DNA of 64,000 bases from positions 87,234,001-87,298,000 of the forward strand of contig OX597816.1 of the NCBI GenBank assembly GCA_951406725.2. Reading direction: 5' to 3'. This DNA is from Octopus vulgaris (Eukaryota). This document shows, piece by piece, positions 1 through 64,000 of this stretch; positions within the stretch are counted from its first letter, which is position 1, and each line of letters starts with the position of its first letter. The notes under the pieces were generated by a model. That model made no database searches, had not been told where the DNA came from, and was given only the letters and a program-made list of their open reading frames with translations. Position numbers and translations under genes: made by a program.

Positions 1-876
1 CGCCACGGGAAATCTAAGCCAAGTGCATTAGATCCCCTGGAAGAAAGCTTCGAATGTATACAACACGAGGACGGAAAACGAACGAAGTGCACGAACAAAA
101 ATACAGAATACGTGACAACAATAAGAATACAAAAACGTAAAAACAATAACGGTAAAAATAAAGTATAACAAATAAACAACAAAACAAAACCAGGACGTAG
201 GACAAGGGTCTTTCGACAGGACGAATTGAGCATGGGGCAGGCTTATGAAGTTGTGCCTAATGGCCACAGGGAGACGAACAAGTACGTGTTGCTTCAACGG
301 CTGCTGGAACGAAAAGAGCGTTCAACAGCGGCTAGCGGTCACGTGAGAACAAAAGACAAGAGAAAGGGACAGATGAAAAGAGAGAGAAAAGGTGGACGAG
401 GGAGGAGAAGAAAGAGACAGATCGAGGGGGCTGGAGGTGAGAGAGATAGAGAAACGTAGAAGGGGGGGGGGAAACGGATGGAGAGGGAAAGAAAGGAGGG
501 GGAATAAGGGAGGAGAGAGAGAGAGAAAGAAAGATTAAGAGTCGTATCAATGCTTGAGAAAAAAATATACATATCGTATAAGGACAATTGTGGATACGTA
601 GCCGCCGATTATATAGGTAAACAGTAAAAATAATTACAGACATGGACAAGAACATGAAACGCCACAGAGACGACACAAGAACCACAGGACGGGACATTCG
701 AAGCCCTCAGTCATCAGTCAAGAACCAGATCATCTTAGCAATTTCGGCTGATTAATCTTGAGATTGCTCCGATATGGCCAGCCCGCCACGGGAAATCTAA
801 GCCAAGTGCATTAGATCCCCTGGAAGAAAGCTTCGAATGTATACAACACGAGGACGGAAAACGAACGAAGTGCACG

Positions 877-880
<4 letters not shown>
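1..880 (-). mobile_element. Non-coding retrozyme/Penelope-like element, ~783-bp unit in partial tandem (continues left of window)
   Basis: 1-97 is identical to 784-880 (period 783). No real ORF. Carries the rearranged hammerhead and is related to 34390-35600. Confidence 0.75.
694..840 (-). ncRNA. Rearranged (non-circularly permuted) hammerhead ribozyme, copy 1; predicted cut after C at 762
   Basis: Minus strand reads GGCUGG-CCAUAUC-GG-AGCAAU-C-UCAAGA-UUAA-UCAGCC-GAA-AUUGCU-AAGAU-GAUCUGG-U-UCUUGA-CUGAUGA. Stems I, II and III are each 6 bp, closed by a 15-bp helix 840-826/708-694. Confidence 0.75.
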
Positions 881-913
<33 letters not shown>

Positions 914-1269
914 TATGCATAAGCTAGTGGGGGATATACTACATAACATATGCAAAAATATTCTTAATTGAAATTTCCTCTTTGTTGAAGAAAGAAAATA
1001 ACGACTTAGTATTACTGAAGTTGGGTGGCAGAGTCAGAAGCTGACACTCTCAATTCTGTTTTCGCCTCTCTTCTTTGTCCTGCCGATGTTGACCAACAGA
1101 AGTTAAGGCTAGACATCAACCGCATGAATTTCATTCGTATCGGAAGGTCTATAAAGGCCATTTGCACTGTTTCTCTCCCTCCTCCACTGACTAAATTATT
1201 GATAGAAAGCGACCAGAAGATGGATAGACAGTCGTTAGAGCATTGAACTAACTACTATGTGATATTTAA

Positions 1270-2390
1270 TCTGATACCTTGGGCTCTAAGTTCAGATCTC
1301 AGCAAGGACTATTTTGCATTCATCCTTCGGGGTCAATAAATTAAGTAGCCGTCAAGCGCTATGCATTGGCGGAATCACTAGAGAGTCCACCGAGGTCGAT
1401 TTGCCTTTCATCCTTTCTGGGTCGATAAATTAAGTACCAGTTGCATACTGGAATCGATCTAATCCACTGGCCCCCTTCCCAAAATTTTCTGGCCTTGTGC
1501 CAGAAAAGGAAACGCTAGAGCGTCAAACAAAATGCATTGCAGTATTTGTTCAGGCTCAGTACGTCGTGAGTTCAAATATCGCTGTGAGCTACTCAACTGT
1601 TAATCTTAATCCGTCTCCAAGTTTAAGAACATTACATATCACCTAAGGTACCTCTAGTAGGTTCCACTCAGTTGCAAGCATACGGGCTTGAACGCCTATT
1701 AAAAACCTTCTTTCTTTCGCCTGCACCAGTTTTGGGATCTTTGTGAAGCATCTTGGGCATTGCCTTCTGACAAAAAAAAAATAATAAAAATCTGCTCTAA
1801 ACAAACACAGCAGTGCTATAAGAATCCTTGTCCACTTGTTATTGTATATAAATACCTTGGTATATAGCCTGGGTACCAGGACGATAGCCTATCTCCGTTG
1901 CCTTTTGTTCTCCTCATGATACCACTGAACTTAGCTAAGAAGGCGGTGAGGTAGCAGAATCGTTATCACGCCGGACGAAATGTTTAGCGGCATTTTTTCC
2001 GTCTTTACGTTCTGAATTCAAATCCTTCCGCTGCCGATTTTAACCATTTTATCCTTTCAAGGTCGATAAAATAGGTACCAGTTGAGCACTGGGGGTCAGC
2101 GTAATCGACCTTATTCTTTCCCCTAAATTTGTTGTCAGTGTGACAAAATTTTAAGCCATTATGTATTCCCCCATGTTAAGTCGGTGTGCTAGCAGAATCG
2201 TTAGCCCGCAGGACTAAATGCTTAACAGCTTGTCATCCGTCTTTACGTTCTGAGTTCAAATGTCGCCGAGTTCATCCATTCATCCATTCAGGGTCGATAA
2301 AATAAGTATCAGTTGAATCTTGCTGTTGATATAATCGATTAGCCACCAACCGCCAACTTTCAGGCGTTGCGCCTAAAGTAGAAAGGATTA
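1270..2390 (+). mobile_element. Cluster of SINE family 2 copies (GGCGGCGAGCTGGCAGAA head; GCCTTTCATCCTTTCGGGGTCGATAAA core, Meta-domain-like)
   Basis: Core recurs at ~1315, ~1405, ~2045 and ~2280; heads at ~1942 and ~2180; B-box-like GAGTTCAAAT. Same family at 14130, 51440 and 56521. Confidence 0.8.
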
Positions 2391-2779
2391 TTAATTCCCA
2401 AGTCGTCCCTAGTTGTACTACGAGCTCTGACCTACCTCAATGACACCAGTGGTCTATACTAAAATTTGGTGGTTCACAGCGAGCATCATAAGACCAAGAA
2501 AGTCGTTTCTTTTATATATAAGATTATCAAAAACTTAAATCAATTTAAAATAAATCTAAATGGATTTTATTAGATACAGCGGATGATTAATTTCTTAACG
2601 TACAATATTTTATGTCTATTGTGTTGTCACATAAGCATGAATAAGTAAATTTATAATTGGTGATTCATAAATTTTCTAATGAAGCTTGTCAACCATCTGA
2701 TAAAAACTGTGCATCACTAATCCACGATATTTAAGCCATCAGCACTATTTCCCCCCACCCCATTTTCATTTTTGGTAGA

Positions 2780-3075
2780 GGCGCAATGGCCCATGGTTAG
2801 GGCAGCCGATTCGCGGTCGGAGGATCGCGATTTCGATTCCCAGACTGGGCGTTGTGTGTTTTTAATGAGCGAAAACATCTAAAGCTCCACGAGACTCCGG
2901 CAGGGGATGGTGGTGACCCCTGTTGTACTCTTTCGCCCCAACTTTCTCTCACTCTTTCTTCCTGTTTCTTGATTAACGCTGCGATAGACTGGCGTGCCGT
3001 CCAGCTAGGGGGAACGCATATGCCACAGAACCCGGGAAACCGGGCCTATGAGCCAGGCTAGGCTTGAAAAGGGTG
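2780..3075 (+). mobile_element. tRNA-derived SINE, family 3
   Basis: Head GGCGCAATGGCCCATGGTTAGGGC...TTTCGATTCCC with A/B-box remnants. The 3' part resembles 47435-47670. Confidence 0.7.
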
Positions 3076-3235
3076 CATAACTGTTGTTTTTGTTTTTTTG
3101 CTGTTGCTTTTGTTTTTTGTTTCGAGAACATATTAACCCGTACTAGATTATCGAATGTATATACTTTTAAGAGAGTGGAGTGTTATTGGGGGAAAATTTG
3201 GTTTTATTTCTAGTAACTCGATCGACAACGTAGTG

Positions 3236-3372
3236 TAGGCATGGGCAACCATTTTCGAGAAGCGGGCCGCATTAGACGTGACTCATCGTGAGGTGGACTA
3301 AAAAATTCGAGGTAATATTTCGTTAGGCTTGCCATTCAGATAGTCCTGTGGGCTGCAGTTTGCCCATGACTG
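3236..3372. mobile_element. hAT (Charlie-like) MITE
   Basis: TIRs TAGGCATGGGCAA / TTGCCCATGACTG. Degenerate 8-bp TSD ACGTAGTG (3228-3235) / ACGTAGAA (3373-3380). Confidence 0.75.
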
Positions 3373-4609
3373 ACGTAGAAAGTGACACTGTTTAAATCTT
3401 TGTTTGTGCAAGACGGAGGCGGTAGACTGTTTATTATTATTTTTTTTTTTTTCCTTTGTAAGGAAAATATAGATATTAGAGATATGGGATGATCAGAAGC
3501 ATAGGTGGTGTAAGAGTTGAGTAGGAGGCATACAGATTTTATAACTACTATTCATGCCTGACTAACCAAGCAGAAATGATAGTAAGGAATGTGGGTTCGA
3601 TTTATATTCGTGTCGTATGTTAATGCTTTTGCGTGCCGATGTGTGTACATTATATGTGTGTGAGTGTTTTTTTTTTTCCTTTTGTTTTGTTTTATTTTAT
3701 TTTCTTCGCTCTTAGTGTAATATTGATTTGAGTAAATGAATTTATAAGAAATAGATTTCTTACTAGCGCTCAATATTTTGAAGTAATTTTGGACAAAAGA
3801 CTATTTACGAAATAAATCAACCTTAATATATACCTGCTAGTTTGGGGGTTGTTTTTTTTTCAACTTCTAAAGAGATCAAAAGGAAACATCGGCCCTGGTG
3901 GACTTTGAACTCAAAATGCAGAAAATCAAAACTAGATATGTCATGAAATATTTCTATTGAGTTCTGAAACTAATTCTACTTATTCCCTGATATATAAAGA
4001 AAAACTGAATATTGTAATGTTCATACCTTTCTCAAGACTACTAACATTATAAATTGTTTCTTTTGTCTTTGTTTAGTCCTAGGCTAATCCAGACCATTCA
4101 AATTTATGATCAAAGTGATTTCAAGTTAATACTATCACGCTTTTTTCCTTCTTTTCATGCATACTATTTTCACTGTTTTTAGAACTATATCATATAGCAA
4201 GCTTTTCTCTTTCCTCAAAAGAAATACGTTGGAAAGAAGTCATGTCGCATTTTTGACACTTTAAGGACACTTTTTCAATACTTACAGTAAAATGAGCATT
4301 AGTTTCTTGCATACTAGTGTGTGTGTGTTTCTGCGTTCGTTACGTCGAAAGTAAACTATAGTAAAGAACACTTTACGTCGTTTTAATGAGCCCACATCAT
4401 GAAGTAGCCATCCTTATGGTTTGTGATCCCATGGAAAAATCATCATATTTTAATTCGTGTTCAAGATACCTTAAACGTGTTTCACAGACTCATCCCTCGC
4501 CAGTGTAATCTTATTCTGTGGAATAGACAAGATGGGTATTATTCCATATTCCTCGGGTTGAACCTGCATAAATTTCTTCCGATTCCTATATTTGCCATAC
4601 AGGAGAATA

Positions 4610-5029
4610 GGATTTCACCCACAAAACACATTCTCAATATTTTAATTTTCTCCCTCTCCACACCAAATTAATTATTTACTTTTTTCAAATTTTTATTCTT
4701 GGTAATCCATGGGGAACAGAGTATGAATCTTTAATAATTTTACCCATCACCTCACCGCTTTCAAAAAGCTACACATTTCCAATGTTCCACTTTTAGCTTT
4801 TTGGAAAGCAGAGAAGTTTCTTCAGAAATAATGTCGTTTACCTGCTGTTTCTAGCATGTCGGGTTTTCTGGTTGTGGTCTGGTATTTTTTAAGTCTACTA
4901 TTTCAGTAGAATTCTAAACATTAGACAAAAGTGAAAGATTGGGAAATTTTAGCTTTTTCAAAGCTGGTAGGTGATGGGTGGGTTAGGTGGGGGAAGGGGC
5001 ATTGAATGTTTCTTTAAGGAAAATTGAAC

Positions 5030-5062
<33 letters not shown>

Positions 5063-5190
5063 TTCCTAAATTCGTAATCTCTGTATTTTTCTTCGTAGAT
5101 AACAAAAAAAGATTGAAAAAATTACAAATTAAGAAATTGCGATGGGGATAGAAGGAAATTAAAATTTTGAAAACGTGATTTTGGGACAAA
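4610..5190. repeat. Degenerate long inverted repeat (old MITE/foldback)
   Basis: 4741-4794 is an imperfect reverse complement of 4927-4980. 4610-4690 is a weaker reverse complement of 5115-5192. Confidence 0.55.
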
Positions 5191-5540
5191 ATCGTATTAA
5201 CCCCATTTTATACGATGAAACAATGCATAGTTTCTGATACTTCTTAAGAACAGAAAGCACTTTCATGCAAACGCATGCAAATTGTAACCTCGCCTTTCAC
5301 TATTAAACAAAAAATAATTTCCATTATTCCATTAACTATACATGAGGTGTGCCGATTCTACTCATAAGAAAAGAGCAACTGATACAATGTGCTTGTAGGT
5401 CATAACACTCGGGCAACGCCGGGATGTATTGCTTATATATATATATATATATATACATATATATATGCTATAAAGTGGGAGCGCTAACATTACATATATA
5501 TGTATATATATATACATATATATATATATATGTATATATA

Positions 5541-5707
5541 CGGCAGACTTCTTTCAATCTCTGTCAACTAAATCCACTCACAAGGATCTGGTCGACTTGA
5601 CGGTATAGTAGAAGACAATTGCGCCACCAAGATGCCACGCAGTGGACTGAACCTGTAACTATTTGATAGGGAAGCCAGCTTCTTACCACACAGCCACACC
5701 TGCACCT
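5541..5707 (-). mobile_element. SINE family 1, 5' half
   Basis: Reverse complement of the GGCGCAGGAGTGGCTGTGTGG...GAAAGAAGCCCG head seen at 10825. Confidence 0.85.
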
Positions 5708-8303
5708 ATATATACATATATGTGTGTGTGAGTGTGTGTGTCTGTGTGTATGTATGTATGCATGCATGCATTTACGTATGTATGTATGTAGGTATGTATG
5801 TATGTATGTATGTATGTATGTATGTATGTATGTATGTATAGATATGGTCGGCTCCAGCTCGTATCCAAGCATTGGGTTCGTCTGTTTCCATTCAATCTCC
5901 TCGGTTTATGTTTGTGCCGAAAGTGACTTTAGAGTCCAAGTCGGCGGTGAAAGAGTCGTGGGCAGAACTCGCACGGGATGGTCGGTGCAAGTCGAGGATG
6001 TTGAAGACGCTCAGATACGTGTTAGGTGTGCATTATATAGCTACCAGGTGTAATTTATCTTTACATTCCAGTTTATAGCTCTATTTTCTTCACAAATATA
6101 CGTACATTGGTTTCTCTGTCCGCGTGCGACTTTACACACGCCTTCTTATACATGTGGACTCCTTATGGGATTAATAATAACACCCAACATTCAAGCGTGT
6201 ACATATGCATACATAAGAACGCATATGGATGTTACTTGATGCCACAGATACAATAACCGTTTTTATTACATGTGTGGAAATACCCACAAAATATAACGAT
6301 ATCTTTTGAATTATACTTTTGTTTATTTATAATATATACACATAGGTTGTATATATTATAAATATATTCGGTTTTGTTTATTTACTTATTCACATTTCAA
6401 AGTTTATTGTTCTTGTTGATGTCGTTGTCGTTATTGTTATTATCATCGCTGTTGTAACTGTGGTTAAGAAGCAGTTTACCATAATGCTATATTTAAACTT
6501 GTAAGTTAATTTTTAAATATTAAACAAAGACTGAAAAATATACAGATGCATCTCTTGTCACCATACCTCCACCTGTCTTCTGTACCAGCATATTTTCCAA
6601 CTCTCCCATCCTACGAGTGGTGGTACCCTCTAGAAAACACTGATGAAACCTCAGGTGCCATTTTTCAAAGCAAAGAGTCACCAAATCTTAACGCAACATA
6701 TTTATCCTTCGACAATTGTTTTCTTGTACAGAAACATACAACATGACAGAAAGCTATCAAAACAAGTTAAAACCAGCTCAACGTGCAAACAAGCGTATTG
6801 TGCTTGGAGGAATATGTGAGGACAAATAACATAGCAAAATCGATTCGACAACGGATCAAAATCTAAAGACTTTATTAAAGCAAATTTACAAAATTTTCGA
6901 AAATAAATTGGGTTGTATATGTCCAGATAGAGAGTAACTGCAGATAAACTAAATAATCCAACAGAATAGATTCCTAGACGGGGCAGAAGAAATAGAACGA
7001 CAACAATCAAGATTGGTGAATGAATTAGATATAAATCGATAAAAATTGGAGTTCTGAAACTCAAACCTTAAAATCATGCTAAAATACGAGGAAGACTGTT
7101 ATCCATTCGTGGAAAGTGATTGCTGATTTGATTGATATACACTATATGCAGGAAAGGAAGAAAAAAACCATAGCGTGCTCTTTCTTTAAAATGGAATGAT
7201 GCACTAGACAACGCAGTTCTAAATTAATCTCAACTGAAAACAAATGCAATTATCACGGTAAAATGCTTTTAATCAATGACAGCACTAGCAATCTGGGAAG
7301 ATAGGGAATTCCAAATGGTTGCTCTACAGAGAATTCAAAATGGCTGCTGATGAGGAATAATTGCACAAGAGACGCAGCAGTAAAGATGATCAAAGAAGAG
7401 TCAGGTACGTACAACGAGTCAGCGTGATATTTCATAGTTGTGGTTATGGTGGAGAGAAACAAGTAAAAACATAAACTAACCAACCTCTGGCCAGTGGCTA
7501 CAACATTAGTGAATGAGTACTTGTCATTCAAGTAGATGACCTTTTGCATGTGGTCTTGGATATTTGTTGAAGTAGCAGCAGCGTTATCGCGTATATGTAA
7601 GAAATTATCCAATATGGGTCTCATTTGTTTGTCTAGTGTCAGTAACGTCAAGGCTGAACAGAGTCGTGATTTTCAAGATGTAGGTTAAATAATGTCTGAT
7701 ATTGCAATAAATTTGGGAACCTTACAATAAAACATTAGAATCTGGAGATTCTTGGGATGATCTGCATCAACAAATAACAGTTTCAAAAAAGATCGCAAAA
7801 TGGAATAAATTATTTTGTTGCAGCAATAAAAAAAAATGCAGCTTTACATTACAAATAAGCCACTTGATCGGGGTGAGAAAAAAATAATTATGGGTAATGA
7901 ACTGTTTATTGGAAGCGGTAAATAATTATATGTGAAGTGAGGGCTTGAATTCTGTGCTTTTCATGCGTAGAAACAGTAGTATTGTATGCGTCACATGTAT
8001 AGAAAAAAATGCCCTCGCGCAATTGAAGACAATCAGTTTGGTGCCCTTACTGGAAAGCTTTTACAAGATCTTTGGATGTTCGCGATTGGTAAAGTGATTT
8101 GAGGGAGGAGATAACAGATAGTGATAATGAGTATTATCTTCATAGGAATATGTGTTGTCAGAAGTGGCAGTAAGCAGATTAATGCTGTATAAAAAAATTA
8201 TCAAAGACGTGAACAGATTTAGAAGTATGTCACAATTGAAAGAGTATGATGCTGGTCAGCATATGTTCAATGAAGCATTCTGACAGAAACTTCTCCTCCC
8301 CCA

Positions 8304-8371
<68 letters not shown>

Positions 8372-9007
8372 ATATATATATATGTATGTATATATATAGA
8401 GAGAGAGAGAGAGAAAGGGAGAGAAGTAGGAGCAGGAGGAGCAGGGAGAGAGAAAGGGAGAGAGAGAGAGAGAAAGTGTGTGAGAGAGAGAGAGAGAGAG
8501 CGAGAGACTTGGTAGATGGGTAGGAAAGAGACATAGAGAGACTGATATAGCCGATAAACGGGTAATCAAGCGATACATGGTGAAAGACTTCGCCGAAGTT
8601 AAGAGATATAACATTGCTTTTGGCAGAGTTCTCCACGATGCGAGACAAGCTAATGGTAATGTTGTTGCTGTTGTTGTTGTTGTTGTTATTATTATTATTT
8701 CACCCCAGGTCAACATTGATCGAGAAGATCTGTGATCAAAAGATTTCCAACTAGCTCATCCTTTAAATAATATTTAAGGCTTAATTATCTTGTTTAATGT
8801 GTCTTTCTCCTTTACCAAATTCTAGGTAGTGTTTAACGGGAGTTAGGGCTGCTATTTCTAGTTTTCTAGCTTTCTGCATTTAAAGACACATGCAGATAGA
8901 TGAAAATATATTTATATACAGTTTGTTATAATCTATTTTTTCCTTTACGCGTGTGTATTGATGCGTGCGTGTCTCTGTATACCAGTGTATTTCTGAATAT
9001 GTGCGCG

Positions 9008-9066
<59 letters not shown>

Positions 9067-9104
9067 GTGTGTGTATGTGTGTGTGTGTGTATTCTTTCAT
9101 TCCT

Positions 9105-9235
9105 GTATTCTTTTACTTGTTTCAGTCATTTGACTGCGGCCTTGCTGGAGCACCACCTCTAGTCAAACAAATTGACCCCACTAAGTTACGGGGACGTAAT
9201 CACACCAACATCGGTTGTCAAGACAAATACATGCG

Positions 9236-9298
<63 letters not shown>

Positions 9299-9898
9299 AT
9301 ATCTGTGTGTGTGTATATATATATACGACAGGCTTCTTTCAGTTTCCATCCACCAAAATTTACTCATGACCCTTTGGTCAGCCCAAGGTTATAGTAGAAG
9401 ACGCTTGCCTAAGATGCCACGCAGTGCAACTGAACCCAGAACCATGTGGTTGGGAAGCAAGCTTCTTACCACGCAGCCACTCCTGCGTCTATACATGCAT
9501 ATACTCTTTTACTCTTTTACTCTGTTACTTGTTTCAGTCATTTGACTGTGGCCATGCTGGAGCACCTTTAGTCGAGCAAATCGACCTCAGGACGTATGCT
9601 TTGTATGCCTAGTACTTCTTTCGGGCTCTTTTGCCGAACCGCTACGTTACGGGGACGTAGACACACCACCATCGTAGACACAGACACGTAAACATATACA
9701 CACACATACATATACACATATATATACATATATACGACGGGCTTCTTTCAGTTTCCGTCTACCAAATCCATTCACAAGGCTTTGGTCGGCCCGAGGCTAT
9801 AGTAGATGACACTTGCCCAAGGTACCATGCAGTGGGACTGGAAGCGGAACCATGTGGTTCTTAAGCAAGCTACTTACCACGCAGCCACTCCTACGCCT
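9105..9898 (-). mobile_element. Two head-to-tail SINE family 1 copies (~9105-9490, ~9505-9898)
   Basis: Both run from the TTTTACTTGTTTCAGTCATTTGACTG tail to the CCACTCCTGCG head, with an internal (TA)/(CA) tract. Confidence 0.9.
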
Positions 9899-10824
9899 AC
9901 ATATATATTTATTTATTTATATACATACATATTTATTTATTTATTTATTTATTTATATACATACATACATAAAATTTTTTTAGAAAACAGCACATATATG
10001 AACTCAAAATTCAATAAAACTCAACAGCATTATACAAACCAATCTATTGATTACTTTAATCAAGTATCATTAAGTATATTTAATAAATTCAAAACAGATT
10101 TATTTAAACATAATAATAAACATTATTAATTTATATTAAAACAAATAATTAACTATTATATAAAAAAGAATATGTGAAAATTTTATAGATTCCATGAATT
10201 AATAATAATTTATCATGTTATATATACATAACCTCAAACTAAGGTCTTGTTCTTTATATATTAATTAATCCTTATTTTCTTCTCGTATTTACATAACATT
10301 TCAGAGATTTAATTTCAAGAGAGTTATTTAATTTATACATCCACAGATACAATGTTCAAGTTATGCATATATAATTATTAATTGATATTAATTATATTTC
10401 GTATTAGATAATATAAGGATGGACCGATGTATAATTAATACTACTAGATATCATCCGAATATTGAATGTAAGCGCATTGAATATTTAAAAAAGAAAAGGG
10501 GAAAACGATATATTAGATTAAGCCGAATACACAAATCTACAAATACCCAGCCACAAACACACACACACGCACTAATACACGTGCACATACATACATACAT
10601 ACACACACACCAAACAAAATCATACGAGCGTATATATTTACATATATGGGCCCCTTCCGTATCCCAGCTTACGTATATATATGTATATATGTGTGTATGT
10701 ATCTATCGATCTTTATGTTTGTGTATATATATATATATATATATGCATTATACATATATATACACATATATATGTACGTATATGTATATATATACACATA
10801 TATATGTACGTATATGTATATATA

Positions 10825-11230
10825 GGCGCAGGAGTGGCTGTGTGATAAGTAGTTTGTTTACCAACCACATGATTCCGGGTTCAGTCCCACTGCGTGGCAC
10901 CTCGGGCAAGTGTCTTCTACTATAGCCTCGGGCCGACCAAAGCCTTGTGAGTGGATTTGGTAGACGGAAACTGAAAGAAGCCCGTCGTATATATGTATAT
11001 ATATGTGTGTATGTGTGTGTTCGTGTGTCTGTGTTTGTCCCCCTAGCATTGCTTGAAAACCGATGCTGGTGTATTTATGTCCCCGTTACTTAGCGGTTCG
11101 GCAAAAGAGACCGATAAAATAAGTACTGGGCTTACAAAAGAATAAGCCCCGGGGTCGAGTTGCTCGATTAAAGGCGGTGCTCCAGCATAGCCGCAGTCAA
11201 ATGACTGAAACAAGTAAAAGAGTAAAAGAG
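10825..11230 (+). mobile_element. Full-length SINE family 1 (tRNA-derived, internal microsatellite, GTAAAAGA-repeat tail)
   Basis: A-box-like TGGCTGTGTG, B-box-like GGTTCAGTCCC, 3' CAGTCAAATGACTG hairpin and tandem GTAAAAGA. More than 10 copies in this window. Confidence 0.9.
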
Positions 11231-11439
11231 TATATGCTTGAATGCTTATATAGATAGGACAGGTAGATAGAGGATGGAGATACAGGTAACTGAAATATAA
11301 TTATATATACTTATGTGATGCATACACATATATACGTACTAGTATACACATATATATATTATTATTATTATTATTATTATTAAAATATAAAAATATACAA
11401 AATCTAAATTAATATTCACACACATATACATACATATAT

Positions 11440-11649
11440 AGCTGTAGAAATGAGTTGCGACGTCACTGGTGCCAAGCTGTATCGACCTTTGTCTTTTCCT
11501 TGGATAACACTGGTGGCGTGGAGAGGGGAGGCTGGTATGCATGGGCGACTGCTGGTCTTCCATAAACAACCGTGCCCGGACTTGTGTCTAGGAGGGTAAC
11601 TTTCTAGGTGCAATCCCATGGTCATTCATGACCGAAGGGGGTCTTTACC

Positions 11650-11652
<3 letters not shown>
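11440..11652 (+). mobile_element. 3' part of SINE family 3b
   Basis: Matches 27380-27570 and the reverse complement of 32725-32890. Confidence 0.75.
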
Positions 11653-11730
<78 letters not shown>

Positions 11731-11976
11731 TGTATGTATATATATGTATATTATACGACGGGTTCCGAATAGATTCCTTCCGCTAAATTTACTCCCAAGC
11801 TACTGTTCGCTTTGGCTTTACTAGAAGACACTTACCGAAGATGTTGTGCTGTAGCATTGCACAGAAACCGTTAGGATTTTCTTACCCATATAGCCAAGAA
11901 TATGCTTCAGAACATGATATAAAAACAAATATATACATACGTATATCTACATACATACAGACATATACACACACGA

Positions 11977-12334
11977 GAGTTAAGGCATGGAACAGATAAG
12001 ATCCGAGCTACATTTGTTTCATAGCGAGCAGAACCTTAGAAGTGGTAAATATCCAAGCGAAGTGTATACAGCAGGCTACATTTCAGGCCAAGAATATTTT
12101 ATAAGGAGGTACATGGTAACCAATGGAAGATTCAATCACAATTAATTCTAATTGAATCTTCCATGTGTTAACATGTACCTCATTGCGACAATGTAAACTT
12201 TCATCTAATCAAGATAACCTTGGCCTGAAGAGTAGCCTGTCGTATACACCTCGCTTGGATATTTACCACTTCTGAGGCACGGCTCGCTATGAAACAAATG
12301 TAGCCATGATTTTATCTACTTCATTTCTTAACTC
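11977..12334. mobile_element. Near-fully palindromic MITE (~358 bp)
   Basis: 11977-12092 is inverted versus 12218-12334. A second inner inverted pair lies at ~12106-12136/12151-12181. Confidence 0.8.
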
Positions 12335-12507
12335 ATGTATTCTTATTCCCAGATCCGGCAACCCTGGTCGCCTACCGTGAAATATACAAAGAACTTTTTC
12401 ATTTCATCGTACTTCGATACGAAAAAAATCCACAACCTTCCTTCTCAATAAGCCACTATTGTCCCTGAAAGTTGAAGCTAACTTTTTTCCAAGAACTCTA
12501 TCCCTGG

Positions 12508-12576
<69 letters not shown>

Positions 12577-12702
12577 GAGAGAGATAGAGAGAAGATAGAG
12601 AGAGAGAGAAGAGATAGATAGAGATAGATAGATATAGATATAGATATATATACATACAAACATATATATATAAATATATATATATGTATATATGTATATA
12701 TG

Positions 12703-12737
<35 letters not shown>

Positions 12738-12788
12738 GTATGTATGTATGTATGTATATACATATATACATATGTAAATAAATGTATG

Positions 12789-12838
<50 letters not shown>

Positions 12839-14129
12839 TAAATAAATATATACGTATATAAACATATATATATACACAGTTCCGGATGTATGTATGTGCA
12901 TGTTTATCCGAATTGAACAAACACTTAGTAGCTCGGAAATATAACTTTTGTTTACCTTACACGTGAATAAATATCCATCAGACATTACATGTTTTTAATA
13001 TAATGTTGTTGCATGAAGCACTTTCACGGTCATTGACTTTATTACAGCACTCAACTTTTTCTGCCATTCCACTCTCAAAACACATTTAGCAATATAATAA
13101 TTATTAGCACTGACTTAACGATTCACTGTAGAATCGATAGAGCTGGGGTTGATTAGCAAATTTTTGAAGTGTTTATTTTAGTCTTTTTATGTTGTGTTCA
13201 TATATACTAAAAGGTGCAGTCTTCTTTCATTTTCCCGAATTCAATAATATACGATTGGTGTGTAAGTACTGGAGCTGTCATTACCATCTGGTTGGCAGAG
13301 CCACCTAAAATGTGAGGTTTTCTGCTTTGTTTAGGAGTCAGCATTCCAAACCATCACAAGGACAAATCTTTTTTTCGGTGTTCTGGTTTGTATACACTGA
13401 GAGCTATGCCAACGGTGTACAAGTTCTTCGTCGCGCTTTTCTTGCTGAATAGGTCAAACGGTAAAGACAAAACCAAAACTGACACTTTCTCTCGGTGGTA
13501 GAAATGGATTTACTCAGGGCCAGCACACCTACATACGAAAAAGCAGTTTCAAAAGTATCGAAGATAATTCAGAACCAATATGATCTGATAAAGACTATAC
13601 CGCTTCTGAAAGCCCATGTCGAGAATAGTGGAGAAAGTCGTTGATGGATTATGCTCTATAGGAAGTAACAAATCTAAGAATCAGAGAGTGGATAAAATAG
13701 TGATAGTAACAGTAACGGACTATATACATTGATCTTTTTATGTTGGTCCTTTTACCTTCATACTCCAACTCACGTCGGAGTAAAATTTGATTCTTCATTA
13801 TTCCAAGATTTCTCATATAAGTACTAATAAATGCTAGACCAATGTGCACAGCCTCTGTCATTTTAATCCCTTAAAAATGTCTGGCTTGGTGGATCTGTTA
13901 TAAGAATTTCGTTGTCCTTCTCTACAGAACTCTGTTACATATATGTATACCCCCACCTATATTGCTTCTTCTTTTTTCATTAATCCAATTCTGTGCCAGC
14001 TGCAGGCACATATAGTTTTGTAACCTGTCTTATTAATACCTCTTCAACCGTCGCATTTGTGGCACTAAATGACATTTTCATTATTTAACAGATCGTTAGA
14101 GCGTCGGATAATATAATACTCTGCGGTAA

Positions 14130-14343
14130 GGCGACGAGCTGGCAGAAAAGCTAGCACGCCGTGCGAAATACTTAGCGGTATTTCGTCTGTCTTTACGTTC
14201 TGAGTTCAAATTCCGCCGAGGTCGACTTTGCCGTTCATCCTTTCGAGGTCGATAAGTTAAGTACCAGTTGCATACTGGGGTCGATGTAATCGACTGCCTC
14301 CTCCCCCAAAATTTCGTGCTTTGTGCCTAAAGTAGAAAAGAAT
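14130..14343 (+). mobile_element. SINE family 2, full length
   Basis: GGCGACGAGCTGGCAGAA head through the GTGCCTAAAGTAGAAAAG end; matches 56521-56918. Confidence 0.85.
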
Positions 14344-14949
14344 ATAATACTCTGCGATATTTTTTCCTGTTCTTTACGTTCTGATCCTTTCACAATGTCG
14401 ATAAAATACAGAACCAGTATAGTGATAGATATAATCACTTACTCCCTACCTCAAAATTACTAAATTATATGTGTCTAAATTATAAATTATACTTAAATGA
14501 CAACGGGTTGGCAGAATTATTAAAGCGCTTTGCGGTATTCGTTTCGGGTCTTAACGATTTGATCTCAAGTCCCAGTCACAAAGCCGTTCATTCATAGAAT
14601 TATAGAGAAGCAGAAAAATAGATCAAGTGATACAGCAGCAAATACAAAATACCTCACACCAATCTAGGACACTGAAACGTACTGAGAGGTAATATTTATT
14701 CTCATTTAAACGTGAATGCTCTGTTAGAACAAACTATACGGCTGTAGATATCATGAGAGAAACTCCCTTCTTGGCTTTTAGTGCAAAATACATTCTTGTT
14801 TATAAGAAATAGCGGTGAGATAAACCCCTGCCATCACCAGTGCCGAGACCACTGGATCACGAGATTTCGACCTCGTTTTGTCTCACCAATGATGGATGCT
14901 CGACTGCTAGAAACAGCAGCGACTCATCTCCCCTTTAGCGATATATAGA

Positions 14950-15370
14950 AAAACAATGCCAGAACAGGTACTCGACACATTAGAGGTGAGATTTCTAACC
15001 GAAGATGAGGCTAGGAAGTACTCCACAACAACCTTAAGGAGTGACGAACTGGTCCCCATACTATAACTTTGGCCGAAGAGTTGCAACAGTAAAGGTGGTT
15101 GATGTTCCCCCAGAAGAAAACATCTGCTGGTTGGTGATGGCAATCTCCTTCGATAAGTAGGACAAAAGCTAATATACTGCAGGTCCAGAGGCTACTGAAA
15201 AAAATTGATCTGATCAAGCAATTAATCCAGAATTATCAAGAAAATATGCAAGCCATCCCGGACCAGTTCACTATATTGTAGCTCACAACTGTTCGTAGCC
15301 GTTGAGGGCAGAAAGATAGGGTGTCATTTGTATAGTAACACAGACCATCAAAAAGCTTTCCGTTCACAAC
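14950..15370 (+). pseudogene. Degraded LINE ORF1 (RRM-like plus decayed zinc knuckle), related to the ORF1 at 42533-43773
   Basis: Frameshifted peptides TLEVRFLTEDEARKYSTTTL, FGRRVATVKVVDVPPEENICWL and VEGRKIGCHLYSNTDHQKAFR (15301-15363) align by eye with WLLFDTPEEACKFASKPL, KKKLMKAWICGLPPDIEPEWI and LEGRPPKCHRCLESGHIKKNC. Confidence 0.7.
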
Positions 15371-15802
15371 AAAAAATGCGAGAAGAGAGATCCCACTGTT
15401 GATGACATCATCACAGTATCAACAACGTTAACTGTAAAAACAATAGCGGCACCTAACGGTGACGTGTGACCACAGAAAAACACCACCAACAACGGAAGCA
15501 GTAGCAACAAAAGAAACAACAGAAACACCGTCTTCAAGAAGCACCATATCACAAACAACAACAGCAACTGAAAGCCTCCAAATACTGTAGAAAAAGAAGA
15601 CTGTGAGATCCAATACATACCTCTCCCCACTTAGAACCACTCAGGTATGTCGTGAGGCGAAGATGATGGAGGGAAGAAATCAAATGGGACAAAGTAATGT
15701 ACAATAAAAAAAAAGGTGGGAATACGCCAAAAGAATAGCTGGTGGGGTTCAAACGGAAGGAAGAAATATCTCAAAACGATGAAACAACGCCAATACAACC
15801 AA

Positions 15803-15855
<53 letters not shown>

Positions 15856-16724
15856 GATTCACCGACACCATCACCACAATCAACACTCTCACAATCTCTA
15901 TCACCACAAGCACAACCCAGATCACAAAACCCGGCACAACACAATCCGCATCCAAAAAATAGGAACAAGACTAGCAAAGAAACATTATAAACTACATGGT
16001 AACAAATACAAGTAGCAAAGAATTAAGGAAATACATACATCAACACACAAACATTACGCAAAACGACTCCATACCAATGCTTATTAAAATCGTTTAAACA
16101 TGAAATTACGGAATTAAAAACAGAAAAAGGTATTGTATAAAAGACACAGAAAGCAATTGAAGAAGAGAGTCATAGTAAATGAACCAGACAGATACGAAGA
16201 AAATATGGAATAGCTGTATTACAAATTTCAGGTACCAACACCGTTACAGGTTCTTGAACCCGCACGTACAAGTGTAAGAAAAAAGAACACAGAGTTCCTA
16301 CAAATAGACGCCAAAAAGAAAATAATATTAAATTGGAAAAAATAAACGTTAAAAAGGGAGGAAAGATAAATACAGTAAAATAAAATTTCCCAAGAGAAAA
16401 AAAAAACTAAAAGGAGAGATGTGGTAGTGAAGATGGTATTCACTTTCCGACTCGACAAAGTGGTATGTCAGCCCCACTATAGAGTCAGACAGTCAGTCGT
16501 TGTAGAAGGTCAGTAGTAGTACAGTGGTTGTATGACTTCTCAGTTGGAGTCTGTGTCAGTTACGTGATATATAGGAGTTCGAGTTACCGTTAAGGTAGAT
16601 GTTTCAAAGTCGGCTTGCGGAGCGATCAGCGATGGTACGATAGACGAGTCAAAGAAAATAAGACGCGGAATACCGCCAAAACATAATAGCGGCGGCAGGA
16701 ATATTACAATGACGACAATAACAT

Positions 16725-16797
<73 letters not shown>

Positions 16798-16901
16798 CAT
16801 ACATACATACATACATACATACACACATACATACACATGTATACACGTATATGTATACGTGTATGTATATATATATACACACACACATATATTTCTCCTA
16901 T

Positions 16902-16936
16902 GTTTCCGACGAAGAGCTCCGCTCGAAACGTCAAAT
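16902..16936 (+). ncRNA. Minimal type I hammerhead variant (U4C), Penelope-associated
   Basis: GUUU-CCGACGA-A-GAGC-UCC-GCUC-GAAA-CG-UC-AAAU, followed by a pyrimidine-rich tail. Confidence 0.65.
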
Positions 16937-17026
16937 CCTCCTTCTTCCCTTCTTTCCTGAGCGTCCAATAATACCTTTATTTGTTCCACATCCTTGCGTT
17001 GTTGTCTTTTTGTTTTCTCGTTTTGA

Positions 17027-17090
<64 letters not shown>

Positions 17091-17193
17091 CATATATATA
17101 TATAGTTTACATTTACAGAAAAATAAGAGACGAAGACAGGTGTGGAAACAACAAGCAGCTGTATCAGTTTGACGCTCGGGAAGGTGAGAAAGT

Positions 17194-17229
17194 CTTTTAC
17201 GTTTCGAGCCTACGCTCTTCAACAGAAAG
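17194..17229 (-). ncRNA. Minimal type I hammerhead variant (A6U)
   Basis: CUUU-CUGUUGA-A-GAGC-GUAG-GCUC-GAAA-CG-UA-AAAG. Confidence 0.65.
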
Positions 17230-17830
17230 GAATACGAGGAAATAAACAGAGAGAAAGTTTTAAAAAAAACTTGTGGAGTTAGCTGTCAATATGTATGCAT
17301 ATATACATACATACATACATACATACATACATACATACATACATACGTAAGCCCACTCCACCCTACATGTTCCAACCCCACCTTCCTTATCCTTCCCATC
17401 CCACGTCACCCCACCCCTTACACCTACACACCCACATACCCCACCTTTACCCCTACCCTTGCTTTCCCCAGTCCCGCCTTCCCCACCTCCCAATGTGATG
17501 TGATGTGATGTGTTGTGTAGGGTGATGACCCTACACAACACATCACATCACGAGACACGACCACGCACACAACAGAACTGACCACTTCATAGACCCACAT
17601 TTTTACACCTACACTTACACACACACGTCAAGATCACCAGCCCTCTTCCACACGCACATACGAACTCTCTTATACAAACGCACGCGCACCTTCGTTTTGG
17701 GATCACCACCACTTTGTTATCTCCCCTTCTCCTTAGCTCTCCTATGTGACCCTTCTGTCCGGCCTTCGCCATGATAGATCGCTAGCCACTACACATTCTT
17801 TATTTTCTCTCCTTGTTTCTTTCTATGTTC

Positions 17831-17866
17831 CTTTCTGTGGAAGAGCGTAGGCTCGAAACGTTAAAG
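17831..17866 (+). ncRNA. Minimal type I hammerhead variant (A6U)
   Basis: CUUU-CUGUGGA-A-GAGC-GUAG-GCUC-GAAA-CG-UU-AAAG. Confidence 0.6.
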
Positions 17867-18308
17867 ACTTTTTCATTTCGCGAGCGTTATACTAGTTACA
17901 AATATATTATTTGTTGTCTACACCAACTGTCTTCGTCTTTTGTTGGCTTTTTTGTAAATCTCCCCCTACATGCATACAGACATACATGCATACAAATATA
18001 TATATATATATGTACAGGTGAGGAAGAGAGGGAGAGAGAAAAAGACAGCGGGAGGAAAAAAGGTTAGCTGACAAAACCTACTCAGTCTACTCATATAACA
18101 TTCAAAAACGTACACGGTTAAGAAATGGTGTGGAAAGGTTCCTGTGAATAGAAATACAAAAGGAAAGAAGGTGAAAGTGAAAGAAAGAAAGAGCATGGGA
18201 GACTCAACAAAATAGATATGCAAGTTGAAATGAAAAGCGAAAAAGGTAACTAATTGAAGGTAAATAGCTTAAGGAACGAGTTTGTAAAAAGATAGGTGTG
18301 TTGATAGG

Positions 18309-18387
<79 letters not shown>

Positions 18388-18523
18388 ATTGATGGTTGCA
18401 TGGATGGATAGAGAGGGAAAAGGATGAAGAGGGAGACACAGAGAGACAAATAGACAGACAGACAGACCGATACATAGGTAGATAGATAGGGAGGCAGTCA
18501 GACAGTCAGACAGACAGACAGAC

Positions 18524-18616
<93 letters not shown>

Positions 18617-18786
18617 TGCAAATCACAATGCAGGAATGTAAGAGGGAAGCAACAACAGAAAATAAAATAGAACGCACAGCTAAGAAATGCTCGTTGAAAA
18701 AGAGAAAGGAATGAGAGAAAAAAAACTGATTTTCAAAGAAACCCCTGCCAAAAAATGTATGAAACGCATAAAACGAAAATTATGAT

Positions 18787-18817
<31 letters not shown>

Positions 18818-19190
18818 AACGGAAATAGGGAAAGAAGGAAAGACAGAAAGAAAGAAAGAATGGGTTGAATATTTCATAGCTAAGCAAGTTTTCATGTAGT
18901 TTGAGACAGGTAAAAAAAGATTGAGGGCAAATCAACAAGGTAACGAAAACATCGTCCGTTTTTTAGGTCATTGTGGGCTGGGGTTGCTAAGAGTCTTAAA
19001 GGTTGATGGAAGAAGGGGTGATGAGAGGAGACACCACAAGGGAGGGAGGGAGGGTTGTATGAGGTGTTTGTTGTAAAACGAGGAGGGAGGAGAGTGGGGG
19101 GTGAGAGGGGGGGTAGAGTGGACAAACAATAAAGTATGAAACCATAACCTGTTTGTAGGACACGGTGGGGATACAGAGATAAATACTGTG

Positions 19191-19256
<66 letters not shown>

Positions 19257-20222
19257 GTGTGTATTTCTATGTATACTTATGTTCACATATATATGCACAC
19301 ACACACATAAATACATGTAAAGAAAAGCAAAATGATATGCATAATATATATATATATATACACACACATATATGCCAGATATACATGTGTGTGTGTATGT
19401 ATATAAGGGAGAGAGACAGAGACAGAGACAGAGACAGAGTAAATATATATTTATATATATGTATATTATACATAAATACATACATATATGGAAGCACGCA
19501 CACACACACACACATCTACATACACTTATACATATATTAAAGCAACTAGGCATACTGATGCATACAACAGTTATAGTTGGTGGCGGTGGCGGGGCTGGCG
19601 GTGGTGGTGGTGCTGTTGGCGGCGGCGGCGGTGGTGGTGGTGGTGGTGGTGGTGGTGTTGACGGCGTTTATGGCCTGCGGATAATGGCTTCAGTGTGAAA
19701 GGTTATAGTGATACCTACAAGTAGCATGTGAGAGATAGAGGGGATGTATTTGCATGTGTCAAGGACTACAAGGGTGTGGTGACAAAAGAAATATATATAT
19801 AGGCATCAGTCTATAATTATATATGCATATATATGTGCGCGCGCGTGTACAAGTGCGTGTATGTTTGGTCTGTATATTCATGCATTTAACGACGCATATA
19901 TATGTGTGTATATGTGCATGGTATATCTTATGTATGCAGTTAGATGTACGGCTGTAGCTCTTTGGTTAAGAGCTCCATGCAGATTATCATCATCGAGACT
20001 GCTTCTCGTATAATGGTTAGGTTACTACTAATACTTTGTAGCTTTATTGGTTATGATATACAGAGTAAATGTAGGAGACATTTGTTCCTTAGTACTCTTC
20101 AACAATTCAGTTTGTTTCGAATCTCAGCCTTTAAAGGCTCTAGTACAACTGAATGCTTAACCTGAACGGATCATCAGAGAAAATCTTTACCGCATTCTGT
20201 TACAGAGAACAAGTATGCGTGA

Positions 20223-20311
<89 letters not shown>

Positions 20312-20339
20312 CACGCGCATACCTATCTATCTGTCCATA

Positions 20340-20697
20340 TCTTATATATAAATGGCAATTTCTGTCTGTCCTTCTGTCTGTCTGTCACCATCTTGCTGCC
20401 CAAACCAGGGAATCAACCTGCACCAAACTTTGTATACATGTTGATCTAACATCCAGTTCAATTATAGGCAAATTGGATTTTTTAAAAAATCGATAATGGA
20501 CCGATTACGCGGGTTAGACTATTGCATGATAAAATGAGAGGGGTGCAAAAGTGTTAGGTTCGGGAAAATGTGGCATAATGAGGCTGGCTGATATCAGGGA
20601 GAGGGAGGAGACAAGAAGAGGTAAACACACAGAGAATGTGAGAGACAGACAGAGAGAACGACAGAGACATCTTCCATACATATAACATAGTTTTTAT

Positions 20698-20782
<85 letters not shown>

Positions 20783-21070
20783 TTTGTGTATCTTTCTTAT
20801 GCATTCAAAAATTGAGTTGCCGATTTTGACGTATGAGGTATCAAAAGATTCAGTAATCTTACGACTATCAAATAAACTTTATTTTTATTTTCATATTTGC
20901 ATTAAAAAATTTTTTACATTATAATCTTTTCTATAATTCAACTATCGTAAACGTTTTATACCACGACGATAACGACAACTACGTCACATTTTCTATATAA
21001 ATGTGTACTTTAACTTAAAAGACATCCATTTCTCTATATGTTATGACTGACGAAATATTGTAACTCACTA

Positions 21071-21111
<41 letters not shown>

Positions 21112-21492
21112 AACACACACACATACACACATGCACACATACATACAAAAAAGATAAAGGCATATGTATTTATGTATGTGTATATGTAAGATGAGTGTGT
21201 GTGAGACAGAGAGAGACCGAGTACCACTTAAACATACATGACAACACATACCTTCACTCACTCTCTCTCTCCTTCTCTCACTCTCTCTCTCGCTCTCGCT
21301 CTCTCTCTCTCTCTATTTATCTATCTATCTCTTACGGATATGTGCACACACATACACACGTTCATTTCATATACACGTACATACATCTTTCACTTTCTCT
21401 TCTCTTTCACTTTCTGCTCTCACTTCAAAGTAAATATCGTGGTTTCACTTTCTCTTTTTCAATTTCTGCTCTCTTCAAAGCATAAACAAATA

Positions 21493-21552
<60 letters not shown>

Positions 21553-21900
21553 ATATAAAGAAATTAACGAATACGTTCGAACACTAAGTTGCCGATTTTG
21601 ACGTATGCGGTGTCAAAATATTCAGTAATCTTTCGCATAGCAAATAAACTTTATTTTCATTTACATATTTAACATTATAATCTTTCTATATAATTTAACT
21701 CTCCTAAACGACATTCATACCACCACCACCACCACCACGACGTCACAATTTCTATATGAGTGTGTACCTTAAAACACATCCATTTCTCTAGATGTTATGA
21801 AAAAATACAGTCACTAATTTTCTCTAACACATGCATATGCACACATACATACAAAAAAGATGTATGCATATGTATTTATGTACCTGTGTATGAAAGATAA

Positions 21901-21943
<43 letters not shown>

Positions 21944-22130
21944 GTACCGCTTACACATACATGCAAAAGTTTCATATATGATAATACACCTTCACTCACT
22001 CTCTCTCTCTCGATCACGCGCGGACACATACGTTCATTTCATATATACGTACATAAATCTTTCACTTTCTCCTCTCTTTCAATTTTCTACTCTCACTTCT
22101 CTTCAAACAATAATTTTTTTTTAATTTTAC
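20340..22130 (+). mobile_element. Helitron/Helentron-like non-autonomous relic with a diverged internal ~772-bp duplication
   Basis: Starts TCTTATATATAAA followed by (TCTG)n, like the Helitron at 44621. GTTGCCGATTTTGACGTATG recurs at 20816 and 21588 and similarity continues for several hundred bp. Confidence 0.45.
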
Positions 22131-22519
22131 GGAAATTAACGAACAGTTATATAATCCCGTATCATCGATCATGTGATCGTGCACACAACTTTCCTGCTTC
22201 AAACGAAAGAATGACATAAAATAACTTCCTTTGGCGCGCGCGCGCACAGACACACACACACACACACACACACATACTCTATTAATTAATTTCTCGTTCG
22301 TATGGCGCGAATTAGAACACCTCTCTCTTGTTTTGCAAGCGTAGGCGAAAAATAATTCTTTGTGGTCACGTGACTGTTTAAACCGTACGTGATATGATTT
22401 TGGCGCGCTTTTTACGGTGTAAGCGAACCCTAAAGCCTACTATTGCCTCAGTTAGTCTGGACTTGGAAGCGAGGTGCGTCGGTTGACGTACGTGAGTGGT
22501 TTGTGTGAATAGTTGATAC

Positions 22520-22572
22520 GGCAGTCGGTGCCAGGCAGTCGGTGCCAGGCAGTCGGTGCTATGCAGTCGATG
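22520..22572. repeat. 14-bp tandem repeat (GGCAGTCGGTGCCA) x ~4 in a CpG-rich TE-like segment
   Basis: Read directly from the sequence. Confidence 0.85.
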
Positions 22573-22770
22573 TGTGAGATGATGCGGGCAATTTCGTGTG
22601 AAACAATTGACAGAGTATGGAGTTGGTTTCAGCGGTTAATGTGAACAGTGGACGGTTTTGAGCTAGCTGCAAAAATAATGAGAACTTGAGAACGTAAGTC
22701 TAATTATTCCATTAATGTTTATTGGCCTCTCAATTAAAGTTCTTTTATTTTTGGTATACTCAACGGTTTT

Positions 22771-23087
22771 ACAGTTCTATATTTAAGAGATGAGGAATTA
22801 TGTACATTATTTACATTATTTACATTCGACAGAAATTTGTTCTCATCTTGTTTGTTGTAAACACAACGTTACGACTGATATACCCTCCAGCCTTCATCAG
22901 GTGTCTTGGGGAAATTTCGAACCTGGGTTTTCATACCTAATGTATTTTTCGATGCTGTTATTATTATTATTGCTCGGGTCACTGCTTGGAATCGAACTCG
23001 AAATCTTGGGGCTAGTAGCCGGCGCTCTTAGCCACAATGCCATATTCCCGTGGGTATATGACAAATATCTGTCGAATGTAAATAATG
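22771..23087 (-). mobile_element. tRNA-headed, hammerhead-bearing SINE-like element with an inverted terminal segment and 14-bp TSD
   Basis: Minus strand: A box TGGCATTGTGG, B box GTTCGATTC, (AAT)n, then an HHR. 23061-23087 is an inverted copy of ~22801-22840. TSD TACTCAACGGTTTT at 22757-22770 and 23088-23101. Confidence 0.85.
22860..22905 (-). ncRNA. Minimal type I hammerhead, mutated (GUAA for GAAA)
   Basis: GACAC-CUGAUGA-A-GGCUG-loop-CAGUC-GUAA-CG-UU-GUGUU. The intact version is at 51112-51157. Confidence 0.6.
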
Positions 23088-23526
23088 TACTCAACGGTTT
23101 TGTTTGTTATTTTCAACTCTTCTGGCTTATTTGACTACTGCTTCTTCCGCTCTAAGCAAAATGATTTGCTGAGCTCGCCCGCGTGGTCTTCTGAGCTATT
23201 GGATACAGACTGTTGGAGCCTATTGATGTGAACAGAAGGTTCCGTTCGGTGTAACAATATGTTATTATTATTATTATCAAAATGACACTGAGGTAAAATA
23301 TATGAAGCCCAGTATACCTATCATGACTACCCATCTGATAAGGGTATACGAGGTACGTGCATCACAACCATATGTGCGCGACATGGTAATCTCATATCAA
23401 GATAAGCAGCGCATGACCTTGCAGGCGGGGCCCAATTAAAATTTTCTTCAGGTCGAGTAGCCACTCAAAGGTCCCTCAATAGATATATGTGTGTGTAGAG
23501 AGAGAGAGAGAGACAGAGAGAGGTGG

Positions 23527-23594
<68 letters not shown>

Positions 23595-23635
23595 GGATGG
23601 ATGGATGGATGGATGGATGGATGGATGGATGGATG

Positions 23636-23735
<100 letters not shown>

Positions 23736-24716
23736 TCGCAATTTTACAACCGAAAGGCAGAAATATATACGTCACTAAAGTGCACAAGTCAGCACCATTA
23801 TTGCCAGTATTGTTATATATTTTTCTCTTTAGGTTGTAAAATTGCGAAAAGGACACCCGTATTATTTATAATTTTCACTTTCACTTATTAATGCTTTTCT
23901 TTTTCCTTTTTTTTCATTTCTTCATCGTCTTGGAAAATCAGAGTATGATTTCTACGATAATCTCATAAACTGACATGACAAATCGAATTTAACCCAAAGC
24001 ATTGACGAGCATTAAATTGAATGCGAAATCACTGTGATCTGGCTATGCCTAGGCGCTGAGGGAGCTTGCCTCCCTTGAAAGTCATTAAGGTAAGGTTCTT
24101 CTTGTGGCACCATTAAGATAATGTGCTTCTTATTTCTGGCAACAAGGGTGCTGACCAGTGCCGTCAGTGGTATGTTTGTGCGTGTTTGTGGGTAAGCACA
24201 GACACCTACGTAGTCAAGTACGAGCGCAAAGAGAAGTTGCACGAAGAACTACGCGGACATGCAAAGCTATTCTATCTCATCCCTCACGCATACACATCCT
24301 CCCCAATACGTACACAAACACAAATTGCTCTTTACATTCATGCTCCAGTCTTAAAAATATTCCAAATCCTACCCTTTACCTTCCGGTCATTCAATGGTCG
24401 GCATGTCGGCCAACGACACGTAGCATTTTCACCAAGTCTGCACTTAATAATGTTTTTCTTTTTTCTTTCTTTTTCATTTCTTCATCATCTTTCCCTCTCG
24501 CTTTCACTCTACATCCTGTCTGAAGAAATACAATGCCCGAAACGCTATAACAATTAACATTTTGCATTTCTTAAAGCCTCAAGTTGATAATTTTGATTGT
24601 GAACGAACCCCATCTTTTTTTTTTTATCTTGCTTTTATCGTTTGCCATATGTGCATGTATGTATATATGCATGCGTAAATATATAGATATACGCTTATAT
24701 CTGTACTCACACACAC

Positions 24717-24747
<31 letters not shown>

Positions 24748-24756
24748 CTTACCCAA

Positions 24757-24791
<35 letters not shown>

Positions 24792-27029
24792 CAGAAAGAA
24801 AGACAGACACGGATGCATACATATAATCATACAAATATATACAAATACATACATACAGATAGACAGTCAGACAGATATACATATGTGCAGTGACCTACGC
24901 AAATTTTTAGCCACCTGTAGATTTTTCGCTTCGATGTTATATTATTACATTTGTTTCCTCTTGTTTTGCACGTACAGCATAATTTTTATTGTGTTTTTAG
25001 ATCAATTGCACTTCAGCCTGATAAAACACAGCGATGAAATTTATTTCTTCGTTGTTTGTTCATTTACACGGCAAAGAGAGATAAAATTGTCTTGCCAGGG
25101 GCCACGGTTTTTTTTTTTTTATACATTTTTTCCTTAGTGAAGTAAATTTAAGTTGAATGGGAAAAATGTGTGTGAGTGTATGTATGTGCATGCGTGTGTG
25201 TCTGTGTGTGTGTATTTGGTTGTTTGTGTGCATGCGTGCGTGTGTTTGTGTGTGAGAGAGGAGAAGAAAGAAAGGAAGGAAGGAAGGAAGGAAGGAAGGA
25301 AGAAAAGAAGGAAGACAGACAGAAAGATTTTCCTAAAAGTTAAGTATTTAAAAAAAAAACTTGAAAAACAGAATACCACGAACGTTTTACATCTTGTGTT
25401 AACGCTGTCGTTGTACAACCTTTCAAACAAACATGTTACGGAGTAATCCTTCTAGAGGAAGTTGTTTTCAATATTGGTACTGACTATTTCTAGTTTAGTT
25501 TTGGATTTGGTATTCTAATAAAGTATTCTTCTTTTTGCCTTTCGTACTTGATCATTTTCTTTTTATATTTTGAAAAGAAAAAAAAGAAATGTATTGAATT
25601 TTACATTTGGACAAAATGTCTACATGTTTACTACATACGATGAACCTAAATTTGCTGCTTGTGTACTCTGACACGGTTAATTAATTTTGTTTCTGTTTTG
25701 ACGATGTAATTCTCACTGCATTGTAGGCGTGTGATGCAATAAATGAATTTTTTTTTGTTTCGCAACACATGCATTCATTCACCTTAAATTTCTTTATATA
25801 CTTGAATGTTTCGGTTATGCTTTCTTTAATTATTTCACACGCCCCAAAGCGAGGGTCTCCACAGTTTGTTGCCCGCGTTATTTCTTTCTCTGGTGTGAAT
25901 TTCGCTTTTGTTAAGATATCTTTTGAGATTCGGTAGTCGTCTTTGACTTTCGATAATTTACGATTCTTTAAATATTTGTCGGAGATTCGAAGATGTATTA
26001 TAACGGTGTTTTATAGCTTTCTATCGTATATCCATGCTAGATAACATATACAGAATGTTAATTTGAACATGTTCTACAAATTTCTACCCAGCCGACCTGG
26101 ATATCTGCGACAGCGATAATTTCTACATCAGGCGAGGTTAAATCTGCCTAAACATGCAGTTGTTAGTGAATACTTGGTACTGAAGACGCACAAGAAAAAA
26201 CCGATGTAAAGAGGTAGCAATTCCACTGTCGCTTCTGGACGATTTGTCTGTTACTGATATAGTTCTATGCTTTTTCAAACTATTATACGTCTATACGAGA
26301 TGTTTTCTTGAGACAAACATCATAGTTTTATGACTTTCTACGGTAGATCCACGTTAAGAAGATACACAGTATGCTATTTTAAACTAATACTGCTTCCGTT
26401 GCTAATGTGACTATATACGTGTGTGTGTGGAGAGAGGGAGAGAGAGAGAGAGACAGAAAGAAAGAGAGAGAGAAAGAGGGAGGGAAAGAGAAGGGAATAG
26501 AAAGTGGGAAGAAGCAGCAGGCTAACAGACAGTGAAATTGTGAGGAAAGGTTGGGGAGGAGAGAATATGTAGGTCATACCTGAAAAAAAAATAAAGAATT
26601 AAAGAAAAGAAAGAATAAGAATAAGTGAGGAGAAAATAAGGAGAGAGAGAGAGAGAGAGAGTTTATGTCTTTAGGGTGTTATGAGACAAGTGGTAGAGGA
26701 GAGCGGATTTGCTAAGGAATTTGAGGATTGTAACCAAACACACTATATAGAATAGGTACACGCTTACATAAATGTATACAAACACACCTATATGCTTATG
26801 CGTGTGTGTATGCGTGTATGTGTGTGTGTGTATGAGTACGTGTGTATATTAAGGTTTAGATACAGGTAGTCACATTGACACAGAGAACGCCGTCCCCTCC
26901 AGCTAACAATTTTGTGAGCTACCATCTATCCGAACAACCAAGCACACATACCTCAACTCTCTATCTCCCCATCTCTTTCCCTTATCTGTGTGTGTGTGTG
27001 TGTGTGTCTCTCTCTCTCTCCCTCTCCCT

Positions 27030-27085
<56 letters not shown>

Positions 27086-27253
27086 ATTCTTCTTACCCAC
27101 ATCCTACCTCTCGCAACAAGCTATTATATCCTACCATTGTCGCCATTTCTTTAACCACTGCTTTCAGTTATGTTGTCACTATCAGTACACCACCTCAGTA
27201 ACCACTACAGCTACTACCACCAATACTGCCAGCATAGTCGCAGCCACTGTGAA

Positions 27254-27572
27254 GGCGCGTGGCTCAGTAGTTAGAGTAATCGGACTCACAATCATGAGGT
27301 AATGAGTTCGATTCCCAGACCGGGGTGCGTGTAGTATTCTTGAGCAAGACACTTTATGTCACGTTGTTCCAGTTCACTCAGCTGTAGAAATGAGTTGTGA
27401 CGTCATTGTATCAAGTTGTATTGTCCTTTGCCTTTCCCTTGAGTAACATCAGTGGCATGGCGAAGGGAGGCTGCTTGTCTTCCATAAACAACCTTGTGCT
27501 TTGGGGGGTGGGGGTAACTTTCTAGGTGCAATCCCATGGTCATTCATGACCGAAGGAGGTGTTTACCCTTTT
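27254..27572 (+). mobile_element. tRNA-derived SINE family 3b, full length
   Basis: A box TGGCTCAGTAG, B box GTTCGATTCC. Body shared with 11440-11652 and 32725-33022. Confidence 0.85.
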
Positions 27573-28059
27573 GCTTTAGACACAGCCACTAATAAATGCA
27601 AGCAATATCAAGCCATTACAAACGGGTTTCTCTTTTATAAGTCACTCACCTTGCTAGAAATAGCATCCAAATCTCCCTAAAATGACAACTCTACTATCTT
27701 ATAATTTAGTCTTGGTTTCCTGTGTTTGTGAAACTGCTGTAATATCTTGGATAACACATCTTTCAACCAGGATTGACCGCAGCTAAGAAACAGCTTTAAC
27801 TATTACAACTGCTACGGAATACCCATGCGATCGCTCGACCTGAAAAAGAAAATTTACATGTATCATAGGTTTTATAAAACATGAGGAAAAATACTCAATA
27901 CAGGAGTAGAGAAGATAAAAGTTTGTTGTAGCCCTGAGCTTGCTCTCTGCTACTAATCAGCGTTTCTTGATCGCGTAATTATCTTAATATATATGTAATA
28001 TTATATAATGAAATTTAAATCAAAAATAAAGGTTAAGGAGCCATGGAATGACATTGGAT

Positions 28060-28517
28060 AATTAAGATGGGAGAAACGCAACGAATGTAGAAAGCACCAC
28101 ATCACACCACCCCGCTAGCACTGACCACTTCCCAGCACTCCACACCATCATCCACACACCTACACATGCACACACGCACACGTTAAGGTCACTAGCCCCT
28201 ATCCACACGCACATACATGCTCTCACATACACACGCACGCGTACCTTCATTTTGGGATCACCACTTCTTTATCATCTCCCCTTCTTCCTAGCTCTCCAGT
28301 TTGACCACTTCTGTCCGGCATTCGCCATAATTGATCGCTAGCAACTAAACCATCTTTTTTATTTTTTCTTTCTGCTTATTTCTGTGTTCCTTTCTGTTGA
28401 AGAGCGAAGGCTCGAAACGTAAAGGACTTTTTCACTTCCCGAATGTTAAACTAATACATCTGTTTATTGTTTACACACCCGTTTTCGTCTTTTATTTTTT
28501 TTTTTTTGTAAATTTCA
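28060..28517 (+). mobile_element. Penelope-like pLTR segment with a minimal A6U hammerhead at 28390-28425
   Basis: Colinear with 17600-17965. Motif CUUU-CUGUUGA-A-GAGC-GAAG-GCUC-GAAA-CG-UA-AAGG. Confidence 0.7.
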
Positions 28518-28532
28518 ACTAGATATATATAT

Positions 28533-28604
<72 letters not shown>

Positions 28605-30336
28605 GTATATATGTGTGTATGTGTGTGTGTGTGTGTGTATACATATATACATGTGTGTGAGTGTGTGAAGATAGATAGATAGACAGATATGCCTCAGTAA
28701 ATTAAATATTGATGTTATGCAAAGAATGTCAGACAAGTACAAATTTCGATCTCGAAAATGTCTAGCGCATAACAAAGTATTGGAAAATTTGGAATCTAAT
28801 CTTTATCTAATGATCAAAATGTTACGATTCAAAAAACTATAATAACGATTTAAAAAAAGTTTCTTATTAAAATAAGAATTATAACTGCAAGTATATTCTT
28901 CCAGACAAAACTCAAAATAAAAAAATCTTCATTAACTGACATTTCTACCTACAATGAAATTCTTTAAAATACTGAAACAAACCATTGAAAAATTCTTAGC
29001 ACAAAAAATACTATCAATATGAAATATGTGCACTAAGATAGCAACTTAAGATAGGTGGCAGAGCTGAATGTCTTGAACGTCAACCATATATAACTTAGAA
29101 ATTCTGCAAGGATAGAGTTTTATCTATTCCTAAGTGTGAACTAATTCATCCGAAAAAGTGTGAATTGCATGTAATTGAATTTATTTTAGCTTCCATTAAT
29201 TCAAAAATTAACAGCCAACTAGTTTAGCTTTATAGAACAACAGCATGTCTGTAATTAAGAGGGTTAATAGCATAGAAGCTAAACGAAAATTTTAAATCAT
29301 TCAATTTGACATGATGAAGTTTTATTCCCCTATTACAAAAAGTTTGATTCTAAAAACTTCAACATTTGGTAATGCAATGTGTGACATTAATAGTACGGAT
29401 ATTAAAGTTATAATGAATACTCGAAAGTCGTTGCTTTTCCATGACAATTCTTTAGCGCAAAGCATAATGTAGTTCGATGCAGCTCTGCGTGAAGTTACAA
29501 CAGAGGAGAGGTTTCTGGATTATTCGCTTTTTAAACATTAGACAAACTCTGTATAGAAACGACTGACGCTACCTTATATGGATTCAGAAAACATTTCATA
29601 AGCAGAACAAGAAATAATTAAAGTGATTAATTTCCCGAAATAATACATTAACCTGAATGCAAACATATTTTCTCTTCAGAAAACCTAATATAAATAAGAT
29701 ATCTAAACACCTGCTCACTAGATTTTTCATAGTCTTGAAAAATCTAGTGAGCAGTATTAGAAGACAAATTGTCAACATTTCTTTTCATGAAGAATCTTTT
29801 AACCTTATATATTATAATAATGCTTTAGTTGTATTAGTTCAAATTAGTAATCTGTATTTCATACTTAAAGTATATGTATTTTTGAAAGGCTTCTAAATTG
29901 CAGTGGGTCTCAACAAAGCATCTCTTATAGACGTATGGAGTTAAAAGATACACAGACATACTAATTCCGTTACTATTAACGAATTTTTATTCATCCTGCC
30001 AGCTAAATGCAACGTCAGTGATATTTCATTTACTGTTTAGCTATATCAGCTACCAGCCTATTTTCGAGTAGCACACAGCGCCAGAGAATAACTTGCAACT
30101 AATGAAGCTCAAAGAACCAGAAATCCGTATTCAGCAATGCCACCACCGCTAGTCGACAATTTTCGTCTGTTGCGAGGTGATGGAAGAGGAGGTGGTGGTG
30201 GGGGAGAAGTTGGTGGAGGAGGTGGTGGCGGACTAGATATGCTTCGTCGTTGTCCTCCTCAAGCATTTTCAAAGATATTTCTCAAGTTGAGCACTTTTCG
30301 ATTTTAAGAGATTTGGCTGCAATTTATTCCTACCTC

Positions 30337-30409
<73 letters not shown>

Positions 30410-30410
<1 letters not shown>

Positions 30411-31810
30411 CTTTGTAGGAAGTTAACTATATGGCCAGTCATAGAGTAACCAATGGTTTCGCATCCATAAAGCTCTTAGCCTTATAAACGCCTCGTCGGA
30501 CTCTAATGGCCACAGGTATATAACCTCTTTTCAAATTGGAGATAGAAAAACGTTACGGCCATTTAATTTTTGTAAGCAAAAAAATATCTATTTTCCGAAG
30601 TAGGACGGGGTTTTTGCTCTTAGATCAGTTCCAGTTGGCAAATTTTTTTACGACTCTAATCAACAAATGGGGAATCCTACACTTGCAGTAGGTAGCGTTT
30701 AAAGTCTGGACAAGGACCAAAGATCTCTTTTCTGGAATTCAAAAGGGCCCGGATCTAGCGAGTCTTTTAGGATCCTTGCCTGCTCTGCTGTGCAAAGCTT
30801 GCATCGTCTGCTCCCGTTTATATAAGACCCCGGTTGTTCAAGGACCCTCCATTTAATATCAGAACCTTCAACCTTTGGGCGCTACACGTGGCTGGACAGG
30901 GACAAGACGTAACGCCTTTCCGGAATCCTAAAAGACGACGTGTGGTTGTACAAGCGTCACTTAAAGGCAGCTCCGTCCAAACCGATGTATCTCCGAATTT
31001 GTGTGCTGGGTGCATTATCGCCTCTGATCTTTATTCCGTTATCCCCGGTTCTGATGTTGCTGCTGCTGTTATTGGAGCTATTGTCAGGAATATTACTACT
31101 GGGCGTGAGTTTTGTAGTTCCGCTGTTGCTGGCATAGTAGGCATCTCCGACCGCAGTGTTGATGTTGCTACTGATGGTAGTGGTGGTGGTGGTGGTGGTG
31201 TTGCTGGAGCTTTTGTCAATGTTGTTATTTCTGGGCGTGAGACCGGTAGTTCCCCTGTTGCTGGCGGAACAGTTATCTCCGGCTGTAATTCTGATGTTGG
31301 TCGCCGCTGCCATTGTTGTTGCCTTTGTTGCTCGATGTGCTGCTGCTGTTACTCTGGTTGTTATGCCAGTTACCACTACGGCCTTATATAGGACACCTCG
31401 GCCTCGAATTGGCCTCCCACTGAGCAGTCATTGTACTGTCTTTATGAACAACCTGCGTCTGCTCGCATTTTAGGGACGTTCACTAAGTTTTTCAATGCTG
31501 GGTGAGCAACTAAAGGAGACCCCTAGACTGTGCTTATTGTGCAAACTTCCGTACCTATGGAACTACGTAAAGTGCCTGTACACTAACCTATGGAAAATCC
31601 TTACCACACACGTTTTAAAATTGGGAAAGAGAGGTGAAGCAAACCAAACGACTTTCCGGTGGTGCTTCCTTTTGCGGGCAGGTGCTAGGCTCCAGCATAT
31701 AGGAGATGCGGGTTTTAAAACCACTGGATGCCAGGGCCTCGTTATGATAGGGGGCCGCGACGTCGAGGTCTCTTGATTCGATGACATGTTCGAGATGCTT
31801 CTTTTTCGGA
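30410..31810 (-). other. Unidentified degraded coding-like segment (probable TE relic) with a Pro/Thr-rich internal duplication
   Basis: Higher GC and complexity than the flanks, bounded by microsatellites. Related blocks at ~31075-31150 and ~31205-31280. No domain recognised. Confidence 0.3.
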
Positions 31811-32724
31811 TATATGATCTAAACAGATAGATTGATTAATAGGTAGGTAGGTAGGTAGGTAGGTAGGTAGGTGCGTAGGTAGATGGGTAGGTAGGTAGGT
31901 AGGTTGGTAGGTAGGTAGGTAGGTAGGTAGGTAGGTAGGTAGGTAGGTAGGTAGGTAGGTAGGTAGGTAGGTAGGTAGGTACAGATAGATAGATCGATCG
32001 ATCAAATCCGAAAAAGAAACATCCGAACCTATATATATAGATAGATACATACATACATACATACATACATACATACATACATACATACATACATACATAC
32101 ATACACTTCTTTTTTGGGGGTGGGGTGAAACATTGCAACCTGCTGTTTATATAAATTTTGTGTATATATATATAAAGTTTCTTGGATGTGATTTGAGATT
32201 TGGCTGTTTGGTTTCAATACGTTGCTACAGAGGTATAAGGCAATTGTTACCAGACATGTCGTGTTGGTTGCTTGTAAATAAATCACAATCTTTGAGTTTT
32301 CGTAACTTAATTATTTCTTTTTTGTCTTTGGTTTCGAAGACTTGATGCAAATTCCGTGAGTAAAAAGCAGATTTTGATGTATCTCGGGAAGGTCATTATG
32401 TCAGTAATAAATACAAGCACTGGTTTTATTGCACTTCTGTTATTATTTCCATTTTATTTCTTAGAGGTTTTGATTTTACTTGCCTCGGACAGTTCTGTGG
32501 GAGCGGACAGCGACCCGTTAAAAACATATTGAATAATGATTTAGCATTATTAACACAATGAAAGGGCACAAAACCAGCTGGAATATTAAGAGACAGATGA
32601 GGTCATTTCACAGCGCTACACTACTCTTTTGTTACACACTGTACTTTAGTGATTCTGTTTGCGATTTACATTAAGTGTACAAGCGTCTGTTGAAAGCTTA
32701 GCCACTTAAACAGAAGGCCAAAGA

Positions 32725-33022
32725 CCCGCTTCAGTCATGAATGACCATGGGATGGCGGAAGTCCGGGCAATGATGTTTATGGAAGACCAGCAGTCGACCT
32801 TGCATGCCGACCTCACGTCTCTACGCCACTGGTGTTATCCAAGGGATACAACTTGGTACCAGTGTCGACGTAACTCATTTCTACAGCTGAGTGAACTGGA
32901 GCGACGTGAAATAGAGTGTCTTGCTCAAGAACACAACACAATACCTCATGATTGCGAGTTCATGATCGAACTCACTACCGCGTGATTGCGAGTCCGACGC
33001 TTTAACCACAGAGTCATGCGCT
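32725..33022 (-). mobile_element. SINE family 3b
   Basis: Reverse complement of 27254-27572. Confidence 0.8.
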
Positions 33023-33420
33023 TACATCATTTCAGAAACAGTTAATCCAATAGAGTGAACAAAATCCTCCTCGTCGATTGCCGAAGATCCCCAGCCGTTA
33101 TGATTTACATACACAACTAGTTAAAAGCTGAGAAAAAAACATGACAAGCAGACATTGAGATAAGTGTACATTCAGTCACACAGGGAAAGACTTAGCAGTG
33201 AGAGGTGCAATGAGATTTACAAGTAGTAGGGGTAGTAGTTATTAGGTAGAAGAGGTAGGAGCGGTGAATAACTGAACGCGACATGAGAATAATATTATCA
33301 GACAGACATCTAAACTTTCAAGTTTTTTGGCTTAAGCTACGGTGACCTACCTGCCTGTTGCTTAGCTGTCATGACTGATTTGTTTACCTCTTTTGGCTGG
33401 GACAAAAGCCTAGAAGGCAC

Positions 33421-33503
<83 letters not shown>

Positions 33504-33720
33504 TACTGTTGATCTTTTTAAACTCAATCTGTTTTCAAGGCAAGGGCAACCTATCTTTACGATCAATCTATCTATCATTCTATCTATCTATGTATTTGTC
33601 TGTGTGTCTTTTTAACAATCTATCGCTCGATCTGTCTACTTTGTTATGCGTATATTGCTACTGCATGGCCGCAGTCTGATGACTGAAACAAGTAAAAGAT
33701 AATATATATATTCATACAAT

Positions 33721-33870
33721 GGCGCAGGAGTGGCTGTGTGGTAACTAGCTTGCTAACCAACCACATGGTTCCGGATTCAGTCCCACTGCGTGGCACCTTG
33801 GGCAAGTGTCTTCTACTACAGCCTCGATCCGACCAAAGCTTTGTGAGTGGATTTGGTAGACGGAAACTCT

Positions 33871-33925
<55 letters not shown>

Positions 33926-34152
33926 TGTGTGTGTGTGTGTTTGTGTGTCTGTGTTTTTCCACCACCATCATCGCTTAACAACCGATGTTGGTGTGTTTAC
34001 GTCCCCGTAACCTAGCAGTTCGGCAAAAGAGACCGATAAGATAAGTACTAGGCTTACAAAGAATAAGTCCTGGGGTGGATTTGTTCCACTAAAGTCGGTC
34101 CTCCAGCATGGCCGCCACAGTCCAATGACTGAAACAAATAAAAGAATAAAAG
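33721..34152 (+). mobile_element. SINE family 1, full length
   Basis: Matches 10825-11230. Confidence 0.9.
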
Positions 34153-34167
34153 AATATATATATATTC

Positions 34168-34360
34168 GATCGCTAGCCACTAAGCTTTTTTATTCTCTAT
34201 CTGTTTATTTCCTCGTGTTCCTTTCTGTTGAAGAGCGTAGGCTCGAAACGTAAAAGACTTTTTCACCTTCCCGAACGTTAAACTAAAACATCTGTTTGTT
34301 GTTCTCACATCTGTCTTCGTCTGTTTTGTTTTTTGTTTTTTTTTTTTGTAAATTCCAACT
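34168..34360 (+). mobile_element. Penelope-like pLTR segment with a minimal A6U hammerhead at 34221-34256
   Basis: GATCGCTAGCCACTA start as at 17777 and 28333. Motif CUUU-CUGUUGA-A-GAGC-GUAG-GCUC-GAAA-CG-UA-AAAG. Confidence 0.75.
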
Positions 34361-34543
34361 ATATATATATACACACACACACATACTTCCATATAAGAGA
34401 CCAAAGTGTACGTACGCCGCTATATTTTATATATAAAAAATACAAAAATGGGACAAGAACGCAACACATCCAGACAGTTAGGTGAAACAAAAGAAGAAAA
34501 ACAAAATATCCAGATAGACGATACAAGGAAAACAAGGACGGAT

Positions 34544-34685
34544 CATTCAGAGTTTTCTATCTTCAGTCGAGTTCCAGATTATCTTTGCAATTTCTGCTGA
34601 TAATACTCGAGATTGCTCCAGTCTGGCCAGCCCCAAGGAAAGATAATCTAAAAGCATTAGATTCTTTGGAAGGAAGCAACGAATG
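34544..34685 (-). ncRNA. Rearranged hammerhead, copy 2 (C11.1 mutated); predicted cut after 34611
   Basis: GGCUGG-CCAGACU-GGA-GCAAU-C-UCGAGU-AUUA-UCAGCA-GAA-AUUGC-AAAGAU-AAUCUGG-A-ACUCGA-CUGAAGA. Confidence 0.7.
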
Positions 34686-35317
34686 TAGACGAAAATAAGG
34701 ACGGTAAAAAACAGAAATGTTACAAAAATATAAATAACAGGACATAACAACAGGTTTTCTTCAACTAAGGACAAATTAAATTAAGCTGGCGTGTGTGGAA
34801 GTAAAGCCTTACGGCAGGAACATAAGATTTAACAAGCTCAGGAAGGAATATAGATGTTGCACGGACAGTAATCCAACCAAGAAAGAAAGATCAGGCCTGG
34901 CCGAACACCGGTCACGTGGGGAGAGAAGAGAGAGTGAGGTAGAGGCAGAGGGATAGAAGAATTGAGGGGGGTGCGAAAGAAAAATGAAAGAGACACTTTG
35001 AAGTGAAAGACAGAAAGTGAGCATGAAGAGAAGGCCAGGAAATGTGAGAGAGGGGGAACGAAAGAACGAAGAGTGGAATGAACGAAGTGTGAAAGGGCTG
35101 AAAGAAAGAACGAAAGAATACAAAGGACAATAGCGTCGTACAAAATTTAGATATATATACTTACATATAAGAGACCAACGTGTACGTACGCCGCTATATT
35201 CTATATATAAAAAATACAAAAATGGGACAAGGACGCAAAACATCTAGACAGTTAGGTGAAACAAAAAAAGGAAAACAAAATATCCAGATAGACGATACAA
35301 GGAAAACAAGGACTGAT

Positions 35318-35459
35318 CATTCGGAGTTTTCTATCCTCAGTCGAGTTCCAGATTATCTTTGCAATTTCGGTTGGTCATACTCGAGATTGCTCCAATCTGG
35401 CCAGCCCCAAGGAAAAATAAGCTAAGAACATTACATTCCTTGGAAGAAAACAGCGAATG
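35318..35459 (-). ncRNA. Rearranged hammerhead, copy 3; predicted cut after 35385
   Basis: GGCUGG-CCAGAUU-GGA-GCAAU-C-UCGAGU-AUGA-CCAACC-GAA-AUUGC-AAAGAU-AAUCUGG-A-ACUCGA-CUGAGGA. Confidence 0.72.
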
Positions 35460-36054
35460 TATACGAAAACAAGGACGGAAAAAAATAGCTCTTCTCTCCC
35501 CACGTGACCGGTGTTCGGCCAGGCCTGACCTTTCTTTCTTGGTTGGACTACTGTTCGTGCAACATCTATATTCCTTCCTGTGCTTGTTAAATCTTATGTC
35601 GCTTGTCCCGTCGTAATGGTTTCCTCAAGCTGGGACATGACACACCGGTAGTATAGGATTTGGGCGTTCCTCGTATCCCTTGGCGTAAGGACAAAGTAAT
35701 CTTTCACGTGGGGCCACAGGTTCTGAGACTCCAGGCTATCAACCTGAGCGACCTCTGCCTCACACACAGCCGTTGCAGACTCTTCAACAGGCCCTTCTTC
35801 CTTAGGCCGAACAAAAAAATGTCTTCACCTTCCATAACGACAAGCGATAACTTGAGAAGCCGATAACGTACAGTGCTGTTGCTGACACTGTAAGACTGTC
35901 TGTAACATGACAACGTCGTAAGTGAACACAACTTAAAACTACACAATGCTGCTCAGCTAACTACTGCTGCGTCAATAAATCACGTCTTGTCACGTGTACA
36001 TGTAGTCATCTAATAGTGTGCCTGACGGAGTCTTCGAGATACGTGCACAACAGA

Positions 36055-36209
36055 CAGTTAGCGGAACTTATAGTTAGCAGAACTAAATTTAGCGAAAGCT
36101 AATTGGTCCGCTAACGGTTTCCAAAGTTGGCGATACGCTAATCTGCTAAACGAAAAGCTATCTTTGCTAATTAGCTGTTAGCGGATTAGCGGAACTGTTC
36201 CCACCACTG
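36055..36209. mobile_element. One end of a hAT-type DNA transposon with subterminal repeats
   Basis: Ends CCCACCACTG (reverse complement CAGTGGTGGG). Multiple TTAGCGG/CCGCTAA motifs in both orientations. Confidence 0.55.
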
Positions 36210-36391
36210 GGCATTAGATGTTTTTCTTTCGTTAAAGCAAACTTGGCTTACAACTGTTTCCAGTAATCATTATAGGTATGTTACTGATAGGTTTACTCAA
36301 TTGGTCAATTGATCAGTTGAGAAAAATTGAACGACCTGAAATAATTAATGCTACTTTCTTCAGAGACACTTCTCATTATACGTGTGTGTAC

Positions 36392-36476
<85 letters not shown>

Positions 36477-36564
36477 CATACACACGTTTGCGCGCGGAAA
36501 CACACACATATATATATATATAAGCATACACACTTTTTTATACACGTATACATCCACGCATACA

Positions 36565-37300
36565 CACGCAGGTTGTACGGAAAGTAATACAAATATAGAC
36601 ATAGTTGTTATTAACTGACATAGGCTGTGCATGTTGTTCATCTATGCAAAATCCCTATAGTTTCCAGCACAAGTGATTCATTCGCGCCACCGCTGAACCC
36701 GACTCACTAATCGTCTTCACTAAAATTCAAGTGTGTCTACTGTGTTAGTCATTTTTCACAGTCATTTTCTTCTTGTCTATATCATCATATCGACCTCAAA
36801 GACCGTTTCTTCATTCGACTATAGAGGTTACAGAGAAGCAGATATGTGTTGTATAGTTGATGGGGGACAACTGAGCAGCCCGATTTGCAGACTGGTTGAT
36901 TTGTTGCCAAAGGTGTGTGGTTAGGCGATGTCATTATGAAATTGGATAACTTAGATTCTTATTCTATTTTTTATCTTTATGGATTCTCTTAGCTTTTTGA
37001 GTATGCATGTGTGTAATCGAGGGAAATAACACGTTTATCAGCCTTCAAAACACTCATCATTGCTTCCTGCGCTGATCTTCGGATTATTTCTTAGGTCTTC
37101 GAGGTGTGACACCGTTCCCAGGACTGAGCCTTCATGGCTGGATCATAAAGTTATAACGTTTTATGCCCCTGTCATTAGATCGTTAAAAATCAAGTTTCCA
37201 TATGGCTTCAAAGGCTTACTGAGCAGACTTCAACTTCAATCAAAACCGACTTCTACCTATCCCTGCTTCAAACCTTGGCATACAACTTAAATGAAGAAAA
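36565..37300 (-). pseudogene. Heavily degraded Tc1/mariner transposase
   Basis: Minus-strand fragments MTG..YDPAMKAQS..SAQEAMMSV and HNDIA*PHT resemble the mariner TGDETW..YDP..KxQS..SAGKVM and HHDNARPHT motifs. TIR-like CAGGTTGTACGGAAAGTAAT at ~36569. Confidence 0.6.
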
Positions 37301-38630
37301 GAAAAGAAATTGTGTGTGTGTGTGTGTGTGCTCTATATCTTCGTGTGTGTGCTTCGTAGTACATGCGTGACATAAAAGATATTCTTTGAGTTCGCTTGAT
37401 CCGAGCTTCGACCTCAGTTTAACCAACAACAGTACTAAGGCAGGATTTACATTTATTGTCTTAACTATCAGTGGCGACCAAGGAAGACTTTGCTCTGTTA
37501 TGAATACGTCCACAAGTAAAGATCAAGTCCCTGATCTCATCTAAACATAGCTAAAACTACAATGCCTCTACTGTACAATGTTGTTAATTGATGATACATC
37601 AAAACACGAACATAACAAACGTTCCGTTTAGATGGAAATAAATATCAACGGAGGAAGATTTCAGTAATTTTCTTTTAAATTCAAATTAATTTTAAAACAA
37701 AACGCAACTTCCTTGTTTTCATTTTAAAATAATATTTCCTAAATCGGATTTTAATTTTCTTTAACAGTGATTCATGATCCTTGGCAGGCAATTAACAGTA
37801 ACTGGTTTTAACATGTTTGAATTTCGTTGGGTTTTACTTGTCATGGGAAATGTCAGACGCCGTATCAAATTGAGGACATATATTATAATACTTATGTAAT
37901 CTCCTTTAATAAACCTGTCATTTGTCAAGTTGCTGTTTATTTTCGAACTTCTTTGATCTTTTCATTTAATTACAACACACACACACACATATGCATACAT
38001 AATATATATACGCACCTGTATATACATATACATATGCATGTAACATGTATTTATATACATGTATTTATGTATACATGTATATATATATGTATATATATGT
38101 ATATATATATATATGTATATATATACATATATACACACATATATATATATGCATATGCATTTATATTATATATACGCACATGTGTATAAATATAAATGTG
38201 CATATTATAAATGCATATATATGCATATATACATATGCATATATACTATATATACGAAGTATTAGATATGCAAACATAAGTGTAAATATATATATGCACA
38301 CACAAAGACACACACACACACATATACATATATATATATATATATATATATTTGCACATGTGTATGCACATATATATAGATGTATAACATATTCACACAT
38401 ATTTTATATATGCATACATATATTCATCATACAACCATGGATAGGCACATATGCATTAGCTAAGTCATTAGATGTAACCATCCTAACCATAGTTTTGTAG
38501 CCTTTTGCAAAACGTCAGTTAAAGCCAATAGCATTCAGAAATTTAGGATAATAATATCGAAGGAAGTAAATGACTGTAAGAACTTCATAATTGCAAACTA
38601 AGCGCGAAGGAATTACCAATCTGTACTACA

Positions 38631-38672
<42 letters not shown>

Positions 38673-38699
38673 TGTGCGTGCGTGCGTGTGTGTGTGTGC

Positions 38700-39082
38700 T
38701 TCTGAACCACATGGTTCCGGGTCCAGTTCAGCTGAGTAGCACTTCGAGCAAATGTCTTTTACTAGAGGGACGGCCGAAGCTTTGTGATTGGGTTTGGTTG
38801 ACAGAAACAGAAAGAATCCCGTCGTTTATATAATATATATATATATATAATATATATATATATGTGTGTGTGTGTACGATATATCTTTATACGCGCATGC
38901 GCCTGTGTGTGTTTGTGTGTGCATGCTTGATAGCTGGTGTTAGTTTGTTTACATTACCGTAACGCAGCAGTTCGGCAAAAAAGACTGATAGAATATGGAT
39001 CAGACTTTTTAAAGTAATCGCTTCCAGACGGTGCCCTCAGCATGGCCGCAGTCCAATGACTGAAATATGTAAAGGTTAAGAT
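38700..39082 (+). mobile_element. SINE family 1, diverged
   Basis: AACCACATGGTTCCGGG...CAGCATGGCCGCAGTCCAATGACTGAAA. Confidence 0.8.
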
Positions 39083-39912
39083 ATAAATGGATTTATTTAC
39101 TCACACAAACACAAGCATATATGCACACACACACATACACATGCGTGTATAAATGTGCGTGTGTGAGTGTGTTTGCTTTTCGGAAATCTGAGAGTTTCGT
39201 TTTGTTTTGATTTGTTTTTTTATTTCATGCAGTTATTTTGTGGAGGAATCGTTCCAGTCATTTATCAATCCCAAAGTGCTCTTTTCACTTTCCCTATCTA
39301 AAGTTTCTTTGCACGTCTGTGACATCATCATCGACTTCATTGAGAGAAAAACAAAAAAATGGAACTGCGTCGGTAACAAAGCACAGAAAATCCAGGAAAC
39401 TTATTGATACTTCATAATTCACACTACAATTAAGAAATAAATAATAAGAAAATTTCTCGTTTTTATGTGTTTGACTCTTCTGCTATGTATTGTGTGTGTG
39501 CGTGCGTATCGGATTCTCTGTGTGTTTGTGTACATGGATGTATATGTGTGTACCCTTATGTGTGCATATGTATTTAGAGGAGAAATAGCTCCCAATGAAA
39601 TAACCAAAGTACTAAAATATATGCGTTTATGTCCATGATATAGTTCTATGTATGCCTGAATATATGTACGTATGTAGTAATGTACATATATTTACGTGCG
39701 TGTATGTTTGGGTATGTAGGAGGTGAGGGTGCATGTGTGTGTTTAGATAAGTGCGTCTCTCGCGCTCTCTCTCTATACATATGCATATATACATATATGC
39801 GTGTATATATATATATATATACATGCATACATATGTACATAAATATATATGTATATATATGCATTTATATATACATCGATATATGCACATATATACATAG
39901 ATATAGATATAT

Positions 39913-39953
<41 letters not shown>

Positions 39954-40720
39954 TCATACATATATATGTGTGTGTGCGTGTATGTGTGTGTGTGTGCGTG
40001 TATGTGTGTGCGTGTGCGCGCGCGCGCGCGTGTGGATCTTGGTGTCTAATCCTGTAACATTGGTATATCTATGTACATATAACTTCGAATCCATATTTGT
40101 TTCTACTTTGCCTTTTTTTTTGTTTTGTTATGTTTTTGCTTTTTCTGTCAGGCATATTTGATTAAAAGTAAAACTATTCCATAGAATTTGTTTCTTTTAT
40201 TTCTACATTTCATATTCTTTTCCTCACCATTTTCTTTTTTTTTTTTTCCTACAACATTAATATCTTTGTTTTCATTTCGAACGTAAATATAAGTTTCCCT
40301 AGGGCTCCGCTTATCGACGTTTTAAGGTCACATGACCCTATCATATATTATGTCCATCCATTATGCGACGGATACTAGAGAGTGCATTGCTTTTATGTTG
40401 TCTCAAAATTTTAACTGCTATTGGCTAATGTAAATGTGTGGAGATTAGTAGTAAAACATTATCGAGGAAAACTTCAGTACGGTCTCCAAGTTTGTTTTTA
40501 TACGTCGATGAAGGATAGCGTACGGGTGCATATGTATTGATTCCACGCTTGGATAGGGATTATACGAAATATTAGTGAGTATGTCTCTCTTTATACTTCT
40601 TGATTTTTAACATAATGATTTTCAGGTGCATAGTTACTTTACAGGAATGCGTAGTTGTAGTCTGAACTATGTAACGTTTTATTACATGTTTTTTGTATTT
40701 TTCAGCTTATGTAACACACA

Positions 40721-40811
<91 letters not shown>

Positions 40812-40976
40812 TAAATCTTAGGGTAGCAAAAAAATTTAGAAAAATTCTTCGCTACCAGTGATCTAGCGAGAAGTGGTTTGAAGTTTAACTACTCTTTCTA
40901 GTGAGTCAGATATCCTATTATGGTCATCTCTTATGTGTTTAAATGCACACTGTATTTTTCTTTATATATATATATA

Positions 40977-41867
40977 ACAAAACTTACTTGGAGGAGATGA
41001 AACGAAACGAAAACGAATCGAATCGACGCGAGGGCGCTCAGTCATACAATAGTGTAATAAATAAAATATATGCATACATACATATATGTACGTACCTACA
41101 TCTACATGTATATATACATGCATATATAAATATATATACGTGAGTACAGGACACTACAAATAGACGTAGAACTCAACGAGAAACGAAAACGTAAAAACAA
41201 ATGTGGAAACGGACCTAAACGAAAAAAAACAGAGTACAAGACAAACTACACAAGGAAAAATCCCCTTCATCAGCTGTTCAACTCCAGCGTGTTTCGAAGG
41301 TTGGAGAGAACACGACTCGTGGAACTAGTCCTTCCTGCGAAGGAATTAAATAAAATTACTTCGCAGAGGGGTAAAAACGAGGAAAGTTAAACATGTGACA
41401 AAAAAACGATACAAATAAAATTACAAAATAAAAACAAAATAAAAATACAAAATAAAAATACAAAAAATAAAAATACAGAATAAAATTACAAGTACGAAAA
41501 ATACAGTACAAGAAATAAAACAAACAAGAAAACAGACAATGAGGGCCTTAATGCTGGCCTACACGAGGAAAGATTCTAAGTGCGCTAGAAGAACAGTGTT
41601 CACTGTTTGAATGCCAGCGGCGAAATGAAGCAACTCGCCCGGCTGTGAAAGAGATGAGGATGAGTGAGAGAGAGAGAGAGGAAGACAAGCGGCTGTGAGA
41701 GAGAGAGGAGGAGGAGTGAGAGAGAGAGAGAGCGAGATAGGGAAGGAAAAGAAGGTCAAGCAAAGAGTTGTAGAGTTTCGCGTCACAAAACTTACTTGGA
41801 GGAGATGAAACGAAACGAAAACGAATTGAATCGACGCGAGGGCGCTCAGTCATACAATAGTGTAATA
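40977..41867 (-). mobile_element. Non-coding retrozyme/Penelope-like element, 808-bp unit with an 83-bp terminal direct repeat
   Basis: 40977-41059 repeats at 41785-41867 with one mismatch. Contains rearranged hammerhead copy 4. Confidence 0.75.
41259..41347 (-). ncRNA. Rearranged hammerhead, copy 4 (divergent family); predicted cut after 41309
   Basis: AAUUCCUU-CGCAG-GAAGG-ACU-AGUUCCA-CGAGU-CGUGU-U-CUCUCC-AA-CCUUC-GAA-ACACG-C-UGGAGUU-GAACAG-CUGAUGA-AGGGGAUU. Same strand order as copies 1-3; stem I has two mismatches. Confidence 0.6.
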
Positions 41868-42243
41868 CTCTCTCTTTACTCTTTTACTTGTTTCAGTCAT
41901 TTGACTGCGGCCATGCTGGAGCACCGCCTTTAGTCCGGGACTTATTCTTTGTAAGCCCAGTACTTATTCTATCGGTCTCTTTTGCCGAACCGCTAAGTGA
42001 CGGGGACGTAAACACACCAGCATCGGTTGTCAAGCAATGCTAGGGGGACAAACACAGGCACACAAACATATACGCACACACTTATATATATATACATATA
42101 TACGACAGGCTTCTTTCAGTTTCGATCTACCAAATCCACTCACAAGGCATTGGTCGGCCCGGGGCTATAGCAGAAGACACTTGGCCAAGATGCCACGCAG
42201 TGGGACTGAACCCGGAACCATGTGGTTGGTTAGCAAGCTACTT

Positions 42244-44462
42244 TATTTCAAAACATTTGCCATAAAGGCAGTACACAGATTAAGTTAGCTTTGCGGGCTG
42301 GACGAGGACATTAATGAAGTGAATGATAATGAAAGAAAGATGATAAGGATGGGAGAAGACAAAAAGCGCCCGCCGACTTTCGCTTCTCTAAAACATTGTT
42401 CTTTTTAAAGATAAACACAAAACGAGGTATTAACCTCTTACAATTTTTCCAATTTTTGGACTTAGCAGTCCATTATTACAAAACGTATTAAACCTCTTAC
42501 AATTTTCAATTTTTGGACTTACGGTTCAATAATTACATATCGTCCTCGAAATAGCTTGTGCCCGCGCCCTCCACCATCAACCACGCCTCCCTCAGAACGT
42601 AATCAAGTTCCGAGTTTGCGTCGCCCGGGACCAAGTTATAATCTTCATTGAGCTCCTTTAGCCCAAGCGTCACGTCGAACGCCACGGCCTCCACAGCTAC
42701 CTGCGGAGGCCATTCGGGGTCCTGTGTGAAGGCTAAAGGTGCTCCCTTGTGGTGCTCTTCCATCACCTTTTCAATTTCGCCTCCTCTATAGAAGAGGACC
42801 AATACGTTCAGTTCTTTCGTTGGCGGCACAGTTCCCGCCAACGGTATTCCTTCTCTTGTCGGTGGCACAACCCCAACCGACGTAGTTCCGGGACATTCCG
42901 GTGCTATGTCACTGACAGCCGGCAATGTCCCGTTTTTCTTCCTCTTTTTCTTTTTTTTTCCCTTTTCAACTGAGGGAGGGTGCGTCTCCTCCGTGGCCGG
43001 AAGATTCGCCTTCCTCTCCTCATCCCTATTATCCTTTGGTGAACACCCATTGTTGCTCACCTTCCTCTTTCGGCCTCTGTTTGAGGAGTCCTCTGCTTTC
43101 TCGGCCGTTATCATTCCCTCTTCTAGAGGGGTTTTACTTAACTGTTCCGGGATCCTATTTTGTTCCCGGGGACAGTTCTTCTTTATGTGGCCGGACTCCA
43201 AGCACCGATGACACTTAGGGGGGCGACCCTCAAGCATCACCGGGTACCTGCACCCGGCCATTTTCAAAAAATCTGGAAGAACCAGATTGGCTGATTGGGT
43301 CCACAGGGTCAAAATTGCTTTTGACCCAACCCAAGCAGCCGCAGGAAGAACTTTTACATTAAGGAGCTTAGTTTCGCAGCCACCCAGACCCGGCGGATAG
43401 TCTCCTCTATCCACTCGGGTTCTATGTCGGGTGGCAGCCCGCAGATCCAAGCTTTCATCAATTTCTTTTTTTTGTACGTGGGCAGGAATAAGATTTCCTT
43501 ACCCTCCAGGGGTTTGCTAGCAAATTTGCAAGCCTCCTCAGGGGTGTCAAATAGCAACCACGTCGTTGCATATTTGACACCCCTGGAAATGAATTTAATT
43601 GTTAGCAAATACTCTTCCAACTCCTTTTCAATTGCCGTCTTTTCGAATAGGGCGATGGTGTCGAGTGCCTTGGAGTAGGTTCTCAACACCACCGTCCTAT
43701 CTTCACGGTCTTTTAACCACTTTTTAGGTGGTATGATTTCCCACTCCAAAATTTTGTTATTTTTCATTGCCATGTTTTTTTTAAATATATTCAAATTAAA
43801 CTCAAAAAGCAAGAAGAAAAAAGTTCAAAAGTCCAAATAAAATTTGATAGATTTTTGAAAAAACAAAAAGGGGAAAGCACAACAGAAGGGAAGAAATCAA
43901 CGGAAAGTCGCAATAAAGAAAAAAAACAAAATGGGGGTTAAATGAAGTTCAAAAGAAAGTTAATAAACAGAAAAAACACAGCAAAAATATTCTGGCCTTG
44001 CGGTACTCCCGGCCTGGGTTGAACCTGGAACGCCGCAACTGCAACACAATCTCCACAAAAATGGGTCCGAAAGGTAATCCAATAGTGGCTTATTTTCTTG
44101 CGAAGTACTCTGACAAGGGAATAAATTCAACAAACCCAAACACAGCACTGGCTACCGCCAACGGTAATTTTAACAGTAACTGTATTGAATTCCGAGGATT
44201 CGCCCCTCCACTGTTTTTTCTTTTTTTTTTTCAATGAACACAAAAACGGCAGCCGCCGAGAGCAGGCGAAATTGTCTCAGAGTTGGACACAACTTACTGA
44301 AATAATAATTGGCACGCAATAAATTATGCCCAACTCACAATAAACAAAATCACTTACCTCGACAACTTTCCGTTTTTGGTCTTTTTTCTTTAATTGGACG
44401 GAGCTGGTTGACTCGCGTCCACTCTGGCTGAACAGGAAGCAACTGACTAACTGCGCATGTGC
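42244..44462 (-). mobile_element. ORF1-only non-LTR (L1/Tx1-like) retroelement with a 15-bp TSD
   Basis: TSD GTTAGCAAGCTACTT at 42229-42243 and 44463-44477. Single gag-like ORF, no EN/RT. The 3' end reads ...GAAATA(AA). Confidence 0.85.
42533..43773 (-). pseudogene. LINE ORF1p-like nucleic-acid-binding protein (~413 aa) with one frameshift near 43390
   Basis: ORFs 43354-43812 and 42533-43450 join with one added base (EETIRR/GLGGCE). CCHC knuckle CHRCLESGHIKKNC; basic KKKKKRKK tract. Confidence 0.8.
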
Positions 44463-44497
44463 GTTAGCAAGCTACTTACCACACAACCACTCCTGCG

Positions 44498-44554
<57 letters not shown>

Positions 44555-44620
44555 GCATGTATATGAATATATTGAAAGTTACGCAAATGCATTATCTGCA
44601 TATATATATGTACATATATA

Positions 44621-45132
44621 TCTATATATATAAAACTCTAGTTGTGTGAGTGTCTGTCCCCTTCGATTTAGATTCCTAACTCCTCCCACATTTTGCGGTG
44701 CAGTTTAACCAAATTCGGGTATCTTATAGTCGTGATTAATATCGAGCCCGTCTGGCTATTAGCGCGCGTCTACGATGAGTCTACGATTTTAAAAATAATT
44801 TAACATCATTTTTTATTCCATTTTAATGCATAATTTTTCGTGTGTCGATGGCAGCGGAGTTGGCGTCCATGGTCACACCTGCACCTGTTTGCTTCTCCCC
44901 CTTCTTCCCTCCCTCGTGAAGCTGTGGGGAAGGGAGTGTAAGGAAATCAACGTCGTAAAGCGTTGTCAAGGAGACCAGCGTTCTTTTAGAACAACGACTT
45001 CATGGCTTGAAGACACCAAAACAGAAATGGCTAAGAAAGCCTGAATTGGCATCTATAAGGGAAGTAACACTCTAAAAATGCTTATATAGTTATTTCCCTT
45101 ACAAACCCGAGCAACGCCGGGCGATACTGCTA

Positions 45133-45133
<1 letters not shown>
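44621..45133 (+). mobile_element. Non-autonomous Helitron (513 bp)
   Basis: 5' TC, 3' CTAG, subterminal GC hairpin CCCGAGCAACGCCGGG, inserted between A and T. A similar 3' hairpin remnant lies at ~5408-5433. Confidence 0.8.
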
Positions 45134-45186
<53 letters not shown>

Positions 45187-45228
45187 GCATGTATATGAAT
45201 ATATTGAAAGTTACGCAAATACATTATC

Positions 45229-45269
<41 letters not shown>

Positions 45270-45597
45270 GCATACATGCATGTATACATAGATGCAAACA
45301 TACATACATACGTGCGCACGTGTGTGTATGTGCGTGCTTGGACGCATTTTTGTGTATGTGTGCGTAGATACATTTCGTTTTTTAATATCTATTACTGGAG
45401 TCGAGGCTTCTGTTGTTGTTCTTATTCTTATTCTTCTTTTTTGTTGTCTTCGTCGTCGTACATAAGTACTTAAAACTATTCGACAAGCATGGTACATATC
45501 ACAAACTTATACTTGCTCGCGAGTGACGTTTGTTTGTATTCTAAATGTAGATATGTGTGTGTATGCATATATATATATATGTATGTGTATATGTATG

Positions 45598-45629
<32 letters not shown>

Positions 45630-45635
45630 TGTATG

Positions 45636-46153
45636 TACAAATATTCTATAATTATAAACATAATTATAATCAGGGGTTATCTAATTGCTTCGCCACGCAC
45701 CGAATTTAGAAATACGAGTTAAATACCTCCAAGACAGTAGCACACTTTTTTTATATAGGCAAAAAGAATAAATAATGAATCCACTCGACGCAGATTAGCT
45801 ACATACGCGTTTCGAAATTAAAGTAAAGTTATATTTACTTCCTTACTTTTCGTCTTCAGTGCGGTATTTCGAAATATAAATATGAGAGTGTTAGGATTAA
45901 ATATGTACGGAATCAAGCGACATCGCATAACCGACATTCAGTAACATTTCCAAAAATATACAGCCGAATGTGAACACGTATTTATCCTCAATACCCACGT
46001 GTGTGTTATGAGCACACGTGGACATCTTTATAGTAGTAGATATCTTTATGGTAGTAGAAAAGGCATTTAACTCCTATTTCTAAATTCTGTGCGTGCTGAA
46101 GCAATTAGCTGATCCCTGAAAATAATTATGTTTATAATTACAGAATATTTGTA
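45636..46153. mobile_element. Penelope-like non-coding element with ~93-bp inverted ends
   Basis: 45636-45728 is the imperfect reverse complement of 46061-46153. Contains a hammerhead. Confidence 0.7.
45799..45864 (-). ncRNA. Minimal type I hammerhead, canonical core
   Basis: GCA-CUGAAGA-C-GAAA..UUUC-GAAA-CGCG-UA-UGU. Palindromic ACGCGU stem III is typical of Penelope-linked HHRs. Confidence 0.7.
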
Positions 46154-46817
46154 TAATTTTCTCTAAAAAGGTTATTTTAACATACCGAACTACTTGGTAA
46201 AATCATTAATTAATTAATTTTACCCTTTTATTATTTTTGGAAATATATATGTATGTATATATATAATATATACGTATATATGTATATGTATGCATATATA
46301 TGTATATATATGCATATATATGTATATATATGTATATATATATATGTATGTGTACATATATGTATGCATATGTATGCATATGTATATATGTGTGTATATA
46401 TATATATATATATGTGTGTATGTGTGTGTGTGTATATATGTGTGTATATATATGTGTATGTATGTATATATATGTATATATATATACGTATATATATGTA
46501 TATATATATATATATGTGTACGTATATATATATGTATATATGTATATATATGAATATATGTATATATATGTATATATATATATGTATGTATATGTATATA
46601 TGTATGTATGTGTGTATATATATATGTATGTATGTGTGTATATATATATGTATATATATATATATGTGTATATATATGTATGTGTGTGCATATATTTATA
46701 TGTATGTTTGTATATATATGTGCGTGTGTGTATGTTTGAGTGAGTGTATATATATATGCATATATTTGTGTGTTTGCCTGTGTGTGTGTGTGTTTGCGTG
46801 TGTGTGTGTGTGTTTGA

Positions 46818-47188
46818 GGCGCAGGCGTGGCTATGTGGTAAGTAGCTTGCTTTCCAATCACATGGTTCCGGATTCAATCTCACTGCGTTGCACGTTAGGC
46901 GAGTGCCTTCTACTACAGCCTCGGGCCGACCAAAGCCTTGTGAGTGGATTTGGAAGACGGAAACTGAAAGAAGCCTATCGTATATACGTGTGTGTTTGTC
47001 CATGACTGCTTGGCAACCGGTGTCGGTGTGATTATGGGGTGTTTAGCGATTTGGGAAAACAGACCAACAGAATAAGTACTAAGCTTTAAATAAAAAGTCC
47101 TGGAATCGATTCATTCAACTAAAACCATTCAAGGCAGCGCTCTAGCATGGCCTCAGTCAAATTACTGAAATAAGTAAAAGAGTGAAAG
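46818..47188 (+). mobile_element. SINE family 1
   Basis: Matches 10825-11230. Confidence 0.88.
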
Positions 47189-47271
47189 AATGTATATATA
47201 CATATACATACATATCGCTCACAAAATTATTCAGATCACTCAACTTTTTGTTTGTGTTGAGTTTGATCTGC

Positions 47272-47369
<98 letters not shown>

Positions 47370-47434
47370 TATATACACATACATACACGTGTGTATGTAT
47401 GTATACTTATATATGTGTTAGAAGTGAATGTCTA

Positions 47435-47670
47435 GTGGCTTAGTGGTTACACTCATGTACTCACTTGTTTGTGTTGCGCTCGTGAACGTAATGTTGTGGT
47501 TTCGATGCGTTGTGTCTTTAGGCAAAGCACACTATTTCACGTAGTTTCAATCCACTCAGCCGACAAATGACGGACTGGCATCCCGACCAGGGGTTGGGGT
47601 AATATATACACCACAAGATGCGAGAAACAGGCCTCATGAGCCTATGGCTCGGGAAGGACCTTTGATCTTT
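47435..47670 (+). mobile_element. Degraded SINE family 3
   Basis: TGGCTTAGTGGTTA head; the 3' GAAACAGGCCTCATGAGCC resembles 3036-3060. Confidence 0.55.
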
Positions 47671-47785
47671 TATGAATGTGCGTGTACATTCTATATACGT
47701 GTATGTGTGTGTGTGTGCGTGTGTATTTGTATGTATATATGTGTCAAGTCACAGAGGACATGAATTCTTTAATTTTATAATTATA

Positions 47786-47855
47786 TTGAAGAGAATATAT
47801 TTTAACCTTCTATAATTCTATTGAAGAGAATATATTTTAACCTTCTATAATTCTA
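47786..47855. repeat. Perfect 35-bp tandem duplication
   Basis: TTGAAGAGAATATATTTTAACCTTCTATAATTCTA x2. Confidence 0.9.
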
Positions 47856-49897
47856 CAAATTTTGAAGTATAACCACTAAGAGAGAACATGTAGATCTTAC
47901 AGATGAAGGATCGTGATATTAATTAAGTTTGCTGTTGTCAGCTTCGCTGCTCTTTGAATTAATAATTTCTGAACGCCTGTCAAACTAACACGAATATGCA
48001 GATCAGTTCATCCTGTGTGAATTAAGACGGATCTTTAATATAGATGTGAGCTGTTTCTTGTCGTTATCATGATGTAAGTTTAAATTATCTGAAACACAGA
48101 CGAAATCTTAAAAGAAGCCCGAAATACATGCTGTTCGATATATTGCTAATGTAAATTTCCAGTTTCATTCAACAGCAAAATTATTGTTTTCTGTTACTAA
48201 ATTTTATTAAATAATATTACATATATCGGAAGAAACAGACTCGAATCTACTTCTCTCTATTATATATAATCTTGCTTAAATCCTTTCTTAATATGGTATT
48301 TGTAAATGCACAGGTTTCGAATGCTTTTCTTGATTCTTTGGAGTGGAGGTACATAATGTACTTCTTTCTATCAAAAAGCGGTAAGTCGCCCCTGTTTGCT
48401 GAACCATACGTTTTAGTATTATATGATGTTGTTCATGGATTTTAAAGTCACTATACATTACTACACATGCGTAATATCATGAACAGAATTTTCGTGGCAT
48501 AGATTTTGTTAACATTGCTGTTATTATATTGTCTATTTAGATTTATCAGTTTTATAATTCTTATTGCATTATTTGCTATGAACCTGGTGACGTTATGTAA
48601 TCTATATGAGAAGGAAGCTAACAGATTACATCCCTTCATCAGCGGTCAATATGTTATCAGAAGCTGCAGTACAATATTGAATTTAATTGAATAGCAAGGT
48701 TTTATAAAACTGATAAGAAGGAATCTGTAAGATCACAGTTCAGAAACTTGTTCTCAGTAGTGGACTATGATAGGGTATGGAAATTGTTGATAATGTTCGT
48801 ATCGCACTACTTAAAATGTTGCTGGGGTTACAAAAAGGATACAAGAAAATTAAAAAGAAGGGGACGATATCTAGACATTTCTTTTCATATCCAATTGTGG
48901 AGTCATGCTTAAAAATATCATGTGTAAGTCATCTTAGAAGATCTAAACTAAAAGTCCAACCAATGGAGAGAGATCACACAATATGAACTTTTTTCCTTGC
49001 ATTTCTATGCAGAATGAATTTAAGTTTACATGTTTTTCCAGTGATAATGGAAGTAATGCCAACCAGAAATTTCTGAGAAATCTTTGTCATAAGAAAAATA
49101 AGAATGATTTCAAATTTGTTCATTATTTACAGTGACGCATATTGGTACGTCATTTGGTAACTGTGCCAAAGAGTTCGAGAATAACTACACAAACATTACT
49201 TCTATCCAAAAATTAAGCTCACAAAATTTAAACATGGTTAACAAAACAGGTTTTTTTAACTAAAAACAAAAACATTACCAGCAACAGCTTACATCACGGG
49301 AGAGGCGTTACTGCATTGCAACATATATCCTAGCGAAATACAGGCTCTCATAGGTCTGCAAAATGCTCTCTTGATGTCTGCTGCTGAGAGCCACATACTG
49401 AACAAGAGCTTCCTGCACTCAGTATCTGGAACAAACTTCCGGAACCTGCAATCAGAATAATCTGAACCACCGGGATGCAAACTTTCAAAAGTTGAACGCG
49501 CAAATACCTCCCGTCACTTTCTTCCCTATAGACGCAGTCAATCGGTGATTGATCATTTGAAATGTTCTTTAAGTTCAAAAGTCCGATAAGATTATTGATC
49601 ACATATACATGTAATAAAAATACAAAGCTGCATGTTACTCACAAAAGTTTCATAAGTGCACCCGCATGTGTGTGTGTGTGTGTGTGTGTGTGAGTGTGCA
49701 TGTTTTGCGTGTATTTTGTTGTGTGTATGCAGGCATGTGTGTGTATGTTTGTGTATGTGTGTATGCAGATGTCAGTTTGGCTGGCAGATAGACATGTAAA
49801 GTAAATTCCATAGAGACTGTAGTTGATAAGCTAACGCTGTGAGCTGGGTTAGGTTTGCGGTTTGTAACAATGATTTTTTTTTTCTTTTCCATTACTA

Positions 49898-50285
49898 GGC
49901 GCAGGCGTGGCTGTGTGATAAAAAGCTTGCTTCCCAGCCACATGGTTCTGGGTTCAGTCCCACTGCACGGCACCTTGGGCAAGTGTCTTCTATTATAGCC
50001 TCGGGCTGACCAAAGCCTAGTGAGTGGATTTGGTAGACGGAAACTAATGTATGTGTGTGTATGTATGTGTGTGAGTATGTGTCTTTGTGTTTCTGTTTGT
50101 CTCCCACCACCACCACCACCACGCCGCTTGACAACCGCTGTGGATGTGTTTACGTCTCTGTTTCTTAGCGGTTTGGAGAACGATTGAATAAGTCCCAGGC
50201 TTTAAAAAAAGTCCCGGGGTCTATTTGTTCGTCGAAAAACCTTTCACAGCGGTGCCCCCAGTATGACCGCAATCAAATAACTTAA
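49898..50285 (+). mobile_element. SINE family 1
   Basis: Matches 10825-11230. Confidence 0.85.
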
Positions 50286-50378
50286 GTTTTATTTCAAGAT
50301 TCCTTGTCAATAGAGGAAGAGTCAGTTTCTAACCTAGATCCAAACCCTTTGGATCATTGGAATTTCAACATCAACAAG

Positions 50379-50551
50379 ACAGTTCAATATTTAAGAGATG
50401 AGGAATTATGTACATTATTTACATTAGACGGATATTTGTCCTCATCCTGTTTGTTGTTAACACAACGTTTCAGCTGATATACCCTCCAGCCTTCATCAGG
50501 TGTCCTGGGGAAATTTCGAACCTGGGTTCTCATTCCTAAGGTATTTTTCGA

Positions 50552-50603
<52 letters not shown>

Positions 50604-50988
50604 GTTATTATTATTGTTATTATTATTATTATTATTATGGTTATTATTATTATGGTTATTATTATTATTGTTATTATTATTAGTGTTATTATTATTATTG
50701 TCATTATTATTATTATTGTTATTATTATTATTATTGTTGTTGTTGTTGTTGTTGTTTTTATTGTTGTTGTTATTATTATTGTTGTTATTATTATTATTAT
50801 TATTGTTATTATTATTGTTATTATTGTTATCATTATTATTGTTATTATTATTATTAGTGTTATTATTATTATTGTCATTATTATTATTATTGTTATTATT
50901 ATTATTGTTATTATTATTATTGTCATTATTATTATTATTGTTATTATTATTATTGTTGTTGTTATTATTATTGTTGTTATTATTATTG

Positions 50989-51057
<69 letters not shown>

Positions 51058-51205
51058 TCACTGCTCGGGATCGAACTCGAAGTCTTGGGGTTAAGAGCGA
51101 AATTTCCTCAAGACACCTGATGAAGGCTGGATGGTACATCAGCCGAAACGTTGTGTTAACAGCAAACAAGATGAGGACATATATATCCGTCTAATGTAAA
51201 TAATG
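50379..51205 (-). mobile_element. Second copy of the tRNA/(AAT)n/hammerhead element, with an expanded ~500-bp (ATT/GTT) tract and a ~105-bp inverted arm
   Basis: 50379-50555 matches 22771-22955; B-box half of the head at 51053-51092; inverted arm 51098-51205. TSD AACATCAACAAG (50367-50378) / AACATCGACAAG (51206-51217). HHR at 50459-50504 on the minus strand. Confidence 0.85.
51112..51157 (+). ncRNA. Minimal type I hammerhead, intact core
   Basis: GACAC-CUGAUGA-A-GGCUG-GAUGGUACAU-CAGCC-GAAA-CG-UU-GUGUU. Confidence 0.75.
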
Positions 51206-51439
51206 AACATCGACAAGGCATGTTTGTATACATGCACATTTGTGTGCATTGTTTTATGTATGTATTCTCATGCATATACGAGGTCACGAGCCTAGACATG
51301 CTCATATATACTTAGATGATAAATTTCTGAAAAGGTTTGCTGATTTGTACAGTTCCAGTGATGGCTTGGATCTGTAGTCTTCGAATCAGCTTTCTCCTCT
51401 CTGGCTTTGAGAAACCTAATTTCTAAAGACTGGTATTTA

Positions 51440-51672
51440 GCGAGCTGGCAAAAACGTTAGCACGCCGGGCGACATGCGTAGCCGTATTTCTTTCGCCGTT
51501 ACGTTCTGAGTTCAAATTCCGCCGAGGTCCACTTTGCCTTTCATCCTTTCGGAGTCGATAAATTAAGTACCAGTTACGCACTGGAGTCGATATAATCGAC
51601 TTAATACTTATGTCTGTCCTTGTTTGTCCTCTCTGTGTTTAGCCCCTTGTGGGTAGTAAAGAAATAGGTATT
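51440..51672 (+). mobile_element. SINE family 2
   Basis: Matches 56521-56755. Confidence 0.85.
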
Positions 51673-51890
51673 TAAGCAGTGTGTTACATATCCCAGCGCC
51701 CAATAATTATAGTTATAAATCTGAACTTATAACCTGGATAGAGTAACTGCAAATTTCCCAGTAGTTCAGTGTATGTATGCGTGTACGTATATTCTTCGGG
51801 TTTTAAAACTAACTTTCAACTGAACACTATTAATAAATTCTTTGAAGTGAGCGCTATTATTTTATTTCTATTTGTCACTGAAAAATATTG

Positions 51891-51959
<69 letters not shown>

Positions 51960-52546
51960 TAAATATCCCAGGCAAATATAAACTGTATTGAATATGATCT
52001 CATGGGTCGAGACGCTTGTATACACATGAATAAAGTATTAAATATATTAATCTTGTCGTTATTTGCTACTTTTTCATGATTTTTCGGTTTTTTTTTGTTT
52101 TTTGTTTTTTTGTTGTTTTTTTTTTTTTGCTTTCATATAAATAAACTTTGAGAAAAAAAATTACTGTTTCGACCTGAATAAAAAATGCCCGGATATTTTT
52201 TTTTCTCTTCTCTCACACACATTCTATCTCACACCAGCTTTCCTTCCCTCTCTTTTTCTATCTGTTACTCTTTTTCTCTAGCTATCGCTATCTCAGGCGT
52301 TGAAGCACGCATGCGCAGATACACCACGCGCACACATTTTATGCATATGCAAAATCAAGACCTTAACAATATAACCATCTAACCACACAAAACCCATCCC
52401 ATATACCTGCATAAACATATTCGATTAGATACACACAGACAAGAATATCACACACACACGCATAGACGCATACATACACCGCATGCATATGTGCACACAC
52501 GTACACAAATACACACATGCGTCTGCACGTGCACATGCACACATGC

Positions 52547-52588
<42 letters not shown>

Positions 52589-53016
52589 CGTGTGTATATG
52601 AGTATGTATGTGTACATGAATATATATATATATATATATACACAGAGACAGATACGTGTATATATATATATATATATGTATGTATCTGTTATATACATAT
52701 ATATTTGCATACATTCACACATACATACATGTATGCATCCATCCATACATAAATATATACTTACATACATACAAACATGCATATATATATATATATACTT
52801 ACATGCAAGCATACATACATACATACATACATACATACATACATACATACATACATACATACATACATACATACATAAGCAAGCACACATATATGAATCA
52901 GGGCTGTACAGTCATCCGATGAATGGCGTGTTGGTCGGAGGGTGGGAACTCAACGTTATGAAACTTCGCTTGCGGTTGTCATAAGATATATTATGACATT
53001 TCACAAACTGCAATCG

Positions 53017-53092
<76 letters not shown>

Positions 53093-53855
53093 CAACGTCA
53101 ACATCGAAATAAGTTATTATTATCATTAGTGTCAATGCCATTCTATTTTTATTTTAATAGCTGAGCTTTTATGAAGATAGTTCCCATGGCACAAGTTTAA
53201 AGGCGACCAGAAAGCTAATCTAGGGCTGCATATACGACTTATTTATGACTCACAAGAATATATAGTCAAGCATGTATATTCAAGCATGTATGTATATATG
53301 TTAGCTTTCCCGTTGCTATATCTGTATGTTTTGAACGTGTATACATGCATATGTGTGTGTGTGTGTATATATATATAAATATATTTATATATCAATGCCT
53401 TTTTTATGCTTTTCGATTGCATGAATGTTTGCCTATAGCGTGTGTGTGTATGGGGGTAGGTAGGTAGGTAGGTAGGTAGGTAGGTATGTAGGTAGGTAGG
53501 TAGGTAGGTAGGTGGGTAGGTAGATAAGTAAAAATATATGTAAGCACGAATGTATTTATACCTGCATGTATTCATTTAAGTATGCATATGGGAATGTGTG
53601 TGTATATATGTATGATGTGTTTGTGTGTATGTGTGAGTGTGTGTGTGTGTGTGTGTGTACGAGCGCGTTTTTGTGTTTGTGTTTGTCCCCTCACCATCGC
53701 ATGACAACCGATGTTGATGTGTTTACGTCCCCGTAACTTAGAGGTTCGGCAAAAGAGACCGATAGAATAAGTACTAGACTTACAAAGAATAAGTCGTGGG
53801 ATCGATTTGTTCGACTATATATATGTATGTATATATGTATGTATGTATGCATGTA

Positions 53856-53901
<46 letters not shown>

Positions 53902-53914
53902 AACATAATATTTC

Positions 53915-53945
<31 letters not shown>

Positions 53946-54149
53946 TGCAGACAAATATGTTAGCGATCTGTATATCATACCTAAAGCATATTTACTGTAG
54001 AAAGCCTTCTAAACAGCGGTATTCGTCTAAAGAATGCATCGCTTGTAAGCGTATAGTATTAAAAAGACAGAAATATATCAGCAGCTGGCGAAAACATCCC
54101 AGCAGCAAAGGGAGCATTGTTAAATCCGAGTTTCTGCTCCTTTGAGCTT

Positions 54150-54800
54150 CCTCAGACGCAAGTATCCACTGGCACTGCATGCGAAGTGAATATCGGCATA
54201 TATCTGATATTGTTAGTGGGATTGAAAAGTTACTATTTAGTTGGAAGGTTGAATAACAGTTCGTTATTAATAACTGCGATATTTGTTATAGACAAGAGCG
54301 ATATGAGTTAAACAAATATCAATTACGATAACAAATCCAAGAAAAATAGAATGGGTAATAAAAAATTACTTGTGTGACGCACCCTTCAGGATTCATATAA
54401 CCACAAACATCCGAGGTAAATTCTGAAATAATATTTTTTCTTTAAAGTAGGTATCGAAAAATATTCGATCGGCATACTGTAAAACTTGCATACTCTTCTA
54501 CACCTAAATTGGCAGATATTATAGCGACACTTAACACAAAAACATTGAACACTTTCGAGACGAAAAAACCTACTAGTTCTTATTCTGGGAATATAAAACA
54601 ATCTACGTTCACCTTCAGTGAAACTCATATATCTACTTATGATAAAGAGGCCGATAGCATCTTCATGTCTTATATAGAGCATGGTATTAACGCCAATACA
54701 TTAAATAGAAACTATTACAGCTATAGGCCTAGAGAAATATGTAACTGTAGAAACCGTTTAAGTATAATGCCTAAGGTAAAAATGCATAAATGTTCGGTAG
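54150..54800 (+). pseudogene. Possible degraded Penelope-like RT-to-endonuclease linker region
   Basis: TLNTFETKKPTSSYSGNIKQ and EICNCRNR(..C..KC) resemble the KxSYS..N.K and CNCR..CP..GKC motifs of PLE ORFs. Many stops and frameshifts. Confidence 0.45.
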
Positions 54801-55159
54801 TAACACCTGGAAGTGTATATTACTACATAAACATTTCTGTTACAAAATTTATGATCATATGTATAATCGTGTAAGGGTGACTGATACCAGGACCACTCAT
54901 TTCAGGAAAACTCATATCGGACAATTGATTTGTAGGACAACTTATAAAGTAATAAAGATTTGATTTTGAAAGAAAAATCAAGTAAGAATAAAATAACAAA
55001 TATTGAAGGAAAAACGGGGTATTTTTCTTTTTTGGACAATGAAAACTAAAAATATTAAAGACTGTCAATATAAAAGGAATTTACTAAAACTGAAACTACG
55101 TGCAGATTATATGCCACAGCTTTTAAGGAAGACATTTTCTGGCAAGGATTATACTTTTC

Positions 55160-55610
55160 AAGAAAAAATTATCAGTCGCTTGTTGTGGTCTTTGTAAACC
55201 TGTTTTGAAGTTATTTGCACTCCGCGTTCCAAATCAATTTTCTTTTTCTGTGCCAAAACTTTAGTGTATTTATTGATTTTCAGATATTCGGATGTTGAAG
55301 TTGAATTTTGTAAGGCATTATGAAAATCTTCAAGGCTATTATTAGTTCTAGTCATGCCAGTTGAAACCCTCTCTCAAATATTCCATACTTCAATTGGAAT
55401 TATTGGAGCCAGATGATATCTTGTAGCGCCTCTTCCTCTTTCAGGTCCTATGTAAGTCATTTCAAAATACGACACAAATTCTTGTGGCAAACCTTCGTTG
55501 TCGGACAGTTCGTATGCTACAATAACATTATTCACTGGTAAAAAAAAAAAAAACAAGTGCTGTAAAGCACTTTATCTTTAGACGAAATACTTCATCAGTA
55601 TTATACAGTG
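55160..55610 (-). pseudogene. MULE (Mutator-like) transposase C-terminal relic
   Basis: YNTDEVFRLKIKCFTAL..FLP, FVSYFEMTYIG, PIEVWNI and RTNNSLEDFHNAL follow the MULE-type RTNNxxEGxH pattern. Confidence 0.75.
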
Positions 55611-56342
55611 AAGTGAAGCAAACTAGCGTCTGCTTCACTTCCCTGATGAGGTCTTAAAAAGCCGAAGCATATCCAAAGTTGCCGCTATACTGTTTAAAAT
55701 TATACCCACTTCCCATTGCAATCTGTATTTAATTTTAATTCATTCAAATTTTGGTGTTGTCTCCCGCATATGTTTGAACAGAAATAGTTATTTAGAGAGA
55801 TTTGTTCCCATTAGTTTAGTTGTAAAGTTAATACATTGAATTTCTTTTGCTTGAAACACAGTGGACTCTGTTAAAGCACCGAAAGAAGCTAGCACGTATT
55901 CGTGTAGAACTGAGAGACAGATTAAATCATAACGAAAGCATGGCAACAATTGGCAGCTGCTATACAGTTTCTGCTTAAGATTGTATAAGTTGTAAAGTAT
56001 CGCTTGCTACACCAAAAAATGCTTTGCTCATGGTGAAAGTTAGAATAATGCTTTTGCAAGCTCTGCAATTGCTTTAGATTATATTACACCATTGGAAAGA
56101 AACAGGGAAGTAAATATTGATTCCTGCATATCCAAATCAAACAGGTTAAGCAAGCAGGAATTAAACTCCAGTGGTACAAGAAATAATTATATATGCTTTG
56201 GATATGAGTGGAAACGGAAAAGGAAGCAAGCCGTTTTCTTTCTTCGTCGATTTTCAGTTAAAATCACGAATTGTTTATTTTTCCTTGGTTATGTTAACCA
56301 GTTATGAAATGTCATAATATATTTCTGCTCTCACTTTCTCTT

Positions 56343-56388
<46 letters not shown>

Positions 56389-56520
56389 ATATGTGCACAT
56401 ACATATATGCATATATACTAAAGGAGCAGACTCACACATTCACATATAAACATACCTACAAACATATAAGCATACATAAATACATACATACATGTACAAA
56501 ATACTATGCACAAACACAAA

Positions 56521-56918
56521 GGCGGCGAGCTGGCAGAAACGTTAGCACGCCGGGTGAAATGCGTAGCCGTATTTCGTCTGCCGTTACGTTGTGAGTTCAA
56601 ATTCCGCCGAGGTCGACTTTGCCTTTCATCCTTTCGGGGTCGATAAATTAAGTACCAGTTACGCACTGGGGTCGATGTAATCGATTTAATCCGCTTGTCT
56701 GTCCTTGTTTGTCTCCCCTGTGTTTAGCCCCTTGTGGGTAGTAAAGAAATAGGTATTTCGTCTGTCTTTACGTTTTGAGTTCAAATTCTGCTGAGGTCGA
56801 CTTTGCCTTTCATCCTTTCGGGGTCGATAAATTAAGTACCAGTTGCGTACTGAGGTTGATCTAATCGACTGGCCCTCTTCCCAAAAATTTCGGGCCTTGT
56901 GCCTAGAGTAGAAAAGAA
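56521..56918 (+). mobile_element. SINE family 2, dimeric form
   Basis: Core repeated at ~56570-56685 and ~56753-56870. Confidence 0.88.
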
Positions 56919-58080
56919 TATGCACAAACACAGGGTTCCCATCGGTTATTCTCACAACCAGCCGTTGGTTATCAAGTAAGCACAAGTCACATGTCCATTA
57001 CTTAATCTTGATAGTGCCTTAACGGCAAATACATATAAACCACACCTAAAGAAATTATTGGTTAATATGTATGGAAGTACTATATTTATTTTTAAAAACG
57101 TAAGACAACAAGCAATCGATAACAACGGAGCGAATTAGAAGATGGCATTCAAATAAACTGGCATTGAATAGAATATCTCCTCCCACGGGGTGACACTGAA
57201 GCATTCAGTTTTAAGGTTGTTCCTTTAAGATGGTTCATAACCAGGATCTCATCCAGTCTGTTGTAAAATACTACGTTTAGTCTAGAGTGAACAAAATCTA
57301 TCAGTCACCACATGTGATTTGTCATTAGCTTGTTAAATGCAGATACAGTACCTGTATGACATGGAACCTTTCCTATAATAACTTTCGGTACTAGTGATTA
57401 TTTCTCAGAGCATTCGAAACTGATGAGGTTTATGCAGATATCGGTTAGCGTGAAGATAAGTTTTATATCAACATTTTTTGGGGGGTTTTTTTAAGAAAAT
57501 GAGAATGTGAAGTGGGGAAGAATTCAGAAAGTTAAAGTTTAATGGAGAAATAACTGTGAAAATTTGCTTAACGTTGTGTCAGAAATAAGACACTGCAATG
57601 GTCGATGGGGAAAGCAAAAACACGTTGGAATAGTGAACCTGGTTGGAGACGGCATAAAGTTGGCTTGTTCAGAAGAGCAGATGACATGATGGTACCTATA
57701 TAAATGGCAGAGAGAAGAAAGATCATAACTTCAGGCCAGTGGATGAGACATGTTCGTCTGTGAATCATTGCCAATGAATCGAGAGATCGTCAAGATGCAG
57801 GCTAGGATGCTTGTGATGTAGCGACAACATTGATCCATAGATATGAAAGGTACTATAATGTAGGTCTTTTTTGAGTTTTCGGGGACCAGGTATTCCCTGT
57901 CTCTAAAAGGGAATCACTATCTTTGTGGTGCGTTTTTGACAAGTTATAGTATCGTGACACACATGACTGAAAGGGGGTAAAAAGGTTGGGTTAGTCTAAA
58001 GTTACCTTCTAATATTGCATTTCATTCAAGATGCGGCGGCTCAAGCTAAAAAGGGAGGAGAATGGGAAGGCAGCAGGGGG

Positions 58081-58217
58081 GAAGAAGAAGAAGAAGAAGA
58101 AGAAGAAGAAGAAGAAGAAGAAGAAGAAGAAGAAGAAGAAGAAGAAGAAGAAGAAGAAGAAGAAGAAGAAGAAAAGAAGAAGAAGAAGAAGAAGAAGAAG
58201 AAGAAGAAGAAGAAGAA
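58081..58217. repeat. (GAA)n microsatellite, an example of dozens of TA/CA/GATA/TAGG/TAA tracts in the window
   Basis: Read directly from the sequence. Confidence 0.95.
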
Positions 58218-58559
58218 GGGGTGTATATTTCACGCTAATTTTAATTTAATTTATTTTATTTTATTGGCCTTTAGGTGTTTTCATTTCAGAAATCCTATGG
58301 GTGGAGGGTCACAATACGAAGTTTTTTTTTGTTTTTTTTTTTACATTTTTGTAACATTATCACATTCATGTGAATCATATCATTTACTTACTTGCTTACG
58401 CATTGCAGTCTAACTGGTGCCAAGTGAATTTCGTACATTTGAACAATAAAACTCTTAGTAAAGTGATCTTATTACTTGCCAACAAAGCAGGTAACCTTGA
58501 ACGAGCAAATATACAAAGATGATAGATAATAAATTCAACAAATCCAGCTTTAGATTTCA

Positions 58560-58603
<44 letters not shown>

Positions 58604-58709
58604 TAATAATAATAATGATTCGGTTGGTAAGTTTAGTGGAGCTTGGCGTTATATTGTATGCTCATATATATACTCATCCACATATTATATGTGTATATAT
58701 AATACTCAT

Positions 58710-58762
<53 letters not shown>

Positions 58763-58914
58763 TACATATATCTATCTATGTATGTATATATATGTATATA
58801 TATACATATATCTATCTATGTATGTATATATATGTATATATATATATATATATGTATGTATGTGTGTGTGTATGTGTGTGTGTGTGTGTGTATGTATATA
58901 TATGTATATGTATG

Positions 58915-58995
<81 letters not shown>

Positions 58996-59433
58996 TTTAG
59001 TTCATGCGTGTAAGAATCGGTGTGGCGGCATTATTTTGTTTAACCGTGCAGAGAAAGTTACGTCTGAAGGCTGGAAACATTACTTTTATCTTTCTTGTTT
59101 TTCTGTTTCTAATAAAGTAAATTACGAAGAAAAACTTCTTCTTTATCTGTCTTTCTTTGTGTATGTGTGCATTTTTTTCTTTTTTTTTTTTTGTTCTCCC
59201 TTTTAAGAGAAATTGCCAAATGAGCTATTATGGCAATTTTTTGAAAAGCAAACAGACGTGTTTTACAAACTGATATTTACTAAAATCAGCAAAATCTACA
59301 ATCTTTATTTGCAGACAGTATTTACTTTTTCTTTGAGTGGACTCACTAACCTTTATCGCTAAAAAATTATCCATCTGGGTGGTCCCGATAAAGTACAGTG
59401 TGTTAATGTATAATACATACATACATACATACA

Positions 59434-59471
<38 letters not shown>

Positions 59472-59521
59472 ACAAATATATATAGGTAAAAATGTAGATA
59501 TACATATGTATGTGTATGTGC

Positions 59522-59648
<127 letters not shown>

Positions 59649-59665
59649 TATATATATATATATAG

Positions 59666-59768
59666 GTACATGTGCGGTAAGAAGGTTGCTTCCCAACTAT
59701 ACGGTTCCGAGTTCAGTCCCAATGCGTGACACCTTGGGCAAGTATCTTCTACTATAACCAAAGCCTGT

Positions 59769-59770
<2 letters not shown>
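59666..59770 (+). mobile_element. SINE family 1, 5' fragment with private variants
   Basis: TTCCCAACTATACGGTTCCGAGTTCAGTCCC versus the usual AACCACATGGTTCCGGGTTCAGTCCC. Confidence 0.8.
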
Positions 59771-59803
<33 letters not shown>

Positions 59804-59811
<8 letters not shown>

Positions 59812-61095
59812 ATGAGGGTGTCTAAAAGACACCAACATGCCGAAATAGCAGTCGAAACACTGACTATAGTACCACGTTAAATGTTCATATCGCACCATGA
59901 GGTAAAGCGGAGGGACAAAACATACAAGCAAAAATTAATGAATAATTCAAGATCCAAGGATTTCTGGTTCTGCTTTAGATAAGCTTTACCGTCATCAATT
60001 GAATATATCAAGGGTACATAAATACAGATATATATATGCACAGCAAACGATATACTTACATATACGAGCGTCGTACATACATACATATGCACGTATGGAC
60101 ACAGCCAGTCTGAATCGCCCGCCAAATCACCGCATAAGTACGACATGGTTAAAATAAGCACCGCAGTGAATATAATAACGAATTATATAAATTTATATAT
60201 GAGGATAATATCGATATTTAAGTGTCGAAATTATCAACTATACGGTTCCGAGTTTTTACAAAGGTAAAAAAATTTTTAACAATTAAAAATGAGGGTGTCT
60301 AAAAAACACCAACATGCCGAAATAGCAGTCGAACCTCATGGTGCGATATGAACATTTAACGTGGTACTATAGTCAGTGTTTCGACTGCTATTTCGGCATG
60401 TTGGTGTCTTTTAGACACCCTCATTTTTAATTGTTAAAAATATGTAAGTATATCGTATATGTAAGTATATCGTTTGCTGTGCATATATATATCTGTATTT
60501 ATGTACCCTTGATATATTCAATTGATGACGGTAAAGCTTATCTAAAGCAGAACCAGAAATCCTTGGATCTTGAATTATTCATTAATTTTTGCTTGTATGT
60601 TTTGTCCCTCCGCTTTACCTCATGGTGCGATATGAACATTTAACGTGGTACTATAGTCAGTGTTTCGACTGCTATTTCGGCATGTTGGTGTCTTTTAGAC
60701 ACCCTCATTTTTAATTGTTAAAAATATGTAAGTATATCGTATATGTAAGTATATCGTTTGCTGTGCATATATATATCTGTATTTATGTACCCTTGATATA
60801 TTCAATTGATGACGGTAAAGCTTATCTAAAGCAGAACCAGAAATCCTTGGATCTTGAATTATTCATTAATTTTTGCTTGTATGTTTTGTCCCTCCGATTT
60901 ACCTCATGGTGCGATATGAACATTTAACGTGGTACTATAGTCAGTGTTTCGACTGCTATTTCGGCATGTTGGTGTCTTTTAGACACCCTCATTTTTAATT
61001 GTTAAAAATTTTTTTACCTTTGTAAGGTATTTCTTTCATGCTGGCCACTTGATAATTTCGACACTTAAATATCGATATTATCCTCATATATAAAT
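59804..61095. mobile_element. Hammerhead-bearing tandem/inverted repeat element (retrozyme-like): 477-bp unit, then an inverted array with a 284-bp period
   Basis: 59804 repeats at 60281; the inversion junction is at 60333/60334; 60334-~60720 repeats 284 bp downstream almost identically. Confidence 0.85.
60516..60575 (+). ncRNA. Type I hammerhead variant (C3U); identical copies at 60800-60859 (+) and 59945-60004 (-)
   Basis: AUUCAA-UUGAUGA-C-GGU..GCUU..AAGC..ACC-A-GAAA-UCC-UU-GGA-UC-UUGAAU. Confidence 0.62.
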
Positions 61096-61102
61096 TTATA
61101 TA

Positions 61103-61137
<35 letters not shown>

Positions 61138-61428
61138 GTATAAATATATATATATATGTATATGTATATATATGTATATGTATATGTATGTATATGTATA
61201 TATATATGTATGTATATATATGTATATATGTATATATATATATGTATATATATATGTATATATGTATATATATATGTATATATGTATATATATATGTGTG
61301 TATATATATGTATATATATATGTATATGTATATGTATATATATATATATGTATATATATGTGTATATATATACATATATATACATGTATATAACATATAT
61401 ATATGTATATATATACATATATATATAA

Positions 61429-62210
61429 CCGCTCACAGCCTCTAACAATATCAGAGACCTGGGTGTAATTGTTGATGACGATCTCAGTTGGAGTGCACAC
61501 ATCAACAAGAAGGTCGATATAGCTCGTAGGATGAGTTCCTGGATCTTAAGAACTTTCCGGTCCAGAGAACAAGGTGTCATCATACCACTTTTCTCCTCCT
61601 TTGTATGGCCACACCTCGAATACTGCTGCCCACTGTGGTCTCCCCATACAAGACAAAACATCTCGAGGATTGAATCACCCCAGAGGGCACTCACTAAACG
61701 AATTGAAGGCATGGCTGCTCTCGATTATTGGGATCGCCTTAAAGCCTTGAAACTCTACTCTCTCCAGCGTCGCCGTGAGCGGTACATCATTTGTACGATG
61801 TGGAGAATATACCGCCAACTTTGTCCAAACGACCTGAACATTAGCTTCAAGGTTCATCCAAGACTGGGACCACGGGCCATACGTCCCCTGCCCAATTCAA
61901 GATCACAGCATACATGTACACTGCAACAATTTCTTTTCCCCTATTTAACATTGTCCCGAAAGAAATCAAAGAGGAAAAGGATCCCATCAACTTTAAACGG
62001 AGTCTGGATAGATTCCTTCAAAGAATACCAGATAAGCCACCCATAATTGGATACAACTCACCCAACAACAACTCACTACTTGAATGGACCATAAACAAAA
62101 CTTGACTTAAACAGGATTCGAATAATCCTATCAGGTGGTGCTATTAAGTTAGACATGGCCTGGACCAATCTTTGGTCGAAACATATCTAAGTTTATCTAA
62201 GTCTAAGTTT
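61429..62210 (+). mobile_element. 5'-truncated CR1-group LINE (RT C-terminus, 3' stem-loop, CTAAGT-type tail)
   Basis: [41 protein letters not shown]; frameshift near 61925; stop at 62105; hairpin 62149-62190; inserted in (TA)n. Confidence 0.88.
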
Positions 62211-62460
62211 ATATATATATATATATATTCTTGTGGGAGGCATAGTAGACGAATGCTTAAAAAAATTTTCGTAATCACTAAGTTGCAGGTTCCATTGCGT
62301 GGTGTAGAATCTTCGGCAATAACCTGTTATCATATCCTTCAACTGAGCCTAAGTCTTGTAAATACATGGCACTATAATGTATCAGACACTTGAAGTGACT
62401 TAGACTCTACCAGAAGTATACTAAAAGGGTATACGCGTCTGTGGAATTCACTCTATAATT

Positions 62461-64000
<1,540 letters not shown>

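Follow-up and report, generated by a model that had tools for sequence, protein, structure and literature searches.

Two hammerhead-like motifs lie 774 nt apart on the minus strand of a 64-kb stretch of Octopus vulgaris DNA (the whole stretch analysed, here called the window), and a third lies near its start; in all three the parts of the hammerhead stand in an unusual order. The question that this locus raises is whether motifs rearranged in this way are self-cleaving ribozymes, and what kind of element carries them. With a probability of about 0.82, we read the first two as aged, predicted self-cleaving hammerheads located close to the 3′ terminus of a non-coding Penelope-like element (PLE), likely Naiad-derived, with blocks in the order S-G-C and a core split between A9 and G10.1.

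Anatomy of the insertion and its predicted hammerhead copies

The window insertion is, judging from its sequence, an old, non-coding PLE. It bears PLE hallmarks, namely a fixed 3′ end, variable 5′ truncation, a partial tandem, a 5′ inversion, a tail and a microsatellite target (Table 1); the anatomy described in PMC8557442 and PMC11167929 includes 5′ inversion, partial tandems with pseudo-LTRs (pLTRs) and a 30–40 bp tail. The ~38-nt tail of the insertion is followed by a (TG)n/(TA)n run. No similarity to PLE proteins was found by tblastn in the 64-kb window, and a GIY-YIG remnant considered inside the unit was dropped because that search gave no match; among the family A and B loci examined, only L011 and L103 had Neptune-like protein fragments in their flanks. 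The sequence past 35599 was rejected as part of the element, as it belongs to a separate ~1.1-kb repeat. This older interspersed repeat (35600 to ~36200), with 79–84% identity to its other copies, is the target of the insertion.

Table 1. Positions of the insertion, its parts and the hammerhead copies in the window
Feature	Position	Strand	Remarks
Inverted 5′-truncated piece	35489..35599	+	96% identical to reverse complement of 34820–34930; PLE-type 5′ inversion
Partial 5′-truncated unit (pseudo-LTR)	35157..35488	-	91% identity with 34383–34714
Full 774-nt unit, non-coding family B element	34383..35156	-	pyrimidine-rich strand, without PLE protein similarity
~38-nt extension past usual family 3′ end (~34421)	34383..34420	-	matches 30–40 bp PLE tail
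Copy 2, split-core S-G-C hammerhead motif	34544..34685	-	sequence and pairings
Copy 2, stem II 5′ strand; brace; stem III′	34632–34627; 34626–34619; 34616–34613	-	
Copy 2, UC; stem I; stem II 3′ strand	34612–34611; 34610–34605; 34600–34595	-	C11.1 lost
Copy 2, GAAA; stem III; brace′	34594–34591; 34590–34587; 34581–34574	-	
Copy 2, stem I′; CUGAAGA; closing arm	34572–34567; 34566–34560; to 34544	-	
Copy 2, predicted scissile bond	34610..34611	-	after C17 at 34611; descriptor match
Copy 3, same split-core S-G-C motif	35318..35459	-	sequence and pairings
Copy 3, P0 5′ arm; hairpin P1	35459–35446; ~35445–35407	-	
Copy 3, stem II 5′ strand; brace; stem III′; UC	35406–35401; 35400–35393; 35390–35387; 35386–35385	-	
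Copy 3, stem I; stem II 3′ strand; GAAA	35384–35379; 35374–35369; 35368–35365	-	one C-A mismatch in stem II
Copy 3, brace′; stem I′; CUGAGGA; P0 3′ arm	35355–35348; 35346–35341; 35340–35334; 35331–35318	-	
Copy 3, predicted scissile bond	35384..35385	-	after C17 at 35385
Copy 1, intact motif of young family A	695..839	-	predicted cut after 762

The family B unit also contains, at 34911..34918 (-), the word CACGTGAC, which we take to be E-box-like. It is common to the units of families A and B, which otherwise do not align, and is a possible internal promoter element.

Another element abuts the insertion at 34162–34385 (+) and holds a minimal hammerhead-like word, UUGAAGA-GCGUAGGCUC-GAAAC, at which U replaces C3. 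This element shows 73–75% identity with the pLTR of an intact Neptune-type PLE and has relatives in the window at 28327–28547, 17093–17276 and 17777–17955. A 276-nt arm was also seen within 59804–61000, in two copies of inverted orientation with 98% identity.

In each of the three motifs the minus strand reads GGCUGG, a brace strand, GA and GCAAUC up to the predicted cut, then the six-base strand of stem I, four bases, the stem II partner, GAAA UUGC, the second brace strand, the stem I partner and CUGANGA. The block from the start of the stem II 5′ strand to the stem I 3′ end is 66 nt long in every copy (35406–35341, 34632–34567 and 783–718), as the preliminary description had stated, and a second family A copy lies 783 nt from copy 1, across the window start.

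The same description had claimed compensatory changes between the copies, and most of them hold for the families at large. Copies 2 and 3 form stem I as UCGAGU/ACUCGA and copy 1 forms it as UCAAGA/UCUUGA, and the two compensated pairs are confirmed: among 38 distinct B-type and 28 A-type sequences, pair 3 is G-C in 35 of the former and A-U in 27 of the latter, and pair 6 is U-A in 37/38 and A-U in 28/28, respectively. The change at the end of the brace was likewise found, with U-A in 38/38 B-type sequences, while A-type sequences have C-G (14/28) or U-G (14/28), and N7 of CUGANGA is indeed U, A and G in copies 1, 2 and 3. For the closing helix, the proposed GUUUUC/GAAAAC exists in copy 3 but not in copy 2, which has GCUUCC, and most B copies have GCUUUC/GAAAAC with a C-A mismatch, so it cannot be called a clean family-level compensation. 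An alternative helix, AUUAUC/GAUAAU, is present in copy 2 but does not hold up in most B sequences. We also noticed an intermediate subfamily (e.g. C1:28107588) with stem I UCAAGU/ACUUGA, one compensated pair away from A and one from B, which together with the U-G intermediates at the brace end suggests stepwise compensation.

Decay of copies 2 and 3, suspected from the start, is supported: they are 91% identical to each other, 6/89 and 2/89 positions depart from the B majority, C11.1 is changed to A in copy 2, and in copy 3 the third pair of stem II is a C-A mismatch. The locus that they form is a dead or weak member of its family. The predicted cuts after 35385 and 34611 are 774 nt apart, as noted earlier; since copy 2, the downstream ribozyme, lacks C11.1, the locus is probably a poor source of monomers, and with the ~5% divergence from the family in addition, double cutting there is probably inefficient.

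The word CUGANGA alone occurs in the window at chance level (28 seen, 23.6 expected), and the core was absent from the unconstrained minimum free energy folds, a model which leaves out pseudoknots, of all three window copies. Rfam gave 0 matches in the window at the gathering score, and the 41 matches obtained at E ≤ 1 for 9 motif loci included no hammerhead family; the motif fits neither the Rfam covariance models of types I, II and III nor the normal circular block order.

Wiring of the core compared with type SGC

Eckert et al. 2023 (PMC10085705) describe the hammerhead core as three blocks, S (the cut site), G (GAAA) and C (CUGANGA with strands of stems I and II), and assume block C to be unbreakable, which leaves six orders; among these, type SGC (HRIMA-1) was validated experimentally. 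The elements of the hammerhead class, i.e. CUGANGA, GAAA and the UH core with helices I, II and III around it, are present here, with copy 2 lacking C11.1. From 5′ to 3′ the full predicted motif runs P0, hairpin P1, stem II 5′ strand, brace and stem III′ with UC, and after the cut stem I, stem II 3′ strand, GAAA, stem III, brace′, stem I′, CUGANGA and P0′. As in type SGC (PMC10085705), the order is S-G-C and the core is complete; stem I and the stem II 3′ strand are joined by a short linker, of 1–5 nt here and typically 3 nt there, and on their other sides the two stems are tied together by a brace helix. Unlike type SGC, block C is broken: the stem II strand that would directly follow A9 is absent from that position, the stem II 5′ strand lies upstream of S, and the chain is interrupted between A9 and G10.1. 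Instead, A9 enters the domain-closing helix P0 within 0–2 nt, and P1, which follows the P0 5′ arm, ends 0–2 nt before G10.1. The predicted wiring corresponds to a circularly permuted SGC with its opening within block C, and would be the seventh permutation.

Nine exemplars of the fold were compared, consisting of six metagenomic sequences, families A and B, and the Naiad_Ovul type. The pair G10.1–C11.1 was found in 9/9 of them, although the descriptor demands merely any Watson-Crick pair there, whereas the other 12 tallied helix positions have 2–4 pair types each; within the octopus families it is kept in 30/38 B-type and 26/28 A-type sequences. The P0/P1 junction, which lies outside the descriptor, scored above the shuffled mean in 9/9 exemplars (Fisher p ~0.006 over 8), with individually weak values in 6/9 (p 0.10–0.58). 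Since the pairing of stems I–III and the brace is demanded by the descriptor, it is not independent evidence; the independent evidence consists of the position bias described below, G10.1–C11.1 in all nine, and the P0/P1 junction.

These exemplars also bear on whether the motif is simply an ordinary type SGC hammerhead, in which the nucleotides directly following A9 would make stem II, and pairing of the upstream GGCUGG would be alternative or inhibitory. Apart from the experimental validation of that type (PMC10085705), such a reading can draw on family A, where the CUGA after the core pairs over 4 bp with UCAG, with a 2-nt bulge before GAAA. But the equivalent pairing reaches only 1–3 bp in the other eight exemplars, with offsets of up to 2 nt allowed, and is impossible in family B, whereas the upstream stem II has 5–6 bp with G10.1–C11.1 in 9/9. 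A strict scan for the conventional stem II right after A9 gave 0 matches in 80 Naiad-RT loci and the window. We consider the ordinary arrangement very improbable.

The PK hammerhead (PDB 8YDC; Zhan et al. 2024, PMC11300833) shares the core in a pseudoknotted frame with a distant bracing helix, but appears to keep the A9–G10.1 bond, which the split core does not. In the open-access literature we found no tested precedent for a core without this bond, no description of a core divided at A9/G10.1, and none of a permuted hammerhead in Naiads. Both the comparison and the likely genomic trace of cleavage presented below lend good support to the predicted split core, which we regard as a new structural form within an established class of ribozymes. 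If true, it would overturn the working rule of a contiguous CUGANGA strand and stem II, and would place non-circularly permuted ribozymes in animal genomes, in thousands of copies.

Families in the genome and a likely trace of cleavage

The exact core-arrangement pattern occurs at 4,320 places in the 2.8-Gb genome, vs 0 for the reversed pattern. Family A, with copy 1, is young: 40/40 listed copies are 100% identical over 181 nt, from 2,335 candidates. Family B, with copies 2 and 3, is older, its other listed copies being 93–96% identical to copy 3 (40 scored among 2,607 candidates). The structural descriptor is passed by 30/30 family A and 13/27 old B copies. In both families the 3′ end is constant, at (TA)n, and the extent of 5′ truncation varies between copies. 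Neighbouring motifs on the same strand are mostly 772–783 nt apart, the exceptions among 22 listed spacings (some of whose loci overlap and are counted twice) being 624, 728, 744, 754, 769 and 1,121 nt; the 772–783-nt range covers nearly all family A tandems. Arrays reach up to three ribozymes deep, at loci L076 and L077.

If cut RNA were reverse transcribed from the 3′ end of the element, run-off at the cut would leave copies that begin at +1, and we searched family A for them. Copies with their first mismatch at −1 numbered 305, at which 22/30 inspected were truncated (~224 when scaled), compared with 82 copies for the control at +1 (12/30, ~33), 54 for the control at −2 (8/30, ~14), and 36 for a (TA)n microhomology control pooling −1 to −3 (14/30, ~17); these counts cover one family and a few neighbouring positions, and the inspected loci were the first 30 listed per class, with no random draw. 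Copies whose own sequence begins at +2, preceded by a T of the target, also fall into the −1 class; a G at −4, being a subfamily variant, was not counted. The peak lies at the site equivalent to the predicted bond of copy 3. All 22 truncated mini-copies reach a (TA)n-type run 116–183 nt 3′ of the cut, with 15 joins of the form ...A-UCAAG and 7 of the form ...T-UCAAG. One Naiad_Ovul-type copy (L122, 1/12 viewed) begins at its own predicted cut. Most copies, on the other hand, run through the predicted cut site, so uncut or re-ligated RNA would be the commoner template.

The motif could instead be a conserved RNA fold that is non-catalytic or no longer catalytic, e.g. one binding or stabilising the RT, with the peak caused by RT stalling or by (TA)n microhomology. 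The many copies that run through the site would agree with this, as would the 15/22 joins that can use the T of a (TA)n target; for a Poseidon PLE, hammerhead cleavage is described as dispensable for insertion in vitro, with no reads ending at the cut (PMC11167929). Yet the microhomology control accounts for ~17 copies over three pooled upstream positions vs ~224, the 7/22 joins with ...T-UCAAG are unexpected from a pure (TA)n phase, and every catalytic base is kept while the helices turn over. We find such a fold improbable. The truncation peak at the predicted bond is likely a fossil record of cleavage, and the predicted ribozyme likely cuts in living cells. The rearranged hammerhead, its helices and the AUC cut site, as first proposed, are thus supported both by covariation between independent families and by the pile-up of truncations at the cut. 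Insertions that start at the scissile bond bear on whether PLE ribozymes cut in vivo and whether the cut RNA is reverse transcribed.

The cut site and the greater part of the family A unit are covered by contigs from three runs guessed to be RNA and one of unknown type, and run X9 has very high depth immediately 3′ of the cut; RNA ends, level and strand cannot be read from contigs.

In the mechanism that we propose, intact copies would likely be transcribed from an internal promoter that may include CACGTGAC, fold and cut after AUC, ~120–190 nt before the 3′ end of the element. The stacked P0 and P1 would hold A9 beside G10.1, replacing the missing bond, while the brace would tie stem I to stem II. 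A PLE RT/endonuclease acting in trans would prime at (TA)n; on cleaved RNA, run-off at the cut would give the mini-copies, and reading through uncleaved or re-ligated RNA would give copies of 1 to >2 units. Cutting at two sites would yield monomers of ~780 nt, with ends clasped by P0, stem II, the brace and stem III, and there is an even chance that these are ligated into circles, as in animal retrozymes.

Retrozymes give circles in coral, mussel and axolotl (PMC7229834). The animal non-LTR retrozymes (Cervera and de la Pena 2020, PMC7229834; Li et al. 2026, 10.64898/2026.07.22.740005), for which a non-autonomous origin from PLEs has been proposed, resemble the octopus families in their non-coding head-to-tail units, one hammerhead per unit and thousands of copies. 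They differ in having type I hammerheads, which are absent from families A and B, units of 200–400 nt and proven circles, whereas here the ribozyme is permuted, the unit is ~780 nt, the arrays are short and circles are a prediction. It is nearly as conceivable that the ribozyme is real and the 774-nt spacing reflects the PLE partial-tandem unit only, the RNA being cut once or used uncut with no circular monomer. Partial tandems and pseudo-LTRs are normal in PLEs (PMC8557442), the mini-copies show linear cut RNA serving as template, and 780 nt exceeds the length of the described animal retrozymes (PMC7229834); against it, the unit is non-coding and of near-constant length in two diverged families, and arrays with three ribozymes occur as in circle-forming retrozymes (PMC7229834). 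In contigs, a head-to-tail genomic repeat junction is the same as a circle junction.

Relation to Naiad elements

Craig et al. 2021 (PMC8557442) describe Naiads as being without canonical hammerheads, list HHR_core and HHR_half_core cases, including Naiad_Ovul, that are left unexplained, and regard cephalopod Naiads as remnants. Naiad-type proteins were obtained here from an RT fragment of the octopus genome (P0091 has an N-terminal GIY-YIG followed by the RT), and the best 80 of 361 confirmed metagenomic Naiad-RT loci served as the test set. The descriptor, with 1 false match in 1.92 Mb of shuffled window, matched in 6/80 loci, all on the sense strand and downstream of the RT (68.6 kb), with 0 matches in 163 kb of ORF and upstream sequence and 0 in 232 kb of antisense sequence; seven decoy cores had 0 matches in the Naiad loci. 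The endonuclease is N-terminal to the RT in 4/4 of the motif loci that cover that part (of 6), so that an N-terminal GIY-YIG with RT accompanies the same fold in metagenomic loci but is missing from families A and B. Rfam at the gathering score found nothing in 20 Naiad loci without the motif.

Reading by eye, not computed, the last ~400–600 nt of 50 among the 54 published Naiad 3′ ends (PMC8557442, File S5), we recognised the same fold at 10/50, namely in Naiad_Obim, Ovul, Amil, Aacu, Anas, Bfor, 3_Chem, 2_Movir, Plae and EuTe; stem I of Bfor has just 2 bp, and Esco fits partially. The helix sequences in these Naiads differ from those of families A and B. As 74/80 loci and 40/50 published ends gave no clear match, the fold is not universal in Naiads.

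Within the octopus genome, the Naiad_Ovul-type motif, taken from the published octopus Naiad consensus, was matched exactly in 286 copies (control, 0), and at locus L114 a C-terminal RT fragment lies ~1.3 kb upstream of it. No intact Naiad was found there, broken ones only (best 81.6 and 83.5 bits, one search having a stricter first look), and a search of viral contigs yielded no relative. Families A and B share with Naiads (PMC8557442) the (TA)n targeting, 5′ truncation, partial tandems, 5′ inversion and the 30–40 bp tail, but they have no protein and no DNA that can be aligned to the fetched Naiads. Nor does their DNA align with that of the Naiad_Ovul-type loci or of any autonomous PLE fetched, so their Naiad origin, which we consider likely, rests on the shared fold, its position and the (TA)n target.

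Taken jointly, we judge it rather probable that this is a seventh natural hammerhead wiring, whose core works without the A9–G10.1 bond by way of a two-helix junction; that it is the missing ribozyme of a wide Naiad branch (ctenophores, cnidarians, acanthocephalans, crustaceans and cephalopods); that it drives a still-active ~780-nt retrozyme; and that it has left a nucleotide-exact record of cleavage in vivo. If true, this would explain the descriptor searches that reported Naiads without canonical hammerheads.

The 15 regions around weak RT matches in the genome contained mostly PLE ORFs that we take, from their domain order, to be Neptune-type, and the motif occurs in none of them. At least three Neptune-type families with long open RT and C-terminal GIY-YIG frames were seen (L276–L280, L293–L301); L276–L280, which carry pLTRs, are 96–98% identical and so were probably recently active, and the motif is absent from these near-identical, apparently intact PLEs. 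In the Naiad-type loci L167, L183 and L193, three of the 74 without a descriptor match, CUGANGA followed by GAAA 35–50 nt further on lies 3′ of the RT, possibly as hammerheads of normal order with a long stem II.

Other conserved 3′ end motifs, some of them possibly twister-like by eye, were noticed in File S5 (PMC8557442) in bivalve and hemichordate Naiads, 4_Chem and 1_Movir, and hammerheads of normal order in the nematode Naiads Nbra and Parc. Naiad_Ptep and Naiad_Smim, also read by eye, have the S-G-C order with long stems I and III and a different arrangement of stem II, and are possibly further variants.

Follow-up and report, generated by a model that had tools for sequence, protein, structure and literature searches.

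The stretch of DNA analyzed here (the window) comprises 64,000 nucleotides of the Octopus vulgaris genome. It carries, inserted in its minus strand, a copy of a noncoding Penelope-like repeat, F3 (Table 1; the family labels F1 to F8 and the helix label P were coined in this analysis), made up of an 808-bp unit plus either a repeated start or a tail, and ending 3' in a (TA)n run. The two copies of the 83-nt terminal direct repeat lie 808 bp apart, the downstream one being present in part of the F3 copies. About 290 nt from the 3' end of the repeat lies the motif described below, a rearranged hammerhead. A frameshifted gag-like ORF upstream on the same strand (42533 to 43824; zinc knuckle PF00098, E 0.0099, under the curated cutoff) was considered as a part of F3 and rejected, as it is split off by a common short repeat and is not found beside other copies. 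It probably represents the ORF1 of some non-LTR element with no relation to F3.

Table 1. Positions in the window of the F3 insertion, the strands of its motif, and copies of the sister families
Feature	Positions	Strand	Basis or remark
F3 insertion, noncoding Penelope-like repeat	40963..41867	-	Extent of homology to other copies, direct repeat, 25-mer and pattern counts
83-nt terminal direct repeat, upstream copy (partial tandem, pLTR-like)	41785..41867	-	99% identical; family D7
83-nt terminal direct repeat, downstream copy (optional 3' extension, tail)	40977..41059	-	
Closing helix, 5' strand CCCCU	41367..41371	-	99.5% of cells paired; folding
Extra hairpin P, CUGCGAAG (41366-41359) with CUUCGCAG (41342-41335)	41335..41366	-	92% paired; folding
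Stem II, 5' strand GAAGG, first base G10.1	41330..41334	-	97.7% paired
Brace (stem I-II interaction helix), 5' strand CUAGUUC	41322..41328	-	90.8% paired; three pairs changed on both sides
Stem III strand CGUGU (16.5-16.1)	41310..41314	-	Window letters; F3 alignment
H17 (U), cleavage predicted just 3'	41309..41309	-	Analogy to hammerhead core; 5'-end step of copies
Stem I strand 1.1-1.6, CUCUCC in the window copy	41303..41308	-	CUGUCC in 30 of 32 copies
Block G: II' CCUUC, G12-A13-A14-A15.1, III CACG	41288..41300	-	Window letters; F3 alignment
Brace' and I' remnant, joined by 7-nt deletion	41274..41282	-	Deletion in 1 of 32 aligned rows
Core CUGAUGA (C3-A9)	41267..41273	-	Found in window letters
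Closing helix, 3' strand AGGGG, directly 3' of A9	41262..41266	-	Alignment and folding
F1 copy, same architecture, other helix sequences, partly decayed	35327..35449	-	
Second F1 copy, partial tandem 774 bp downstream	34553..34675	-	
F1b copy, compensated stem I	703..829	-	Sole window copy passing the strict descriptor

Read 5' to 3', the motif runs closing helix, hairpin P, II, brace, III', H17, I, a link of 2 to 5 nt, II', GAAA, III, brace', I', CUGANGA, and the second strand of the closing helix. Residues are given in hammerhead numbering. The core (C3-U4-G5-A6-N7-G8-A9 with G12-A13-A14) is that of the hammerhead class, and in intact family copies stems I to III are flush with it, the U16.1-A15.1 and G10.1-C11.1 pairs are present, and H17 is not G. 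The initial annotation of this locus had proposed the strand order from stem II to CUGAUGA, with cleavage after 41309. All the words that it quoted are present, from 41347 to 41259 on the minus strand; the order is borne out, and the cut was correctly placed, H17 being U41309. What stands of that proposal is the rearranged, pseudoknotted hammerhead core with the 5' strand of stem II upstream, while the idea of a compact third version falls, the copy being a decayed family member. In particular, the extra hairpin said to be missing is there: CUGCGAAG pairs with CUUCGCAG with a probability of 0.96 to 1.0 in all four copies folded and covaries, and the span, put at about 90 nt, is about 110 nt in the window copy, against 117 nt for an undamaged motif. 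The brace read as AGUUCCA/UGGAGUU is a register left by a deletion, the family brace being CUAGUUC/GAACUAG. For the mismatched stem I, reversion toward a strand pairing with GAACAG, or covariation, had been predicted; the stem is indeed repaired in the family, as CUGUCC/GGACAG in 30 of the 32 aligned best matches, with GGACAG instead of GAACAG as the partner, and one subfamily has the covarying CUGCCC/GGGCAG. The inactive pairing of GAAGG (including G8 and A9) with CCUUC, raised as a caveat, has a probability of at most 0.03 in all four folds with the true closing helix, under a nested model that excludes pseudoknots.

The window copy itself is a decayed F3 member that is very likely unable to cleave. 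Among the 32 aligned best matches, a 7-nt deletion across brace' and I' is private to this copy, and a G-to-C change (CUCUCC) is found only in it and in one other locus (L002). Because of these two lesions stem I and the brace are broken, brace' being deleted, whereas stems II and III are intact. Stem I keeps four of its six pairs, with a helix energy of +1.0 kcal/mol against -12.1 in an intact copy (L003), and the brace stands at +0.5 against -11.0 kcal/mol. A chance alternative register, with the cut after 41314, has a mismatch at 1.1-2.1 and another in stem III and would be unlikely to function. No hammerhead was found among the 150 Rfam matches listed of 320 for the window, nor at E <= 10 in seven loci (five F3, two F1); the Rfam matches obtained were to miRNA families only, driven by microsatellites, and were set aside. 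CUGAUGA is weakly enriched in the window (14 occurrences versus 8.9 expected, 5 of 100 shuffles being as high), and the 98-nt span initially annotated folds weakly on its own (z = -1.3). The case therefore rests on the comparison of copies and families.

In the genome searched (2.8 Gb, 227 contigs), one exact F3 25-mer occurs 401 times, and two mutually exclusive F3 patterns gave 188 and 743 matches (reversed controls, 0), i.e., at least 931 exact-pattern copies. The copies are 5' truncated, often with a partial or inverted piece upstream; each ends in (TA)n at one of two positions about 86 nt apart. By eye, in 60 loci of which a few are the same insertion, 23 of the 3' ends lay in (TA)n, 24 ran into the extension, and 13 were unclassified. 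F3 thus shows the marks of a Penelope-like element (PLE), namely a partial-tandem pLTR, inverted 5' pieces, an optional tail, and AT-rich targets. None of the F3 loci scanned has an ORF of its own, and no F3 copy was found joined to a coding region of its own. At one locus (L013:1-1241; G000:C20), a Neptune-like reverse transcriptase (RT)-endonuclease ORF is joined to a 5'-truncated F3 copy about 30 nt past the stop codon. A link of F3 to this ORF was rejected, since the junction was seen in only 1 of 30 loci and the other 29 have their own 3' UTR; it is possibly a template switch. The F3 element is also present in the Logan contigs of four runs (organism labels A to D), which do not resolve RNA ends.

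Covariation was assessed over 36 pairs in 44 F3 copies, namely, the window copy and 43 of the 116 distinct full-length copies, picked so as to balance the subfamilies. In 95.2% of cells the six helices are paired, compared to 36 to 48% in slid controls, and seven pairs (38 cells) are changed on both sides; none of 500 shuffles, which ignore relatedness, was as high in either cells paired or cells compensated. The two-sided changes fall in P, in the brace, i.e., the peripheral interaction of stem I with stem II, and in stem I; one pair of P, for instance, is G-C in 20 copies and A-U in 13. No two-sided change was found in stems II and III or the closing helix inside F3, so that support for these comes from other families. 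In nested folding, a model that cannot form pseudoknots, the closing helix CCCCU/AGGGG has a pair probability of 0.67 to 0.99 in the three copies that are intact, against 0.01 in the window copy. Hairpin P abuts both the closing helix and G10.1 with a linker length of zero.

The same order with different helix sequences is retained in families F1, F4, F4b, F5, F6, and F8 of the same genome. A family-blind pattern based on the GAAA-to-CUGAUGA spacing, designed to exclude F1 and F3, gave 479 genome matches versus 110 for its reversed control; F4, F4b, F5, and F6 were found in the first 30 plus 20 picked loci of these matches, and F8 was found in flanks. Across families stem II reads GAAGG/CCUUC, GGCUG/CAGCC, GAGCA/UGCUC, or GACAC/GUGUC, and what remains constant is the letters of the core, the G10.1-C11.1 and U16.1-A15.1 pairs, and an H17 other than G (U, C, or A). 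The best copies of F1, F3, F5, and F8 form 28 of 28 pairs with zero-length junctions. In F1a, stem II must use the upstream strand because no sequence downstream of the core is able to pair with II'. Most F1a copies (e.g., at window position 35333) have U, not A, directly 3' of A9, which creates a U-U mismatch at the first closing pair and might lower activity. A strict descriptor of the architecture gave 50 hits in 1.85 Mb and a tolerant one, with zero-length junctions, 113 distinct hits in 2.05 Mb, real-side counts that are not unbiased rates as the loci were chosen for the families; in dinucleotide shuffles the strict descriptor had no hits in 11.07 Mb, nor had the tolerant one in 10.23 Mb of shuffles. 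At one locus (L362:1678-1990, minus strand), some 280 nt separates an F6 motif from an F4b motif of the same orientation, which suggests a unit that is chimeric or holds two ribozymes.

The architecture also extends to published elements. Craig et al. (2021; PMC8557442) reported Naiads as lacking a canonical hammerhead, with cores not fitted to a structure, and eight elements, including Naiad_Ovul and Naiad_Esco, are marked "HHR_half_core." In File S5 of that work, F5 is the 3' end (3' UTR) of Naiad_Obim and Naiad_Ovul, with all helices present; the closing helix is imperfect in the two consensuses and has six pairs in three genomic loci (L396, L398, and L404). F5 has 102 exact matches in the genome. 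At three further loci (L373, L411, and L412), the C terminus of a Naiad ORF lies 0.8 to 1.4 kb upstream of the F5 motif, a match made by eye because Pfam gave no PLE family for the short Naiad ORF fragments; across the ORF fragments searched, a weak zinc knuckle was the sole Pfam match.

By eye, the same order is present in at least 11 of the 54 Naiad consensuses in File S5 (PMC8557442), a minimum in that line breaks in the file may hide motifs. These are Obim, Ovul, Esco (with an imperfect stem II), three from Acropora, Beroe (whose stem I has two pairs), and Movir-2; three more, placed only by their order in the file, are a Clytia record, one that follows the Plae header, and one from a crustacean. 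The hosts are hence a ctenophore, cnidarians, and cephalopods, joined, on the basis of file order, by a crustacean and by either an acanthocephalan or a rotifer. In the parts of the file available, the split-core motif was absent by eye from Omin, CGi, and Movir-1 and from the final ~600 nt of Chem-1 and Chem-2. At least six nematode Naiads (Nbra-1, -2, and -3, Hcon, and two by file order) show, again by eye, a C-S-G order with the brace, and these 3' UTR motifs look like complete type-CSG hammerheads, a type reported so far from two metagenomic sequences only. The 3' UTRs of spider, ostracod, and crab Naiads (File S5, parts 16 to 19) have CUGANGA after CCCC, with no fit by eye; they are possibly further permutations.

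Taken at the level of sequence comparison, the pairings are established by covariation and by their return in other families and in published Naiads; the zero-length junctions, the location in Naiad 3' UTRs, and the decay of the window copy are observed. The feature is real and is a new variant within a known ribozyme class. Partial tandems, tails, and (TA)n target features are hallmarks of PLEs and of Naiads in particular (PMC8557442, PMC11167929); F3 matches them in inserting into (TA)n, in having either of two 3' ends, and in occurring with partial tandems and with 5' pieces that are inverted. We infer that F3 depends on a Naiad, by whose type of enzyme it would be mobilized in trans.

We are fairly confident that intact F3 copies encode a self-cleaving split-core hammerhead, located near the 3' end of Naiad-type PLEs and of likely nonautonomous partners. 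As in type SGC, the blocks stand in the order S-G-C and the same brace is present; the difference is a chain opened between A9 and G10.1. At this point A9 would run into the closing helix and hairpin P into G10.1, stem II stacking on the G12-A9 pair as usual and the closing helix on P. Because the closing helix, P, and stem II abut without a linker, the interval between A9 and G10.1 is predicted to be occupied by a perfect four-way junction, which would hold the nicked core together. A perfect four-helix junction also scaffolds the catalytic core of the natural hairpin ribozyme, an unrelated core, where its role is to dock two loops; in the F3 motif it would instead span the break in the core strand. 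As stem III is of full length in cis, the intact RNA is expected to cut 3' of H17 as a monomer. Through such cleavage, tandem or read-through transcripts would yield templates whose 5' end is defined, and reverse transcription, starting internally near the 3' end of the element, would stop at or shortly before the cut.

The genomic 5' ends of F3 copies bear on this. An early pile-up at +6 to +8 was discarded, as it lay at the edge of the search pattern, and a pattern lying 3' of the motif was used instead. Among the first 100 of its 188 matches, 39 ends were in view, of which 22 lay at +1 to +20 and 3 at -1 to -20 (binomial p 8e-5), the best change point being -1; 10 ends fell at +1 to +9, and none at -21 to -30, the base of hairpin P, at which a polymerase stalled by the structure would be expected to halt. 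The ends are spread over +1 to +47 and are not sharp at +1. A further 30 F3 loci, inspected by eye, had seven ends at +10 to +22 and none at +1 to +9 or -1 to -55, which is compatible with a cut or with stalling alike. In F1 the step at the cut was absent (14 versus 9 ends, p 0.2, in 80 of 112 matches), the ends clustering from -26 to +19. At the genome level, the step at the predicted F3 cut is a hint of cleavage in vivo.

These distributions are also what can be said for the strongest of the other explanations, in our estimation an unlikely one, namely, that the fold is real and hammerhead derived and acts mainly as a noncatalytic or protein-dependent signal (a binding site, a transcript end, or a polymerase block), the excess of 5' ends reflecting stalling of the RT. 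The lack of a step and the clustering of ends in F1 would fit, as would the scatter of F3 ends across the 3' strands of the helices. Moreover, the hammerhead of the Anolis PLE Poseidon depended on protein and was not required for insertion in vitro (PMC11167929), and of nine Xenopus retrozyme dimers eight failed to cleave (10.64898/2026.07.22.740005). Against it, the catalytic letters are all kept while every helix sequence changes, and the end rate falls at -1. Ten F3 ends lie at +1 to +9, a stretch already unpaired when the polymerase arrives, and none at the base of the stable hairpin P; therefore, a cut fits better than polymerase stalling.

Regarding the architecture itself, Eckert et al. 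(2023; PMC10085705) split the hammerhead core into blocks C, G, and S, each assumed uninterrupted, derived six possible permutations from the assumption that the CUGANGA block cannot open, and validated type SGC, which with the same brace and a link of about 3 nt between stems I and II cleaves in vitro. The F3 motif shares with the type-SGC HRIMA-1 the S-G-C order of cleavage block, GAAA block, and CUGANGA, the pseudoknotted core, the ~3-nt link from stem I to II, and a brace helix joining the distal ends of these stems. Unlike in HRIMA-1, the 10.n strand and the brace are on the 5' side, the closing helix and the hairpin form the predicted perfect four-way junction, and the motif resides in animal genomic DNA, type SGC coming from metatranscriptomes only. 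As the stem II strand is upstream in every family, block C is interrupted, unlike in type SGC; nor is the order the circularly permuted C-G-S of types I to III as well as the Rfam families.

It is very improbable that the motif is an ordinary type-SGC hammerhead taking its stem II from the GGGG after CUGAUGA plus an extra A, with the upstream hairpin incidental. CUUC and GGGG could form four pairs, two of them G-U, and an extra nucleotide between 9 and 10.1, such as this A after A9, is common in PLE hammerheads (PMC4209133), but this pairing yields -4.1 kcal/mol, whereas the upstream stem II yields -8.7 and the closing helix, which draws on the same G run, -11.5. Furthermore, F1a, F4, and F5 have no downstream partner for II', and the upstream partner changes with II' in every family. 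Hardly tenable is the compact form of the initial annotation, with AAUUCCUU/AGGGGAUU as the closing arm, a 5-nt single strand to G10.1, and no hairpin. All eight pairs of this arm are possible in the window copy (-9.8 kcal/mol), but their probability is 0.00 in the four copies folded, the strand being taken by the covarying P; the energy is only -3.1 in L314, the partner of AGGGG is CCCCU (41371-41367), and all families have a hairpin and a closing helix flush against G10.1. As for a chance arrangement of short helices in a repeat, for which the CUGAUGA count and the z score of the isolated span might speak, its probability is negligible given the covariation, the recurrence in Naiads of several phyla, and two descriptors that hit the family-selected loci and nothing in 21 Mb of shuffles, in line with the initial claim that the arrangement is beyond chance. 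The split-core hammerhead is the reading we retain.

Among known PLE ribozymes, type-I minimal hammerheads (PMC4209133; 10.64898/2026.07.22.740005) similarly lie in the pLTR or 3' end of PLEs and in noncoding derivatives, are associated with partial tandems and a proposed role in precursor processing, and tolerate an insertion between 9 and 10.1. They are C-G-S in order, have a weak stem III, and work as dimers, whereas the split-core motif has at least 4 to 5 stem III pairs in cis, a noncircular order, and two helices in place of the one-base insertion. With Naiad PLEs (PMC8557442), the likeness consists of F5 being the Naiad_Obim/Naiad_Ovul 3' end, the (TA)n targeting, and the tails; unlike these, F3 has no coding region. 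The passages available from Perreault et al. (2011; PMC3088659) contain small core insertions only. Hammerhead variants with additional helices are mentioned in the accessible part of PMC13725137, which cites three works, one of them Eckert et al., and no such hammerhead was found in the available text of Forgia 2023 (PMC10162972); a similar extra helix may have been described before. No description of the split-core architecture was found in the literature searched, which includes few subscription papers and in which one paper uses the term type-SGC, or in the accessible text of the three works that name both Naiad and ribozyme. Neither is it described in the accessible text of the bioRxiv version of Craig et al., of PMC6155905, or of 10.64898/2026.10.21.760802.

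Overall, it seems probable that many Naiads retain a ribozyme, in the form of noncircularly permuted hammerheads invisible to standard descriptors, with the split-core form (ctenophore, cnidarian, crustacean, and cephalopod) cutting the element RNA in vivo and nematodes having type CSG. If true, these would be the first noncircular RNA permutations with covariation support in the genomes of named organisms, and the split core would be a seventh hammerhead architecture, breaking the rule stated by Eckert et al. that the CUGANGA block is indivisible. Noncircular permutations would thereby move from anonymous metatranscriptome contigs into animal genomes, in thousands of copies. The finding offers an answer to the reported absence of hammerheads from Naiads, which has been a basis for arguing that they are dispensable in PLE spread, and would explain part of the Naiad puzzle even though the window copy is very likely dead. 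The F3 5'-end step, in turn, would supply the hint of in vivo cleavage previously missing for PLE hammerheads, and the core opened at A9/G10.1 would be a new engineering site for ends or sensor hairpins.

Other PLE-related sequences lie in the same window. A repeat with a canonical type-I minimal hammerhead is found at 51113-51150 (plus strand), 50466-50503 (minus strand), and near 22900 (minus strand); with an extra A after A9 and a two-pair stem III, these are typical PLE/retrozyme motifs. Decayed Neptune-like PLE protein fragments are present at 54446-54874 (plus strand, recognized by eye) and 31488-31767 (minus strand, matching the L013 ORF at E 3e-8). At 55570-55670, CUGAUGA occurs in inverted orientation on both strands around a GAAGUGAAGCA/UGCUUCACUUC hairpin, an arrangement for which no hammerhead order was fitted.
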